From: an uncultured Clostridia bacterium
GTDB lineage: Bacteria; Bacillota; Clostridia; Christensenellales; UBA1242
DNA: 64,000 nt
Direction of reading: 5' to 3'
NCBI GenBank assembly: GCA_934754375.1
Contig: CAKVHT010000001.1
Coordinates: 713,548 to 777,547 of the forward strand
The notes below the pieces were generated by a model. It was given only the letters and a program-made list of their open reading frames with translations. It was not told where the DNA came from and did not search any database. Position numbers and translations under genes: made by a program. Below are positions 1 to 64,000 of this stretch, piece by piece (position 1 is the first letter of the stretch; each line of letters starts with the position of its first letter).

Positions 1-1588
1 TCTTTTTAACATTCATAAGTTCTTTACGGTCGTTTATGTGTTTGACTTGACTACGATAGTCAACAATATTTTCCGCCAAACTGTTAGATATGCCTGAAAC
101 ATAGCCAAGCAAACTAACTGATGCAGTGTTAAGGTCAACACCAACACTATTAACACAATCTTCAACAGTATTTGAAAGCACTTCTGTTAAGCGATTTTGA
201 GGCATATCATGTTGATATTGTCCCACACCAATAGATTTAACATCAATTTTGATAAGTTCAGCAAGTGGGTCTTGAAGCCTGCGGGCAATTGAAACCGCAC
301 TACGTAAATTTACATCATAATCAGGGAATTCTTTTGCTGCAAGCTTTGATGCACTATAAACTGAAGCACCTGCTTCGTTTACCATAGCATAACTTACTTT
401 ACGTGGGCATGATTTTATCAAATCTGCAACCAAAATTTCACTTTCCTTGCTTGCTGTGCCATTACCGATAGCAATGATATCAACGTTGTTACGAACAATC
501 ATTTCTGTAAGTTTTTTCTTTGCTTCTTCAACTTTATTTTGTGGTGGAGTTGGGTGCACAACTGCAGTGTCAAGCACATCACCTTTTGTGTCGATAACCG
601 CAATTTTACAGCCATTATAATATCCAGGGTCATAGCCCATAATAACGTTGTTTTTAAGCGGTGCTTGAAGCAATAATGGTTTTAAATTCACTTCAAACAT
701 TTTGATTGCTTGCTCATTTGCCCTATCTGTAAGCGTACGCCTACATTCATTTTCAAGTGATGGGAACAACAATCTATCATAACTATCTTCTATGGTGTCA
801 AGCATGATTTGATTGGTGTATTCATTGTCCTTTTTATATTCTTTTTCAATTTCGCTTATTGTAAGTTTTGGGTTGATTTCAATGTCAACTTTCAAGCAAT
901 CTTCTTTTTCGCCACGATTAAGCGCCAAAATGCGGTGACTTGGAAGTTTAGCCACTTCACCTGAAAAATCTTTATAGTTTTCGTATGTTTTATTTGTGTC
1001 TTTTTCTTCGTCCCAAACCGCTTTGATTTGAGCCTTTTTAGCAATTATTTCACGCAAAGTTTTGCGCAAGTTTGCATCATCACTAATGCGTTCAGCAATA
1101 ATATCTTTCGCACCAGCAATTGCTTCTTCAACATTTTTAACGCCCTTCTCTTCGTCAACGTAATCTTTTGCTATTTCTTCAACTGGGCAAGCTAAATCTT
1201 GTGCTTGTATTGCGTCCGCCAAAGGTTCAAGCCCTTTTGCAATAGCAACTGTAGCCCTTGTTTTGCGTTTTGGCTTATATGGCCTATATATATCTTCCAC
1301 TTCGGTGAGTGTAAGTGCATTTTCAAGCGCCAAAGCAATTTCGTCTGTCCACTTTTCTTGCTCTTTAATCACCTTTTCAACTTTTTCTTTTTCCTTGTTC
1401 AAGTTGCGCAAATAGTTAAGCCTATCAGCAAAATCACGCAACACTTGGTCATCACACGCACCGTGCGCTTCCTTTCTATAACGCGCAATAAATGGGATTG
1501 TGTTGCCTTCATCAATCAAATTGATGATGTTTTCAGCATACACTTCTTTCAAATTGAATTCGTATGCCAATTGTTTTGTTAAATCCAT
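1..1588 (-). CDS. tex: Tex-like transcription accessory protein, N-terminal ~529 codons (3' end lies beyond the window edge)
   Basis: My own minus-strand translation from the ATG at 1588-1586 gives MDLTKQLAYEFNLKEVYAENIINLIDEGNTIPFIARYRKEAHG... It stays open to position 1 and has YqgF/HhH-like segments (IIAIGNGTASKESE, GVDLNTASVSLL). It is absent from the ORF track because it runs off the window. Confidence 0.85.
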   Translation of the reverse strand, partial: MDLTKQLAYEFNLKEVYAENIINLIDEGNTIPFIARYRKEAHGACDDQVLRDFADRLNYLRNLNKEKEKVEKVIKEQEKWTDEIALALENALTLTEVEDIYRPYKPKRKTRATVAIAKGLEPLADAIQAQDLACPVEEIAKDYVDEEKGVKNVEEAIAGAKDIIAERISDDANLRKTLREIIAKKAQIKAVWDEEKDTNKTYENYKDFSGEVAKLPSHRILALNRGEKEDCLKVDIEINPKLTISEIEKEYKKDNEYTNQIMLDTIEDSYDRLLFPSLENECRRTLTDRANEQAIKMFEVNLKPLLLQAPLKNNVIMGYDPGYYNGCKIAVIDTKGDVLDTAVVHPTPPQNKVEEAKKKLTEMIVRNNVDIIAIGNGTASKESEILVADLIKSCPRKVSYAMVNEAGASVYSASKLAAKEFPDYDVNLRSAVSIARRLQDPLAELIKIDVKSIGVGQYQHDMPQNRLTEVLSNTVEDCVNSVGVDLNTASVSLLGYVSGISNSLAENIVDYRSQVKHINDRKELMNVKK

Positions 1589-1838
1589 CTTCTTTTCCTT
1601 TTAAGTATAGTTGTAATACAAATTTGATGTGAAATTATCTTATCGATCTCACTTCAAACACCTTAATTATAGCAAAACCTCACCACAAAAACAAACAAAA
1701 ATTAACAGCCTTTTGCTAAAATTATTTTGTTTTTCATTCTTGCAAATTTAATGCCATGCTTATCACTTTTTGATATTTTGCATTGTGCAAAGTTTGTTTT
1801 TTTACCTAAATTTTAATCTAAAATTTTACTTAATTATA

Positions 1839-1867
1839 TTGACAATTTATTTTTATTCTTATATAAT
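1839..1867 (+). promoter_or_regulatory. Sigma-A type promoter for rplM-rpsI
   Basis: TTGACA (1839-1844), a 17-nt spacer, then TATAAT (1862-1867). This is a perfect consensus about 150 nt upstream of rplM. Confidence 0.7.
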
Positions 1868-2018
1868 AATCAAGTATTGCACGTTAGGTGCGATTTTTCC
1901 TGCCACACGGGAAGGCTCGCCTTAACATTGACCTGAACGCGAAATAAGGTCACAGACACCAAATATCAATTTGGTTTATCACAAAATTTAATTGAATAAA
2001 ATTTTAAGGAGAAATACA
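1868..2018 (+). promoter_or_regulatory. Structured 5' leader of rplM, candidate L13 ribosomal-protein leader
   Basis: Long bulged stem GTTAGG(T)GCGA...TCGCCTTAAC encloses a TTCC...GGAA hairpin, followed by a second hairpin GACCT...AGGTC. The position matches Firmicutes L13 autoregulatory leaders. No covariance model was run. Confidence 0.45.
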
Positions 2019-2456
2019 ATGCGTACAATTATGGCAAACAAAGCCACCGTTGAAAAGAAATGGTACATCATTGATGCTGAAGGCAAAGTTCTTGGCCGTG
2101 TTGCAGCAGAAGCAGCAAGTCTTCTTCGTGGCAAACACAAAGCAACTTTCACACCAAATGTTGACTGCGGTGACAATGTTATTATTATAAACAGCGATAA
2201 AATCGTTTTAACAGGCAAAAAGGAAGAACAAAAATACTTCAAACGTTACTCTGGCTATCAATCAGGTTTGAAATTAATTCAATACAAGAAAATGATGGCT
2301 GAACAAAGTGACGTTGCTTTGATGAGAGCAATCAAAGGCATGCTTCCAAAAAATAGTTTAGGTCGCACTATGGCAACACACTGCCACATCTACAAAGGTG
2401 CTGAACACAACAACCAAGCTCAAAAACCTGAAATTTGGAACGGAGGTAAAATCTAA
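2019..2456 (+). CDS. rplM: 50S ribosomal protein L13
   Basis: [33 protein letters not shown]... is a typical L13 N-terminus. AAGGAG SD lies 6 nt before the ATG at 2019; the track start at 1992 is an upstream TTG. Confidence 0.95.
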
Positions 2457-2968
2457 TGGCAGAAGTTGAAGAAAAGAAAGTTACCAAAACAACAAGAACA
2501 AAAAAAGTTGCTGATACTGCTGAAAAAGAAGTTAAAGCAACAAAAACAGTTAAAAAAGCCCCTGCAAAAGCAAAGGCTAAAGCTCAAGAATTTTTGGGCA
2601 CAGGCAGAAGAAAATGTTCTGTGGCTCGTGTACGTTTAACAACAGGTACAGGTTCAATCAAAGTTAACGGTGAAGAATTGAAAGATTATTTCGATCTTGA
2701 CACTCTTATCACAATCGTAAAACAACCTTTGGTTTTGACTGAAACAGAATCAAATGTTGACATCACAGCCAACATCTACGGTGGTGGCAAAGCTGGTCAA
2801 GCAGGTGCTCTTCGTCACGGTATCACTCGTGCATTGATGGAATATCGTCCTGAACTTCGTAGCGAACTTAAAAAAGCAGGCTTCGTAACACGTGATGCTC
2901 GTAAGAAAGAACGTAAAAAATACGGTTTGCACAAAGCTCGTAAAGCTCCACAATTCAGCAAACGTTAA
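2456..2968 (+). CDS. rpsI: 30S ribosomal protein S9 with a ~45-aa Lys/Ala-rich N-terminal extension
   Basis: The C-terminal 125 aa is canonical S9 ([14 protein letters not shown]..., ends KAPQFSKR). The start overlaps the rplM stop. Confidence 0.95.
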
Positions 2969-3019
2969 GCCGAACCATGTGTGCTTGCATTTGCACAGTT
3001 GTGCAAACAATATCAAAAC

Positions 3020-3050
3020 AAAAAATCCACAGAAATTGTGGATTTTTTTT
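3020..3050. terminator. Bidirectional intrinsic terminator after rpsI
   Basis: AAAAAATCCACA-gaaat-TGTGGATTTTTTTT: a 7-bp stem flanked by an A-run and a T-run. Confidence 0.75.
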
Positions 3051-3123
3051 AATGTGATTAACGACGAATCGAATTTATATGCAATACATAAGCGAAATAA
3101 GTTTGTTTATTTTTGAAGTTGAT

Positions 3124-3459
3124 TTAATAAGTATATTTATCGTCCCATTCCTTTTGAGCTTTTTTTACCAATATAACATATATAATCCCAGGAAAAATGT
3201 AAAAACAAAAAAGGATAAATGCCAAAAATCCATTTAATTTGGGCCTAGGAGGAGCAACTTTTAAATTAGTGCTATTTTTATTATTTGCAGGTGTGTTGTA
3301 GTAATAATTTATAACTTGTGCATTGTTATTGTTTGTTGTTCCTGAAAGTATTGCCCTTTCGGTTTCAAAACTTGTGTTACAATACTGGCATTTATTTACT
3401 TCTTTATTTTCATCAATACTTATTCCAGCACCACAATTTGGACATTTACACTCTTTCAT
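3124..3459 (-). CDS. Zinc-ribbon membrane protein (hypothetical)
   Basis: N-terminal CPNCG...CQYC zinc ribbon, an Asn-rich linker and a C-terminal TM helix (FLAFILFCFYIFPGIIYVILV). Confidence 0.7.
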   Translation of the reverse strand: MKECKCPNCGAGISIDENKEVNKCQYCNTSFETERAILSGTTNNNNAQVINYYYNTPANNKNSTNLKVAPPRPKLNGFLAFILFCFYIFPGIIYVILVKKAQKEWDDKYTY

Positions 3460-3497
3460 CTTTTTCTCCTAATCATTTGTTCATTAATTGAATTATA

Positions 3498-3544
3498 TTC
3501 TTACAATTGTAAGAAGTCAAGTATTTTTCTTACTTTTGTGAGAA
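3498..3544. promoter_or_regulatory. Two operator-like palindromes between divergent genes
   Basis: Perfect 18-bp palindrome TTCTTACAATTGTAAGAA (3498-3515) and related TTCTTACttttGTGAGAA (3527-3544), just upstream of the XRE regulator gene. Confidence 0.5.
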
Positions 3545-3553
3545 AAATATTAT

Positions 3554-3763
3554 ATGAAAGAAATAAGATTTGGAGAGAGATTAAGAGACCTTAGGCAAGA
3601 AAAAAATATAGGACAAGTCGAACTTGCAACAAAAATCGGTGTAAGCAAAGGTATTATATCATTATGGGAACAAGGCAAGCGTGAGCCTACCCTATCTTCT
3701 CTTGTTGCAATCGCTGATTTTTTTAATGTAACAATTGATTATTTAATTGGTAGAGAAATTTAA
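3554..3763 (+). CDS. XRE-family helix-turn-helix transcriptional regulator
   Basis: 69 aa. FGERLRDLRQEKNIGQVELATKIGVSKGIISLWEQGKREPTL is a classic Cro/C1 HTH. Confidence 0.85.
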   Translation: MKEIRFGERLRDLRQEKNIGQVELATKIGVSKGIISLWEQGKREPTLSSLVAIADFFNVTIDYLIGREI

Positions 3764-4024
3764 TAAAAAACCAGTTTTACTGCAAATTAAAAAGAGAGAT
3801 GTTGATTTACACTCGAAAATGCAAATCTTCTAAAAACGTGTTGTGTTGGTTTTGTCCAACTGATTACGTTTAAACTATTGCATTTTTTGTAGAGCATAAA
3901 ACTATCTCTCTTATATGTAAGGGGTTGCCTTACAATGATACTTTGTGTGTTTTTTGTTAAATTATTCAAATATTTTAAAAAATTTTTATAAAAATATTTA
4001 AATTTTAAAATTTTTTACGAGATT

Positions 4025-5101
4025 TTAGTTTAAATATTTTTTATTTTTATTCTTTTTTAGCAAACAAACTGTCATATCAACCAGCAATAAGATATCAATA
4101 ACAAGCACTACATAACGATAATCAAACACGAGGGCAGTAACAAAATAAGCACCTGTCAGCAAATCCAAATCATAATTTTTACCAACTGCAAACATAATAT
4201 TGCCATTTGTATCAGTGCGTACAATATGTGTGTAAATGCTGTTAAGCCTATCCAAAACCTCTTGATTTGGATGCCCGTATTTGTTACCACTTGATATAAC
4301 AGAATATTCAGGTGTTGTCTGTTCCAAGAACTCTTCAGACGAAGAATATTTACTGCCATGATGTGCAATTTTTAAAACATCCACATCAAGTTCATCTCCA
4401 TAAGTTTCAATATATTTTTGTTCTGCAGCCTTTTCAATATCACCTGTAAATAAAAATGATTTGTTTTTATATTCCAACTTGATAAGCGGACAACTGTTGT
4501 TTGTATCAGAAAATGAAAGTGGTGCAAATATTTTTAAGATGTATTCGTTTTCAATTACAAATTCTTCTAAATACGTTGTAACAGTACAATTTTCAGCATT
4601 TACGAGTGCTTTTAGTGTTTTGTAGGTTTCAGTTTCAGAGTCTATGGACGGCATAAAAATTGTTCCAAAATCATATAACTTAGTTAGTTTTACTGCACCA
4701 CCTATATGGTCTGAATCAGCATGTGTCAGGATTAAATAATCTATCAAATTATTCCTTCTGTTATTTGTAACCCTCTGTTTTATATAGTCTATGTATTCAG
4801 TTGTTTCATTAATTGGTCCAGCATCAATCAAAACAATTTTATCATCTGGAAGATTAATTGCAATTGCATCACCCTGTCCCACATTGATAAAATGAACAAT
4901 TAGACTATCTTTTGAACTTACAATCTCAAAATCATCTTTTAACCAATTAACAAGCAATGGATTTAAAAGATTAAAAAACAAACACAGCAAACTAATTGTA
5001 AAAATAATTATAGAATTTATAATAATTTTATTAAAATCGCTGTTGTTTTTATCATGTTTTGAAATTTTTACCAAATTTGTTGTTTTCTTTTGTCTATCCA
5101 T
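4025..5101 (-). CDS. ComEC/Rec2-related metallo-beta-lactamase-fold hydrolase with an N-terminal TM anchor
   Basis: Motifs FINVGQGDAIAI, LTHADSDHIGG and KIAHHGS are typical of the ComEC C-terminal MBL domain. One N-terminal TM helix. Confidence 0.8.
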   Translation of the reverse strand: MDRQKKTTNLVKISKHDKNNSDFNKIIINSIIIFTISLLCLFFNLLNPLLVNWLKDDFEIVSSKDSLIVHFINVGQGDAIAINLPDDKIVLIDAGPINETTEYIDYIKQRVTNNRRNNLIDYLILTHADSDHIGGAVKLTKLYDFGTIFMPSIDSETETYKTLKALVNAENCTVTTYLEEFVIENEYILKIFAPLSFSDTNNSCPLIKLEYKNKSFLFTGDIEKAAEQKYIETYGDELDVDVLKIAHHGSKYSSSEEFLEQTTPEYSVISSGNKYGHPNQEVLDRLNSIYTHIVRTDTNGNIMFAVGKNYDLDLLTGAYFVTALVFDYRYVVLVIDILLLVDMTVCLLKKNKNKKYLN

Positions 5102-5895
5102 TTTCTTTTGTGCTTGCCTAAAAATATCTTTTCAATTTCTGGTATAGCCTTAACCACAGCATCATAACCAGCCTTTATCATTTCATCTTTATTTTCAAGT
5201 TTAAGCGAATTAAATTTTGCCATATCTGGCGCAATAACCAAGTCGCTCCACATCAGCCCCTGCTTTGAATTATTAACCATCATTATACCAATGCTTGTGA
5301 CAAATTGTGTCCACATTCTATTGCTATCCGTGCCTCCGCCCCTGGTTGAGTTGCAATCAATTGTTATCACAAAATCACAACCATTTTTAAACAATACATC
5401 AGCTGGAACATTATTTCTAACACCGCCATCAATAAGCGTCATATCGCGATATTTTACAGGTAAAAACACACCTGGTATGGCACAACTTCCAGTTATCACA
5501 CTGTTCAATTTGCCAGTTTTAAAAACAACTTGTTTGCCCGTCTTTAAATCAACCGCAACTGCATAAAACGGTATTTTTAAGTTTTCAACCCTTTTGATTG
5601 GCAACACCTTATCTAATGTCTCCGCCATAGTGTCCATGCTTGAAGGCAGTATGCCAAATTTTTGTTTGATAAAATCGCTTTGCTTAACTTGTTTTGACAT
5701 CTCATAAATTTGGTCGCTTTTTAAGCCACTTGAATAAAGCGCACCAAAAAGACTGCCAGCGCTAGTCCCTGCAACAGCATCAAACTTTATACCATATTCC
5801 TCAAAAGCCTTAAACGCACCCAGATGAGCAAATCCACGTGTTCCACCGCCACTTAAGCACAAACCGATTTTGTACTTTTTATGAAACAAATTCAT
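5068..5895 (-). CDS. Patatin-like phospholipase
   Basis: GLCLSGGGTRGFAHLG oxyanion motif, GTSAG nucleophile elbow and the DGG motif. The track ORF extends to a GTG at 5994; ATG at 5895 (MNLFHKKYKIG) fits family N-termini better, so the start is uncertain. Confidence 0.85.
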   Translation of the reverse strand: MNLFHKKYKIGLCLSGGGTRGFAHLGAFKAFEEYGIKFDAVAGTSAGSLFGALYSSGLKSDQIYEMSKQVKQSDFIKQKFGILPSSMDTMAETLDKVLPIKRVENLKIPFYAVAVDLKTGKQVVFKTGKLNSVITGSCAIPGVFLPVKYRDMTLIDGGVRNNVPADVLFKNGCDFVITIDCNSTRGGGTDSNRMWTQFVTSIGIMMVNNSKQGLMWSDLVIAPDMAKFNSLKLENKDEMIKAGYDAVVKAIPEIEKIFLGKHKRKWIDKRKQQIW

Positions 5896-6243
5896 GCGTT
5901 TTAAACCAAATTTCGATGTTAGTCCCATATCTTTATTATGCACAATACCACCACCATTTATGTTTGTATTATACAATAAACCAGTTATAAACACAAATTA
6001 TCTGCCAAAATTTAAACAAATCTTCAAATGTGACTAAATAAAACACCGATACGATTTTTAAATAATTTAATATAAAATGAATTATTTAAATCTATTTTTA
6101 TGTTGAAAATCAATTATTTTTAATCATTTTTTATTATTTTTTAATATTTTCTAAAAACAATGATCGATAATTTAAACATCTGCTTGTCATTGCAGACAAT
6201 TACAAAAACAATATCTTAATTATTTGAATACAATTTAGGTATC

Positions 6244-6275
6244 AAAAAAGATACATTTTGCATGTATCCTTTTTG
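6244..6275. terminator. Bidirectional intrinsic terminator
   Basis: AAAAAA-GATACAT-tttgc-ATGTATC-CTTTTT, directly downstream of the stop at 6283. Confidence 0.65.
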
Positions 6276-6282
6276 TTTTATA

Positions 6283-7653
6283 TTATTGATTGTTTTCGCC
6301 TTTGCCTTCACGTTCACGAATCTTTTGAAGTGTTGCATTTGTTTGTTCCAAATCAGCTTCAAGTTGTGAAATTTGTTCTTCCAAAATATTGTTTGTATGT
6401 TCCAAAATTGGGAAGCGGTCTTTGTTGGCATTGATAACATCTTCACAGTGATTTACACTCAATCTCAAACCGTCCAATAATTCAAGTTCGTTTGCAAGCT
6501 TTTCAGCTTTTTCTTTATCAATATCAACATAGTTATTTACGCCATACAAAGCAACTTTCTTTTTAGCAACAATTGCTTCTTTACGACGAAGTTTTGTTTG
6601 ATATCTTTCAAGGTCTGTCATCACTTTTTTCAAAGGACGATATTCTTTCATATTGATTTTGTAATCTTTCTTTGCATTTTTAAGACGTTCTTCCAAAACT
6701 GCGATACGATTTAAACATTCTTCTTCTGTCATATCAATTGTAACAACTTCTGTTGGTTGTTCTGGTTGTTCGCTCAATTGTTTGTTTAAGCTTTCAAGTT
6801 GTGAAGTAAGTTCTGCAATACGTTTATTTGCGTCTTCAAGTTCTTGTTTTGTTTTTTCATCTTCAACAGATGTTGCTTCTTCAGTTGATTCAGGTTCAAC
6901 TTCTTCCACTGTTTCTTCTGTTTTAGTTTCTGCTTCAACTGGTTCTTCTGTTTTAGTTTCTGCTTCAACTGGTTCTTCTGTTTTAGTTTCTGCTTCTACA
7001 GGTTCTTCTTCAGATGTTGTTTCTTCTTCGCTTGATTCTTCATCTTCTTGTTGATTTAAGATTTTGTCAATGTCATATTGAGCCAGTACAGAGTTTTCTT
7101 CTTCTGGTTGATTTTCTTTGTCCTCTTTTGCTTCATCAACAACCTCATTGTTGATTTCGTCAATAAGGTTTTGTATGTCTAAATCATCTTCTGAATCGGT
7201 TTTATCTTCCTCATTTGATTCTTCATCAACTGCCATAGGTGCATCTTCTAAAGTTTTAACATCAGTTGCAGGCTTTTCATTTTCAGATTTAGTTTCTTCT
7301 TTGTTTTCGTTTTTAAGTCTATTTTCAATTTCTTCAAGATTAGAATCATTGTCTTCAACAAGTTTAAACAAATCATCTTCTTTGTTTGTTCCATCAATCA
7401 TTTCTTGTTCTTTTTGAGCTTTAGCCATGTTGATAGCCTCGAAGTCGTAATCTTGTCCTTTTGACTTATCCTCAATCAAATTTTGTTGTTTGTATTGTGT
7501 ATAATCCATAACTTCTTGTTTTGGTTGCTTAGAAGCACGATCCTCGTTATCAAAAGCCCCAATAATGATATGACCCAAGAAAGCAATCAAACCGCCAACA
7601 ACAATCACAATACCAATAATTGCTATAATACCTACAAATGCTTGCCATTCCAT
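6283..7653 (-). CDS. Membrane-anchored, highly acidic coiled-coil protein with internal tandem repeats (function unknown)
   Basis: 456 aa. N-terminal TM (FVGIIAIIGIVIVVGGLIAFLG), a Glu/Asp-rich low-complexity middle with EEPVEAETKT x3, and a C-terminal heptad-like Lys/Glu/Leu region. Confidence 0.8.
   Translation of the reverse strand: MEWQAFVGIIAIIGIVIVVGGLIAFLGHIIIGAFDNEDRASKQPKQEVMDYTQYKQQNLIEDKSKGQDYDFEAINMAKAQKEQEMIDGTNKEDDLFKLVEDNDSNLEEIENRLKNENKEETKSENEKPATDVKTLEDAPMAVDEESNEEDKTDSEDDLDIQNLIDEINNEVVDEAKEDKENQPEEENSVLAQYDIDKILNQQEDEESSEEETTSEEEPVEAETKTEEPVEAETKTEEPVEAETKTEETVEEVEPESTEEATSVEDEKTKQELEDANKRIAELTSQLESLNKQLSEQPEQPTEVVTIDMTEEECLNRIAVLEERLKNAKKDYKINMKEYRPLKKVMTDLERYQTKLRRKEAIVAKKKVALYGVNNYVDIDKEKAEKLANELELLDGLRLSVNHCEDVINANKDRFPILEHTNNILEEQISQLEADLEQTNATLQKIREREGKGENNQ
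6901..7010. repeat. 30-bp in-frame tandem repeat (about 3.5 copies) inside the acidic protein gene
   Basis: 6931-6960 and 6961-6990 are identical (tgcttcaactggttcttctgttttagtttc). The flanking units are degenerate. Confidence 0.9.
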
Positions 7654-7846
7654 AAAAAATAAATCTCCTTTTTATTTGTTCGCCTTATTATATCTCATAG
7701 CAATTGTTTTTTCAATACCTTTTTTGAAAATTTTTTAAAAAAATTAAAAAAATAAGGCAAAATTTCGCAAAAATACAACAAATCAAAGCAAAATTTAACC
7801 TTTTAAATAAAATTTTTTCAAAATTGTATTTAAACAGTCATCGTCT

Positions 7847-9232
7847 TTATTGGTTTCTCAAACCTTTTGGATAATAGTTTTTAAACTTTCCAGCAGAGAT
7901 TTTAAAGCCACCAACCGCACAACCATTTATCAAAAACGCACCATATCCGTCTGGCAAATCAACATCAACAGTTTCCCCTTTTAAATATTTTGCCACCACC
8001 GGATTGTGGAAATCATAATCTAATTTTAGTTTGAAACCATTCCCAAAAGCAGTAAAAAGATTATGACAAGGTTCAAATCTTTTATCCTTATTTGTGCCGA
8101 CCCTCACACCTATTGAGTAATAATTGACACCCTTTTTTACCATTGCCTTATCTTTTACAACATAATAGAAATCGCCGTACTCGCAACAATTAAAACCTGC
8201 ACAAACGTTTGCCACAAAATTTTTAGCATTTGTATTTTCTTTCAGTCTCATGTTTTGCTCTGGAACGTTTTTGTTCTCTTCTAATTTTTGCAAAACAGCA
8301 ACAAACTGACCCTCTCCACGAACCTTGTGTGGATATAATCTAACAGCTTCTGGCATATTTATGCCACGAGGCAAATTTTCATCGATATTCACAAGTTTAT
8401 AATTGTACTTTGCCATAAACCTGTTTATAGTATCTTCATTTTCTTCAAGAGAATAAGTGCAAGTTGAATATATTAAAAATCCATTCTGTTTCAAAGCGAT
8501 GTTTGCATTTTCCAAAATACTCTGTTGACGTTCGGCACACATCTGTGGCAAATTTTTGTTCCATTCTTTAACAACTTGTTCTCCACGCCTGAACATACCT
8601 TCCCCACTGCAAGGCGCATCAACCAACACAACATCAAAACAATTAGCGTAGGCATTGGCAATATTCTTTGGTGTATCATTTGTTATCACAACATTTTCAA
8701 GCCCCATTCTTTCAATATTGGAAAATAAGATACTGCATCGCTCACGATTAATTTCGTTGCTAACAAGCACTCCATTTGGCAATCTGTTTGCAATTTGAAT
8801 TGTTTTTCCGCCTGGTGCTGAACACATATCCAAAACCATTTCATCACCTTTAAATTTATGCGCATTGACAGTAAACATTGCGCTAGGCTCTTGCACATAA
8901 AAAGCCCCTGCATGATGTAAAGGGTGTTTGCCCAACTTTTGGTTTACATAAAAGCCTTTTGGCTCATACTTAATTGGTTCAATACTAAAATCAACAATCT
9001 GTTCAAAATTTTCAACATCAATTTTTTTGTTAACAAAAATTGCAGACTGTTTTGGCTTGTTTAAACTGTCAATAAACTGGCAATATTCATCTGGCAAAAT
9101 TTGTTTCATTCTGGTCAAGAACGGCTCTGGCAAATTTAATTCAACACCAGATGATTGTATTTCATTTTGAGTGGCACTATCATTAACCTTTTTGCTTGAT
9201 AATGTTGATTTGTGTTTTTTATTGCTTTTCAT
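7847..9232 (-). CDS. RsmB/RsmF-family (NOL1/NOP2/Sun) rRNA cytosine-C5 methyltransferase
   Basis: LDMCSAPGGKT SAM motif, DAPCSGEGMFRR and YSTCT catalytic Cys motifs, and an RsmF-like C-terminal extension. Confidence 0.85.
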   Translation of the reverse strand: MKSNKKHKSTLSSKKVNDSATQNEIQSSGVELNLPEPFLTRMKQILPDEYCQFIDSLNKPKQSAIFVNKKIDVENFEQIVDFSIEPIKYEPKGFYVNQKLGKHPLHHAGAFYVQEPSAMFTVNAHKFKGDEMVLDMCSAPGGKTIQIANRLPNGVLVSNEINRERCSILFSNIERMGLENVVITNDTPKNIANAYANCFDVVLVDAPCSGEGMFRRGEQVVKEWNKNLPQMCAERQQSILENANIALKQNGFLIYSTCTYSLEENEDTINRFMAKYNYKLVNIDENLPRGINMPEAVRLYPHKVRGEGQFVAVLQKLEENKNVPEQNMRLKENTNAKNFVANVCAGFNCCEYGDFYYVVKDKAMVKKGVNYYSIGVRVGTNKDKRFEPCHNLFTAFGNGFKLKLDYDFHNPVVAKYLKGETVDVDLPDGYGAFLINGCAVGGFKISAGKFKNYYPKGLRNQ

Positions 9233-9323
9233 GCTAAAATTATAACAGATTAAACAAAAAAACTCTACATTTTCTTGATTTTTTTTCTCATTTTAACTAA
9301 ACTAATAATAAAAGAAGGGGTAC

Positions 9324-10085
9324 ATGCAAAGTTTAGATATAATTCGTCAAAAACGAAGATTTATTATGTTTAGTGAAAAAACAAAATCAGCCGTTTTGGA
9401 ACTGAATGCTTTTTTCGATAAATACGCAATGCACTTTGAAGAAAAAATTAAAAAATCTTTCACATACTACGATACTGATGATTTTGCTTTGTTAAAATCA
9501 AATATTGTGTTGTTCAAAACGCAAATTGGCAATTTTTGTGAATTAAACATGGCAACTGAAAAAATCAGTTCAACAAGCAGATTAACTTTGCGTTCAACCT
9601 ACAAACATTTCAACAAGTTAATCAAACCTCATGACCATTTGATGAAACATAAGCAATTTTTGATTGATAACTTCAAAAATATGTTTATTTCAGGTGTTAA
9701 TTTTGACCCTGAATTCTTGATGCAAAAATTAAAGCCAGCATACACAATCAACACAATAAGTGAAGAATATAAAAGCACAAATGGTATAGGTTTTAAAATC
9801 ACATATTCTTTTGATAAAGACACATACACCAATCATTTTACAGGTGTGAAAACTAATGCAAATATCTTAACAATTTATCAACATAGCAATGAGTCCACTG
9901 ACCCATATCTTGAAGATTTGGTTAGCAAATTGACACGTTATTGCAAAGAGCTTACCCCAACAAGCAAAACCAAAATTATGATTGCACGTGATTCTACAGC
10001 AAAGAAATTTGAACAAATGGATAAATTTAAACAAGAAAAAGAAAAGCAAAAAAGAGAACTTGAACTTAAAAAGAGAAAGAAATAA
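9324..10085 (+). CDS. Hypothetical protein (weak CYTH-like features, Lys/Glu-rich tail)
   Basis: 253 aa. GAAGGGG SD before the ATG. FTYYDTDDFALLKSNIVLFK resembles the YFDTpd..L strand of CYTH domains, but the EXEXK motif is absent. Confidence 0.6.
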   Translation: MQSLDIIRQKRRFIMFSEKTKSAVLELNAFFDKYAMHFEEKIKKSFTYYDTDDFALLKSNIVLFKTQIGNFCELNMATEKISSTSRLTLRSTYKHFNKLIKPHDHLMKHKQFLIDNFKNMFISGVNFDPEFLMQKLKPAYTINTISEEYKSTNGIGFKITYSFDKDTYTNHFTGVKTNANILTIYQHSNESTDPYLEDLVSKLTRYCKELTPTSKTKIMIARDSTAKKFEQMDKFKQEKEKQKRELELKKRKK

Positions 10086-10153
10086 AATTTTCACAATTGT
10101 TTGCAAAGCAAAACAGCTTTTAATACAATTAATTAATTTTAGTTGCAGAAAAA

Positions 10154-10182
10154 TAAAAAAACGGACAACTCGTCCGTTTTTT
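10154..10182. terminator. Bidirectional intrinsic terminator between convergent genes
   Basis: AAAAAAA-ACGGAC-aactc-GTCCGT-TTTTT. Confidence 0.8.
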
Positions 10183-10217
10183 CACATTTATTTTTTCAGC
10201 ACAAAATCTTGCACAAT

Positions 10218-11606
10218 TTATTCTTCATCTTTTGGCTTATCGGCATCAAGATAAACACCAACAAGTTCGCCTTTATTGCTGTGGTTGTTTGTTAAGTCAA
10301 TTTTAAACAAATAACCAGATTTATCGCCTGTGCAGTAATACAAATCGCCACCGTTGATATCCAAAAAGTCTTTGTTAAACTCGATTGTTGCCAAAGTTGA
10401 TATTGTTGCTGTTCTGCCTGCCAAAAATTCACTGTAACTAACAATTTTAAGTTTGTTATTGTTGTCATAATAAACAATTGAGCCATTTGCAAAGCCAATA
10501 ACATTGATTGCGGTAACTTCGCTTTCGCTGTCATTGTCAACGATAGTGTTCAAACCAACACGATTATCTCCACGAAGGTAGAATTGAATAACATTGTCAC
10601 GCACAGAGATTAAATCTTCGCCATTTGGCAAAAGGTGCAAACTACCAACAATTTCACTGTTACAATCAAACATCTTAACAAATGCGCCACCAATTTCTGC
10701 ACGATACATATAAGTGTTGCTGCCGTCTTTACGTGTTGCAAACACATAGTTTTGGCTTACAAACTTAACTTCAACTTCGGTTGATGAATTTTTAATGCCT
10801 GTATCTGTTTTTGTGTTTGATGCAATATTATAACGCACCAAACTGTAAGTGCTGTTATTGTTTACAACATAGAAGATACGGTCATAAGCATTATCGTCTC
10901 CGTCATATCCAAACACAACACTGCTTACGTTTGAAGCCACAACTGATGCCTTTTTATCCTTTTTCTTTTTAGCTTCAATATCAACACGATAAAGCATATT
11001 TTTGTTGCCTTTACCGTTTAAATCTTCGCCTTTTTCATAAACCAAAAGGTATGGTTTATTACCTTTAAAATAATATTTAAAACTTAAATTTTCATGTTTA
11101 ACATTTGCTGTATAAATTCTTTCAACCTTATCAAAGTTGTCAAGTTTAACACGATAGAAAACTGACCTATCTTTTGCCCAATCACTTTTGCCAATTTTGC
11201 CTGATTCATTTTCATTGCTTGGGCTTACAAAATAAAGGTAGTCGCCAAACACATAAAGGTCTGTTGCGTCATAGCCAGCCAACTTGGCGCTGATTTGACG
11301 CAAGTTGTTTGAAACAAGATAATTGTCATCATTACGCACAAATTCGTCACTTTCAAGTTTTGCAACATACAAGCCACCTTTCACAAAACTGCTGTTGCGT
11401 TTGTCTTCAGTCAACTCACTAACCTTTTGAAAACCATTTGCAAAATAAACGTATTCGCCTTTCCTTACAACCATACCGCCATTGCCAATAACTGCTTCTT
11501 CAGTTTTTGGTGCAAAGCCGTTGCTTTTATCTTTTGCACAGCCAACAAGGCCAAAGGCAAACACGCACAATAATAAACAAATAATAAAATTAGAAAACTT
11601 TTTCAT
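10218..11606 (-). CDS. Lipoprotein, DUF5050/TolB-like beta-propeller type (function unknown)
   Basis: Lipobox LLLCVFAFGLVGC after MKKFSNF (ATG at 11606). Recurring YVYFANG / LYFVSP / FYRVKL / LYRVDI / MYRAEI / LYYCTG blades. The track start at 11681 lies upstream of the signal peptide. Confidence 0.8.
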   Translation of the reverse strand: MKKFSNFIICLLLCVFAFGLVGCAKDKSNGFAPKTEEAVIGNGGMVVRKGEYVYFANGFQKVSELTEDKRNSSFVKGGLYVAKLESDEFVRNDDNYLVSNNLRQISAKLAGYDATDLYVFGDYLYFVSPSNENESGKIGKSDWAKDRSVFYRVKLDNFDKVERIYTANVKHENLSFKYYFKGNKPYLLVYEKGEDLNGKGNKNMLYRVDIEAKKKKDKKASVVASNVSSVVFGYDGDDNAYDRIFYVVNNNSTYSLVRYNIASNTKTDTGIKNSSTEVEVKFVSQNYVFATRKDGSNTYMYRAEIGGAFVKMFDCNSEIVGSLHLLPNGEDLISVRDNVIQFYLRGDNRVGLNTIVDNDSESEVTAINVIGFANGSIVYYDNNNKLKIVSYSEFLAGRTATISTLATIEFNKDFLDINGGDLYYCTGDKSGYLFKIDLTNNHSNKGELVGVYLDADKPKDEE

Positions 11607-11862
11607 ATATCCTCGTCCAAAATTATTGCCAAAAGCGCAAATAAATATGCAATCAACACCCTTATCAAGATGCAAAAACATGCCGTTATTTCACGCTTAC
11701 ATAATATTAACACACAAACACAAGGTTGTCAAACAAAATAACTTGCAACAAAAGCCATTTAATCAGTAAATTTCAACAATAAAAGTGTCTTTAGCACATT
11801 TAATTTAACATAGCGCCAATTTTCTTGTAATAGATAAATAATCAGCACAGTATAATAAAAAT

Positions 11863-12795
11863 ATGAAAAGCAAAACTTTAATTTTACAGTCACAAACAGA
11901 CAATCAATCTGGCAGAGCAATTTTAACATTATCAAAACAAGATGACATATTAACAACCAAATTGCGCCTATACAATTTTGCCCCACTTTCCCCACAATCA
12001 AAAATAGGGGTTTATCACAACAATCAGGTGTATTCTGGCAATATGTTGCTTAAAGACGGCGCATATATAAGTTCTTTGGTTGGCGATTTTGACATGGATA
12101 ATGATTTTTATTGCGCAGTTATCGACACAGAAAACAATAATGCCCCACTGCTTGCTGGTGGCACGTATGCAGGGTTCTATTTTAATGACACATCAGTGAT
12201 AACAAACAATTTAAACAACAGTTTCAGCCCAAACAAAATAACCCCAGCCCGTGAAACAGCTTGTGAATCAGTTAAACCTGCGCACGCAAGTCAGCAACCA
12301 CACTGCAACTGCCCAAATGAAGAAGAATATTCCCCATGCAAATCTTGCAAGTATAAAGATTACTTTTTTGCTCAAAACCCTGAATTGCCGTCTCAACAGG
12401 CCAAACAAACTTACGCACAAAAAACTGACAACACAGCCCCACAAGAAGACAAACCGACCAAAGCACAAATCCCAACAATACTGGAAAGTTTGATTCCGCA
12501 ATTTGATTATATTTTTAAAACCTTTCCAGAATGTGTTGAACTTAACTCCCGCATTGAAAACAGCAAATTCGTGACCATCAGCGAAGGCAGTTCAACATAT
12601 TGTTTGGGTGCGATTTATAAGGATAATCAACCTGAATATATTTGTTATGCTGTGCCAACTGCCTACAATGCCCCAGTGCCAGAAGAATTAGGTTCACATC
12701 ATCAATGGCTACCGCTTGACCCAGACGACCCATTGAGTGACGGCTATCACATTGTGTATCAAGATGCCCACGACCTAAAAATTGTTGAATTTTAA
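11863..12795 (+). CDS. Hypothetical protein
   Basis: 310-aa ORF with a Cys-rich patch (CNCPNEEEYSPCKSCKY) and a Pro/Gln-rich linker. I recognise no family. Confidence 0.6.
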   Translation: MKSKTLILQSQTDNQSGRAILTLSKQDDILTTKLRLYNFAPLSPQSKIGVYHNNQVYSGNMLLKDGAYISSLVGDFDMDNDFYCAVIDTENNNAPLLAGGTYAGFYFNDTSVITNNLNNSFSPNKITPARETACESVKPAHASQQPHCNCPNEEEYSPCKSCKYKDYFFAQNPELPSQQAKQTYAQKTDNTAPQEDKPTKAQIPTILESLIPQFDYIFKTFPECVELNSRIENSKFVTISEGSSTYCLGAIYKDNQPEYICYAVPTAYNAPVPEELGSHHQWLPLDPDDPLSDGYHIVYQDAHDLKIVEF

Positions 12796-12956
12796 TTTTT
12801 AAACTGACAGGCTTCAGCACTTCAACAGCCCTATTGCTCAAAAAGGTATATTAAGGGGCTGTTTAGTGCCCGGCTTAAAAGAAAGCAATCCAACACCCTA
12901 AAGGTGAAATTTGTATATTGTTAATATACAAATGAAATAATGGGCGAAATGGTCGC

Positions 12957-13023
12957 TTATAATGGGTATCGTTATGGTTGCTATGCTCGCTTTCGGTGGC
13001 ACTTTCGCTTACTTTACTGCTAA
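12957..13023. repeat. Left arm of a perfect 67-bp inverted repeat (partner 14340-14406)
   Basis: ttataatgggtatcgttatggttgctatgctcgctttcggtggcactttcgcttactttactgctaa is the exact reverse complement of 14340-14406, checked base by base. The flanking bases differ immediately on both sides. Confidence 0.97.
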
Positions 13024-13507
13024 AGCCAATGATAAGTCTGCAAGTGTTACAATGGGTCATGTAAGATTGGCAGCTTCTGGTGACGCATTTGAAACAGCTG
13101 CTACAGGTGTTATGCCTGGTGATAAAGTTGCAGTTGGTGGTGTTACTCTTACAGCTACAACAAACGATGATGAAGGTGAATGGGTAGCTATCAAAGTTAC
13201 TATCACAGGTGACAAAGCTTCAGCTTTGGCAATTGACACATCTTCTCTTGGTGCTGATTGGGAAGAAACAACAACAGGTTCAGGTATTTTTGTTTACAAC
13301 AAAAAATTAACTTCAACAGTTACAGTATTTGCTGAAGGTTTCCAAATTGCAACATCAGTTAGCGATGTTTGGGAAGAAGGTAAAGATGCTTCAAATTCAG
13401 GCATCATGGATGCAACTGTTACAGTTAAAGTTGAATCAAGAGGTATCCAAGCTTCTAACGTTACACTTGAAGTAGCTAAAACACAATTGGTAACATTGTT
13501 TGCTTAA
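12962..13507 (+). CDS. TasA/camelysin-like (SipW-type signal) protein cassette, 5'-truncated and probably silent
   Basis: MGIVMVAMLAFGGTFAYFTAKA carries the GGTFAYF(S/T) motif of SipW-dependent signal peptides. There is no SD and no charged n-region. An in-frame stop lies at 12938-12940. Confidence 0.7.
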   Translation: MGIVMVAMLAFGGTFAYFTAKANDKSASVTMGHVRLAASGDAFETAATGVMPGDKVAVGGVTLTATTNDDEGEWVAIKVTITGDKASALAIDTSSLGADWEETTTGSGIFVYNKKLTSTVTVFAEGFQIATSVSDVWEEGKDASNSGIMDATVTVKVESRGIQASNVTLEVAKTQLVTLFA

Positions 13508-13516
13508 TCTAAAGAA

Positions 13517-13545
13517 TAAAAAACCGACATCAGTCGGTTTTTTTC
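13517..13545 (+). terminator. Intrinsic terminator of the plus-strand TasA-like cassette
   Basis: AAAAAACCGAC-atca-GTCGGTTTTTTT. Confidence 0.8.
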
Positions 13546-13782
13546 TTATCTTCCAGAATTGTCATTGCAAATATGTTATTATAAAGAACAACAAAACAGA
13601 TTTTGTTGTTCTAATATATAATATATATGTAAGATGTTAATTTTTGCCTTAACATCAATTGGCATTAATTCAAAATAGCATTCAATTGCAAACATATAAT
13701 TTAAATAATTGTGGTTAAATTATTAAATTGCATACATGTTTTATAATTTAAAAATCTAAAATATTTAAGAAATGGATTGAAT

Positions 13783-13810
13783 AAAAAAAACACGCTAATG
13801 CGTGTTTTTA
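13783..13810 (-). terminator. Intrinsic terminator of the minus-strand TasA-like gene
   Basis: On the minus strand: AAAAACACGC-atta-GCGTGTTTTTTTT, 10 nt after the stop at 13820. Confidence 0.8.
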
Positions 13811-13819
13811 ATAATTTGA

Positions 13820-14455
13820 CTAAGCAGTTTTCAAACCTACAGCAGTCAAAGCTTGTTCTAATGTAGCATTTTGTAATTGACAAGCATAAGCTTCCAATTT
13901 AACTACAACTGTTTTACCCATCAAGTCAACTTTTGTTGTGCTGCCAGCTTCATTGTAAGAACCGTCAACATAAAGAACGTCAGCATTGAATGTAATAGCA
14001 TCACAAACATCAATATCGCCTGTTTGAGGAGCTGCATCAGTTGTTTGCATTGAATAAACACCTTCAACACCTGCAACACCTTCAACTTTTGTCCATGTGC
14101 CTTTTGGTGTTACATTCAAAACATCTGAAGGTACAGCAGTTGTTGCAGTTTTTTCATCAGCACCATAAGTAGCTGATACTTTTACAAACAAATATGCACC
14201 ACGGTCAGAATTATTTTTGAATGATACTTTACTAATAACTGTTTCAGTTGGAAGCACTAATTCTTTTTTAGCAACAGTAACAGCACCATCAGAAATGCTG
14301 ATTTTACCTGTTGTGAATGAGCCTTTTACTTCACTTGTCTTAGCAGTAAAGTAAGCGAAAGTGCCACCGAAAGCGAGCATAGCAACCATAACGATACCCA
14401 TTATAATGATTGCAAATGTTGACTTTGTCATCTTTTTAGATTTCATTTTTGTCAT
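13820..14455 (-). CDS. TasA/camelysin-like secreted protein with a SipW-type signal peptide (expressed copy)
   Basis: MTKMKSKKMTKSTFAIIIMGIVMVAMLAFGGTFAYFTAKTSEVKGSFTTGKISIS. AAAGGGG SD upstream, a Lys-rich n-region and the GGTFAYFTA motif. Confidence 0.85.
   Translation of the reverse strand: MTKMKSKKMTKSTFAIIIMGIVMVAMLAFGGTFAYFTAKTSEVKGSFTTGKISISDGAVTVAKKELVLPTETVISKVSFKNNSDRGAYLFVKVSATYGADEKTATTAVPSDVLNVTPKGTWTKVEGVAGVEGVYSMQTTDAAPQTGDIDVCDAITFNADVLYVDGSYNEAGSTTKVDLMGKTVVVKLEAYACQLQNATLEQALTAVGLKTA
14340..14406. repeat. Right arm of the perfect 67-bp inverted repeat (partner 12957-13023)
   Basis: Exact reverse complement of 12957-13023. Covers codons for IMGIVMVAMLAFGGTFAYFTAK of the expressed gene. 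Confidence 0.97.
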
Positions 14456-14482
14456 TTTAATTTTCCCCTTTAAAATTTTTTG

Positions 14483-14567
14483 CTTTGGCTTAAAGCCAAA
14501 GTGAGTTTTTTAAATTGTTTGGCAATTTAAGTGTTGCCAACTTTTGCCTTTTGGCTGATGCCAAAAG
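14483..14567. promoter_or_regulatory. Three consecutive TTGGC..GCCAA palindromes/hairpins in the 5' region of the expressed TasA-like gene
   Basis: CTTTGGCTtaaAGCCAAAG (14483-14501), TTGGCAAtttaagtgTTGCCAA (14519-14540) and CTTTTGGCtgatGCCAAAAG (14548-14567). Confidence 0.5.
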
Positions 14568-15008
14568 TGTTCCCTAAATGCTAGATGTCGACCAAACGTG
14601 CAATGCACATTTGTTGCATACAAAGCAAAATGAAACTGTTTTTTCCGCACCTAGTGTGTACAATTTAAGCGCGAAAAGTTTGTATCACTACAAACAAATT
14701 TGCAAATTTACTTGTATGGGTTTTGCCCCAACAATATTGATACGTCGCCATACCAATTTTGCCTTTTGCACCAATCAAACCATTTAAAATAAATTGATTG
14801 ATACACGTTAATAAATTATTACTAATTTATTTTTAATTGACAGGTAAACTAATCGACATCATTCACTGTCAATTTCATGATATAACAATTAACGGTGGAT
14901 AGTCAAACAAAAAACGACATGTTTTGCCAAAAAAGCGATAGTTTTTGTTAAAAATGCCAAAAAACTGGCAAACTTATCTTTTTTAGATTGCTAATTTTAT
15001 TTCAAGCA

Positions 15009-15040
15009 CAAAAAAAGGCACACTGTAAAAGTGAGCCTTT
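15009..15040 (-). terminator. Intrinsic terminator after the giant gene
   Basis: AAGGCTCAC-ttttaca-GTGTGCCTT followed by a T-run on the minus strand, 7 nt after the stop at 15047. Confidence 0.65.
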
Positions 15041-15046
15041 TTAAAT

Positions 15047-18000
15047 CTATGCATTTGTAAGCAATTTATAAATTGTGTAAGTCAATGTTAAAGATGAATT
15101 TGCTTTGCCAACAAAACCAAATTCAATATCTCCGTCAACATTCAACGCAATAGTAAACTGATAAGTTTGACCATTGATTGTTATTGAAAGGTTGATTTGA
15201 TTTGCATTGTCTTTATCAAACTCAGCGGTGTAATTTGTGATTGCCTCGCCTGCCATATTTTCAACTTTAAAGCATGATGGCAAGTTGGTTGATTGCATAT
15301 CGCAATTGAATGTGAATGACAATGTTTCGTTATCAGTGAATTTGAGTGATGTAAGTTGTTTTTTATCTTCTCCACTGCCTTGGAATTGCTTAAATGCAAC
15401 TTTTGTTTGGTCGTCATAAGCAAATGATTTGCCGTCAATGCCAGGGTTGATAACATCTGAACCTGTCAATGTTGCTGGAGTGTTCAAGTTAAGTTTGATT
15501 ATATCATCAAACAACTTTTCTTCCACGGACAAAGAATATCCATTTTTAAGCACTTTTACATTGAAAGTTTTGTTTGCAACCAATGCAAATGTTTGATTGA
15601 TTTCAGTGCCTGTTGCTGTTGCATCGCCTGACAATACAATTGTATATTTGCTTGGCAAAATTGATGTGATTTTAAGTGTGGCAGTTGAATTTTCAAGATA
15701 ATAATCACTTTCAAATTTTGTGTTGCCTGAAAGGGTTGCATCATTAACTTTGATTTTATCAATATATTTTGCACTAGCCTCTTCAACATTCACGGTTACA
15801 TTAAATTTTAATATACTGCTTACGTAAATCTTAAGCAATTTTGAGCCATCATTTGTTGAGCCTTGCAATGAGGATATCATTGAATTTGTGATTGTTAAAG
15901 TTGAACCAGTTATCCTATGCTCGCCTTTTGAATCGGTGTAATAATAGTAAACCAATTCTTCATTCTTCAATGATTTTTTGCGCAACATTGTGAGTGTGTC
16001 ATTCACACTTGACATTTTTTGCAATTTCAATTTGCCAGCAATGTAGCCTGCTGTTGCTCCGTTTGATTGATATGTGTAGTTATCAAGGTTGCGTGGCAAA
16101 AGCACCATTTCAGTGTCAATCAACACTTTTTGGAACACAACTGTATATGTGCCTGCAATGCTTGAAACAAACACATCTTCACTTAAACCTGAAAGGTTGT
16201 TGCCGTCAGTGATAACAATGCGCCCGTTTGCTTGTTTAACATATTTGCTATCAATGTTGCCATAATCCTTTTTAACACCAACATAGCGATACCCAACTGG
16301 CACGTTGTTGATTTGAATTGACACTGTGTAACCCATAATGAATGAGCCTTGTTTGCCAACATCATTGCCATTTATATTTAAACTTGCGAATGTTGAAAGC
16401 AATGTATTGTCAGTTGAATGGAACACTGCCCCATTTGAACTGTCGCCAGCCACCACAAGTGTGATTTGACCTTGTTTTCTATCCACAATTTCAACACGAA
16501 TGTTGATTGCGCCAATTTCATAATCGCTGTTTTTGATATAAATCTTGTTGAGGCTATCCAAACGTGCACTGTCATCGTTGACATAGATGATTAAGTCATA
16601 AATTTCTTTTAATGTATAACTAATTGAAATTTCGTCATTTGTTACAACATTGCCTGTTTGTGGATTGTTTTGCAAGTTGTTTAAACTGCCATGATTTACC
16701 ATCAAAAGCCAATCGGTTAAATAAGTTGATATTGTTGATTGGTCGATTTGTTCGCCCCTATATGTGAACACCAAATTTACTGGCAATTCAACAGGAACAA
16801 AGTTTGCATAAATGGTCATATCTTCATAAGTTTTAACAGGAGATGTGATTGTTGAACCATTTTGATTTGTGAAATTTACACCAGTGTAATACTTACTGTT
16901 GAATGTTGCTGTTATTGCATTTTCAAGCCCGTTATATGTGTATATAAATGTTGTTTGACTGCCAATATGTTCGCTTTCAGCTGAGAGTGTTACCGCATTA
17001 TAGTTGTTGCCATTTGCAACAGTTAATGTACGTGTTGTGCAGTTTGTGTCGTTTACACCTGGCACAATTGCCAATGTGATTTTGTGCATTTCCGCCACCT
17101 CAAACGCAAAACTGAAATAACGTTGAGATTTTGGCACAATAATGCCACGGTCTGTTTCCACCATATTGAACAAATCATCGGTTGTGATGTTGTAAGTGTT
17201 TACAGGCAAATCTTTTAACAAGAAATTATATTCACAAGGGTACAATGTTTTGCTTGCAACAGATTTTGGTTGATAACCCCAACTGTTTAAGAATGCATAA
17301 GGCTTATCATTATACATATAGCAATAAACCACACTATCATTTGCGTCTAAAACTGTTGATGCAGGCAATTCTAATGTATGCGTGCCTTTGTTAAGGTTCC
17401 ACTCTGTTTCTTGCAAATAGTTATCAAGTGTATCCGTTGTTGAGCCTTGGTTGAATATGCTGTAATAAATGTCAAAATCAAGCAAGATTATATTGATATC
17501 AATATCGCCTAATTGTTGACTTGCTTCTACTGAATAATTTCCAGTTGTGTAGAAATATTTCCTAAGCCAGAAGCCACTTAAATTTAAATAATATGTTTGT
17601 CTTTCTTTTGCTGTTGTGCGGTTGATTAATTCGCCAGAAAGGTCATAAGACTGCAAAAGTGTTCCATTTGTTGTAAAGTCTTTTTCTGCCAAACCATAAC
17701 CGGTATATGCATAATAGAACAATTCAACTTTTTCGTCACGTTTTAAGTTTGTAACAGTATATGGTTGTGCGGTTGTTCTCTTGCTGTATCCTTGGCGAGC
17801 GATTTCCATCATGCCTGCACTTTGATTTGTCATCGACATAATGGTGCTGTAACCAATTCTGTCATAAACAATGCTGATGTCGATTTTAGAACCTGTTTCG
17901 AGTTCAATATCGGTCAAAAGCAGATTGTTTAATTTTGTTTTTGCGCCAACATCTGTGTTGGTATCAAAAGTTATCAAATATGAATAACTTGTTTTTGCAA

Positions 18001-21000
18001 CTTGTGAAATAGAATTAACCTTACATTCAAGTTTGTTTTGATATCTAAAACCAATCATTGGGTCGTAATATGCTGTGGATTTGTCTGTAGTCAATTCTGT
18101 AACTTTGCTTTGGTCATAAACCTCTACATTTACTGTGCAACCTCTGTAAATAACAATATTTGACAATGTTGCCAGGCTTGATAAATCAATTTTTCTTAAA
18201 TAACCAAGGTCAATGCTTAGTGTTGAATCTAACACGTATATTTTAGTCTCGCCTGATGTGTAATCATATTTAAGCAAATATCTACCTGTTGCAGAATCAA
18301 AGCCAGAACCAACTGCATTGTCTTGTACATTCACGTCTAAGTAACCAACAAAATCTCTATATGTTTTGTTATTTATACTGTAAATCACATCAAAATCAAG
18401 CACGTAAGATTCACGATAGAACACTGGGTATAATGTTGGATTTTGAATATTGTTTTTATCTCCATCAACTTGCCACAATTGGTCAACCTTGTTTGATGTT
18501 GGGTCTTTTATTGTCAAACCAGTAAGCAAATTTGGATGTTGTGAGCCAGTTGCTGGATTATATCTTGAAGTGATATATGCTAATGTTCCGTTTGCACCAT
18601 TATATTTCCATGCAATTTGGTCAAAATATTCTCTTTCAAACACCAAGTTGCCCATTGCCTGATTGTTTGCCAAGAATATGTATCTTGTAGCATTTTCTCC
18701 GTAAACACGTCTCAAATAATATGTTCCGCTTAGAGTTGTGTCACCAATCCCCGCTTGATAGCCTTGCGCCAGATTATAAAGTGTTGACGCAAAGTAATCA
18801 GTTGTGTTTTGCACGTAAGTTGGTGCACACCAATAAGAATAATCAAAATATGGTCCAATCAGGCTATCATTGGTCATAACCATGGTTATGGTTGACTCGT
18901 CTGCTGTAATGTAATCACATTCAGCCAATGTTTCGCTTTCAAGCCCTATTATATTAACCTTATAGATATTGTCTGTTTCATATTTTGATATAGACAAAGT
19001 ATATTTGCCATCACCGTAACTGAAATCTGATGATGGTATATCCAGATAATTCCATTTTACAGCCTGTTTATTTTCGCCTTTGCCAGCATTGTCACAAACA
19101 ACTGGAATACCTGATTTTGTAAGGTAACAAACAATCGTTTTACCAACGCTTGCCCTATTGCCACGATTGATTATGTAGTCCGCATCATATTTTAAAGGTG
19201 TTGTATAGTTTTGGAACTCATAAACAGCCTGCAAATTATCATCATATTTAACAGCTGAAGTCAATTCTATAGTTGCTGCCGACCACACAGGTGTCACTGT
19301 AAATGTTGTTGTTGCAAGAACATAGTCCCCTTGCGTCCAAACATCTAAAGCCCCTGAAAGTGTTGCCAATGCCGTTTGACTAGGAGTTGTCAATGCTTGC
19401 AAAACATTTGCGCTTGTGGTTTGCGATGTTTTTGAGTATTGCCATGCTTTTTTGCCACTATCGTAATATACATAATATGTTAGCCCACCATATTTAAATG
19501 AAATTTCATAGGCTGTTATTTCATAACCGTACTTAAACAAGCCGTATTGTCCAGCATTATCATATAATATAGAATTTTTGGTCTGGTCAAATGTGTAGAA
19601 AGCTGTTCCATCCGAATAAACAAAATCTGCTTTTGAAGCGCCATTTATTATAAATGATTGGAATGAAGATAATTGCTTGTTGCTGGTAATTACACCAGAA
19701 ACATATTTTTCTTCTTTTGCGCCTGAAACTGCTGGCTTATATATTACTGATTTTTGTGCATTATAAACACCTATAGTATAGTCATTGGTCCAACTTGGGA
19801 TTAATGGCATGATATAAGCCTTTTCATAATCAGAAAATGCTTCATTCTTGGTCTTTGGCTCTAATGTATATCCTGCAGTACCAGAAATGCGTGTAACGTT
19901 TTTATAATATGTATTGATATTATCTATTGTTTTAATTTCTTCTTGATAAGTAAATTCAAGCCAAATATTTTCATCATAATCAGCAAAGTATCCCATCGTT
20001 GGTGAACCGTTAAGCCTTAAAGGAATTTTCCATCTTGAAGTATATGTTCCATCTAAGTTTTGCTTTGTTGAGCCTTCCACAAATTCAAAATATGACTTCT
20101 TTAATGCGCCAACATCAACAAGCCAACCATTAAACGTTGAATGCTTTGTGATTGAATTATAATCTTTTTCACCCAACATCGCCTTTAATGTTTCTTCATC
20201 TTGAGGCAAATCCACCCCTTCATAAGATATTACTTCTTTCCTTTTTTTCCCTTGAAGTATAACATCTTGGTAAGTATCGGCCACTGGTGGATATGCTTCA
20301 CTTACATAATAGCCGTTTTCAGAAGCGAATACCCATCCGTTGCTGAGTTGATCATAAAATTTTAACCAGTGGCTTGTTCCGCCTTTTATTGTGTAACCAT
20401 ACATTGCCAAATCGTATTCACACAATTTGTATTTGATTGTAATCTCACCGTTTAAATCAATATTCTCTTTGCTAGTCCAATTCGTATTTATAAGGTCTGT
20501 ACTATTTTGCAATCCAGAATTTATCCCAACGATTGACGATTGATTATAATCTATCGCGTATCCATTTTTAGGATAATGCAATTGTAGTGTTACTTCTTTT
20601 TCTTCCCCTTTGCTTAATGATGGGAATGTAAATGTGCAACTATCTTTAACATAACTAAACTTTTCTTTTCCACCATAAGTCATATAAACTATTTGTTTAG
20701 CACTTCCGTCTTGGTTTGTGATTTTTGAGCTAACACCACCCATTGTTTGCACCCAGTAAACATTATTTTTTGTTGATGTTGTCAGATTCTCTGGAGCATT
20801 AAACTGTAAAGCATATTTTTTGAAAACATTATTCTCTTCTTCCCAATTCTCTTTTTCAGTATAACGCATTGTGACTGTACCGTATGAGTATATTATTGTT
20901 GGAGTGGTATTGATAAATTTGCCAGCACTAATAGCCGAATTTACCACACTTATAGAAGTTCCAAACCAACGACCATAAAGGCTAAATTCTTTTGTTTTTG

Positions 21001-21898
21001 ATATGTGAGGATCACTACTTGAGCCCAATTGGCTTTTTTGCTCAGAAGTCAAAGCTGGAATTTTAAAGGTGCAAAGAGTTACTGTGGTTTTTACCCCAGT
21101 GTTTGTTACATATTCCAAATTGTATCTGATAGTGTCAGTGTCAACAAAACTTCTTAATGTTGGCAATTCGTTATTGTACTTAAAAGGATCTGATGGAGCC
21201 AAATACCACAATGCTTTATTACTATTAGGGGTTTCATCAAGATCTTGTGTAATATTCCAACCCAAATCATCATGGTAAAACGAATATTGGCTTTGATTTT
21301 GTATATCTTCAGTCCATTGTCCTGTTAATATGATGGTATAATTCTTATTACCATCTTGATTTTTATCTGAAAATTTAACATAAATGTGTTTTGTGTATGA
21401 AGAACTCCCATCTGTAGTTGTAGTACTTTCGTAAGTTCTTCTTTCCCAGACAGCGGTCATTTTATAAGTGCTTGAGACATTGTTTGAAGAAAGGCATGTC
21501 CCCAATGGCACATATTTTGCAGTTTTGCCTAGATTAAAAGGGTGGACTGTCAGATTGACAGGGTTATCTCTATCATCAGTAGCTGTATAACCTTTAACAA
21601 CCCATTTAGAACTATCTAATAGGTTGTTGGTATAGTTACCATAAATATTATTGTAAGGTGAAAAAACTAAAGGAGTGGAACCATTCTTAACTTTTACCGT
21701 TACAGTTGACCCGCTCCAATGTTCAGTACCCATATCATATATATAAGTTTGATAAACTGGGTCGGAATTAACAGCATACGCATAATCTAATTGTTGAACA
21801 CTTAGTGTGATAAGCAATGAAGCACAAAAAATTATAAAAGCAAATAAAGTTGCCCATTTTGTTTTTTTATTTTTCTCTTTAACAAAATACATTTGCAC
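15047..21898 (-). CDS. Giant (2283 aa) secreted or cell-surface beta-rich protein, function unknown
   Basis: Uninterrupted 6.85-kb ORF. N-terminal signal peptide (KWATLFAFIIFCASLLITLSVQQLDYAYA|V). Asn/Thr/Tyr/Ser-rich throughout. No LPXTG and no C-terminal TM. Scattered ..GY.....W endings (VVKGYTATDD..TAVWE, FNGWLVD, TVTPVWS) recall Listeria-Bacteroides-type repeats. Confidence 0.9.
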   Translation of the reverse strand: MQMYFVKEKNKKTKWATLFAFIIFCASLLITLSVQQLDYAYAVNSDPVYQTYIYDMGTEHWSGSTVTVKVKNGSTPLVFSPYNNIYGNYTNNLLDSSKWVVKGYTATDDRDNPVNLTVHPFNLGKTAKYVPLGTCLSSNNVSSTYKMTAVWERRTYESTTTTDGSSSYTKHIYVKFSDKNQDGNKNYTIILTGQWTEDIQNQSQYSFYHDDLGWNITQDLDETPNSNKALWYLAPSDPFKYNNELPTLRSFVDTDTIRYNLEYVTNTGVKTTVTLCTFKIPALTSEQKSQLGSSSDPHISKTKEFSLYGRWFGTSISVVNSAISAGKFINTTPTIIYSYGTVTMRYTEKENWEEENNVFKKYALQFNAPENLTTSTKNNVYWVQTMGGVSSKITNQDGSAKQIVYMTYGGKEKFSYVKDSCTFTFPSLSKGEEKEVTLQLHYPKNGYAIDYNQSSIVGINSGLQNSTDLINTNWTSKENIDLNGEITIKYKLCEYDLAMYGYTIKGGTSHWLKFYDQLSNGWVFASENGYYVSEAYPPVADTYQDVILQGKKRKEVISYEGVDLPQDEETLKAMLGEKDYNSITKHSTFNGWLVDVGALKKSYFEFVEGSTKQNLDGTYTSRWKIPLRLNGSPTMGYFADYDENIWLEFTYQEEIKTIDNINTYYKNVTRISGTAGYTLEPKTKNEAFSDYEKAYIMPLIPSWTNDYTIGVYNAQKSVIYKPAVSGAKEEKYVSGVITSNKQLSSFQSFIINGASKADFVYSDGTAFYTFDQTKNSILYDNAGQYGLFKYGYEITAYEISFKYGGLTYYVYYDSGKKAWQYSKTSQTTSANVLQALTTPSQTALATLSGALDVWTQGDYVLATTTFTVTPVWSAATIELTSAVKYDDNLQAVYEFQNYTTPLKYDADYIINRGNRASVGKTIVCYLTKSGIPVVCDNAGKGENKQAVKWNYLDIPSSDFSYGDGKYTLSISKYETDNIYKVNIIGLESETLAECDYITADESTITMVMTNDSLIGPYFDYSYWCAPTYVQNTTDYFASTLYNLAQGYQAGIGDTTLSGTYYLRRVYGENATRYIFLANNQAMGNLVFEREYFDQIAWKYNGANGTLAYITSRYNPATGSQHPNLLTGLTIKDPTSNKVDQLWQVDGDKNNIQNPTLYPVFYRESYVLDFDVIYSINNKTYRDFVGYLDVNVQDNAVGSGFDSATGRYLLKYDYTSGETKIYVLDSTLSIDLGYLRKIDLSSLATLSNIVIYRGCTVNVEVYDQSKVTELTTDKSTAYYDPMIGFRYQNKLECKVNSISQVAKTSYSYLITFDTNTDVGAKTKLNNLLLTDIELETGSKIDISIVYDRIGYSTIMSMTNQSAGMMEIARQGYSKRTTAQPYTVTNLKRDEKVELFYYAYTGYGLAEKDFTTNGTLLQSYDLSGELINRTTAKERQTYYLNLSGFWLRKYFYTTGNYSVEASQQLGDIDINIILLDFDIYYSIFNQGSTTDTLDNYLQETEWNLNKGTHTLELPASTVLDANDSVVYCYMYNDKPYAFLNSWGYQPKSVASKTLYPCEYNFLLKDLPVNTYNITTDDLFNMVETDRGIIVPKSQRYFSFAFEVAEMHKITLAIVPGVNDTNCTTRTLTVANGNNYNAVTLSAESEHIGSQTTFIYTYNGLENAITATFNSKYYTGVNFTNQNGSTITSPVKTYEDMTIYANFVPVELPVNLVFTYRGEQIDQSTISTYLTDWLLMVNHGSLNNLQNNPQTGNVVTNDEISISYTLKEIYDLIIYVNDDSARLDSLNKIYIKNSDYEIGAINIRVEIVDRKQGQITLVVAGDSSNGAVFHSTDNTLLSTFASLNINGNDVGKQGSFIMGYTVSIQINNVPVGYRYVGVKKDYGNIDSKYVKQANGRIVITDGNNLSGLSEDVFVSSIAGTYTVVFQKVLIDTEMVLLPRNLDNYTYQSNGATAGYIAGKLKLQKMSSVNDTLTMLRKKSLKNEELVYYYYTDSKGEHRITGSTLTITNSMISSLQGSTNDGSKLLKIYVSSILKFNVTVNVEEASAKYIDKIKVNDATLSGNTKFESDYYLENSTATLKITSILPSKYTIVLSGDATATGTEINQTFALVANKTFNVKVLKNGYSLSVEEKLFDDIIKLNLNTPATLTGSDVINPGIDGKSFAYDDQTKVAFKQFQGSGEDKKQLTSLKFTDNETLSFTFNCDMQSTNLPSCFKVENMAGEAITNYTAEFDKDNANQINLSITINGQTYQFTIALNVDGDIEFGFVGKANSSLTLTYTIYKLLTNA

Positions 21899-22158
21899 CC
21901 CTACAATTAAACATAGTTTAACACAAACGACTTCTTTTTACAAATAATTACAAATATTTTTTGATAATAATTTGCAAAGCGATACGACCAGTAATTTGCA
22001 CAAAAATCAAAAATTAATATTAAATTATAAAAATATCTTCAATAAAATATTACAAAATAACCTATAAATAACCACATTGCAAAATTCACAAATCCGCTAA
22101 AAATCATAAAAAAATCACAAAATATTAATTTTTTTTAATAATTTTCGTGATTTTTTTT

Positions 22159-22191
22159 ACATTTTTATAACATTTTTATAACATTTTTATT
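22159..22191. repeat. 11-bp tandem repeat x3 (acatttttata) upstream of the giant gene
   Basis: Units at 22159-22169, 22170-22180 and 22181-22191. The T-tracts are phased at one helical turn. Confidence 0.9.
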
Positions 22192-22304
22192 AATTTTTTA
22201 CAATTTTCATATATTGATTATTTTAGCACAAACTAAAATAAAACCTTTTTTTACTGAGATATCAATACCATGCAACAAAGTTTTGCAACATAACACATTA
22301 AAAT

Positions 22305-23390
22305 TTATTTTATCAACTCGTTAATTCTGCCACCACCATAACACATACCATCTTCAGCATACAAAACCGCAAACTGCCCAATTGTAACAGCTCGTTGGTG
22401 TTTATCAAAAGTTAATTTCAAACTGTGTTCATCAATCAATTCAACCAAAACATTTTGATCAGGTTGCCTATATCTTAATTTAACTCCACATTTAAAATCG
22501 TTTGTAGGAACATCTGTTATCCAGTTGAAGTCTGTAACTATGCAACCCGAACTAAACATCTCTTCACATTCTCCGCAGTTTACATACAAAGTGTTTGTTT
22601 TAACATCTTTTTTAACAACAAACCATCTATCAGCATCATAACCATTTTTACCACCAATATTCAACCCCCTGCGTTGACCTATTGTGTAATACATTACGCC
22701 ATCATGTCTGCCAACAACATTCCCTTGCAAATCTTTAATATCGCCAGGCTGAGCAGGAAGGAATGATTTTAAAAATTGTCTAAAATTCCTTTCTCCAATA
22801 AAGCAAATACCTGTACTATCTTTCTTTTCAGCTGTGCTTAAACCAAGTTTTTTTGCAATCGCTCTAACTTCCGTTTTATCAATATCCGCAAGTGGGAAAA
22901 GTGTACGTTCAAGTTGTGACTGATTAAGTTGATTTAAAAAATATGTTTGGTCTTTATTTTTGTCATGAGACTTATACAAATAGACTTTGCCGTCTTTATC
23001 CACTCGTTTGCAATAATGACCTGTGGCAATATAATCAGCACCAAGTTCTAGTGCATGTTTCAAAAATGGTCCAAACTTAATCTCTTTATTGCACATCACA
23101 TCTGGATTTGGTGTATATCCTTTTTCATACTCTTCCAAAAAATAGCTGAACACTCTATCCTTGTATTCTTTTGCATAGTTGACAGTATAGTAAGGAATAC
23201 CTATTTTGTTTGCAACACGTTTTACATCTTCAAAATCTTGCTCTGCAGTGCAATTGCCCTTATCGTCAGTTTCTTCCCAATTAAGCATAAAAAGCCCAAT
23301 GACATTATATCCCTGTTGTTTAAGCAAATAAGCAGCAACAGAACTATCAACACCACCAGACAACCCCACAACAACTGTTTTATTTTCCAT
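22305..23390 (-). CDS. mnmA: tRNA 2-thiouridine(34) synthase MnmA
   Basis: VVVGLSGGVDSSVAAYLL PP-loop and ..ATGHYCR.. Typical 361-aa length. Confidence 0.93.
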   Translation of the reverse strand: MENKTVVVGLSGGVDSSVAAYLLKQQGYNVIGLFMLNWEETDDKGNCTAEQDFEDVKRVANKIGIPYYTVNYAKEYKDRVFSYFLEEYEKGYTPNPDVMCNKEIKFGPFLKHALELGADYIATGHYCKRVDKDGKVYLYKSHDKNKDQTYFLNQLNQSQLERTLFPLADIDKTEVRAIAKKLGLSTAEKKDSTGICFIGERNFRQFLKSFLPAQPGDIKDLQGNVVGRHDGVMYYTIGQRRGLNIGGKNGYDADRWFVVKKDVKTNTLYVNCGECEEMFSSGCIVTDFNWITDVPTNDFKCGVKLRYRQPDQNVLVELIDEHSLKLTFDKHQRAVTIGQFAVLYAEDGMCYGGGRINELIK

Positions 23391-23522
23391 ATTTTCTCCC
23401 TTGCCAAATATTTATAAAAGCAAATTATCTTTAATATTTTTAATAAAATCATTATAAATACCACAAATTTTAATAAAAAACTTAATTTTTAATGATTTTA
23501 ATTTATTTTTGCTAAACCAAAT

Positions 23523-23987
23523 CTATACACTAACTGGTATTTTATATTTGTTCAATATTATATTTATTATATCAAATAACCACATAACTAAAACCGCACC
23601 CCATATTAATACCAATATAGAAATTATCTCATAAAGCCAGCCCGTGATTGTCGCTTTAAACACAACTGATAAGATAGAATTCATCAAGCCAAACAAAAAG
23701 AAAATCGTGCAAAACAACCCCCTTCCAGTTCTGCCAACATAGTAATTGTGTCCGCCTGCAAAACCTAAAAAGATAGCCATCAATAAAAGTTTTGTTTTAT
23801 TGACATCTTTAGGACAACCATTCCTATATAAAACATCTTCTTTTCTTCCTTCACTCAACGCAATCTTGCCTGCCTTGTTTGTTGCTGATTCAAACTTTGA
23901 AAAATTAAGTTCACAGCCTGGGCACACTTTCGCACCAATAGGCATTTTCAAATTGCATCTAGGACATTTTTTATTCAATTTAGCCAT
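23523..23987 (-). CDS. Zinc-ribbon plus TM2-domain membrane protein
   Basis: CPRCNLKMPIGAKVCPGC ribbon, then the TM2-type segment LLLMAIFLGFAGGHNYYVGRTGRG. Confidence 0.75.
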   Translation of the reverse strand: MAKLNKKCPRCNLKMPIGAKVCPGCELNFSKFESATNKAGKIALSEGRKEDVLYRNGCPKDVNKTKLLLMAIFLGFAGGHNYYVGRTGRGLFCTIFFLFGLMNSILSVVFKATITGWLYEIISILVLIWGAVLVMWLFDIINIILNKYKIPVSV

Positions 23988-24159
23988 ATCTTTATAGTAT
24001 CACAATAAATCAATTTTGTAAATAAAATGATTTGTTCATTTTAGTTTCTGTTACGCATTCCCCACAGATTCAACAAATTTTAACCTAAATATTTAAATCA
24101 CTAGATTTTTTTTGATTTTTTATTTAAAATAAAATTATAAAAGTTTTTAAGGAGAGATT

Positions 24160-24582
24160 ATGATTATATTGTCATGTGACCATGCGGGTTTTGATGCCAT
24201 GCAAAAAATTGCCCATTATTTTGACACAAAGAAGATTGAATATAAATATATGGGGCCAGCCAAATTTGACAAAGATGATGATTATCCAGATTTGATAGCA
24301 CCCGCCACTCAAGAAGTCTTGAAAAACACAGATAATTGTGGAATATTTTTATGCGGTTCAGGTGTCGGCGCAAACATCGTTGCCAATAGACAAAAAGGCA
24401 TAAGGGCTGTTAATGCTTATGATTGCGCAATCGCATATTTAGCAAGGAAAGATGAAGATGCAAATGTTTTAACAATGGGCGCAAGATTGTTAAGCACAAG
24501 AGCCATGATAAAAATCATAAAAGTATTTTTAACAAGCGAATTTGAAGGCGGAAGACACGCAAGAAGAATTGCAAAATATTAA
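24160..24582 (+). CDS. rpiB: Ribose-5-phosphate isomerase B (RpiB/LacA/LacB family)
   Basis: MIILSCDHAGF... and LCGSGVGANIVANRQKGIRA are characteristic. 140 aa. GGAGAG SD. Confidence 0.88.
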   Translation: MIILSCDHAGFDAMQKIAHYFDTKKIEYKYMGPAKFDKDDDYPDLIAPATQEVLKNTDNCGIFLCGSGVGANIVANRQKGIRAVNAYDCAIAYLARKDEDANVLTMGARLLSTRAMIKIIKVFLTSEFEGGRHARRIAKY

Positions 24583-24903
24583 AAAATAATAAAAAATGAT
24601 TTAAACAAAAACACAAATATAAATTATCAACCTTAATACAAATAAAAAATATTTGCTAAAATAAAAAATCATTCACTAATAAAAAATACAATTTCACACT
24701 AAACATAATAAGAAAAAATTTACCAAATAACATGGTGGATTTTTTATTTTAATATGGAATATAAATTTAGTACAAATAAAATAAAAATTTATTATTAAAT
24801 TATTTGTAAATTGATTATTAATTAATAATTAATTAAAAAATAAATAAATATTGATAAAAAATCATTAAATATTAATTTTTTTTATTAAATTAAAAAATAT
24901 TTT

Positions 24904-25788
24904 TTAAAATTTTGGTGTGTACTTACTATCCGCACTTGATAAATATTGTGTGTAGCAATTCATCATTCCAAGGTTGACTGCATGACTCACAACACGTTTG
25001 TATTCAATAGGTGTCAGTTTACGATTTATTTCTGGATAGTCTTTTGCCTGATACTGTGGTTCATATTGGCTCATTAAACTCACAATGCAATCTGTACCAA
25101 CTTCTTTTGCAACAAAATCCAAGCACTTAATACTATCATCAGTATGGGTTGGTAAAATTAAATGACGAATTATCACACCTTTTTTCATAAGTCCATTTTC
25201 AAAAATATTTTTTGGTTGCTGGCTCACCATTTCTTTTATCACTGCTTGATTGTTCTTTACATAATTTGGAGCTTTGCTATATTTTGACGCCAAATCATCT
25301 GATGCATATTTTAAGTCAACCAGATAAATATCAATTAGACCTCTCAACCTTTTTATTGTTTCAACAGTTTCATACCCACCGCTGTTCCAAACAACAGGTA
25401 TTTTAGGTTTATATGTTTTTAATGCTTCAATTATTTGTTCAGTGAAATGTGTTGGTGTAACCAGATTTATATTCAATGCTCCTGCCTGCTCCAATTGCTT
25501 AACTATACCCACTAAATCTGCTATAGTTTTATACTCACCTTTATTTAAATGACTTATCTCATAATTTTGACAAAACACGCACTTGAGATTACACCCCGCA
25601 AAGAATATAGCACCGCTCCCCTTATCTGATTCTGCCCCACTGATGCACGGCTCTTCATAATGATGCAACATAACTTTACTGATTTTTAATGTGTCAGTCT
25701 GCATGCAAAAACCTGCCAGTTTTGTTCTATCAACATTGCACTGACGCGGACATATATTGCATTTGTTTGATTTTAAGGCTTTTTGCAT
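24904..25788 (-). CDS. Radical SAM protein, PflX-like (putative pyruvate formate-lyase activase family)
   Basis: CNLKCVFCQN (CX3CX2C) cluster motif and an N-terminal CNICPRQCNVDR. Confidence 0.8.
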   Translation of the reverse strand: MQKALKSNKCNICPRQCNVDRTKLAGFCMQTDTLKISKVMLHHYEEPCISGAESDKGSGAIFFAGCNLKCVFCQNYEISHLNKGEYKTIADLVGIVKQLEQAGALNINLVTPTHFTEQIIEALKTYKPKIPVVWNSGGYETVETIKRLRGLIDIYLVDLKYASDDLASKYSKAPNYVKNNQAVIKEMVSQQPKNIFENGLMKKGVIIRHLILPTHTDDSIKCLDFVAKEVGTDCIVSLMSQYEPQYQAKDYPEINRKLTPIEYKRVVSHAVNLGMMNCYTQYLSSADSKYTPKF

Positions 25789-25877
25789 GATTAAATATTA
25801 GTTCCAAATCAAGATTTTGTCAATCAATGTTCTACCAATGTGGACAAGCAAATATAATATAATGAGGTGACAAAATA

Positions 25878-26561
25878 ATGAAAAAGAAAATATTAATTTT
25901 ATTGCTTGCAATTTTCTGTATTGGCTTAACTGCTTGCGGTAGCAAAAATTTTGATTTGTCCAATTATTTAATTGAAGAAAGACAAAACTTATACACAGCT
26001 CAAGATGACCTTTACACAACAACTTTCAGTTCTGGTATGCGTGAAGAAAATTATGCATTTGATGGAATAAAAAACAATATGGTTGAATTTGGCATTGTAA
26101 GCATCTCAAGGCTAGACTCTGCACCAATGAGCAACGACACGTACGCATACACTGTTAAAATCAACGACCAAACTTACACTGGCGAACTTAAAAAAAGTGA
26201 AACAGACAATTCTTATTCAGCAGATATTCAAGCTATCGCCCCAACAGACGCAACAGTAAGTGTTCAAATAATATTCACCGGCTACAGTTTCAACAAAGAA
26301 ATGGTTAATTGCTCTTCAAACTTCACTGTGGACAAATCTTCAGCTTTAAAAATTGCCAACAGCAATTTAAAACAAAATGCGTGTGAACTATTATCTGACA
26401 AAAACACAAAGATAGAAGCAGTAATGAAAATCGTAAAAGATAGCGCAAACACTGAAACAAACAATTACTATTGGTACGTTGGCATCATATCCACAAATGG
26501 CGATGTCCTTGGTGTTTTGATTGATAGTGCAAATGGCAATATCATAGCAAAAAAAGTTTAG
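25878..26561 (+). CDS. Lipoprotein with a PepSY-like C-terminus (function unknown)
   Basis: Lipobox LLLAIFCIGLTAC. The C-terminal YYWYVGIISTNGDVLGVLIDSANGNIIAKK resembles PepSY. Confidence 0.75.
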   Translation: MKKKILILLLAIFCIGLTACGSKNFDLSNYLIEERQNLYTAQDDLYTTTFSSGMREENYAFDGIKNNMVEFGIVSISRLDSAPMSNDTYAYTVKINDQTYTGELKKSETDNSYSADIQAIAPTDATVSVQIIFTGYSFNKEMVNCSSNFTVDKSSALKIANSNLKQNACELLSDKNTKIEAVMKIVKDSANTETNNYYWYVGIISTNGDVLGVLIDSANGNIIAKKV

Positions 26562-26627
26562 CAGGTGCTAAACTTTTTTTATCTCTAAATGTAAAAATTT
26601 AAACAATATTTTTTAACTTCTACACAT

Positions 26628-27047
26628 CTAACCATTAATAACTTTTTCAACAATATCTTTATTATCATCAATCAAATTGAAAGCATCAATCATAGCCTCG
26701 TCTATGTTGCCAGTTTGCAAAAAATCTTTACACTTGTTTACAAAATTTATCCCATCATATCTAAATAATCTTAAATTGTCTGGGGCGATTTTTAATGACA
26801 AATTTAAAATATCGCTAACAGCTTGCCCCATTGCGTCAGAATAAAAATCAAAGAAACGATTATGCCTATTATACATGTTTTTGATACCAATTGCTTTACA
26901 AATCCTAATCACACAAATTTCTTTGATTTGTTTTATATATTCAGTTTCGGTTAATGCAGGTTTATCAATTTGGAAAAAATCACAAATCTTCAAAATGTTT
27001 TTTTCTTGCTCATCATAACGAGAGTTGTTCGTAACACATAAGTTCAT
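26628..27047 (-). CDS. Hypothetical protein
   Basis: GAGGAAA SD 8 nt before the ATG at 27047 (MNLCVTNNSRYDEQ). The track start at 27110 has no SD. Confidence 0.55.
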   Translation of the reverse strand: MNLCVTNNSRYDEQEKNILKICDFFQIDKPALTETEYIKQIKEICVIRICKAIGIKNMYNRHNRFFDFYSDAMGQAVSDILNLSLKIAPDNLRLFRYDGINFVNKCKDFLQTGNIDEAMIDAFNLIDDNKDIVEKVING

Positions 27048-27115
27048 ATCTTTTGTTTCCTCAAAAACAATATAATATATTTTTGTACAAAAGTCAACGT
27101 TTTTGTACAAAAAAG

Positions 27116-27457
27116 TTAGATATTTGAAACTTTGGCAAATTCTTGATGTTCTTGTTCATATCTCAATTTCATTTCTTTGTACTTTTCACTCAAATCAAAT
27201 ATGTATTTTTGCTTACCTTCCAATGTAAGAGTGTTGTAATATTTATTGTCAATAAGCTCTTTGATTGGATTGATAACAATTGTATCACTATCCAAAATCC
27301 TGCACACACGCTCATAAAGATTATGTTCCTTTTCGCTTAGCCCAATTTTTGCATAAGGTAATTGCTCAAAAACTGATTTCTCCCTGTTATAATTTCTCAT
27401 TCTGCTTTTAGCATCTCTCGCCATAAAATATAACTTGCCTTTGATTTTCTTTCTCAT
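27116..27457 (-). CDS. Hypothetical protein (basic N-terminus)
   Basis: 113-aa ORF immediately upstream of the 26628 gene. I recognise no family. Confidence 0.55.
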   Translation of the reverse strand: MRKKIKGKLYFMARDAKSRMRNYNREKSVFEQLPYAKIGLSEKEHNLYERVCRILDSDTIVINPIKELIDNKYYNTLTLEGKQKYIFDLSEKYKEMKLRYEQEHQEFAKVSNI

Positions 27458-27777
27458 AAAATCCCCCTTAAATAAAAACTATTTAAAAACAAAACCATAC
27501 TACTAAAAACACAAAACTATACAAAATCTTTTATATTAAAATTATTGTCGTATTTACGTTAATTGCGCTATTTAAACTTAATTTTGTCGATTTTTATTTT
27601 TAAACGATTTGATTTGAATGGTTGTTTAATTAAAACATGATTATATTATCATTGCAACTATTTTATTGGTTTCAAAAAAAACATGGTGAATAACCATGCC
27701 TTACATTTTAAAATTCTTTATGTAGTAAATAAATTTGTTTCACTAACACACACAAATATGATTTGTTATTAAACATA

Positions 27778-27803
27778 ACAAAAAAGCAGGCATAAACCTG
27801 CTT
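27778..27803 (-). terminator. Intrinsic terminator
   Basis: AGCAGG-tttatg-CCTGCT followed by TTTTT on the minus strand, directly after the stop at 27810. Confidence 0.7.
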
Positions 27804-27809
27804 TGTTTA

Positions 27810-28247
27810 TTAAAATTTGTGTCCACAGTGAGCACAGTATTCTGCCTCAGGGTCACTTTTGCCTTTACAAAGTGGGCAAATTCGCTTTTCCTTTGGAGTT
27901 TGTTTTGCTCCGCAGTGTGTGCAAAATTCTTCATCTTTATTTAATAATTTGCCACATTTGTCGCAAAGTCTGTCGCTATCAACACCTTTTGCATAACCAA
28001 TATCTCTAACACTTTTCCTGTATCCAGACATGCCAGCACTAACAACCAACATTGACACACCAAACATTAACAAGCATAAAGCAACAATGCCTGCAACAGC
28101 CACAATGATGTATTTTGACCAATGCGTCATTTTGATAACTGCCATAGCACCGCCAAAGCCTGCACCGACAGCCAAAAGAATCATCAAAACCGAAACAAGG
28201 ATTAATGCAGTTTTTCCATAACGAAGTTCTTTATACCTAAAACACAT
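27810..28247 (-). CDS. Membrane protein with a C-terminal double zinc ribbon
   Basis: Two TM helices, then CDKCGKLLNKDEEFCTHCG and CPLCKGKSDPEAEYCAHCG. Only 11 nt downstream of the SPFH gene. Confidence 0.75.
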   Translation of the reverse strand: MCFRYKELRYGKTALILVSVLMILLAVGAGFGGAMAVIKMTHWSKYIIVAVAGIVALCLLMFGVSMLVVSAGMSGYRKSVRDIGYAKGVDSDRLCDKCGKLLNKDEEFCTHCGAKQTPKEKRICPLCKGKSDPEAEYCAHCGHKF

Positions 28248-28258
28248 ATTTCACCAAC

Positions 28259-29374
28259 CTAAACTTTTTCTCCGCAATCTGGGCAGAATTTTGCCTTTGC
28301 AGAAAGAGTTTTTCCACATTTTGCACAAACTTTTCCAACTTCAAGTTTGTTGCCACAATTAACACAGAATTTGCTCCCCTTTGTGATAGGTTCACCACAT
28401 TTAGGGCAAGACAATGCTTGTGTTGCACCACATTCTGGGCAGAATTTTGATTTGCCAGGAATAGAGGCTCCACATTTAATGCATTGAACTGTAACTTGAC
28501 GTTTGTTATCTTTTGCGCTTGCAATTGCTTCACCAAAAACGTTGCCCATTTGCATGCCTGCGCCCAAACCGACACCCATGCCAGCCAACCCAGCGCCTGC
28601 TGGATTTTTTGCAGATTCTTCAATTGCATTTGCAGCCTTGAATTGTGTATATGTGCCCATTTTGTCGCTCATAACACCCATTTTTGTGCGTTCATCAAGC
28701 ATTTTCTCAACATCTTCTGGCAATGACAAATTTTCAATAACAAAGTTAGAAACTTTTAAACCCAAAGGCGCAAATTCTTCTTTTGCATGTTGTTCTACTG
28801 CTTTGCCAAGTTCTTTATATTTTGATGCCAAGTCAAGAGCTGAAACTTTGCTTTCAGCAATAACATCTGTAAGCAATTGAATAAGGCTTGATTTGTATTG
28901 AGTTGCAACATCACCAACACGGTAAATTGGGCTTGTGCCAAAACATTCACGCATGAATTTTGTTGGGTCATTAACTTGAATGGAGAATGTACCAAAACCA
29001 CGCAAACGCACATTACCAAAGTCCACATCACGCATCATGATAGGGTTTTGAGTACCCCACTTTAATCCCATAAAGCGCTTTGTGTTAATAAAATAAACTT
29101 CTGCCTTAATACGGCTGTTGCCAAGTGTTGGCAAACTCAACATCTTTGTCAAGAAAGGAATATTTTCAGTTGAAAGTTTATAAGTGCCTGCACCAAACAC
29201 ATCTGCAATTTGCCCCTTATGAACAAACACTGCAACCTGGCTTTCCCTAACAACCAAAGTTGAACTGTTCATGATTTCAGCACCAGCCTCCATAGGATAG
29301 CGGTAGACAATGACATCTGCACTTGAATCCTTCCACTCAATAACTGACAAGAATTGTTTTTTGAATAAACCCAT
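28259..29374 (-). CDS. SPFH/Band-7 domain protein of the YdjI type with three C-terminal zinc ribbons
   Basis: MGLFKKQFLSVIEWKDSSADVIVYRYP...VRESQVAVFVHKGQIADVFGAGTYKLSTENIPFL matches the YdjI-like family. The tail has 3x CxxC-x9-11-CxxC. Confidence 0.85.
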   Translation of the reverse strand: MGLFKKQFLSVIEWKDSSADVIVYRYPMEAGAEIMNSSTLVVRESQVAVFVHKGQIADVFGAGTYKLSTENIPFLTKMLSLPTLGNSRIKAEVYFINTKRFMGLKWGTQNPIMMRDVDFGNVRLRGFGTFSIQVNDPTKFMRECFGTSPIYRVGDVATQYKSSLIQLLTDVIAESKVSALDLASKYKELGKAVEQHAKEEFAPLGLKVSNFVIENLSLPEDVEKMLDERTKMGVMSDKMGTYTQFKAANAIEESAKNPAGAGLAGMGVGLGAGMQMGNVFGEAIASAKDNKRQVTVQCIKCGASIPGKSKFCPECGATQALSCPKCGEPITKGSKFCVNCGNKLEVGKVCAKCGKTLSAKAKFCPDCGEKV

Positions 29375-29480
29375 AATTTCTCCTTAACCTTAAAAAAGGT
29401 ATCAATATTACTTTAATAATAATACAAATTTTGCAAACTTGTCAATTATTTTTCATTATCACACGACCAATAATTGTCAT

Positions 29481-30251
29481 CTATGGTGTAATTTGTTTCT
29501 TAGTGTTTGTCTTATTTGTTTTTAATTTTAACTTTTGACTAAAGCGAGTTAAAAATTTATCAATTTTTGTTTGATATTTAACACTAAAATAAAACAACAA
29601 AGCCATGCTTATAGCAATCAAAAGCCAAACAGCCAAGCCCCAGCCAGAAAAAGGAATAATTGAACCACTTCCAAAAAGAACAGTGCATGCTATGCCAATC
29701 GACCGACAAATTACATTGCTCCAAAAGAAGAAAGCAAAACTCATATTTGTAAGCCCCGCCACCACGCATAAAATATCATCAGGAAACATTGGAAACAACA
29801 TCATCAAAAAGAATACATATTTCCCCTCACTTATGATTGAAATCCATTTATTTGTGCTTTCTTCCCCTGCTATCCAATGCAAAAACTTTCTACCAGCCTT
29901 TCTACCCAGCCAAAAATTGAAAAGACTACCGATCATTATTGCAATAAAAGATAATAAAAATGCCTTCCATTTTGGAAATATAAGCACACCTGTCATCGTC
30001 ACAACAATGGCAGGAATTTGCAATATCGTAGTTTGCAAAAATTGCAACAACATAAACACAATAGAGCTAAACACACCACCATGTTGCACAACTTGACGCA
30101 ATTTTTCTATTGAATTGATTTTGTCCCACCAGCCACACTTTTTTATTATTAAAATAGCGATTAAAATTAATAGTGCAAGTCCAACAAAAAAAACAAGCGC
30201 ACGCAAAATCGTTGTGCCAAAACCATGCTTGTTCTCTTTGTTTTTACTCAT
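29481..30251 (-). CDS. TVP38/TMEM64 (DedA-related) family membrane protein
   Basis: Multi-pass protein. IGSLFNFWLGRKAGRKFL and PMFPDDILCVVAGLT are typical family motifs. Confidence 0.8.
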   Translation of the reverse strand: MSKNKENKHGFGTTILRALVFFVGLALLILIAILIIKKCGWWDKINSIEKLRQVVQHGGVFSSIVFMLLQFLQTTILQIPAIVVTMTGVLIFPKWKAFLLSFIAIMIGSLFNFWLGRKAGRKFLHWIAGEESTNKWISIISEGKYVFFLMMLFPMFPDDILCVVAGLTNMSFAFFFWSNVICRSIGIACTVLFGSGSIIPFSGWGLAVWLLIAISMALLFYFSVKYQTKIDKFLTRFSQKLKLKTNKTNTKKQITP

Positions 30252-30365
30252 ATATTAGTATATGATAAAAATATTAATTTAAGATAATTTATTTGAATAA
30301 TATTGTTTGGCAACGTCTGATACCTTTCCGCCTGTTTTTTTAAGGCTTATAATAAGCACCAAAGT

Positions 30366-31382
30366 TTAAATGAACTTTTCTGTTTCTGCAATTATTTTAT
30401 CCATTATTTTCACCGCTTCAACTGGATATTTACCTGAAGCAGATTCACCAGACAGCATAACAGCATTTGTTCCATCATACAACGCATTTGCCACATCACT
30501 TACTTCCGCTCTTGTCGGACGCTTGTTGTAAATCATACTTTCCATCATTTCAGTTGCAACAATAACAAACTTACCTTTTCTTACTGCTTTTAAAATGATG
30601 TCTTTTTGGATATGTGGTAAACTTTCCATTGGCAATTCAACACCAAGGTCACCACGTGCAACCATAATACCATCACTTGCTTCAATAATTTCGTTAAGGT
30701 TTTTAACCCCCAAAGCAGATTCAATTTTGGAAATAATTTTCATATTACCACTATTGTCTTTTAAAAGTTTTCTAACTGCTTGAACCTCTTTTTTGCTGTT
30801 TACAAAACTGATTGCCAGCATGTCAAACTTGTTTTTTATTGCCCACAAAATATCTTCTTTATCATTGTCGTTAAGATATTTAATGTTAAGTTTAAGGTTG
30901 GGTATGAACAGGCTTTTATTATTGCTTAATGTACCGGAATTTTTTGCAACGCAGATAACTTCACTATCGGTTTTATCTTCAACTTTAAATTCTAGCAAAC
31001 CGTCATTAGCCAAGATTTTGCTTCCAATTTCTATGTTCTTAATAATGCTTGGCTGATTTATAGCCACACGTTCATCATTGCCCACCACATTTTTTGCAAA
31101 GAAAATGAACTGCTGACCCTTTTTTATTTCTACCTTACCGTTTTCAAACTTTTTAACTCTTATTTCTGGTCCACGGGTATCAAGCATAAGTTGAAGTTTT
31201 ATGCCTGTATCTTTTTTCAGTTGCTTAACATTTGCTACAATGGTGTCCATATCTTGTCTTATTGCATGCGAAAGATTTATTCTAACAATATCCATGCCCG
31301 CCTGCGCCATTTTTTTCATTGTTTGGTATGCTATACTGCTAGGCCCAATTGTTGCCACAATTTGCGTTTTGTTCTTTTTCAT
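30366..31382 (-). CDS. pyk: Pyruvate kinase, A+B domains only (no C-terminal domain)
   Basis: [40 protein letters not shown] and MLSGESA are present. The protein ends 6 aa after [20 protein letters not shown] precedes the ATG at 31382; the track start at 31400 is TTG. Confidence 0.85.
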
Positions 31383-31513
31383 AATTCCCCTTCTTTTCAA
31401 TTATTTTACCAAACGTTAAATTAAAAACAAAATTGTTTTTATGTCCAAACACGCCATTTGCGTAAAAAATTTTAATTTATTTTGCGTTTGTTTTGCTATT
31501 TTTTAAAAAAATA

Positions 31514-31541
31514 TTGAATTTTTCACCATTTATGCTATAAT
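31514..31541 (+). promoter_or_regulatory. ssrA promoter
   Basis: TTGAAT, a 16-nt spacer, then an extended -10 TGcTATAAT ending 11 nt before the tmRNA 5' end. Confidence 0.6.
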
Positions 31542-31551
31542 AATTATATAC

Positions 31552-31904
31552 GGGGGTGAAACAGTTTCGACTGTTATGCTTCGATTTGATACGCACGTCG
31601 AGAGGCATCTCGTTAAAAATGCGCTTGTTTTTGTACAAGTTTAAATAAATCAAAACAATAATAAACTTGCTTACGCTGCTTAATGCGTAGCCGTCAGTTT
31701 AGCAGTACCGATATGCTAAAATCTGATGTCAATTATCGGTTAAAGATTGATTTTGTTGCCTAGCAAACTCAATTTACTTTTAGGCTGGAAATTTGCAAGT
31801 GTTGGTGTGAGTTGCAAATTTCAAGATATACTCATCAACTAAACGTGTAGTGTATGATTTCCAAGTATGGCAGGACATGGGTGCAAATCCCATCATCTCC
31901 ACCA
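31552..31904 (+). ncRNA. ssrA: tmRNA (SsrA)
   Basis: 5' GGGGGUGAAACAGUUUCGAC and 3' GGACAUGGGUGCAAAUCCCAUCAUCUCCACCA (tRNA-like acceptor/T-arm). The tag reading frame ends ...AAT AAT AAA CTT GCT TAC GCT GCT TAA (31681-31683), giving ..NQNNNKLAYAA. Confidence 0.93.
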
Positions 31905-31924
31905 AACATTAAAAATTGTAAAAA

Positions 31925-31960
31925 AGTAGTTAGATGGCTCTAACTACTTTTCTTTTTTTT
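31925..31960 (+). terminator. Intrinsic terminator after ssrA
   Basis: AGTAGTTAG-atggct-CTAACTACT followed by TTTCTTTTTTTT. Confidence 0.85.
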
Positions 31961-32203
31961 GACTTTTCAAAAGGTGCAAATGTGACAAATCTTGAACAAG
32001 TATCCACCTCAAACTGTTTGCTCCATTTTTGGCAATTTAGCAAATAAGCATTTTATAGCATATCCCATATAACTTTAAAATATTATCTTGCATCTTTTTA
32101 ATGATCTCAAACACGTCATAATAGTAAATTTTATCTAGCCCTATCATAACGTAAATTTATATCAGTCAGCACAAATTGTTATATTTGGTTTAAAAAAACA
32201 GTA

Positions 32204-32232
32204 TTGACAAGCAGATGTCACCATGTTAAAAT
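32204..32232 (+). promoter_or_regulatory. Promoter of the small-ORF/PIN-like pair, with flanking direct repeats
   Basis: TTGACA, a 17-nt spacer, then TAAAAT. TATTGACAAG (32202-32211) and TATTGTCAAG (32232-32241) bracket it like operator half-sites. Confidence 0.6.
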
Positions 32233-32253
32233 ATTGTCAAGAAAGGAGCAGTT

Positions 32254-32409
32254 ATGAGCAATTTAATATTAGCAACAGCATCAAGAAACAGCATTCAAGT
32301 TCAACTTGAAAAGCCTGCACAAATGATGCAAGCAAAAACTTACGAACAACAAAACATAGAATTTGCAAACTTTATTTTAAAACATTCTAAAAAAGGTGGT
32401 AAAAAATAA
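32254..32409 (+). CDS. Small protein (51 aa), candidate antitoxin/partner of the downstream PIN-like gene
   Basis: Not in the track (under 60 aa). My translation is MSNLILATASRNSIQVQLEKPAQMMQAKTYEQQNIEFANFILKHSKKGGKK. AAAGGAG SD. Its stop overlaps the next ATG (TAATG). Confidence 0.55.
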   Translation: MSNLILATASRNSIQVQLEKPAQMMQAKTYEQQNIEFANFILKHSKKGGKK

Positions 32410-33254
32410 TGAAATTTACAGGATCAGGCTTTTATCATGAAAACACATACATTGCTTTAGACAGCGATTTGATTATTTGTTTTGCAAATATGTATGATAG
32501 TTATAAAAAAACTAAAATAGTTTCAAAAAGTTACCTAAATAAAAAATTATTTGCAGTTCAAAACAATTTTGACGAATGCAAATTTATATTTGATTGTATA
32601 TTAGATGGCTCTATAAAACCAGTGGTTACCAATTCAATATTCAACGAAATCAGTGGCAGCATTTATGGCAGAGCAAATGACAACAAAATGATTATTGACT
32701 TTTTAACAACGTTCTGCTACACACCAAAAACCAACGAATTGTTATCAAAGCGTAGAAGAGATAAAATTCAAGTTTTGGCAAAAGCATATTGCTTGCCTTA
32801 CAAAAACAAACAAGGCAAAACATTTGATGCTCCAATGAATTTTACATACAATGCCTTTCACGACATGACTGTGCCTGAAAACGATGCTGTTGCAATGGCT
32901 GAGGCAACCTGCTTAAATGTGTATTTCTTGACATATAACGGAAAACACTTTGTTTGGCGCAACAAAGGCTATTGGAACTTTGATGATGATGCTCCAGCAA
33001 AAGAAAGAACTGTTGGTATTGTTGAAATAAACAAACAAAAAGGCTATTTTACAACAACCAAGGTTGGCACAGAAATTATTCCAAAACCTATGCACTTACG
33101 TGATTTTGTATCAGCAATCAAAAATTGTGATGGGGGTTTGCATTATTTTGATGTTGCACAACCAAATGAAGATAGGCTTATAAAACTTGCTGGTCAAATT
33201 AATTACGAAGAATTTAAAGAAGAATTAGACAACAGTGTAAACGATAACTTTTAA
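32409..33254 (+). CDS. PIN-like domain protein with a C-terminal extension (hypothetical)
   Basis: N-terminal YIALDSDLIICF (acidic strand 1), and ENDAVAMAEATCLNVYFLTYNGKHF resembling the PIN D..i.A.A.....l.T.D..F segment (last Asp replaced by Asn). 281 aa. Confidence 0.6.
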   Translation: MKFTGSGFYHENTYIALDSDLIICFANMYDSYKKTKIVSKSYLNKKLFAVQNNFDECKFIFDCILDGSIKPVVTNSIFNEISGSIYGRANDNKMIIDFLTTFCYTPKTNELLSKRRRDKIQVLAKAYCLPYKNKQGKTFDAPMNFTYNAFHDMTVPENDAVAMAEATCLNVYFLTYNGKHFVWRNKGYWNFDDDAPAKERTVGIVEINKQKGYFTTTKVGTEIIPKPMHLRDFVSAIKNCDGGLHYFDVAQPNEDRLIKLAGQINYEEFKEELDNSVNDNF

Positions 33255-33308
33255 AATAATTTTTATCAGTTAATTATTATGTAAAGCCATATTATTTAAG
33301 ACAATATG

Positions 33309-33340
33309 AAAAAAGCTCTTAATTTTAAGAGCCTTTTTTA
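33309..33340. terminator. Bidirectional intrinsic terminator between convergent genes
   Basis: AAAAAA-GCTCTTA-atttt-TAAGAGC-CTTTTTT. Confidence 0.75.
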
Positions 33341-33362
33341 ATACTATATAGCACTTTTCAAT

Positions 33363-33833
33363 CTAATTTTGCCTACGCAAATCTCTTTCAATTTGTTTTG
33401 TTTTTAATGTTTCGCGCTTGTCTGCAAGCTTTTTGCCACGTGCAACCGCCAATTCAATTTTAAGATTGCTTCCACTGAAATATGCTTTTAATGGAACAAG
33501 TGTTAGCCTTTCTTGCTCAATTTGCTTTTTCAATTTTTGAATTTGCACTTTATGCAACAATAATTTTCTATCTCTTCTGGTGTTGTCGCCACCCCTGCCA
33601 GCATCATAACTGTTTGCATATTCTTTTATATAACTGTTACGCAAAAACACCTCATTGTTTTTAAGATATCCATAACAATCCACCAAAGAAAAATGCCCTG
33701 CACGCACAGATTTGATTTCGTCTCCCGTTAAAACAATGCCTGCTTCCAATGTCTCTAATATTGTATATTCAAACCTAGCGCGTCTATTTTCCGCCACCAA
33801 TGCTTGATTAGTTTTTATGTTTTTTTCAGCCAT
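33363..33833 (-). CDS. smpB: SsrA-binding protein SmpB
   Basis: NRRARFEYTILETLEAGIVLTGDEIKSVR...LLLHKVQIQKL. Canonical SmpB, 156 aa. Confidence 0.95.
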   Translation of the reverse strand: MAEKNIKTNQALVAENRRARFEYTILETLEAGIVLTGDEIKSVRAGHFSLVDCYGYLKNNEVFLRNSYIKEYANSYDAGRGGDNTRRDRKLLLHKVQIQKLKKQIEQERLTLVPLKAYFSGSNLKIELAVARGKKLADKRETLKTKQIERDLRRQN

Positions 33834-33996
33834 AAAATTATTATAACATAAATTTGTTTATATTACAAATTTTAATACAAGGCAAAAAATATCTTTTTAT
33901 ATCGTATTGCAAAATGTAACCTGCCTTGATTGTGGTATTAACAAATTTATATGTTAAATTAAAAGTTGGAATAAATCTAAAACCTACATAACCAAT

Positions 33997-34031
33997 ATAA
34001 AAAATTGAGTAGATAAACCACTCAATTTTTG
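33997..34031. terminator. Intrinsic terminator
   Basis: AAAAA-ATTGAGT-agataaacc-ACTCAAT-TTTT, just downstream of the stop at 34044. Confidence 0.65.
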
Positions 34032-34043
34032 TATAAATTATTG

Positions 34044-35264
34044 TTATTCTTTAATCAAAACAATTGTTTGTGTTGTAATTTGAAGTTCTGCAACATTGTT
34101 TGTAATGTTTGCTTGGTGCCCTTCAGTTTGATAAACACCAACTCTTTCAGCATGTGCACTTGAAATTGTTGCATAATTGATGATAACTGTTGGGTCGCCA
34201 CCTGGATAACCACAAGCATCAACAACTATTGCATCCCCAGTTGCTGTGCAACCACCAAATCTTGTTGTGTGGTCTACTTTGTCGCCTTTGCCAATAAGAG
34301 TCGCTCCATTGATTGTTGTAACACCGCTTTTGATGTAAAGTGCTGTATCCGCTTCAATTTCAGCTGCACCGATATTTAAGGCACCGCTATTTGGCATATA
34401 GATACCAATTTCGCCACCCTGAACTTTTGCTCCGTCCATAATGTTGATTGTGCAATCGCCATGGCCTACAGTACCATTACCGCTGACTGCAATTGTTGAG
34501 CCATTAACTTTTGCCGTGCCATACAAATCAAGTTGTGAATTTGCTTGTTCGATTGTTACTGCATTTTTATCTGTATAGTTGTTGTTGTAATTTGCAAAGA
34601 TTGTAAAATCAGCATCAACTGTAAGTTTGCCACCATTCTGAATCCAAACGCCAAATTTGTCAGCAACAAGAGTGCCATTCATCAATCTCAATTGTTTGTT
34701 TGCTGTGCGATAAGCCAAATCAAAACCACTAACTTTAGCCATAATTGTGTGTCCGCCAAAGTCAATAGTGATGTCTTTATCAACAGAAACTGTTGCAGGC
34801 ATTTCATAATCTTTCAACAATCTAATGCTTGCACCGTCTGACAAACCGTCAACAACTTCAGTTGTTAAGCTATCAAGATAAACCAAAGTGCCATTTGAAT
34901 TTACTTCGATAACCGCTTCTTCGCTGACTCTGCCACATTCGCAAAGATAGCCTTGATAATTGTGGGCTTCTTTTTCTGTCAATTCACGACCACAAGTGCC
35001 ACATACTTTCCAGTGTTGAGTTGCTGTGTTTACCCAAGTGATGTCATTATGTTGTCCCAGGTCTGATTTCTCTGTAGTATGTTCACAAGTTGCATCATGC
35101 CAGTGATATGTTTCATCACTTGACCACACTTCTGAGTAAGTGTGCTCATGAACATTTTGTTTTCCTGGATCTTTGTCATTGTCACAAGCGGTGAGCATAA
35201 ACAATGAAGATACCATCAAGCAAATTGCAAAGATAAAACCAAATAATGATTTTCTTTTTGTCAT
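34044..35264 (-). CDS. Lipoprotein with a His/Cys-rich module and a predicted right-handed beta-helix (surface protein)
   Basis: Lipobox LFMLTAC. HEHTYSEVWSSDETYHWHDATCEH...HWKVCGTCGRE module. The C-terminal half is Gly/Asn/Thr/Ile-rich with periodic G..I/V turns. Confidence 0.8.
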   Translation of the reverse strand: MTKRKSLFGFIFAICLMVSSLFMLTACDNDKDPGKQNVHEHTYSEVWSSDETYHWHDATCEHTTEKSDLGQHNDITWVNTATQHWKVCGTCGRELTEKEAHNYQGYLCECGRVSEEAVIEVNSNGTLVYLDSLTTEVVDGLSDGASIRLLKDYEMPATVSVDKDITIDFGGHTIMAKVSGFDLAYRTANKQLRLMNGTLVADKFGVWIQNGGKLTVDADFTIFANYNNNYTDKNAVTIEQANSQLDLYGTAKVNGSTIAVSGNGTVGHGDCTINIMDGAKVQGGEIGIYMPNSGALNIGAAEIEADTALYIKSGVTTINGATLIGKGDKVDHTTRFGGCTATGDAIVVDACGYPGGDPTVIINYATISSAHAERVGVYQTEGHQANITNNVAELQITTQTIVLIKE

Positions 35265-35578
35265 ATTATATTAATCCCCCTTCTTTATTTTGAAAGCACT
35301 GCTTTCATTCTTGATATAATTGTAACAAATAAATTTTTTAAACTCAACTAAATTTAAGACAAATTTTTATCTCGACATTTTTCGACAAATCCTAATTTTT
35401 CACTTTTTTGCTGTTGAGACCTTTTATTTAACTACATTATTAATATATTTCAGCTTTTAGTTTTTATGCTTAAAGTGAACTTAAAATCACACCAACGCAT
35501 AAATATTAAGCAAATAAATTTATCTCGCTTTGCTAGCAGATTTTGTTTTATGTCTTTTATAAAACAAAAAAGGCAAAT

Positions 35579-37837
35579 TTATCTTTTGCCTTTTGGTGAT
35601 TTTTTATAATATAGTTTTTTTATTGATTTTTTTGTTTGTTTTGTGTTCGCCTTAGTTTTTCCTTTGCCATTTTTTGCATAATTAGCTTTTTTTGACTTGT
35701 TGTTTTTGTTAACAACAAATGCTCCAAGTTTTAAATCCGCATTTGCAAGGGTAAAGTCAATCTGCCTTAATTGAGTGTTGCAATTGGCAACAATGATTTC
35801 TATCTTGTCGCCAATTTTATAAGTATGGGTTTGTCCATTTAGGCTCAAACTCATATCATCATACACATAGTTATCCATTGGCAGGTCTTCAGCCCTAACA
35901 AGCCCCTCAACACCATTGTCAAGTTCAACAAAGATGCCAAATTCTTGCACCCCAGAAATTGTTCCAACAAATTTTTCACCCAAGAATTTTTGCATATACA
36001 CGGCTTTTTTATAGTCATCAACTTCACGTTCTGCCTCATCTGCGTTTTTCTCGGTAACACTTGATTGTTCGCTTGCCCTTTCAACAATAGGCATATATTT
36101 TCGCTTTAATTCGTCCAAAGGCACACCATTGATAAACTGCTTGATTATGCGATGAATCATCAAGTCTGGATAGCGCCTAATTGGGCTTGTAAAATGGCAA
36201 TAATATTCACTTGCCAAACCAAAATGCCCTAAACACTGTGGACAATAGCGAGCTTTCATCATGCTTCGCAACATCAATTTTTGCATAGTTTGCTCACCAG
36301 GAAGCCCTGCAATCTTTTTTGTGATTATTTGGAAAGACATTGGTTTGTCGCCATCAACATCAAGTTGATTTGCAACCCCCATTCCGTTAAGCAGGTTTGA
36401 TATCCTTGCCAATTTGTCAGCATCAGGTTTTTCATGCACACGATAAATAAATGGCAATTTTTTGTCAAAGTAAGTTTTTGCCACACATTCATTTGCCAAC
36501 ACCATTAGACTTTCAATAATTTCATGTGCCTCATCTTGAACACGCTTTTCAATGCTGATAACTTCGCCTGCATCATTTTCCAAGATAAAAGGTTCTGGCA
36601 AATTAAATCTAATTTCACCACGTGCTTCACGGATTTTTTTCAGTTTGTTTGATATTTCTTGATATGTTAAAATATCCTTATATACATCGGCATATTTATC
36701 AATCAAAAGTGGGTCGCCAGCCAAAATATTCATAACTTCGGTATAAGTCATGCGATGCGATGAACAAATCACAGCTTCTCTTACATTGCTTGAAATCACA
36801 TTTGCGTCTTTATCAAGCAATATTTCAACCGATAAAGTCAATCGATTGGCACCTTCGTTAAGCGAGCATATTCCGTTTGATAGTTCTTTTGGAAGCATTG
36901 GTATAACCTGATTTGGGAAATACACACTTGTGCCTCTATCGTAAGCAGATTTGTCAAGCGCTGAATTTTCAACCACATAATTGCTAACATCTGCAATATG
37001 GACATACAATTTATAGCCTTCTTTCACTTGTTCGACAGACAACGCATCATCAAAATCTCTTGCATCTTCACCATCAATTGTTATAACCTTGTGTTTTGTG
37101 TAATCTACACGTTTTTTGAAGCTTTTCAAGTCCACAGTCTGATTTATTTTTTTTGCCTCGTCCAGAACTTTTGGTTCAAATTTATCAATTAGGTTGAAAG
37201 AACGAATAATTGATAATTGTTCTGCTTTTGGTTGGTTTGCTTTGCCCAAAATTTCAACAATCTTGCCACGTGCCATATTGCCACCAACACTGTCCAAATC
37301 TAATTCAACCCACACTTTTTGATTGTTTTGAGCATTCAAAGAATTGCCTTTAAAAATCCTAATTTGAGGCAATCTAGGGTCATCTGGGAAAACAACATCT
37401 TTTGACTTGCCTGTAATAAATGTTCCAACAACATGTGTTGTGTTCCTTTTAAGCACTTTCACAACCCTGGCTTCAATATCTTGTGATGATTTTGTGTTTG
37501 TTATTTCAACCAAGCATAAATCACCATCTAATGCGCCATTAACAGCAAGTGCAGGTATAAAAAAGTCAGGATAATTTTCCACTTTGGCAAAACCATAACC
37601 CTTTTTGTTTATGCTGATTATGCCTTTTAAATACCCCCTATCCGCTGAAATAGAAACTTTGTTTTTATTGTCTAAAAACAAACTACCGTCTTGAATCAAA
37701 CTTACTATATTGTTTTTAACATCAATTTCGGCTTCTTTTGTAAAAGTTGCCAACTTTTTTGCCAAACTATCTATTGTTGAATAACTTAATTTATTTTGTC
37801 TTATCAATTCTATATAATTTAAATTCATATCAAACAT
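35579..37837 (-). CDS. rnr: Ribonuclease R
   Basis: 752 aa with cold-shock-like N-domains, an RNB core (ITIDGEDARDFDDALS, HFGL...YCHFTSPIRRYPDL), an S1 domain and a Lys-rich tail. Confidence 0.93.
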   Translation of the reverse strand: MFDMNLNYIELIRQNKLSYSTIDSLAKKLATFTKEAEIDVKNNIVSLIQDGSLFLDNKNKVSISADRGYLKGIISINKKGYGFAKVENYPDFFIPALAVNGALDGDLCLVEITNTKSSQDIEARVVKVLKRNTTHVVGTFITGKSKDVVFPDDPRLPQIRIFKGNSLNAQNNQKVWVELDLDSVGGNMARGKIVEILGKANQPKAEQLSIIRSFNLIDKFEPKVLDEAKKINQTVDLKSFKKRVDYTKHKVITIDGEDARDFDDALSVEQVKEGYKLYVHIADVSNYVVENSALDKSAYDRGTSVYFPNQVIPMLPKELSNGICSLNEGANRLTLSVEILLDKDANVISSNVREAVICSSHRMTYTEVMNILAGDPLLIDKYADVYKDILTYQEISNKLKKIREARGEIRFNLPEPFILENDAGEVISIEKRVQDEAHEIIESLMVLANECVAKTYFDKKLPFIYRVHEKPDADKLARISNLLNGMGVANQLDVDGDKPMSFQIITKKIAGLPGEQTMQKLMLRSMMKARYCPQCLGHFGLASEYYCHFTSPIRRYPDLMIHRIIKQFINGVPLDELKRKYMPIVERASEQSSVTEKNADEAEREVDDYKKAVYMQKFLGEKFVGTISGVQEFGIFVELDNGVEGLVRAEDLPMDNYVYDDMSLSLNGQTHTYKIGDKIEIIVANCNTQLRQIDFTLANADLKLGAFVVNKNNKSKKANYAKNGKGKTKANTKQTKKSIKKLYYKKSPKGKR

Positions 37838-37910
37838 TTTAACAAATTTATAAAAAATTACAAATCAAAAACATATTATTAATATAATATTTTGGTTGCA
37901 AATTAATAAC

Positions 37911-37936
37911 AAAAAAGGCTCGATTGAGCCTTTTTT
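37911..37936 (-). terminator. Intrinsic terminator after secG
   Basis: AAAAAAGGCTC-aatc-GAGCCTTTTTT on the minus strand, 4 nt after the stop at 37940. Confidence 0.75.
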
Positions 37937-37939
37937 GTA

Positions 37940-38242
37940 TTAAAACATAGTTGGTATTTTAACCAATAAGCAATATACAATGATAAAGAACACGATAATA
38001 CCAGCAATGATGTAACACATTTTTGTGATACGTCCTTCACGAGAGCCACCCTTGTTTTGTGAATAATAACTATCTTGATTGCCGGTTAAAACATTGCCAT
38101 AGTTATCATCGCCTGATATTTGCATAAACACCAAAACAATAAGTGCCAAAGCAAGCAAAGCCAAGATAACCAAACAAATGCTTTGAAGCACTGGGAATGA
38201 CTTTGTAATCCATTGTGGAACTGTTCCTAAAATATAACTCAT
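37940..38242 (-). CDS. secG: Preprotein translocase subunit SecG (probable)
   Basis: Two-TM protein with LIVLVFMQISG (compare the LLQ..KG motif) and GSREGRITKMCYIIAGIIVFFI. Conserved secG-rnr-smpB synteny of Firmicutes. Confidence 0.65.
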   Translation of the reverse strand: MSYILGTVPQWITKSFPVLQSICLVILALLALALIVLVFMQISGDDNYGNVLTGNQDSYYSQNKGGSREGRITKMCYIIAGIIVFFIIVYCLLVKIPTMF

Positions 38243-38352
38243 AAATCCTCCGCAAAATGTTAGAAAATGTTGAATGATAAGGTCAATTCAACTTTTTGTG
38301 CTTTGCGTATTATAGCACACACACAAAATATTGACAAGTAAAAATTCTAAAA

Positions 38353-38574
38353 TTAATGTCTAATATATGTTAAAAATATTAAGAAAGCAAAAAGCAAAAT
38401 GGCCAAGATTAAAAAACTGATTTTTTCAAAAGTTTTTTGTGTTCCATTGTGGGCTTTAAAAAACTTCATAACACATAGCAAGCCACATGCAAGCAACACA
38501 AACCAAATCGTTGCAAACCATAATGGTTGCATTGATTGAAAAAAGTTTACAACTTGATAATACGCAGATTTCAT
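38353..38574 (-). CDS. Small membrane protein (hypothetical)
   Basis: 73 aa with two predicted TM helices. Confidence 0.5.
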   Translation of the reverse strand: MKSAYYQVVNFFQSMQPLWFATIWFVLLACGLLCVMKFFKAHNGTQKTFEKISFLILAILLFAFLIFLTYIRH

Positions 38575-38650
38575 AATTTATCCTTTGTTTTATTTTAACA
38601 AACATTTAGATATTTGTCAATGTTAAAAATTTTCTTAATTAAAATTTAAT

Positions 38651-40123
38651 TTATTTCAGCAAGGTTGTTCCTTCAAAAAACTTGTTTGGTTCAACCCCCA
38701 TAAGATCAAGGAAAGTTGGAGCAACATCTTTAAGCCCACCTTGTGGCTTTAATTTATGATTTTCACTATCCACAATTGCAAACATCACTTTGTTTAAGGT
38801 GTGTGCATAGTGTGCTTCACCATTTGGATATCTCATTTGTTCGCTATTGCCATGGTCGGCGGTTATAATCATAAAATAGCCATATTTTTTTGCTGTCTCC
38901 GCAATCATCTTCAACCTTCCGTCAAGATATTCAAGTGATGTAACAACTGCATCATAATCGCCTGTATGTCCAATCATATCAGGGTTTGAAAAGTTCACGA
39001 TTATTGCATCATATCCATCTTTGATTGCCTCAACTGTTTCATCTGCAATTTTGCCCGCTTGCATAAGTGGTGTTTTATTGAATTTATCGATTTTTATTGT
39101 TGGCACATGAATACGATCTTCTCCTTTAAAAGGAGGTTCATATCCGCCATTTAAAAAATAAGTCACATGGGCATATTTTGTTGATTCGCTTATTTTAATT
39201 TGTTTCAATCCCAACATTGACAAATATTCACTTAAAGTGTTTTTAACAACAGTTTTAGGATATAAAATATCTGTTTTTGCAGTTGCAACATCTGCCATTG
39301 TGGCAATTTTCGCTGGTCTACCAGACATAATTTTGACAATTTGACGCAATCTATCTTCTCTAAAATTGAAAAAAAATAGATAATCATTTTCAGTTAAACT
39401 AAATTGTTCTTTTGTTTGAACATGAGTAGGTAACACATATTCATCAGTGTTGCCAATTTTATGCTGGTTTGTTAAATACTTTTCAACCTCTTCATTTTTT
39501 ATACCATTCACATCATCAAACATTGCCTTCACAGCCAATTCCGTGCGGTCGTAGTTGCTTTCTCTATCCATTGCATACCACCTACCACCAATGCTAGCAA
39601 TTTCGCAGTTGGGTATATCTTGCATGTTTTTGCGCAAAACTTTTAAATATTTTAAACTATCAGCACTTCCACAATCTCTGCCGTCTGTGATTAGGTGCAA
39701 ATAAATATGTTTTGCTTTTGTTGCAAACACTTTCATCAATTCATAACAATGTTGAATGTTGCTGTGAACATCTTTATCACTAATCATACCAATCAAATGG
39801 ATATCTCCATTATGTTGTTTAACGTAATGTTCAACTTTCAACAAAACTTGATTTTGTCTGAATTTTCCAGACAAAATTTCATCTCTAATAAGTTTTGCTG
39901 TTGATGGCACAATTCTACCAGAGCCAATTGTTAAATGTCCCACTTCGCTTCCGCCCATTTCACCGGCAAAAAGTCCAACCGCTTCACCATCAGTTTTCAG
40001 CAATGACATATTGCTTTTTAAACTATCTAGAAAAGGTGTTTTTGCATTTGCCACAGCATTGAACTTATCCGGCTTGCCTTCACCATATCCATCTAAAATT
40101 ATCAATAAACCCTTTTTGAACAT
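38651..40123 (-). CDS. gpmI: 2,3-bisphosphoglycerate-independent phosphoglycerate mutase
   Basis: LIILDGYGEG, SEVGHLTIGSGR, ITDGRD and ITADHGN motifs. 490 aa. Confidence 0.93.
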   Translation of the reverse strand: MFKKGLLIILDGYGEGKPDKFNAVANAKTPFLDSLKSNMSLLKTDGEAVGLFAGEMGGSEVGHLTIGSGRIVPSTAKLIRDEILSGKFRQNQVLLKVEHYVKQHNGDIHLIGMISDKDVHSNIQHCYELMKVFATKAKHIYLHLITDGRDCGSADSLKYLKVLRKNMQDIPNCEIASIGGRWYAMDRESNYDRTELAVKAMFDDVNGIKNEEVEKYLTNQHKIGNTDEYVLPTHVQTKEQFSLTENDYLFFFNFREDRLRQIVKIMSGRPAKIATMADVATAKTDILYPKTVVKNTLSEYLSMLGLKQIKISESTKYAHVTYFLNGGYEPPFKGEDRIHVPTIKIDKFNKTPLMQAGKIADETVEAIKDGYDAIIVNFSNPDMIGHTGDYDAVVTSLEYLDGRLKMIAETAKKYGYFMIITADHGNSEQMRYPNGEAHYAHTLNKVMFAIVDSENHKLKPQGGLKDVAPTFLDLMGVEPNKFFEGTTLLK

Positions 40124-40170
40124 ATTCCCCCATTATTAATAGAAAAGGACACATTGCTGTGTCCGTTTCT

Positions 40171-41352
40171 TTAAACATCTTCAATAACTTCAACACATGG
40201 CAATTTTTTGCCTTGAAGCAATATCAAACTTGCACCGCCACCAGTTGATAAATGTGTTATTTTTTTAGCATATCCCAAATTTTGGATTGCAGCAATGCTA
40301 TCTCCACCGCCAATCAATGTAACAGCTTTGCTTTTTGCAACATATTTTGCAATCTTGTTTGTTCCCTTGCGGAAGCGGTCATATTCATAAACGCCTAAAG
40401 GTCCGTTCCATACAATAGTTTTTGCCTTTTTAATTGCATGTTTAAACATTTTTATTGTTTTTGGGCCAATATCCATACCTTGGTATGCTTCATCAAAGAA
40501 ACCGCTCATGAAACGTTTGCTGTCGGCATCTTCGCAAAATTCTTTTGCACCAATGTTATCAATAGGCAAAATCACCTTGACACCTTTCTCTTTGGCTTTA
40601 TCCAAAATCTCTTTGGCAAGTTCAAGTTTTGTGTTGTCAACAATCGAGTTACCAACCGCCCCTCCAATTGCCTTTACAAATGTGTATGACATTCCGCCAC
40701 CAATCAATATAGTGTCTGCCACATCAAGCAAATTTTCAACAACAGGAAGTTTGTCAGAAACTTTTGCCCCACCCAAAATCGCAACAAAAGGGTGTGAAGG
40801 ATTTGTCATCACCTTATCAAACATTTCAAGTTCCTGTTCAACCAAAAAGCCGATGGCATTTGGCAACAATTTAGAAACACCATAAGTTGACGCATGTTTG
40901 CGATGTGCGGTTGCAAATGCTTCAAACACATAGACATCAGCAAGTTCAGCCAAACGAGCTGCAAATTCTGCATTATTCTTTTCTTCTTCTGGATAAAAGC
41001 GGATATTTTCAAGCATAAGGATATCGCCCTCATGCATTTTATCAATCATTTCCTTTGTGTTGTCAGATAAAACATCTTCAGCAAAAGAAACAGGCTTGTC
41101 CAACAATTTGCTTAATCTTGAAAGCACTGGCCTCAATGACAATTTGCTGTCAACCTGACCATTTGGTCTGCCCAGGTGTGAACAAATGATTACCTTTGCG
41201 TTGTGTTCCAACAAATAATTGATGGTTGGCAAAGTTGCAACAATGCGCTCATCATCAACAATTTTCAAATCATTGTTAATTGGCACATTATAGTCCACTC
41301 TTAAAAGCACACGTTTGTTTGTAACATCAATATCTCTAATTGTTCTTTTCAT
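40171..41352 (-). CDS. pgk: Phosphoglycerate kinase
   Basis: RVDYNVP, SHLGRP, FEAFATAHR, GGAKVSDK and STGGGASL motifs. 393 aa. Confidence 0.95.
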   Translation of the reverse strand: MKRTIRDIDVTNKRVLLRVDYNVPINNDLKIVDDERIVATLPTINYLLEHNAKVIICSHLGRPNGQVDSKLSLRPVLSRLSKLLDKPVSFAEDVLSDNTKEMIDKMHEGDILMLENIRFYPEEEKNNAEFAARLAELADVYVFEAFATAHRKHASTYGVSKLLPNAIGFLVEQELEMFDKVMTNPSHPFVAILGGAKVSDKLPVVENLLDVADTILIGGGMSYTFVKAIGGAVGNSIVDNTKLELAKEILDKAKEKGVKVILPIDNIGAKEFCEDADSKRFMSGFFDEAYQGMDIGPKTIKMFKHAIKKAKTIVWNGPLGVYEYDRFRKGTNKIAKYVAKSKAVTLIGGGDSIAAIQNLGYAKKITHLSTGGGASLILLQGKKLPCVEVIEDV

Positions 41353-41607
41353 TTTAACTCCAAGAATTGTTTTTATCTTGCAAAAGCATAGATGGCTTAA
41401 ATATACAATCCACCCAAATTATATACACTCATAATAACATACCAAAAAAAATTTTCAAAATAATTTTTTACAAAAATATTAAATTTGTAAAATATTTTTA
41501 AATCAAGTCAAAAATCCACTTGACTTTGTACAATCGATACATTGATTTATATTAATTTCACACGTACTTTATGCAAAATTCTTCAAAATACAACATAAAT
41601 ATACAAA

Positions 41608-42138
41608 TCAAAATTTAATGGTATTGACCTTATAATTAAATTTTATCAGTTTTCTATTTTTAACAAAATCTACACCATGATTGTTGATAAATAAATATAT
41701 TTTATTCTTTGAACAATGTGACAAATTAGGCACCGCCTTTGAATCAAATATAATTTTATGATTATCTCCAAAATGCGTAAAATTATTGCCAACAACAAAA
41801 TTGGAAAATTTATAAGTTTCAGCAAAGGACGATTTATCAAAACAAATTTTTGCGCCTATATTCAAACTGGAAATGCTAATATCTTTTCCGTTAGTTACAA
41901 TTAGAGACCTAATTTTCTCTCCTTTTTCAATGATGTTTACACCTGCAACAACAACCGTGTTTAAATTCTGTGCCAAAGATAGCAGTTCATTTATCACGAC
42001 ATCATAATTTTTGTTTGAAAAATCAATGTCGTAAATAATTCCGTAATTAAATATTAATAAATCGCAACTTTTTAAATTTACGTAATAATTTAAATAAAAG
42101 GATTTATAACTGCCACCAGAAACACAAACAATTTTCAT
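41608..42138 (-). CDS. Hypothetical protein
   Basis: 176-aa ORF downstream of the ArsR regulator. I recognise no family. Confidence 0.55.
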   Translation of the reverse strand: MKIVCVSGGSYKSFYLNYYVNLKSCDLLIFNYGIIYDIDFSNKNYDVVINELLSLAQNLNTVVVAGVNIIEKGEKIRSLIVTNGKDISISSLNIGAKICFDKSSFAETYKFSNFVVGNNFTHFGDNHKIIFDSKAVPNLSHCSKNKIYLFINNHGVDFVKNRKLIKFNYKVNTIKF

Positions 42139-42210
42139 AAAATATTATATGAAAAAATATTTGTTTTTGAATTATTGTTGATATGTAAATTGATTTATCA
42201 AAAATAAAAC

Positions 42211-42525
42211 TTATAAGCACTCAACCCCTGCATTAAGCACATTTTCAATATCATTATTTTGAATATAATAAACTATATTTTTGCCTTCCCTTGTGTTTTC
42301 AACAATGTTAAGTGATTTTAATATTTTTAACTGATGGCTTATTGTTGTTTGGTTTGATTCAAGAACAACAGCAATGTCTCCAACGCAAAGTGGTTTTATG
42401 GTTAAAAGTATTATTATTTTAAGCCTAGTATCATCACTGAACGCATAAAAAAAATTAGCAAAATTTTTCAGTTGTCCATTTTGTGGTAAATGTTTTTTTA
42501 AATTTATTTCTTCACTTATATCCAT
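42211..42525 (-). CDS. ArsR/SmtB-family transcriptional regulator
   Basis: FYAFSDDTRLKIIILLTIKPLCVGDIAVVLESNQTTISHQLKILKSLNIV is a winged HTH of the ArsR type. Confidence 0.85.
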   Translation of the reverse strand: MDISEEINLKKHLPQNGQLKNFANFFYAFSDDTRLKIIILLTIKPLCVGDIAVVLESNQTTISHQLKILKSLNIVENTREGKNIVYYIQNNDIENVLNAGVECL

Positions 42526-42628
42526 ATTTTGATTTTAACAAAGCGATATTCTTTGGAAAAACTTTCACAATGTTTTTTGATGTCGAATAAATACAAATAA
42601 CATAAAAATTTAAATAAGGAGCAAGAAA

Positions 42629-42823
42629 ATGAATATAAATGCATTTTATATTTTGTTCGCAATTCTTATTGCGATAATTGCACAAGCGACAAATACCGAT
42701 TTAGCCAACAATACAACATTTTTGCTTTTGTTATTGCTTGCATTGGGTGCGTATGGTCAAAGCAGTAATAATAACAATAATCAAAATTGTTATGTTTATG
42801 GGCAACAACGCAGTTTTATTTAA
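42629..42823 (+). CDS. Small hydrophobic protein (64 aa) with an Asn-rich tail
   Basis: Strong AAGGAG SD. Two hydrophobic segments, then GQSSNNNNNQNCYVYGQQRSFI. Confidence 0.55.
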   Translation: MNINAFYILFAILIAIIAQATNTDLANNTTFLLLLLLALGAYGQSSNNNNNQNCYVYGQQRSFI

Positions 42824-42902
42824 ATTATAAAAATAATTATTTCAAAAATAATAAATTTAATTAAAAAACATTAAATTTTAAATTAAAAACAATATTTTAC
42901 AT

Positions 42903-42931
42903 AAAAAAATCCACAAATTGTGGATTTTTTA
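42903..42931. terminator. Bidirectional intrinsic terminator
   Basis: AAAAAAATCCACA-aat-TGTGGATTTTTT, with the same 7-bp stem sequence as the terminator at 3020-3050. Confidence 0.75.
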
Positions 42932-42953
42932 TTAATTTATATTTATTTTGTTT

Positions 42954-44003
42954 TTAATTTTCAAAATAATTTATTCCCATATTTGTTTTCATTTTCATTA
43001 AATTAGCATAGGCAACTTTTCTTGCCTTTTCTGTGCCGGCACGCAAAATTTCAAAAACATTTTCAGGGTGTTGAGCCAATTCTTTTCTTCTTTCACGTAT
43101 TGGTTGCAAAAGTTCTTGAAGAATGTTGTTTAAGAATTTTTTAATTTTCATATCACCCAAACCACCGCGCATATAGTGGGCTTTTAATTCTTCTAGAGAT
43201 GAATATTCTGGCAAGTATTTTTCAAAATGTTCAGGTTTACAGAACACATCAAGATAAGTAAACACGGTGTTACCTTCAACTTTGCCAGGATCTTCCAAAT
43301 GCACATGATTTGGGTCAGTGTACATTGAAAAAACTTTTTGTTTAATCACGTCAGGCTCATCACAAAGATAAATGCAATTGCCAAGTGATTTACTCATTTT
43401 GGCTTTTCCGTCAATGCCAACCAATCTATAGCAACTTTCTTTTTCTGGCAAAACAGCTTGAGGTTCAATCAAAGTTTCACCATAAAGATTATTAAATGAA
43501 CGCACAATCTCTCTTGCCTGTTCTATCATTGGCAATTGGTCATCGCCAACAGGAATTACATTTGCGTTAAATGCGGTTATGTCAGCTGTTTGACTTACTG
43601 GATATGTTAAAAATCCCATAGGTATTGCACCACTAAAATCTTTGGATTTAAGTTCCTCTTTAACGGTAGGGTTTCGCTCAAGCCTTGCAAGTGTAACAAG
43701 GTTCATATAATAAAAAGTAAACTCAGTCAACTCGCTCACTTCACTTTGCACAAAAAATGTAACCTTGTTTGGATCAAGCCCTACAGACAAATAGTCCAAC
43801 ATCACATTAAGAACATTGTCCCTAACCTTTTGAACATTGCCAAAGTTATCAGTTAATGCTTGGCTATCAGCTAACATCACATAAAATTCATCATAGCCAC
43901 CTTTGTTTTGCAATTCTATCCTTCTCATCAAACTTCCAACATAGTGACCTATATGCAAATTGCCAGTTGGTCTATCGCCAGTTAAAATAATTTTTTTATT
44001 CAT
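42954..44003 (-). CDS. trpS: Tryptophan--tRNA ligase
   Basis: ILTGDRPTGNLHIGHYVGSL (HIGH) and KMSKSLGN (KMSKS). 349 aa. Confidence 0.93.
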   Translation of the reverse strand: MNKKIILTGDRPTGNLHIGHYVGSLMRRIELQNKGGYDEFYVMLADSQALTDNFGNVQKVRDNVLNVMLDYLSVGLDPNKVTFFVQSEVSELTEFTFYYMNLVTLARLERNPTVKEELKSKDFSGAIPMGFLTYPVSQTADITAFNANVIPVGDDQLPMIEQAREIVRSFNNLYGETLIEPQAVLPEKESCYRLVGIDGKAKMSKSLGNCIYLCDEPDVIKQKVFSMYTDPNHVHLEDPGKVEGNTVFTYLDVFCKPEHFEKYLPEYSSLEELKAHYMRGGLGDMKIKKFLNNILQELLQPIRERRKELAQHPENVFEILRAGTEKARKVAYANLMKMKTNMGINYFEN

Positions 44004-44062
44004 AAATTTCTCCTTAAATTTTAATTGTTAATATTAATTTTTTATTATTAAAATAATTTTTT

Positions 44063-44125
44063 ATTGTGTAAAATATTTTCTATTGTGTAAAATATTTTCT
44101 ATTGTGTAAAATATTTTCTATTGTT
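44063..44125. repeat. 19-bp tandem repeat, 3.3 copies, between the leader terminator and the trpS start
   Basis: attgtgtaaaatattttct at 44063-44081, 44082-44100 and 44101-44119, plus a partial fourth unit. Each unit contains the palindrome AAAATATTTT. Confidence 0.95.
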
Positions 44126-44261
44126 TATTAATAAAATAGTTTTATATATTTTGTTGCCGTATTAATATATTTAATTTTAGAATTTAAATAATTGTTTAGT
44201 TTTTTTATTTTTTTGAATAATAATTGTTATTTAATTTTATTTTTAATATATTTATTTTAAT

Positions 44262-44303
44262 TAAAATAAAAAACTCAACATACCATAAAAACATGTTGAG
44301 TTT
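44262..44303 (-). terminator. Strong intrinsic terminator inside the trpS 5' leader (attenuator)
   Basis: Minus strand: AAACTCAACAT-gtttttatggt-ATGTTGAGTTT followed by TTTATTTT. An 11-bp perfect stem about 260 nt upstream of the trpS ATG. Confidence 0.85.
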
Positions 44304-44461
44304 ATAATCAAAAGTTTTCGTGGCGCACAAAATACCACTTACACACTGTGTAAGAATATTTACCAAATACGCCAACTTAATCTTTTCATATTATCTCCTA
44401 AAATTTAAAGCAGATTGCTTAAATCTATTTAAATGTTATCAAATAAACATTTATATGTCAA
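44304..44461 (-). promoter_or_regulatory. trpS leader: promoter plus a Trp-codon mini-ORF and hairpin (candidate Trp-responsive attenuator)
   Basis: TTGACA (44461-44456), 17-nt spacer, TGaTAACAT. AGGAG SD (44399-44395). Mini-ORF 44389-44360: ATG AAA AGA TTA AGT TGG CGT ATT TGG TAA (MKRLSWRIW). Both UGG codons sit in the 5' arm of an imperfect long hairpin (UGGCGUA/UGCGCCA, AAAUA/UAUUU, CUUACAC/GUGUAAG). Confidence 0.5.
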
Positions 44462-44508
44462 GGCTTTTGTAAAATTTATCGATTTATATTTAGCTGGTTT
44501 GACTATTC

Positions 44509-45762
44509 TCAATCCAGTTTGTTTTTTCTTCGTTTTGTTTCATATATCATCATTGCAATCAAATTTGAAGCATACAGAATTGAAAACAATATCAACATAA
44601 TATCAAAAATAATTTGAGAATTAGAAAAACTTAACAAAACAACCAAAGCATAAGTTATCATGCGCACAAAACACAAAATAAATTCTATCACTGCTTGATG
44701 TTCACTTATGTCTTGATATAATCCCGCCTCTTTCAAATCTCTATTACGAATTATATCATAATGAACTTTAAACAATGTTCCTGATATTGCTGTGCAAAAG
44801 TTAAAGATTATAACTGTAGTTAAACTAGGCATGCAGACAAACAACACTACACCTATAATAGGAAACAGACTAAACAAAATATATAAACTGCTTCGGTGCC
44901 CTTCTTTTGTAAATCTTGAAAACAAAATAGCTGTAAGCACAACTGACACCCCCACAACACTTGTGATTGCACCAAGGCTCAAATTACTGCCACATTGCAA
45001 CATAATGCACACACTCATAAGAGTGGAAAGCACAGATGTTGTTCCGTAAATCATGCTAACCTTATAAACACTTTTAATTTTAAAATACATTGGTGGGTTT
45101 TGTTTTAAACGTTTGAAATAGTCAATCAAATCAAAATTGCTGTTTTCTGGTTTTTTTGCCTTAACAACAAACGACACGGCAATTTGAATGGCACAAATAA
45201 CCAAAACATAAATTGCAACTTGACTAAATGTTGAAATTTCAATCAAAGCGCCCATTGTGATTGGAAACACCACACTTACACTTTTTTGCAAAACAAATGT
45301 CAAAACAGCGAATTTGCTCATGCTGGTTCGGCTAACCATTTCTTGTTTTAACACATTATAACTTGACCAATACACACCTTTAGAAAAACCATCAAGCAAA
45401 CCAGCAAGCCAAATATATTGCGCTATCACCTCGCCGTAAAACACAGAGAAAACCACAACAAGTGTCCTTAACAGCAACGCCAGCCTATAAATCCAAATTC
45501 TGTTTGTTTTTGCAACCAAGAAACTAAAAATAAAATAGCCCAGCAACATGCAAGAATATGAAATCAATTCAAAGAGTCCAGCTTTAAAACAATAATTATA
45601 AGCACTTGTTGAAAATTGATATAAATGCGCAATAAGGAAAGTTGAAATAAACAGATCTATAACATTCGCAAAAGTGTGACAAAAAGCCAAACCACGGTTT
45701 GCATGTTTATCTTTCTGGCTGGTTTTTATATCATAATTATAACTCATAATGACATTATACAA
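44509..45762 (-). CDS. Multi-pass membrane transporter, MFS-like
   Basis: 417 aa with about 12 hydrophobic segments. No specific signature was recognised. Confidence 0.65.
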   Translation of the reverse strand: MYNVIMSYNYDIKTSQKDKHANRGLAFCHTFANVIDLFISTFLIAHLYQFSTSAYNYCFKAGLFELISYSCMLLGYFIFSFLVAKTNRIWIYRLALLLRTLVVVFSVFYGEVIAQYIWLAGLLDGFSKGVYWSSYNVLKQEMVSRTSMSKFAVLTFVLQKSVSVVFPITMGALIEISTFSQVAIYVLVICAIQIAVSFVVKAKKPENSNFDLIDYFKRLKQNPPMYFKIKSVYKVSMIYGTTSVLSTLMSVCIMLQCGSNLSLGAITSVVGVSVVLTAILFSRFTKEGHRSSLYILFSLFPIIGVVLFVCMPSLTTVIIFNFCTAISGTLFKVHYDIIRNRDLKEAGLYQDISEHQAVIEFILCFVRMITYALVVLLSFSNSQIIFDIMLILFSILYASNLIAMMIYETKRRKNKLD

Positions 45763-45881
45763 TAAAATCTAAAATAATAAAAATAAAATAAACAATCAAC
45801 ATTCAATTTTAAATTGCGCTTTATCAAAAATGGCTTTTATATATCAATTTGACAAAAAATTTGAAGATTAAAAAAATATAC

Positions 45882-45905
45882 AAAAAAAACCTCGCAAATG
45901 CGAGG
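45882..45905 (-). terminator. Intrinsic terminator about 345 nt downstream of tuf
   Basis: Minus strand: CCTCGC-attt-GCGAGG followed by TTTTTTTT. Confidence 0.8.
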
Positions 45906-46250
45906 TTCTTCTACAATTTATCTATAAATTATAATTGATAAACTGTTATTGAAAGATTTCACTGGCCGGTGAACTCTTTATGCTACAACATAAAATTATC
46001 ATTCGCTTGCCGTTTGGTAGCTAATCAAACTTGAAGCAGATGATCATAATTCAACATAATCAACCAATTTAAGTTCAATTAAATTTAATTTGATCAGGAT
46101 TAAATTTAACCACAACTTAAACTGAATTGAATACACTGAATTATACAATTTTAACCTTATAAAAGGATTTAATTAAATTTGTTTAGTTAAATTAATTAAC
46201 TAATTTGGTTATTCGTTATGATTAACCAATGATTTACACATCACCAAGGA

Positions 46251-47456
46251 TTAACCAAGAATTTCAGAAACAACGCCTGAACCAACTGTACGACCACCTT
46301 CACGGATAGCGAATCTCATACCTTTTTCAATAGCGATTGGGTGAATGAGTTCGATTTCCATTGTGATGTTATCGCCTGGCATAACCATTTCAACACCTTC
46401 TGGGAGTTTGATTGAACCAGTAATATCAGTTGTACGAACGTAGAATTGTGGACGGTAACCATTGAAGAATGGAGTATGACGACCACCTTCTTCTTTCTTC
46501 AAAACGTAAACTTCAGCTTTGAAGTGTGTGTGAGGTGTGATTGAACCTGGTTTAGCAAGAACTTGACCACGTTCAATTTCAGTACGTTGGATACCACGAA
46601 GCAACAAACCTGCGTTATCACCTGAACGAGCTTCGTCAAGTGATTTACGGAACATTTCAATACCTGTGATAACAACTTTACGTGTAGGTTTAATACCAAC
46701 CAATTCAACTTCTTCGTTGAGGTGGCAAACACCACGTTCTACTCTACCAGTAGCAACTGTACCACGACCTGTGATTGAGAATACATCTTCAACTGGCATC
46801 AAGAAAGGTTTATCTGTATCACGAACAGGGTCTGGAATGTAGTTATCAACAGCATCCATCAATTCACGAATGCAGTCGCAAGCTGGGTCATTAACGTTAC
46901 CAGCTGATGCAGCTTCCAAAGCTTTAAGAGCAGAACCCTTAATGATTGGAGTTGTATCGCCTGGGAAGCCGTATGAGCTCAACAAGTCACGAATTTCCAT
47001 TTCAACCAAGTCAAGGATTTCTGGATCGTCAACTTGATCAGTTTTGTTCATGAATACAACGATGTATGGAACACCTACTTGACGAGCAAGCAAGATGTGT
47101 TCTTTTGTTTGAGGCATTGGGCCGTCTGTAGCAGCAACAACGAGGATTGCGCCGTCCATTTGAGCAGCACCAGTGATCATGTTTTTAACATAGTCAGCGT
47201 GTCCTGGGCAGTCAACGTGAGCGTAGTGACGTTTTGCAGTTTCATACTCAATGTGTGATGTGTTAATTGTAATACCACGTGCTCTTTCTTCTGGAGTATT
47301 ATCAATACCAGCATAGTCTTTTTTGTCGGCATTGAAACCCATACCAGCAAGAGTTAAGTTAATAGCAGCGGTTAATGTAGTTTTACCATGGTCAACGTGG
47401 CCGATAGTACCAATGTTAACGTGTGGTTTAGTTCTATCAAATTTAGCTTTAGCCAT
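46251..47456 (-). CDS. tuf: Elongation factor Tu
   Basis: [32 protein letters not shown]... from the ATG at 47456, preceded by a GGAGAA SD. The track start at 47486 is upstream. Confidence 0.97.
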
Positions 47457-47490
47457 TTTTAAGTTCTCCTTTTTAAATATAAACAACTAT

Positions 47491-47520
47491 ATTCTAGTTT
47501 AATTTGCCAACATAAGTCAA
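47491..47520 (-). promoter_or_regulatory. Possible internal promoter for tuf
   Basis: TTGACT (47520-47515), 18-nt spacer, TAGAAT (47496-47491), in the 160-nt fusA-tuf spacer. Confidence 0.4.
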
Positions 47521-47647
47521 GCAAATTTTAGTGGTTTTTTATTTTTGCAATCAAGTGGTATCAATTTTATTTAGCAGCAAATACCACTTGTTTACATCAA
47601 TAATATATTTTAAAACCCTACAATAATTTTAACTGTTTAATCAAAGA

Positions 47648-49729
47648 TTATTCAGCCAATTTTTTTCTATCGCCGATGATTTTATCAGCAATATTTTTTG
47701 GACATTCTGCATAGTGGTCAGGAACCATTGTGAATGTACCACGGCCTTGTGTTGAACCACGAAGGTCTGTTGAATAACCAAACATTTCACTCAATGGAAC
47801 TTCTGCGTGAATTACTTGGCTACCATATTTTGCTTCAGTGCCGGTAAGCACACCACGACGTGATGTCAAGCCACCCATAACTGAACCAAGATATTCATCT
47901 GGAGTTGTAACTTCAACTTTCATGATAGGTTCAAGCAAAACTGGGTCTGCTTTAGCCATAGCATCTTTAAATGCCATAGAACCAGCAATTTTGAACGCCA
48001 TTTCACTAGAGTCGACATCGTGGTAAGAACCACCCAACAAAGTAACTTTGAAGTCGATAGTTTCATAACCAGCAACAACACCTGCCTTTTTAGCTTCTTG
48101 AATACCTGCATCAATTGGTGGGATAAATTCTTTTGGAACTTCACCGCCAACAACTTTGTTTTCAAAGATGTAGCCTTTATCTCTTTCCAATGGTTCCATC
48201 AAAATCTTACAGTGACCATATTGACCACGACCACCAGATTGTTTGATGTATTTACCTTCAGCTTCAACAGCTTTACGGATAGTTTCTTTGTAAGCAACTT
48301 GTGGTTTACCAACGGTAACTTCAACACCAAATTCACGTTTCATACGGTCAACCAAAATATCAAGGTGCAATTCGCCCATACCAGCGATAATTGTTTGACC
48401 TGTTTGGTCATCAGTGTATGATTTGAAAGTTGGGTCTTCTTCCATCAATTTAGAGATAGCGATACCTAACTTTTCTTGTGCTTGCTTGTCTTTAGGTTCG
48501 ATTGCTTGTTGGATAACTGGTTTCATAAATTCCATTTCTTCCAACTTGATAGGATGATTTTCATCGCAAAGTGTATCACCTGTACCAGTGTTTTTCAAAC
48601 CAACAACTGCGCAGATGTCACCTGCCAAAACCTCATCAATATCAGTACGGTTATTTGCATGCATGTGAAGCAAACGACCAATACGTTCTTTCTTTTCTTT
48701 TGTTGCGTTCAAAACGTAACTACCAGCAGTTAATTTACCACTGTAAACACGGATAAATGTGATACGACCAACATAAGGGTCTGTTGCAATTTTGAATGCA
48801 AGTGCTGCAAATGGTTCATCATCGCTGTTGTTACGTGTAACTACTGTGCCATCTTCCAATGTACCTTTAATAGGTGGAACATCAATTGGGCTTGGCATAT
48901 AGTCAACAACTGCATCAAGCAATTCTTGAATACCTTTGTTTTTAGCAGCTGTTCCGCAAAGAACTGGGAACATTTTAAGAGAACATGTTGCCTTACGGAT
49001 ACCTTTCTTGATTTCATCAATAGTAAGTTCTTCACCCATGAAGAATTTATCCAATAATTCATCATCAGTTTCAGCAACAGATTCAATCATTTTTTGTCTG
49101 TATTCTTGACATTGAGCAAGCATATTAGCTGGAATTTCTTCTTCTCTAACATCTTTTCCAAGGTCATCATAGAATACATAGGCTTTCATTTTCACAAGGT
49201 CAACGATACCTTTGAATGTATCAGCTTCACCAATAGGAAGTTGAAGTGGAACAACATTTGCACCCAAAACGTCTTTCATTGATTTAACTGCTTTTAAGAA
49301 ATTAGCATCGTTGATATCCATTTTGTTTACGAAGCAAAGTCTTGGAACGTTAAACTTGCTTGCTTGACGCCAAACGTTTTCGCTTTGTGCTTGAACGCCC
49401 GCACGAGCACTGAACAATGCAACTGCGCCATCAAGAACTTTCAAACTACGTTCAACTTCAACTGTAAAGTCAACGTGTCCTGGAGTATCGATAATGTTGA
49501 TTGTGCAGTCTTGCCACTTACATGTGGTACAAGCAGATGTGATAGTGATACCACGTTCTTGTTCTTGTGCCATCCAGTCCATTGTTGCTTCACCATCGTG
49601 TACTTCACCAATTTTGTGGTTGATACCGGTGTAGAACAAAATACGTTCAGTGGTGGTTGTTTTACCAGTATCGATGTGTGCCATGATACCGATATTTCTA
49701 ATTTTTTGTAATGGTACTGTTCTTGCCAT
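47648..49729 (-). CDS. fusA: Elongation factor G
   Basis: [26 protein letters not shown]..., 693 aa, canonical EF-G. Confidence 0.97.
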
Positions 49730-49744
49730 CTAATCCCCCTTAAA

Positions 49745-50215
49745 TTACCAACGATAGTGAGCAAAAGCCTTATTTGCTTCAGCTTGTCTATGCATATCGT
49801 CACGTTTTCTGATTGCTCCACCAGCTTGGTTGTAAGCATCAGCAATTTCAGCACTTAATCTTGCGTCCATACCACGTTCGTTACGCTTTCTAGCAGCCAT
49901 AACCAACCAACGGATTGCAAGAGTTTGTTGTCTATCAGCGCTAACTTCCATAGGAACTTGATAGTTTGCACCACCAACACGTCTAACTTTTGTTTCAAGT
50001 TTTGGTTTAACGTTTTCAATAGCTTGGTTAAGCACAACCATTGGTTCTTCACCAATCTTTTCAGCGGAAGTTTTCATTGCACTATAAACGATTGATTGAG
50101 CAATACCTTTTTTACCATCTAACATAACTTGGTTAATAAGTTTTGAAACCAAAGCTGAATTGTACAATGGATCAGGTATCACGTCACGCTTTACAGCGGC
50201 ATTTCTTCTTGACAT
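49745..50215 (-). CDS. rpsG: 30S ribosomal protein S7
   Basis: MSRRNAAVKRDVIPDPLYNS...ANKAFAHYRW. Confidence 0.97.
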   Translation of the reverse strand: MSRRNAAVKRDVIPDPLYNSALVSKLINQVMLDGKKGIAQSIVYSAMKTSAEKIGEEPMVVLNQAIENVKPKLETKVRRVGGANYQVPMEVSADRQQTLAIRWLVMAARKRNERGMDARLSAEIADAYNQAGGAIRKRDDMHRQAEANKAFAHYRW

Positions 50216-50258
50216 ATATTTTCTCCTTATAAAATTTTATCAAACATAATTTGATTTT

Positions 50259-50951
50259 TTAGATTTCCAAACCAATATCATTAAGTAAATCGGCTTGTTC
50301 TTCTTTTGACATTTTTTGTATTTTTTGTCTAAACATAGCCACTGCTTTATCAACAGCAATTTCTTCTTCAGTTTTTTGCTTACCGATTATAAATTCACTG
50401 TGTGGTAAAGTTTCAATCCATTTGCAAAACTCTCTCCATTCAGGCAGGCGATGATTTTTGCGTTGATTATAAACTGTTTTTAATGCTCGATAGTTTGTTG
50501 TAAGCCTTGCAGTTAATTCAAATCCGCTTGGCAAATTATATAAAAGTTTAAGATATTTTTCTGCCTTATCTTCAGCATCTGCTGGGTCAGCATCAAGATA
50601 TTCTTGCTTGATTTCTTCAAGACGTCTCAAAATCAATTTATCAACATACTTATTGCATTGGCCTTCAAGTTTAAACTTACTTGCCCTGTGCATTGTTGAT
50701 TGACTTGACACAAAATAAACAAATCTATATCTCTCCAATTCAACCCACATTTTGTTTGAGCATCTTAAATCAAACGCAGCCAAACAGCCTGTAAGGAATT
50801 GGTCATGGCCCTCACCTCTTGGTGATTGAGCCAATTTTTCAACTGTTTCTGTAATAACTTCAGTTGGAATATCTGTGTCTATTGCCATTGGATATTTGCT
50901 GGCTTTTACACTTTCATTTATATCATAAGTTTTAACATTACTAACTTTCAT
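50259..50951 (-). CDS. Divergent ThyX (Thy1)-like fold protein inserted between rpsL and rpsG
   Basis: AAGAGG SD 6 nt before the ATG at 50951 (MKVSNVKTYD). EGHDQFL, ELERYRFVYFVSSQSTMH (compare the ThyX signature RHRxxxxxxxS, with His replaced by Tyr) and TNYRALKTVYNQRKNHRLPEWREF (compare NxRxL..LR...A..EIR). The similarity is judged by eye only. Confidence 0.55.
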   Translation of the reverse strand: MKVSNVKTYDINESVKASKYPMAIDTDIPTEVITETVEKLAQSPRGEGHDQFLTGCLAAFDLRCSNKMWVELERYRFVYFVSSQSTMHRASKFKLEGQCNKYVDKLILRRLEEIKQEYLDADPADAEDKAEKYLKLLYNLPSGFELTARLTTNYRALKTVYNQRKNHRLPEWREFCKWIETLPHSEFIIGKQKTEEEIAVDKAVAMFRQKIQKMSKEEQADLLNDIGLEI

Positions 50952-51100
50952 TTTATACCTCTTACTATTTAATTTTGCAATGTTATAGTATTTGGTACTC
51001 ACTAAAAACTAATGTGACTTTGTTTTAATTGACTTTATCATCTCAATCAAAAATTTATTTTACTAAATTTCATTGAGTGTACTAGATTTTATTTTAAAGC

Positions 51101-51472
51101 TTATTTAGGGCGTTTAGCACCGTATTTACTTCTACCTTGTTTACGTTTTTGAACAGCGGCAGTATCAAGTGCACCACGAACAACGTGATATCTTACACCT
51201 GGAAGGTCAGGAACACGACCACCACGAACCAATACAACATTGTGTTCTTGCAAGTTGTGGCCTTCGCCTGGGATATAACATGTTGTTTCTTTGCCATTAG
51301 ATAAACGTACACGACAGATTTTACGTAAAGCTGAGTTTGGTTTTTTAGGTGTTGTTGTTGTAACTGTTAAGCATACACCACGTTTTTGTGGGCATTCGTC
51401 CAAAAGGATTGATTGTGATTTAGCAGTTTGTTTAACACGACCCTTTCTTACCAATTGATTAACTGTAGGCAT
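51101..51472 (-). CDS. rpsL: 30S ribosomal protein S12
   Basis: [19 protein letters not shown]...[10 protein letters not shown]...[15 protein letters not shown]. Confidence 0.97.
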
Positions 51473-51696
51473 TTTTCCTCCTTAAAAATTTGAAAAGTGG
51501 AAAGTTTTCCACATTTTTGTCACAAACTGTGACGATTTGTTTTGAATTTAAGCATGTTTCCAAAACAAGTTTGCATTGCCTAGCAATGCTTGGTTGATTT
51601 TAAACTAAAACCAACAAAAAGCAACCTCTTCCTAATGGCAAAGCAGCATTTTGCCATAGTTGAAAAGATTATACTAAATTATAGCCATAAAGTCAA
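51473..51696 (-). promoter_or_regulatory. rpsL promoter and ~190-nt structured leader
   Basis: TTGACT (51696-51691), 17-nt spacer, TATAAT (51673-51668). The leader holds several hairpins (ATGGCAAAatgctgcTTTGCCAT, GCATTGctagGCAATGC, GTCACagtttGTGAC, GTGGAAAacTTTCCAC). Confidence 0.6.
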
Positions 51697-52238
51697 TAGT
51701 TTTAGCAATTTAAACATCTAAATTTTAGTGAGTTTTTACTTAACATTTTTTAATTTATTTGTTTTAACATTGCATAAATATGCTAGCAAAAACCAATCAA
51801 AATTTCTATATTTTTTTAAGATAATAATTTTATTATTAATATAAACACAATTTATATCACAATGAAAAACTATTGTTATTTTTTATCTCTTGATCCGCAA
51901 AAGATGATGCTAAATAAAATAAACTTATCTCTATCACTGTTATTTATGAAAATTTCTTTTTTATTACAGTAAAAAATCAAAAAAACACAAAAAAAGGCCT
52001 GCCAGAACAAGCCTTTTGATTTTAAATTTTGTTTTAGCTTTTCGATTTGTCTTTTATCAAAGCAATGCTTAAACACTGTTAGTTGGTTTGTCTTTTGCGG
52101 TGATAATGCTTAAATGAAAAGTAAAATAATATTGAATGAAATAGGTTGATAAAAACACATTTGTTTTTAATTTAGCAAACTAGAACAATTCAACAATTTG
52201 ATATGTAATGATAAACATTACAAATAGCGAACATAGAA

Positions 52239-52748
52239 CTAGATAAGTTCAACGATTGCCATATCGGCATTGTCACCTTTACGAGTGCCAACTTTAAGGA
52301 TACGAGTGTAACCGCCACCTTGCCCTAATTCTTTAGCACGTGCTGCATATTTTGGAGCATATACATTGAAGATTTTTTCGCAAAGTGGATTTTTGATGTT
52401 GTCTATACGGGTAAGGTAATCAGCTTTCTTTTCGCCTGGTTTGCGTTCTTCCTTAACTGAATAAGTTTTTGCCATGATTTTTCTGCGTGCAGCAAGTTTT
52501 TTAGGGCCATCGTTCATAACTTCACGAGTAACCTTTTCACCTTTAGCATTAACAGTTGTTTTTGTGACAGTTGTAACATCATCATAAGAATTGATTGCAA
52601 GAGTCAACAATTTTTCAACATAACTTTTAAGAGATTTTGCACGAGCAACTGTTGTTTCGATTTTACCTTTCCAAAGCAAATCTGTTGCTTGATTGCGCAT
52701 GATAGCAAGTCTTTCTTCAGTAGGACGACCTAATTTAGCATTTGACAT
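52239..52748 (-). CDS. rplQ: 50S ribosomal protein L17 (long form with a ~50-aa internal insertion)
   Basis: KLGRPTEERLAIMRNQATDLL...GGGYTRILKVGTRKGDNADMAIVELI. 169 aa, versus about 120 in B. subtilis. Confidence 0.93.
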   Translation of the reverse strand: MSNAKLGRPTEERLAIMRNQATDLLWKGKIETTVARAKSLKSYVEKLLTLAINSYDDVTTVTKTTVNAKGEKVTREVMNDGPKKLAARRKIMAKTYSVKEERKPGEKKADYLTRIDNIKNPLCEKIFNVYAPKYAARAKELGQGGGYTRILKVGTRKGDNADMAIVELI

Positions 52749-52762
52749 ATTGTTTGTCCTCC

Positions 52763-53719
52763 TTAATAATTTTCATTGCCTTCAAGGACAATGCCAAGTG
52801 CGTCAAGTTTAGCAATAACTTCTTCCATAGATTTAGCACCCATGTTACGAACTTTCATCATTTCACCACGAGTCTTTTTAGCAAGATCACCGATAGTGTC
52901 AATACCAGCACGTTTCAAGCAGTTATAACTACGAACGCTCAATTCCATTTCCTCAATAGGTTTTTCGTACAATTTTGTTCTTTCGTCTTCTTTACGAGCA
53001 ACTAAAATATTCATTCCGTCCATACCTTCAACAAGTTCAACGAACATAGTTGCATAGTCGTTAAGAAGTTTTGCAGAAAGTGCAACAACTTCTTTTGCAC
53101 TAACTGTGCCACGTGTTTGAACGTCAAGCACAAGTTTATCATAGTCAAGGCTACGACCAACACGGCTTGATTGAACTTCAAAATTCACGCGTTTAACAGG
53201 AGTGAATAATGAATCGATAGCGATGTAATCCACTTCATCAGAATATTCTTTGTTTTGACTTGCAGGCACATAACCACGACCACGACCCACATACAATGTC
53301 ATTTGAAGGTCTGCGTCATCGTCAAGTGTGCAAATGTACAAATCAGGGTTTACAATTGAAATGCCTTCTTCACATTCAATATCTTTAGCATAAACAACTT
53401 TTGGACCTTTAACATTTAAAGTCATTTTGCCTTTAAAGTCTTCGTCTTTACTTTCAGTTTTAACAGCCAAAGATTTCAAATTCAAAACAATATCTGGAAC
53501 GTCTTCTGTAACGCCCTTGATTGTTGAAAATTCATGCAACACGCCTTTGATTTTGATACCAACAACTGCTGCACCTGGAAGAGAACTTAAAAGTGTTCTG
53601 CGCAACATATTGCCAATCGTAATGCCAAAACCTTTTTCCATAGGTTCTACTGTAATTATAGCATTTGCCCCATTGTCTGATTCTTCCAAAAGAATTTTTG
53701 GTTTTTCGATTTCCATCAT
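52763..53719 (-). CDS. rpoA: DNA-directed RNA polymerase subunit alpha
   Basis: GFGITIGNMLRRTLLSSLPGAAV... and a C-terminal ELSVRSYNCLKRAGIDTIGDL. Confidence 0.97.
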   Translation of the reverse strand: MMEIEKPKILLEESDNGANAIITVEPMEKGFGITIGNMLRRTLLSSLPGAAVVGIKIKGVLHEFSTIKGVTEDVPDIVLNLKSLAVKTESKDEDFKGKMTLNVKGPKVVYAKDIECEEGISIVNPDLYICTLDDDADLQMTLYVGRGRGYVPASQNKEYSDEVDYIAIDSLFTPVKRVNFEVQSSRVGRSLDYDKLVLDVQTRGTVSAKEVVALSAKLLNDYATMFVELVEGMDGMNILVARKEDERTKLYEKPIEEMELSVRSYNCLKRAGIDTIGDLAKKTRGEMMKVRNMGAKSMEEVIAKLDALGIVLEGNENY

Positions 53720-53733
53720 AATTATTTCTCCTA

Positions 53734-54351
53734 TTATCTTGAATAAAATTCGACAATCAAGTGTTCTTGAATGTTCAAGTCAATATCATCACGTTCTGGT
53801 AATGCCAAAACTTTACCTGTAAGGCTTTCCATATTAAATTCAAGCCATTTTGGTGTGTTGACTTTTGTTTCTTTCAAACCTTTGAACATATCAAGTTCTT
53901 GTTTGCTTTCTTTAACAGCAATCACGTCACCAACTTTAACTTGGTATGATGGGATATTAACCTTTTTACCATTAACAGTGATGTGACCATGGTTTACGAT
54001 TTGTCTAGCTTCGGCACGAGATGAACCCAAACCGCAACGATAAACCACATTGTCAAGCCTTAATTCAAGCATTTTAAGCAAAGCCCAACCTGTAGCTTCT
54101 TTGCTAGCAGCGGCCTTTTCATAACAAATTCTAAATTGTTTTTCAAGCAAGCCATAGTTACGTCTAACTTTATTCTTTTCACGCAATTGAACGCCATATT
54201 CACTGATTTTCTTTCTTGCTGTGCCGTGTTGTCCTGGAACAACTGGACGTTTGTCGAAAGAACATTTAGTTAAGCATCTTTCACCTTTCAAGAAAAGTTT
54301 GCAACCTTCCCTACGGCATTGTTTACAACTTGGACAAGTATTTTTTGCCAT
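53734..54351 (-). CDS. rpsD: 30S ribosomal protein S4
   Basis: CPSCKQCRREGCKLFLKGERC Cys-rich N-terminus and an S4 domain (RLDNVVYRCGL). 205 aa. Confidence 0.96.
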   Translation of the reverse strand: MAKNTCPSCKQCRREGCKLFLKGERCLTKCSFDKRPVVPGQHGTARKKISEYGVQLREKNKVRRNYGLLEKQFRICYEKAAASKEATGWALLKMLELRLDNVVYRCGLGSSRAEARQIVNHGHITVNGKKVNIPSYQVKVGDVIAVKESKQELDMFKGLKETKVNTPKWLEFNMESLTGKVLALPERDDIDLNIQEHLIVEFYSR

Positions 54352-54359
54352 ATTTCCTC

Positions 54360-54752
54360 CTATAACCTTCTAGCCTTAGGTGGTCTGCAACCATTGTGAG
54401 CGATTGGAGATACGTCTTTAATCATAGTAACTTGAAGACCAGCAGTTCCAACTGCACGGATAGCAGATTCACGAGCAACGCCCGCACCTTTGACATAAAT
54501 TGCAACTTTAGTGATACCAAAGTTAGCAACATCTTTCAAGCATGCTTCAACAGCATCTTGTGCTGCAAATGGAGTGGTCTTTTTTGCACCACGGTTACCA
54601 CGAGCACCTGCACTTGATTGAGCAAGAAGGTTGCCTTGGCAAGTTAAAGATACGATTGTGTTGTTTGGACCAGCCAAAATATGCACTTCACCTTCACCAT
54701 TAGGGGCTAAAAATTTCTTTTTCTTTACAACTTTTTTAGTAGTGTTAGCCAT
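54360..54752 (-). CDS. rpsK: 30S ribosomal protein S11
   Basis: ...GNRGAKKTTPFAAQ...IKDVSPIAHNGCRPPKARRL. Confidence 0.97.
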   Translation of the reverse strand: MANTTKKVVKKKKFLAPNGEGEVHILAGPNNTIVSLTCQGNLLAQSSAGARGNRGAKKTTPFAAQDAVEACLKDVANFGITKVAIYVKGAGVARESAIRAVGTAGLQVTMIKDVSPIAHNGCRPPKARRL

Positions 54753-54762
54753 TTATTCCTCC

Positions 54763-55131
54763 TTACTTTTTCTTGTTTGCTATTGTTTTTTTAGGACCTT
54801 TACATGTACGAGCATTTTGCTTGCTTGATTGACCACGAACAGGCAAATGAGCAATGTGACGAAGTCCACGATAGCATCTGATTTCTTTTAATCTTTTGAT
54901 GTCTAATGCAACATCTTTACGTTTTTCACCTTCAACGGTGTAATTTGCTTCAATATATTTACGAATTGCAGCAATATCGTTTTCGGTAAGATCTTTGACA
55001 CGAGTGTCAGGGTTAATCCCTGTTTCAGCCAAAATTTTGTTGGAAGTGGTTCTACCGATACCGTAGATATAAGTCAAACCAATTTCCACTCTTTTTTCAT
55101 TAGGTAAATCCACACCGGATATACGAGCCAT
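54763..55131 (-). CDS. rpsM: 30S ribosomal protein S13
   Basis: [26 protein letters not shown] from the ATG at 55131 with a GGAGG SD. The track start at 55185 is spurious. Confidence 0.96.
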
Positions 55132-55430
55132 TTTGATTCCTCCAAATAATATTTGTGATGCTTTTTGTGCGCTTGCCAAAGGCAAACATGTATTTTAAAC
55201 ATTATCAATTGTTAAATTAATTAAAATTTAAAACTTGTTTCCAAACCCCAATGAGCATCAAAATTAGGCTTTGGGTTATTTACGTCAAGAACAAAGTTCA
55301 AAACATAATTTCATATTAGTTTTATTATACTCACAACACCAAATTGCCGCGAGGTGTTATGCTTGTTTTCAAATTTAGTTTGTCAATATGCTTTGTAAGG
55401 ATAGTACTTACAAACAAAGACAGTCAAGGA

Positions 55431-55547
55431 TTAGCCTTGACGTTGTTTATGTTTAGGTGATTTTGAACAGATTACCATAACCTTACCATTACGTTTGATA
55501 ACCTTGCATTTTTCACAAATTGGTTTAACAGATGGACGCACCTTCAT
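55431..55547 (-). CDS. rpmJ: 50S ribosomal protein L36
   Basis: Not in the track (38 aa). My translation is [38 protein letters not shown]. Confidence 0.95.
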
Positions 55548-55608
55548 GCTATTTATCTCCTTTTTGAGTTAAAAATTTAAAATTTGCAGACTGGTTCAGT
55601 TTTCAAAT

Positions 55609-55830
55609 TTAGTTTTTATCACGCCAAACGATTCTGCCTTTGGTTAAGTCATAAGGTGTCATTTCAACTTTAACTTTGTCGCCAAGCAAAACACGTATCT
55701 TATTTGTGCGCAGCTTGCCTGAAACATAAGCAGTGATGTAATGATTGTTCATGATTTTAACCTTGAAATTGCCATTTGATAAAACATCAACAATTTCGCC
55801 TTCTACATCGATAACATCTTCTTTCGACAT
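55609..55830 (-). CDS. infA: Translation initiation factor IF-1
   Basis: [26 protein letters not shown]...[13 protein letters not shown]. Confidence 0.97.
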
Positions 55831-55831
55831 A

Positions 55832-56104
55832 TTACTCCTTTACGTTTTGATATACTTTAAGCATATTGTAGATTTCAGTGTCAGTGACGATTGGTGAAAG
55901 GAACTTGTTGTAGATCATTTCATCATGCGCCAACTTCACCAAGTGTTTTGGATTTTTTGTCTTTAATTTGTTACGAACTCGAAATCTACCATCTATTATA
56001 ACAGGATATCCAATTTTGTCAATAGAAACCACTAAAAATATGCGGTTTTTATCGTGTCCCGCAACCGACTTTACAATATCACCGGCTGTAAATTGATTGT
56101 TCAT
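55832..56104 (-). CDS. KOW-domain RNA-binding protein (YbzG-like, L14E/L6E-like)
   Basis: 90 aa, [22 protein letters not shown]. Conserved position between map and infA in Firmicutes. Confidence 0.8.
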
Positions 56105-56111
56105 ACCTCTC

Positions 56112-56858
56112 CTATAATGACAGAATTTCTACACCATCTTTTGTTATCAAAATAGTGTTTTCATAATGCGCTGCTGGAAGACCGTCCCAAGTGGAAATTG
56201 TCCAATCGTTGTCTTCCATAACCACATCACGTTTGCCAAGTGTAACCATTGGCTCAACTGCCAAAGTCATACCAGCTTGCAATACAATGCCTGAATTGTA
56301 TTTGCCATAATTTGGCACATAAGGATCTTCGTGCATTTCTGTACCAATCCCGTGCCCAGTTAATTCACGCACAACACCATATCCGCGATCCTCAAGATAT
56401 TTTTGGATTTGGTGACTGATATTGCCCAGCCTACTGCCTGCCTTAATACCTTTAAGACCTTCAAAGAATGATTGTTTTGTATCGTTAATTAACCTTTGTT
56501 TTTCAATTGAGATATTGCCAACAGGGAAAGTCCTTGCAGCATCACTCTGCCACCCGTTGTAGATGACGCCACAGTCGATGCTGATTATGTCGCCATCTAT
56601 TAAAGGCTGATCGTTACAAAATCCGTGCACCACTTGTTCATTTACACTTGCACAAATGGTAAACGGAAAACCCTCGTATCCGAGGAAGGAAGGAATAGCG
56701 CCTTGGGATTTAATATATTGATAGGCCAAATCGTTAAGGCGCAAACTTGTTTGGCCAGGAAATATGTGTTGCTCAAGCATATTCAAGGTGTCCCTTAAAA
56801 TTTTGCCTGCCTGACGCATAATTTCAATTTGTTCTTTATTTTTAATGGTTATACTCAT
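56112..56858 (-). CDS. map: Type I methionine aminopeptidase
   Basis: ...VVHGF...GDIISIDCG...GHGIG...LAVEPM...YENTILIT metal-ligand pattern. 248 aa. Confidence 0.96.
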   Translation of the reverse strand: MSITIKNKEQIEIMRQAGKILRDTLNMLEQHIFPGQTSLRLNDLAYQYIKSQGAIPSFLGYEGFPFTICASVNEQVVHGFCNDQPLIDGDIISIDCGVIYNGWQSDAARTFPVGNISIEKQRLINDTKQSFFEGLKGIKAGSRLGNISHQIQKYLEDRGYGVVRELTGHGIGTEMHEDPYVPNYGKYNSGIVLQAGMTLAVEPMVTLGKRDVVMEDNDWTISTWDGLPAAHYENTILITKDGVEILSL

Positions 56859-57472
56859 TTTATCTCTCTCACAACATCTTCAAGCACCTGTTTTGGTGAC
56901 TTGCTTGCATCAACATCAACAACTTTAACACCCCAAGATTTATACAAATCTAAAAGTGGTAAAGTGTCTTTTTCAAAAATTTCAAATCTTTTGTTTATTG
57001 ATTCAAGTGTATCGTCCGCACGGGTTGCCAACTTGCCCCCACATGCTGGACAATTTTCTTCATTGACTGCTGATTTTTTTGTTATCATTTTGCAATTTGT
57101 GCAAGTTAAACGATTAAGCAACCTATCAACCGCTTTTTCCTTGCTTAAATTGAGATGAATAACAAGGTCAATGTTCATAAAATCTTTTAACTGTTTTGCT
57201 TGATTTGGTTCACGAGGGAAGCCGTCAAACACAACATTTTTAGATTTTATAGCCTTAAGTTTGTTTTGCAAAACTGCCATAACTGTGTCAGTGTCAACAA
57301 GTGCACCCGCATTGATACGTTCAGCGATTAACTTACCAAGTTTAGAGCCTGTTGCAATTTCATCACGAAACAATTGACCAGTTGAAATCAATTCAAAATC
57401 CATTACATTTTGAAGTTCAGCAACAAGTGTGCCTTTGCCAGAACCTTGAATGCCGATTAAAACGATATTCAT
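56855..57472 (-). CDS. adk: Adenylate kinase (Cys4 zinc lid)
   Basis: MNIVLIGIQGSGKGT P-loop. Lid sequence CTNCKMITKKSAVNEENCPACGGKL. Confidence 0.95.
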   Translation of the reverse strand: MNIVLIGIQGSGKGTLVAELQNVMDFELISTGQLFRDEIATGSKLGKLIAERINAGALVDTDTVMAVLQNKLKAIKSKNVVFDGFPREPNQAKQLKDFMNIDLVIHLNLSKEKAVDRLLNRLTCTNCKMITKKSAVNEENCPACGGKLATRADDTLESINKRFEIFEKDTLPLLDLYKSWGVKVVDVDASKSPKQVLEDVVREIK

Positions 57473-57549
57473 ATAACCCCTTTTGAATACAGAGTTTCAA
57501 ACAGAAACTTTGTTATTGTGGATAAGCCAACAATAATAAAATTGTCAGC

Positions 57550-58860
57550 CTACTTTAAAAATCCACGATAATTTTTTGCAAGCATTTGCGCTTCAAGTTG
57601 TTTGTCAAATTCAAGGGCAACAGAAACAACGATAAGCATACCAGTTGCACTAAATGCACTTGTAACACCGCCTGCACCAATTGCGGTGAAGAGCAATGTT
57701 GGAACAAGGGCCATGAAAGCTAAGAAAATTGCACCAAAGAGAGTGATTCTCTTATTGATATTGCCTAAATAATCTGCTGTTGGTTTACCAGGACGAATAC
57801 CTTGAATAAAACCACCATTTTGTTGAATTTGACGTGAAATTTGTTCAGTATCAAATTGAAGTGATGAATAGAAATATGCAAAACCTAAAATCAAAAGTGA
57901 CAATACGATTGCATAAACCCAACTGCCTGCGCCAAGCCATTTATTCCACCAACCGATAAAACCACCAGTCGCATTAGGATTGATAATTGACATGATAAGT
58001 TGTGGGAAAGAAAGGATTGTGCTTGCAAAAATGATTGGCATAACACCATTTGCATTTACACGGACAGGAATAAATGTTGATTGTCCGCCATACATTTTTC
58101 TACCTTTCATTTGTTTTGCGTATTGTACGTTTACACGTCTTTCACCGCCATCAACAAAGACAACAAGTGCAAAGATCAATACTAAAACAACGATGAATAA
58201 AATCAAACGCCAAATTGCTCTTTGTGTGGTTTCGCCACCAACTGTCATATCTTGGAAGTTACCAAAGATTGTTGTTGCGCCACTAGACAAGATACCAACA
58301 AAAATCAACAATGACATACCATTGCCAATGCCCAACTCTGTGATTTTTTCACCAAGCCAAACAGTGAACATTGCGCCAGCAACAAGCATTGTTACAATAA
58401 ACGCATAGAACACAAATTTGTTGTTACCAAAAGCTGTTAAATCAGCATAACTTGCTGTATTAAAGCCAATAGCAATACCAAGAGCTTGTGCAATTGCAAT
58501 GACAAGTGCTGCAATTTTTGTGTATAAATTTATACGTTTTCTACCATCAGCACCACCATCTTTTGCCATTGCTTGCCAGCTAGGAATAACTGCGCTTAAC
58601 AATTGAATAATAATGCTAGATGTGATGTAAGGGGAAACACCCAATGCCAAAAATGAACCTTGGCTTAAAGCGCCACCACTTACTGCACTTAACAGACTTA
58701 AGAAAGTGTTACTTTCTACGTTACTGCTATATGCCCCGCTGTCAACACCAGGGATTGGAATCCAACAACCAAGGCGGTAAATGAATAATAAGAGAATAGT
58801 TAAAAGTAACTTATTTCTTATTTCCTTAATTTTAAATGCGTCAGCTAATGTTTTAAACAT
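57550..58860 (-). CDS. secY: Preprotein translocase subunit SecY
   Basis: 436 aa, 10 TM segments. ...LGVSPYITSSIIIQLL... and ...GGFIQGIRPGKPTADYL... Confidence 0.97.
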   Translation of the reverse strand: MFKTLADAFKIKEIRNKLLLTILLLFIYRLGCWIPIPGVDSGAYSSNVESNTFLSLLSAVSGGALSQGSFLALGVSPYITSSIIIQLLSAVIPSWQAMAKDGGADGRKRINLYTKIAALVIAIAQALGIAIGFNTASYADLTAFGNNKFVFYAFIVTMLVAGAMFTVWLGEKITELGIGNGMSLLIFVGILSSGATTIFGNFQDMTVGGETTQRAIWRLILFIVVLVLIFALVVFVDGGERRVNVQYAKQMKGRKMYGGQSTFIPVRVNANGVMPIIFASTILSFPQLIMSIINPNATGGFIGWWNKWLGAGSWVYAIVLSLLILGFAYFYSSLQFDTEQISRQIQQNGGFIQGIRPGKPTADYLGNINKRITLFGAIFLAFMALVPTLLFTAIGAGGVTSAFSATGMLIVVSVALEFDKQLEAQMLAKNYRGFLK

Positions 58861-59306
58861 TATACCTCCTCTATACTGCCACCTTGTGCTGTAATTTTAT
58901 CTTTTGCTGTTGCTGTAAATTTGTTAGCAACAACTTTCAAAGCAACAGTAAGTTCACCATTGCCCAAAATTTTAACGCCGTCTTTTTCAACTTTTGAAAG
59001 GATACCACTTTCAAGGAGTTTAACAGCATCAACAGTTGTGTTCGCTTCAAAAATATTTAAAGCACCAACGTTCACAACAGAATATACTTTTTTAAATTTA
59101 GCATTGCTAAATCCTTTGATAGGAACTCTTCTGTACAAAGGGTTTTGACCACCTTCAAATCCAGGACGAACACCGCCACCAGAACGAGCATTTTGGCCTT
59201 TGTGACCTTTACCAGAGGTTTTGCCTACACCACTACCGATACCACGACCAAGACGTTTTTTGCTTGTCCTAGCGCCTTCGGCATAAGTCAATTCGTGTAT
59301 ATACAT
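58860..59306 (-). CDS. rplO: 50S ribosomal protein L15
   Basis: [30 protein letters not shown]... Confidence 0.96.
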
Positions 59307-59316
59307 AATCTCTCCT

Positions 59317-59514
59317 TTACGCTTCTTCTTCCACTTTTAACAAGTGTTTAACTTTGAAGATGCTTCCTCTTATACAATCGTTGTCAGGAAGAACACGGGT
59401 TTGACCAAGTTTTTTGAAACCAAGGGCTTCAACAACTTTGGCTTGTTCTTTATTATAACCAACAGCACTCTTTACGTAAGTAACTTTGATGGTTTTTTGT
59501 GATTTTTTAGCCAT
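59317..59514 (-). CDS. rpmD: 50S ribosomal protein L30
   Basis: [30 protein letters not shown]. 65 aa. Confidence 0.93.
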
Positions 59515-59522
59515 ATATCCTC

Positions 59523-60050
59523 CTAAATTTCTTCAACTGATTTGCCACGAAGAAGAGCAACTTGTTCTTTTGTTCTTAATGATTTAAGACCATTCAAAGT
59601 AGCCCTAGCAACGTTAATTTTGTCAGTTGAGCCATAAATTTTTGCAGTTAAATCTGTGTAACCTGCCATTTCAAATACAGTACGAGCCGCACCACCAGCA
59701 ATCAAACCGCTACCTTTTTTAGAAGGAAGCATTTTAACGCTTGTTTTAGCAAATTTGCCAATGATTTCGTGTGGGATTGTACCATCAATTACAGGAACAG
59801 TAATTAAAGATTTTTTAGCAGCTTTTGTTGCTTTTTCGATAGCAGCTGGAACTTCGGCAGCTTTTGCCAAGCCCATGCCAACTCTACCCTTTTTGTCACC
59901 TACGATAACAAGAGCAGAAAAACGCATTGTACGGCCACCCTTAACAACTTTTGTTACACGGCGTACGTCCAACATTTTCTTGTCGAATTCGTCTTTGATT
60001 TCTTCTCTTTCTCTAGGCTTTCTAAATTCACGTTTTTGTTGTTGTGCCAT
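59523..60050 (-). CDS. rpsE: 30S ribosomal protein S5
   Basis: VRRVTKVVKGGRTMRFSALVIVGDKKGRVGMGLAKA... Confidence 0.97.
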   Translation of the reverse strand: MAQQQKREFRKPREREEIKDEFDKKMLDVRRVTKVVKGGRTMRFSALVIVGDKKGRVGMGLAKAAEVPAAIEKATKAAKKSLITVPVIDGTIPHEIIGKFAKTSVKMLPSKKGSGLIAGGAARTVFEMAGYTDLTAKIYGSTDKINVARATLNGLKSLRTKEQVALLRGKSVEEI

Positions 60051-60059
60051 AATCTCTCC

Positions 60060-60428
60060 TTAAAATTCCAAGCCACCGGCTCTAGCGCCGTCAGCAAGTT
60101 CTTTAACTCTTCCTGTGTAAAGATATCCACCACGATCAAATACAACAGTTTTGATTTTTGCTTTTTTAGCAAGTTTAGCGATTTGTTCGCCAACAAATCT
60201 AGCTGCTTCTTTGTTTGTCATATCTTTAACTTGTTCTTTGATTTCTTTTTGAGTTGTGTTGCAAGCAACAAGAGTAACACCCTTTGTATCATCAATGATT
60301 TGAGCATAAATGTTGCTTAAACTACGATACACACAAAGACGTGGGCAAGCGCTTGTACCAGATAAATTATGACGTAATCTGATATGGCGTTTAACACGTT
60401 TTGCATTTTTATTTTCTTTATTTATCAT
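60060..60428 (-). CDS. rplR: 50S ribosomal protein L18
   Basis: RVKRHIRLRHNLSGTSACPRLCVYRSLSNIYAQIIDD...FDRGGYLYTGRVKELADGARAGGLEF. Confidence 0.97.
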   Translation of the reverse strand: MINKENKNAKRVKRHIRLRHNLSGTSACPRLCVYRSLSNIYAQIIDDTKGVTLVACNTTQKEIKEQVKDMTNKEAARFVGEQIAKLAKKAKIKTVVFDRGGYLYTGRVKELADGARAGGLEF

Positions 60429-60438
60429 AACTTACCTC

Positions 60439-60984
60439 CTACTTTTTCTTACCGGCAGCCTTACCTGGTTTTAAAATGACTGGTTCATTTGTGTAATGAA
60501 TGCCATAACCATGGTATGGTTCCATTGGGCGGATTGCACGAATTTTTGCTGCAATTTCGCCAACTAATTCTTTGTTTGCACCACAAACAAGGATTGTGTT
60601 GTTGTCTGGAACTTCAAATGTGATACCTGCTGGTTCTTCAACTTCAACAGGGTGAGACAAACCTAAAGCCATAACCAATTTTTTGCCTTGTTTGTTGAGT
60701 TTGTAACCGACACCATTAACTGTTAAAGACTTTTTATAACCATCTTTAACACCCATAACCATATTATGGATAAGTTGACGATACAAACCTTGTTTTGCAT
60801 TGCTGTCTGTTGTGTCATCAAGACGTGTAACATAAACATGGCCATCTTTAACTTCAACTGCAATATTTTTTGAAAATTCTTGAGTTAAAGTATCCTTAGC
60901 CCCTTTAACTGTTACAACATGACCATTAACTTCAACAGTAACACCTGCTGGGATAGCGACAGGTAATTTACCAATTCTTGACAT
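60439..60984 (-). CDS. rplF: 50S ribosomal protein L6
   Basis: MSRIGKLPVAIPAGVTVEVNGHVVTVKG... Confidence 0.97.
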   Translation of the reverse strand: MSRIGKLPVAIPAGVTVEVNGHVVTVKGAKDTLTQEFSKNIAVEVKDGHVYVTRLDDTTDSNAKQGLYRQLIHNMVMGVKDGYKKSLTVNGVGYKLNKQGKKLVMALGLSHPVEVEEPAGITFEVPDNNTILVCGANKELVGEIAAKIRAIRPMEPYHGYGIHYTNEPVILKPGKAAGKKK

Positions 60985-60995
60985 ATCTTACCCTC

Positions 60996-61394
60996 CTACC
61001 ATACATAAGCGAGCACTTCGCCGCCTACGTTCATTTTTCTAGCAACCTTATCTGTAACGATGCCTTTGCTTGTTGAAACAATTGCAATACCAAGACCATT
61101 AAGAACTTGTGGTAATTGTTCAGCGTTAGCATAAATTCTCAAACCAGGTTTGCTAATTCTTTTAAGCCCTTGAATAACTTTTTCGCCATTAGGACCATAT
61201 TTAAGTGTGATTTCAATCATGTTGACACCGTCAACAACTTCTGTTTTGTAATCAACAATAAAACCTTCATCTTTTAAGATTTCAGCGATTGCAAGTTTGG
61301 TTTTTGATTGAGGAATAAGCACACTTTCATGCTTTGACATATTCGCATTGCGGATACGTGTAAGCATATCTGCGATTGGGTCTATACTTAACAT
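60996..61394 (-). CDS. rpsH: 30S ribosomal protein S8
   Basis: [21 protein letters not shown]...GGEVLAYVW. Confidence 0.97.
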
Positions 61395-61406
61395 AATCTC
61401 TCCTTT

Positions 61407-61592
61407 TTACCAACTAGCTTTCTTAACGCCAGGGATTTCACCTTTGTTAGCCAAATTTCTAAAACAAATTCTGCAAATACCATATTTTTTAAGCACTGCA
61501 TGTGGACGGCCACAAAGAGAGCAACGTGTATATTCACGAGTTGCGAATTTTTGTTGTCTTTGTTGTTTATTTATCATTGCTTTTCTTGCCAT
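61407..61592 (-). CDS. rpsZ: 30S ribosomal protein S14, type Z (zinc-binding)
   Basis: 61 aa. [21 protein letters not shown] Cys4, ends ..GVKKASW. Confidence 0.96.
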
Positions 61593-61601
61593 AATCCACT
61601 C

Positions 61602-62159
61602 CTACTTCTTTTTTCTAAATGGTACGCCCATTAATTTTAACAATTCAAATGCTTCTTCGTTTGTGTTTGCTGTTGTAACAAACATAATATCGAAACCACG
61701 AACAGCATCAATCTTATCATAAATGATTTCTGGGAAGATGATTTGTTCTTTAACACCGAAACTGTAGTTACCACGACCATCGAATGATGTTGTGCTCAAA
61801 CCTTGGAAGTCACGCACACGTGGCAATGCAACTGAAATCAATCTATCGAAGAATTCATACATTTTTTCACCACGAAGTGTAACCTTTGCGCCAATTTTTT
61901 GACCTTGACGAAGTTTGAAATTTGCAACTGATTTTTTTGCATAAGTAACAACTGCTTTTTGACCAGCAATCAAGCTTAATTCATCAACTGCTGTGTTGAA
62001 ACTTTTAGCATTGTCTTTTTCTTTACCAAGACGAAGTGACAAAACGATTTTTTCAATGTGAGGGATTTGCATTACATTTTTGTAACCAAATTTTTCTTGC
62101 ATTGCAGGTTTTACAACTTCGTTATAGTATGCATGACGTCTATTAATTTCTTTTTCCAT
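61602..62159 (-). CDS. rplE: 50S ribosomal protein L5
   Basis: ...[18 protein letters not shown]...[17 protein letters not shown]... Confidence 0.97.
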
Positions 62160-62172
62160 GTGTCATACTCCT

Positions 62173-62532
62173 TTATGCTTTTTTGCTAGTTTTTGTTGTT
62201 TTTGTAGCTTTTTTTGCCACTTCCAAACTAGCACCGCATTTTTTACAAACGCGTACGTGTTTACCATCGACATCATTGTGAGCAACACGAGTTGCTTTTT
62301 TGCACGCTGGGCAAACAACTTGAACGTTAGAAGCATCAATGGCACCTTCAGATTTAATAATCCCGCCCTTGTCATCTTTGCTTCTTGGTTTTGTGTGATG
62401 AGATTGAATATTAACGTTAGCAACAACAACTTTGTTATTATCACGGTTAACTTCAAGCACTTCACCAGTTTTGCCAGCATCTTTACCAGCAATCACTAAT
62501 ACGTTATCGCCTTTTTTAACACTTAACTTCAT
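62173..62532 (-). CDS. rplX: 50S ribosomal protein L24 with a Cys4 motif and a Lys-rich tail
   Basis: MKLSVKKGDNVLVIAGKDAGKTGEV (KOW) from the ATG at 62532 with an AGGAGG SD. The C-terminal part carries CPACKK...CKKCG. Confidence 0.95.
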   Translation of the reverse strand: MKLSVKKGDNVLVIAGKDAGKTGEVLEVNRDNNKVVVANVNIQSHHTKPRSKDDKGGIIKSEGAIDASNVQVVCPACKKATRVAHNDVDGKHVRVCKKCGASLEVAKKATKTTKTSKKA

Positions 62533-62542
62533 ATTCGACCTC

Positions 62543-62911
62543 CTATAATACTTCTGGTGCAAGTGAGATTATTTGAGTAAATCCTTTTGCACGAAGTTCT
62601 CTTGCGATAGGTCCAAACACACGAGTACCACGAGTTGCTTTTTGTTTATCAATAAGCACTGCAGCATTTTCGTCAAATTTGATAACACTGCCATCAGCAC
62701 GTTGAACACCTGTTTTTGAGCGAACAATAACTGCCATAACAACATCACCTTTTTTAACTTTACCGTCTGGATCTGCTTTTTTTACAGAGGCAACTATCAC
62801 ATCGCCAATGTTTGCAAATTTTCTAACTGAACCGCCAAGACAACGAATGCACATAATTTTCTTTGCGCCTGAATTGTCTGCCACGTTCAAAATTGAAAAT
62901 GGTTGTATCAT
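62543..62911 (-). CDS. rplN: 50S ribosomal protein L14
   Basis: [28 protein letters not shown]... Confidence 0.97.
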
Positions 62912-62922
62912 GATTTTGCCTC

Positions 62923-63180
62923 CTATTTAGCTCTTTCAACGATTGTAAGAAGACGGAAGTATTTGTCCTTTGAAAGTGGACGTGTTTCTTCAATCACAAC
63001 AGTGTCACCGATGTGAGCATCGTTCTTTTCGTCATGAGCTTTATATTTTTTTGTATATGTCATATACTTTTTATAAATTGGGTGTTTTTTCTTGCTGGTA
63101 ACCAAAACAGTAATAGTTTTGTCCATTTTATCAGAAACAACAACACCTTGAATTGTCTTGTGGTTTACTTGTTTTTCCAT
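62923..63180 (-). CDS. rpsQ: 30S ribosomal protein S17
   Basis: [18 protein letters not shown]...[26 protein letters not shown]. Confidence 0.96.
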
Positions 63181-63184
63181 AATA

Positions 63185-63394
63185 TTACTCCTTTGCTCCA
63201 GCTAATTTTTTTGCGTTCAATTCAGTTTTAACTCTAGCAATTTCACGTTTTGTTTCACGGATACTAGCTGTGTTTTGAAGTTGACCAACTTTCTTTTGGA
63301 AAGTTAAATTGAAAAGCGCACTGCTTAATTCTTTTTCTTTGCTGGTCAATTCTTCAACTGACATGTTTTTGTAATTATTCTTCATTATTTTCAC
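63185..63394 (-). CDS. rpmC: 50S ribosomal protein L29
   Basis: ..[32 protein letters not shown]. An alternative start is at 63385. Confidence 0.93.
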
Positions 63395-63806
63395 CGCCTT
63401 TTTCCTTGCGAACTACTTTAGTTTTGCAAGGAAGTTTGTGAGAAGCAAGCCTTAATGCCTCCAAGCATTGTTCTTCACTTGGACCGCTAACTTCCATAAT
63501 GACACGGTCACGTTTTACAACTGCTACGTGTCCAACTTGTGCACCTTTACCGCTACCCATACGAGTGTCAGCAGGTTTTTTAGTGATAGGTTTGTGTGGG
63601 AAAACCTTAATCCAAACTTGACCACCACGTTTCATGTATCTGTTGATAGCAACACGTGCTGCTTCAAGTTGGTTAGGAGTGATCCAACATGGTTCTGTTG
63701 CTTGGAGACCATAGTCACCATAGCTTACGAAATTACCACGAGTGGCACGACCGGTTAAACGGCCACGGAATTGTTTTCTTCTTTTTTCTCTTTTAGGTAT
63801 TAACAT
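63375..63806 (-). CDS. rplP: 50S ribosomal protein L16
   Basis: [25 protein letters not shown]... Confidence 0.97.
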
Positions 63807-63807
63807 A

Positions 63808-64000
63808 TTAGTTTTCTCCTTTCTTGTGGCTTTGAACAGTGCTTTGAGAAACTTTACCCAAAATTTCGCCCTTGTTGATCCAAACTTTTACGCCCAACAC
63901 ACCAAATGTTGTGTGTGCTTCAACGCAAGCATAATCAATGTTAGCACGAATTGTGTGAAGAGGAAGCAAACCTTCATGATAGTGTTCACTACGAGCAATT
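63808..64000 (-). CDS. rpsC: 30S ribosomal protein S3, C-terminal fragment (5' end beyond the window edge)
   Basis: My own translation gives ..[49 protein letters not shown]...KKGEN, with the stop at 63810-63808. Confidence 0.9.

Follow-up and report, generated by a model that had tools for sequence, protein, structure and literature searches.

A probable two-cassette inversion switch for a TasA-like secreted fiber subunit in a Christensenellales gut bacterium

Introduction

TasA-type fibers are the model of the biofilm matrix in Firmicutes, and their subunits have hitherto been treated as products of fixed structural genes. A locus in an uncultured gut bacterium of the Christensenellales raises the question of whether such a subunit can be varied by DNA inversion. 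Here, two convergent TasA-like genes share a long inverted repeat within the regions coding for their signal peptides; an earlier note on this DNA proposed that the repeat and the genes it brackets form an invertible cassette switch. Analysis of the window (the whole stretch of DNA under study, 64,000 nucleotides) and of related loci in metagenome-assembled genomes (MAGs) indicates that the locus very likely serves antigenic variation of a secreted, TasA-like fiber subunit by switching between two cassettes.

Results

Base-by-base alignment across the 64-kb window matched the two arms of the repeat as reverse complements at 67 of 67 positions (Table 1). Identity stops abruptly on the outward sides, as had been claimed, with only scattered matches inward; in a repeat search of the window, the pair lengthened to 76 nt with 95% identity. 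The number of exact 67-nt inverted repeats expected by chance in a 64-kb window of the same composition is ~4e-29, ruling out a chance repeat, and the longest chance inverted repeat expected is ~17 nt. No further copies of the arm occur in the window, down to 12-mer pieces of the repeat, and an exact-pattern search of the Ca. Onthoplasma species-representative MAG returned no arm matches beyond the two arms of this locus. The left arm codes for (I)IMGIVMVAMLAFGGTFAYFTAK, a peptide that runs from the hydrophobic core through the GGTFA cleavage motif into the start of the mature protein; this SipW-type signal-peptide core is common to the two convergent TasA-like genes. Its assignment was borne out by the NCBIfam model for SipW-dependent signal peptides (TIGR04088; curated cut-off 19 bits), which scored 22.1 bits in the plus-strand ORF and 27.9 bits in the minus-strand ORF. 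The inverted repeats lie inside coding sequence and are shared by a full gene and an opposite-facing, 5'-truncated partner, the arrangement expected of a gene-altering programmed inversion.

Table 1. Features of the locus, in coordinates of the 64-kb window
Feature	Position	Strand	Description
Left arm	12957-13023	+	Silent side; exact 67/67 reverse complement of 14340-14406
Silent cassette A ORF	12962-13507	+	181 aa, starts MGIVMVAMLAFGGTFAYFTAK; TasA-like fold (predicted)
Putative invertible segment	13024-14339	.	1316 bp; tail-to-tail mature-domain cassettes, two terminators, and AT-rich spacer
Terminator hairpin after cassette A	13518-13543	both	Bidirectional; follows expressed A cassette in L001
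Terminator after cassette B	13786-13809	-	Conserved in L001 at 8449-8490
Predicted expressed gene (fixed 5' end + cassette B)	13820-14455	-	211 aa, starts MTKMKSKKMTKSTFAIII, then common core
Right arm	14340-14406	-	Expression-site side
Fixed translation start, outside repeat	14407-14470	-	SD, ATG, and Lys-rich n-region
Palindrome in long leader	14689-14716	-	Core CAAATTTGCAAATTTG; invariant in seven loci
Candidate promoter	14877-14906	-	TTGACT, 18 nt, TATCAT (consensus scan)

Outside the repeat the mature parts of cassettes A and B share just 37% identity, over 38 aa only, in keeping with the claim that they are unlike. Peptidase_M73 (PF12389) matched the minus-strand gene at 24 bits (cut-off 22.5) in its N-terminal part only, residues 17-82 aligning to profile positions 9-73 of 196; the Pfam search returned no match to this family in the plus-strand ORF, and precomputed PF12389 matches are present in many relatives. 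AlphaFold models of cassette A (pLDDT 81) and of the expressed gene (pLDDT 85) both had the TasA fiber structure 8aur_A as their best PDB match, with Foldseek probabilities of 0.99-1.0 but E values of just 5e-3 and 4e-3, respectively, and TM scores of 0.42-0.46. The model for cassette B was built from a mixed-family alignment because only three clusters of homologs were found for a deep alignment. A profile search against the PDB gave two matches in all, both to TasA, with weak E values of 0.11 and 0.23. These weak but concordant matches tentatively assign both cassettes to the TasA-like proteins.

The two genes differ at their 5' ends. Reading of the sequence agrees with the claim that a Shine-Dalgarno sequence (SD) and a Lys-rich n-region accompany the minus-strand copy only: there, the SD AAGGGG (14470-14465) precedes an ATG at 14455-14453 and the n-region MTKMKSKKMTKSTFAI, whereas the ORF of cassette A, preceded by an in-frame TAA at 12938-12940, has neither. 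In practice, annotation calls the silent copy an ordinary gene starting from an internal Met (177-181 aa). The SD and n-region are invariant across seven diverged loci. The candidate promoter lies ~420 nt upstream of the ATG; across seven loci, some of them from distant species, its -35 element (GTTTGACTAT) is invariant and its -10 element conserved. The leader of the expression site measures 420 nt from promoter to start. Within it, the palindrome is unchanged in all seven loci although the adjoining leader diverges, and may represent an operator or an RNA hairpin. No Rfam family was found in the leader, taken as 590 nt, at the gathering threshold; the single match of that search was a tmRNA elsewhere. 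Promoter, SD, and leader palindrome are conserved on the expression side only. The further claim of one terminator per cassette also stood: terminator-like hairpins were found at matching coordinates, and both are correctly placed for either orientation.

If the segment inverts, relatives should include the product that the earlier note predicted, and such proteins exist: in P0001 (200 aa) and P0002 (199 aa), the N-terminus of the expressed gene (MTKMKSKKMTKSTFAIII) is followed by mature domains 92% and 90% identical, respectively, to the silent one of the window. Contigs L002 and L009, from different samples, are 99.8% identical in DNA between positions 1-1116 and 4006-5121, respectively, and L002 1047-1615 matches the reverse complement of L009 6458-5890 at 100%; the two share one strain background but carry the segment in opposite directions. 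In L001, L002, and L003/L005 the entire segment, spacer included, is opposite to that of the window relative to its flanks, and the spacer is likewise inverted between L007 and L009. L003/L005 is a Ca. Onthoplasma MAG in which the expressed cassette of the window occupies the silent position. Comparison of locus orientation in related genomes, proposed in the earlier note as a check, thus recovered both states, including between contigs 99.8-100% identical. Gene conversion without inversion was ruled out, as spacer and terminators flip along with the cassettes.

The same exchange of states recurs among other cassettes. Four cassette types are each found in two forms, joined to the expression site or as a 5'-truncated silent copy: P0001, P0002, P0121-P0123, and P0126 have the mature domain of cassette A joined to the expression site, and cassette B is silent in P0131, P0136, P0137, and L007. 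Clusters at 90% identity contain long (expressed) and short (silent) forms together, with identical mature parts in P0002 and P0125 and in P0005 and P0133, and 93.7% identity between P0128 and P0131. L031 and L004 share a cassette, 98.4% identical, that is in the expressed position in only one of the two and silent in its counterpart. Some comparisons gave a single orientation: the window and L030, independent assemblies of the same strain, are 100% identical over 6.6 kb and share one orientation, as do 6/6 P0010 loci from different samples. The L013 contig ends 75 nt past its silent arm (k 141 minus arm 66), a hint of coexisting orientations that strain mixtures could also cause. A single scan of metagenome contigs found one locus only.

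At least 15 related loci, from ~11 species-level MAGs, carry a repeat of 63-71 nt at the same place. Within genomes the arms are 100% identical in 11 loci and 97-98.5% identical in three; between genomes, 3-12 of 63 positions differ, always on both arms. Judged from these alignments, the pattern is one of concerted evolution. Divergence of the arms at synonymous sites in relatives, which the earlier note had named, together with reads of a single orientation, as grounds for abandoning its proposal, is the opposite of what was found, since the arms are alike within genomes. Purifying selection on the peptide was ruled out as the cause of arm identity because synonymous sites are identical within genomes and different between them. 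The complete loci each have one expressed and one silent copy (CAZTNT27 has two silent copies), a three-cassette version exists, and one relative has three arms. In all of the at least 15 loci the silent cassette has kept an intact ORF and a terminator of its own, and the layout of one expressed copy plus silent ones is kept across species whose mature domains are <50% identical. In relatives, the segment has acquired inserted genes (HEPN, GmrSD, HNH, and PDC-S60-like). The giant protein encoded upstream has no similarity to the proteins of 380-393 aa that other genera encode at this position, and a link between them was rejected.

Pfam annotation of the ~45 window ORFs of at least 120 aa, about ten of which lack any Pfam match, revealed no Phage_integrase, Resolvase, or transposase domain, consistent with the claim that the window encodes no recombinase. 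Nor was a recombinase found within 8-10 kb of the locus in L010 and L011, or among the genes inserted in the segments of relatives. A search for the signal peptidase gene sipW likewise found no Peptidase_S24/S26 match in window ORFs of at least 120 aa or among Pfam-annotated neighbors in L010-L016, and no sipW gene within 8-10 kb of related loci.

Discussion

These data point to a switch in which a fixed minus-strand site, supplying promoter, leader, palindrome, SD, ATG, and n-region, would read into a 1316-bp segment carrying two promoterless, convergent cassettes, each with its own terminator. The arms sit in DNA that codes for the signal peptide from its hydrophobic core to the cleavage motif and for the beginning of the mature chain. 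Reciprocal recombination between the 67-bp arms would flip the segment and fuse the single 5' end in frame to the other cassette, leaving the displaced cassette as a 5'-truncated silent copy with neither ribosome-binding site nor n-region. The product would be made and exported from the expression-site copy only, and switching presumably occurs within populations at a useful rate.

The exchange itself may be driven by homology, in a RecA-type process that includes gene conversion along the arms, or may proceed via an unlinked recombinase. The former is slightly favored, at about an even chance. The arm-wide concerted evolution is consistent with RecA or general homologous recombination, though no proof of it. 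Arms of 67 bp are short for efficient RecA-dependent exchange, and with arms of only this length switching may be rare.

Somewhat less probable, though a serious contender, is a site-specific recombinase dedicated to this inversion, of the tyrosine, serine, or Piv-like type, whose gene would lie elsewhere in the genome and which would act in trans at a core site within the arm. Bacteroides Mpi and the Xer-type enzymes of Ureaplasma are recombinases of this kind. The strict conservation of arm position and boundaries across species is as expected of such an enzyme; additionally, some programmed inversions are known to have no recombinase gene close by (Milman et al. 2023, PMC9881135), and Xer-type recombinases have been proposed to act at the Ureaplasma mba locus (PMC3599477). 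However, no recombinase was found among ORFs of at least 120 aa in the 64 kb or near any related locus, and the arms far exceed the usual length of recombinase sites. Also, if exchange were conservative, with one fixed crossover point, it would not homogenize all of the 63-67 nt, yet co-variation between genomes spans the entire arm.

A more static view would hold that these are paralogs whose repeat is kept identical by occasional gene conversion, that inversions are rare accidents of evolution serving no switch, and that the short copy is a decaying pseudogene. The orientation shared by same-strain assemblies and the failure to find a recombinase fit this account, but we consider it improbable: in a pseudogene undergoing decay, an open frame, a perfect repeat, and a terminator would not be expected to persist in every one of the at least 15 loci; nor does the account sit well with four cassette types found in both states (including between nearly identical contigs), with the three-cassette version, or with an expressed-plus-silent layout that outlasts divergence of the mature domains. 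It is more improbable still, to the point of being negligible, that the opposite orientations are assembly artifacts of the repeat; although the related sequences are all metagenome assemblies and several contigs end at or near arms, the arms are shorter than both the reads and the final k-mers (99-141), so that junctions are spanned and the assembled orientations are read-supported, each orientation recurs across independent samples and assemblers (ENA MEGAHIT, JGI, metaSPAdes scaffolds, NCBI MAGs), and the locus is traversed by long contigs (43-804 kb).

The logic of one expression site and silent cassettes is already known from Moraxella pilin Q/I, Mycoplasma vsa, and Ureaplasma mba. In Moraxella bovis and M. 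lacunata (tfpQ/tfpI), Piv inverts a ~2-kb segment carrying two opposite alternative 3' cassettes, while a fixed promoter and constant 5' coding region lie outside; crossover falls in coding sequence and yields two fiber-subunit variants. The present locus shares the outside promoter and constant 5' end, the opposed cassettes, and the crossover inside coding sequence. In Moraxella (Proteobacteria), however, the target is a type IV pilin, the piv gene adjoins the segment, and the recombination sites are short, whereas the Christensenellales locus encodes a TasA-like SipW-type protein, has no nearby recombinase, and has a 67-bp arm spanning the signal-peptide core. The sap S-layer locus of Campylobacter fetus undergoes RecA-dependent inversion with no dedicated invertase, its repeats being kept identical by homology-driven exchange; there, the promoter is on an invertible element between two divergent cassettes, with ~600 bp of homology. 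Both systems would vary a surface protein by inversion between conserved 5' coding regions, but here the segment holds convergent cassettes and excludes the promoter and leader, and the homology is just 67 bp. Shufflons of the R64 type, which comprise several invertible segments separated by 19-bp sfx repeats and an adjacent Rci tyrosine recombinase, are not matched by a locus with two arms of 67 bp (63-71 nt in relatives) and no recombinase found nearby.

In Mycoplasma pulmonis vsa (HvsR, vrs sites) and Ureaplasma mba/UU172, one site supplies the promoter, start codon, and the 5' end that codes for the signal peptide; silent genes lack all three, and inversion at 5'-coding repeats produces chimeric genes (PMC3047005). 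The likeness extends to the single expression site, the silent genes lacking a 5' end, and the chimeras formed by inversion. Those systems, however, encode lipoproteins with tandem repeats, use sites of ~20-34 bp, implicate an adjacent or Xer-type tyrosine recombinase, and have many silent genes (PMC3047005), whereas in the present case the silent cassettes number one or two, the arms are long and perfect, and the fold is predicted to be TasA-like. The catalog of gene-altering programmed inversions by Milman, Yelin, and Kishony (2023, PMC9881135), which takes intra-species rearrangement as evidence, lists mainly restriction-modification specificity genes, SusC/RagA proteins, pilins, and phage tail proteins as targets; its main text, as distinct from its 11,000 predicted loci, makes no mention of TasA, camelysin, SipW, or M73. 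These inversions and the hsdS invertons (PMC4948785, PMC7672463) resemble the present locus in an inverted repeat common to a full gene and a shorter, opposite partial gene.

The model proteins Bacillus subtilis TasA, B. cereus CalY (camelysin), and Clostridium perfringens BsaA share with both cassettes the SipW-type motif and a length of 180-210 aa, and 8aur is the best PDB match of both by fold and by profile, weak in each case; here, however, there is no sipW or tapA neighbor. The genes for these models are not known to vary by inversion, and in the literature searched neither inversion nor phase variation was found in connection with TasA, SipW, or camelysin, in line with the impression of the earlier note. 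A TasA-like target, and this Christensenellales clade as the bearer of an inversion system, appear to be undescribed.

A whole clade of uncultured gut Clostridia thus appears to switch antigenically unrelated TasA-like subunits via DNA inversion, and cassettes are also swapped between closely related strains. In strain-level comparisons, such a flip is liable to be misread as rearrangement. With 67-bp coding repeats and no local recombinase, the locus offers a compact test case of whether programmed inversion can operate without a dedicated invertase. A broader reading is speculative and, taken whole, rather unlikely: small-genome gut Christensenellales (Ca. Onthoplasma and relatives) would vary their major TasA-like surface fiber by recombinase-free, homology-driven inversion inside the DNA coding for the signal peptide, drawing on a population-wide pool of cassettes as interchangeable mature domains, with the spacer as an integration hotspot for anti-phage genes. 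Were the spacer such a hotspot, the fiber would be a phage receptor or IgA target under strong diversifying selection. The proposed switch would place a Gram-positive, non-pilin fiber among the few surface structures known to vary by way of an expression site and silent cassettes, and it suggests that host immunity or phages target these fibers in the gut.

Architecture of the locus

The inverted repeat claimed in the earlier note is exact: its two arms match as reverse complements at 67/67 positions, and identity ends abruptly, with an immediate stop outward and only scattered matches inward. In a repeat search of the window the pair measured 76 nt, with 95% identity. At the window's composition (34% G+C), the longest inverted repeat expected by chance is ~17 nt and the chance expectation for such repeats ~4e-29; no 12-mer of the 67-nt repeat recurs anywhere in the 64-kb window. 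Each arm lies at the 5′ end of one of two ORFs that converge on each other. The plus-strand ORF is preceded by an in-frame TAA (12938–12940), with neither a Shine–Dalgarno (SD) sequence nor a charged n-region upstream; these are confined to the minus-strand copy, and each cassette carries its own terminator-like hairpin. All factual elements of the earlier finding were confirmed. Database gene calls for the two genes (P0003 and P0129) start at an internal Met in the silent copy (177 aa, MVAML...) and at a downstream Met in the expressed copy (203 aa), so the truncation and the common 5′ end are hidden in public annotations.

Upstream sequences of the expressed copy, aligned across seven loci, share a candidate promoter (−35 and −10), a palindrome within a leader of ~420 nt, and an SD; the silent side lacks all four elements. 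Between the promoter and the 2283-aa gene upstream of it lies a terminator-like hairpin (14970–14955). An Rfam search of the leader, palindrome included, matched no family; the palindrome might regulate the fibre gene as an operator or as an RNA hairpin.

Features of the locus and its surroundings, by contig
Feature	Contig	Position	Strand	Remarks
Silent arm	window	12957–13023
Expression arm	window	14340–14406
Silent ORF	window	12962–13507	+	181 aa; N-terminus MGIVMVAMLAFGGTFAYFTAK
Expressed ORF	window	14455–13820	−	211 aa; N-terminus MTKMKSKKMTKSTFAIII, then same core as silent ORF
SD of expressed ORF	window	14470–14465	−	AAGGGG
SD, seven aligned loci				AAAGGGGAAAA; invariant in 7/7
−35	window	14906–14901	−	GTTTGACTAT; invariant in 7/7
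−10	window	14882–14877	−	TATCAT in window; conserved, right spacing from −35
Palindrome	window	~14689–14716	−	CAAATTTGCAAATTTG; 16 nt, perfect; invariant in 7/7 otherwise diverged leaders
Terminator-like hairpin	window	13518–13543	both	predicted
Terminator-like hairpin	window	13809–13786	−	predicted
Large ORF	window	15047–21898	−	2283 aa; N-terminal signal/anchor; directly upstream, same strand as expressed gene
tmRNA gene	window	31552–31904	+	Rfam, 121.9 bits
smpB	window	33363–33833	−	near tmRNA gene
Three-cassette arms	CAZTNT010000027.1 (L020+L018 concatenated)	6015–6077, 7718–7780, 9320–9382	+, −, −
Hotspot insertion	L001	6762–8393
Hotspot insertion	L024	4979–6484
Hotspot insertion	L025	1144–2337
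Hotspot insertion	L011	10052–11818
Hotspot insertion	CAZTNT010000027.1 (L020+L018)	7929–8306
Outer inverted repeat	L009	4331–4440, 7047–7153		~110 nt at 84%
Shorter pair	L031	3303–3352, 6729–6778		50 nt at 94%

Identity of the encoded proteins

Both ORFs score above the curated threshold set for the SipW-dependent signal peptide in TIGR04088, in agreement with the common signal peptide proposed earlier; beyond the repeat the mature parts have little in common, with 37% identity confined to 38 residues close to the C-terminus. Cleavage is predicted after GGTFA, by analogy with the TasA cleavage site, so the start of the mature protein, the five residues YFTAK, would be encoded within the repeat as well. 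A Pfam scan of ~45 window ORFs of 120 aa or more found no sipW-type peptidase gene.

The threshold of Pfam Peptidase_M73 (camelysin/TasA) was reached by the minus-strand protein with its N-terminal third only; a precomputed PF12389 match is present in many relatives. A search of the whole PDB sequence set, using a profile built from 50 family members, gave only two matches, both TasA (E 0.11 and 0.23). AlphaFold models of the two cassettes (pLDDT 81.4 and 84.7) shared 8aur_A, the TasA fibre cryo-EM structure, as top Foldseek match (probability 0.99–1.0, TM 0.42–0.46, E only 4–5e-3), and the next matches for one of the two were donor-strand pilins (Saf). Because these three lines are weak but concordant, "TasA-like" is a reasonable name for both cassettes, short of firm proof.

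Orientation among relatives

The invertible switch proposed in the earlier note is supported at the population level. A protein database query joining the expressed N-terminus to the silent mature domain, as predicted after inversion, returned as top matches P0001 (200 aa) and P0002 (199 aa), which correspond precisely to this chimera (92% and 90% identity). Clusters at 90% identity mix long "expressed" forms with short forms beginning at the repeat's internal Met: mature sequences are identical between P0002 (199 aa) and P0125 (181 aa) and between P0005 (198 aa) and P0133 (180 aa), and P0131, P0136, and P0137 are silent counterparts of the window's expressed protein (P0128). Four cassette types were found in both states.

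Comparison with relatives, suggested earlier, revealed both orientations. The related contigs L002 and L009, from two samples, share the same background in opposite orientation: L002 1–1116 differs from L009 4006–5121 at two positions, and L002 1047–1615 matches the reverse complement of L009 6458–5890 without mismatch. In JBNMLD010000019.1, from a Ca. Onthoplasma MAG, a 94% match to the window's left flank is followed by the reverse complement of window 14406–13514, spanning the expressed cassette, its terminator, the spacer, and the other terminator; the entire segment is flipped, rather than merely converted. L001 shows the same whole-segment flip relative to the window. L007 and L009 have 99.6% identical flanks and an inverted spacer, and L031 and L004 differ in whether a cassette that they share at 98.4% identity is expressed or silent. 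A second assembly of the window's strain (L030, 100% identical) agrees with the window in orientation, and the P0010 locus has a single orientation across all six samples. We consider an inversion-based cassette switch at the window locus quite probable.

Conservation and concerted evolution of the arms

Searching species-representative MAGs with a degenerate arm pattern recovered the architecture in ~11, labeled Ca. Onthoplasma (placed in Christensenellales), Christensenella sp. UBA4626, Clostridia/Clostridiales bacterium and, in one case, Lachnospiraceae. Every complete locus has one copy with an n-region beside one silent copy, or two in CAZTNT010000027.1, where three identical 63-nt arms accompany one expressed and two silent cassettes. 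The two silent arms there are linked by a 79-nt direct repeat, so deletion is possible besides inversion.

Divergence of the two signal-peptide regions was looked for in relatives, and the opposite was found. Arms (63–71 nt in relatives) are 100% identical within genomes at 11 loci and 97–98.5% at three; between genomes they differ at 3–12/63 positions, scattered along the whole arm and always present on both arms of one genome. These patterns show that the arms continue to exchange sequence.

Near-identical strains can carry wholly different cassette pairs (L007 vs. L009, C/B vs. D/A; likewise the window vs. L006, flanks 96–98%), with arms and spacer conserved. Strains seem to trade cassettes singly, and the pool they draw on comprises at least eight types.

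Recombination mechanism

As claimed, no recombinase was found in the window: ~45 ORFs of 120 aa or more, scanned against Pfam, lack recombinase or transposase domains. None was found either among annotated genes within 8–10 kb of the locus in L010–L016 or among genes inserted in the segment in relatives. Homogenization over 63–67 nt would be expected of homology-driven exchange with heteroduplex repair but not of conservative site-specific exchange, whose crossover point is fixed; a RecA-type route is therefore slightly favored, although a substrate of 67 bp is short. A trans-acting enzyme encoded elsewhere is possible, since some programmed inversions are known that have no recombinase gene close by (PMC9881135).

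That the opposite orientations are assembly artefacts is unlikely, since the k-mers used in assembly (99–141) exceed the arm length and the configurations should thus be spanned by reads. Three of six k141 contigs stop at or just past the silent arm (9539–9604): L013 at 9679, L014 at 9656, and L015 at 9564. The stop in L013 falls precisely 75 nt (141 minus 66) beyond this arm, where a de Bruijn graph branching at the arm would break the contig. Such ends hint at heterogeneity in the samples concerned: both orientations may be present there, but a mixture of strains that differ in their cassettes would leave the same trace.

Genomic neighborhood

In relatives, the spacer and a site just outside the silent arm form an insertion hotspot for defense- or toxin-like genes (HEPN_RiboL-PSP + GmrSD/NsnA-like, PDC-S60-like, HNH/PD-T4-1-like, and PDC-S49-like, plus a Doc-like ORF recognized by eye); the window's spacer (13544–13785) holds no inserted gene. 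In L009, L007, and L002 an outer inverted repeat has one copy in the leader and the other past the silent arm, and a shorter pair is correspondingly placed in L031. The window lacks this outer repeat, which a past duplication of the leader may have left behind.

The 2283-aa ORF has no Pfam match and is only 39–43% identical to positional counterparts in L001, L009, and L031 despite similar flanks; in other genera an unrelated 380–393-aa protein takes its place. It is a fast-evolving protein, putatively at the cell surface. Remaining window genes are housekeeping (ribosomal proteins, EF-Tu, glycolysis genes, mnmA, rsmF).

Relation to known systems

As in Moraxella pilin Q/I, Mycoplasma pulmonis vsa, and Ureaplasma mba/UU172 (PMC3047005), inversion would fuse a fixed 5′ end to alternative cassettes. 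The fixed part in all of these comprises the promoter and the signal-peptide-encoding 5′ end. An R64-type shufflon was rejected, as the window locus has neither short sfx sites nor Rci. Campylobacter fetus sap, which inverts by a RecA-type route, differs in layout; a sap-type arrangement was rejected because the promoter here lies outside the segment. No paper was found tying TasA, SipW, or camelysin proteins, or Christensenellales, to inversion, though supplements of large surveys may list such loci as hypothetical proteins. The coincidence of the arms with the signal-peptide core and the lack of a linked recombinase are unusual; we rate the locus as a known logic in a new target family and clade.
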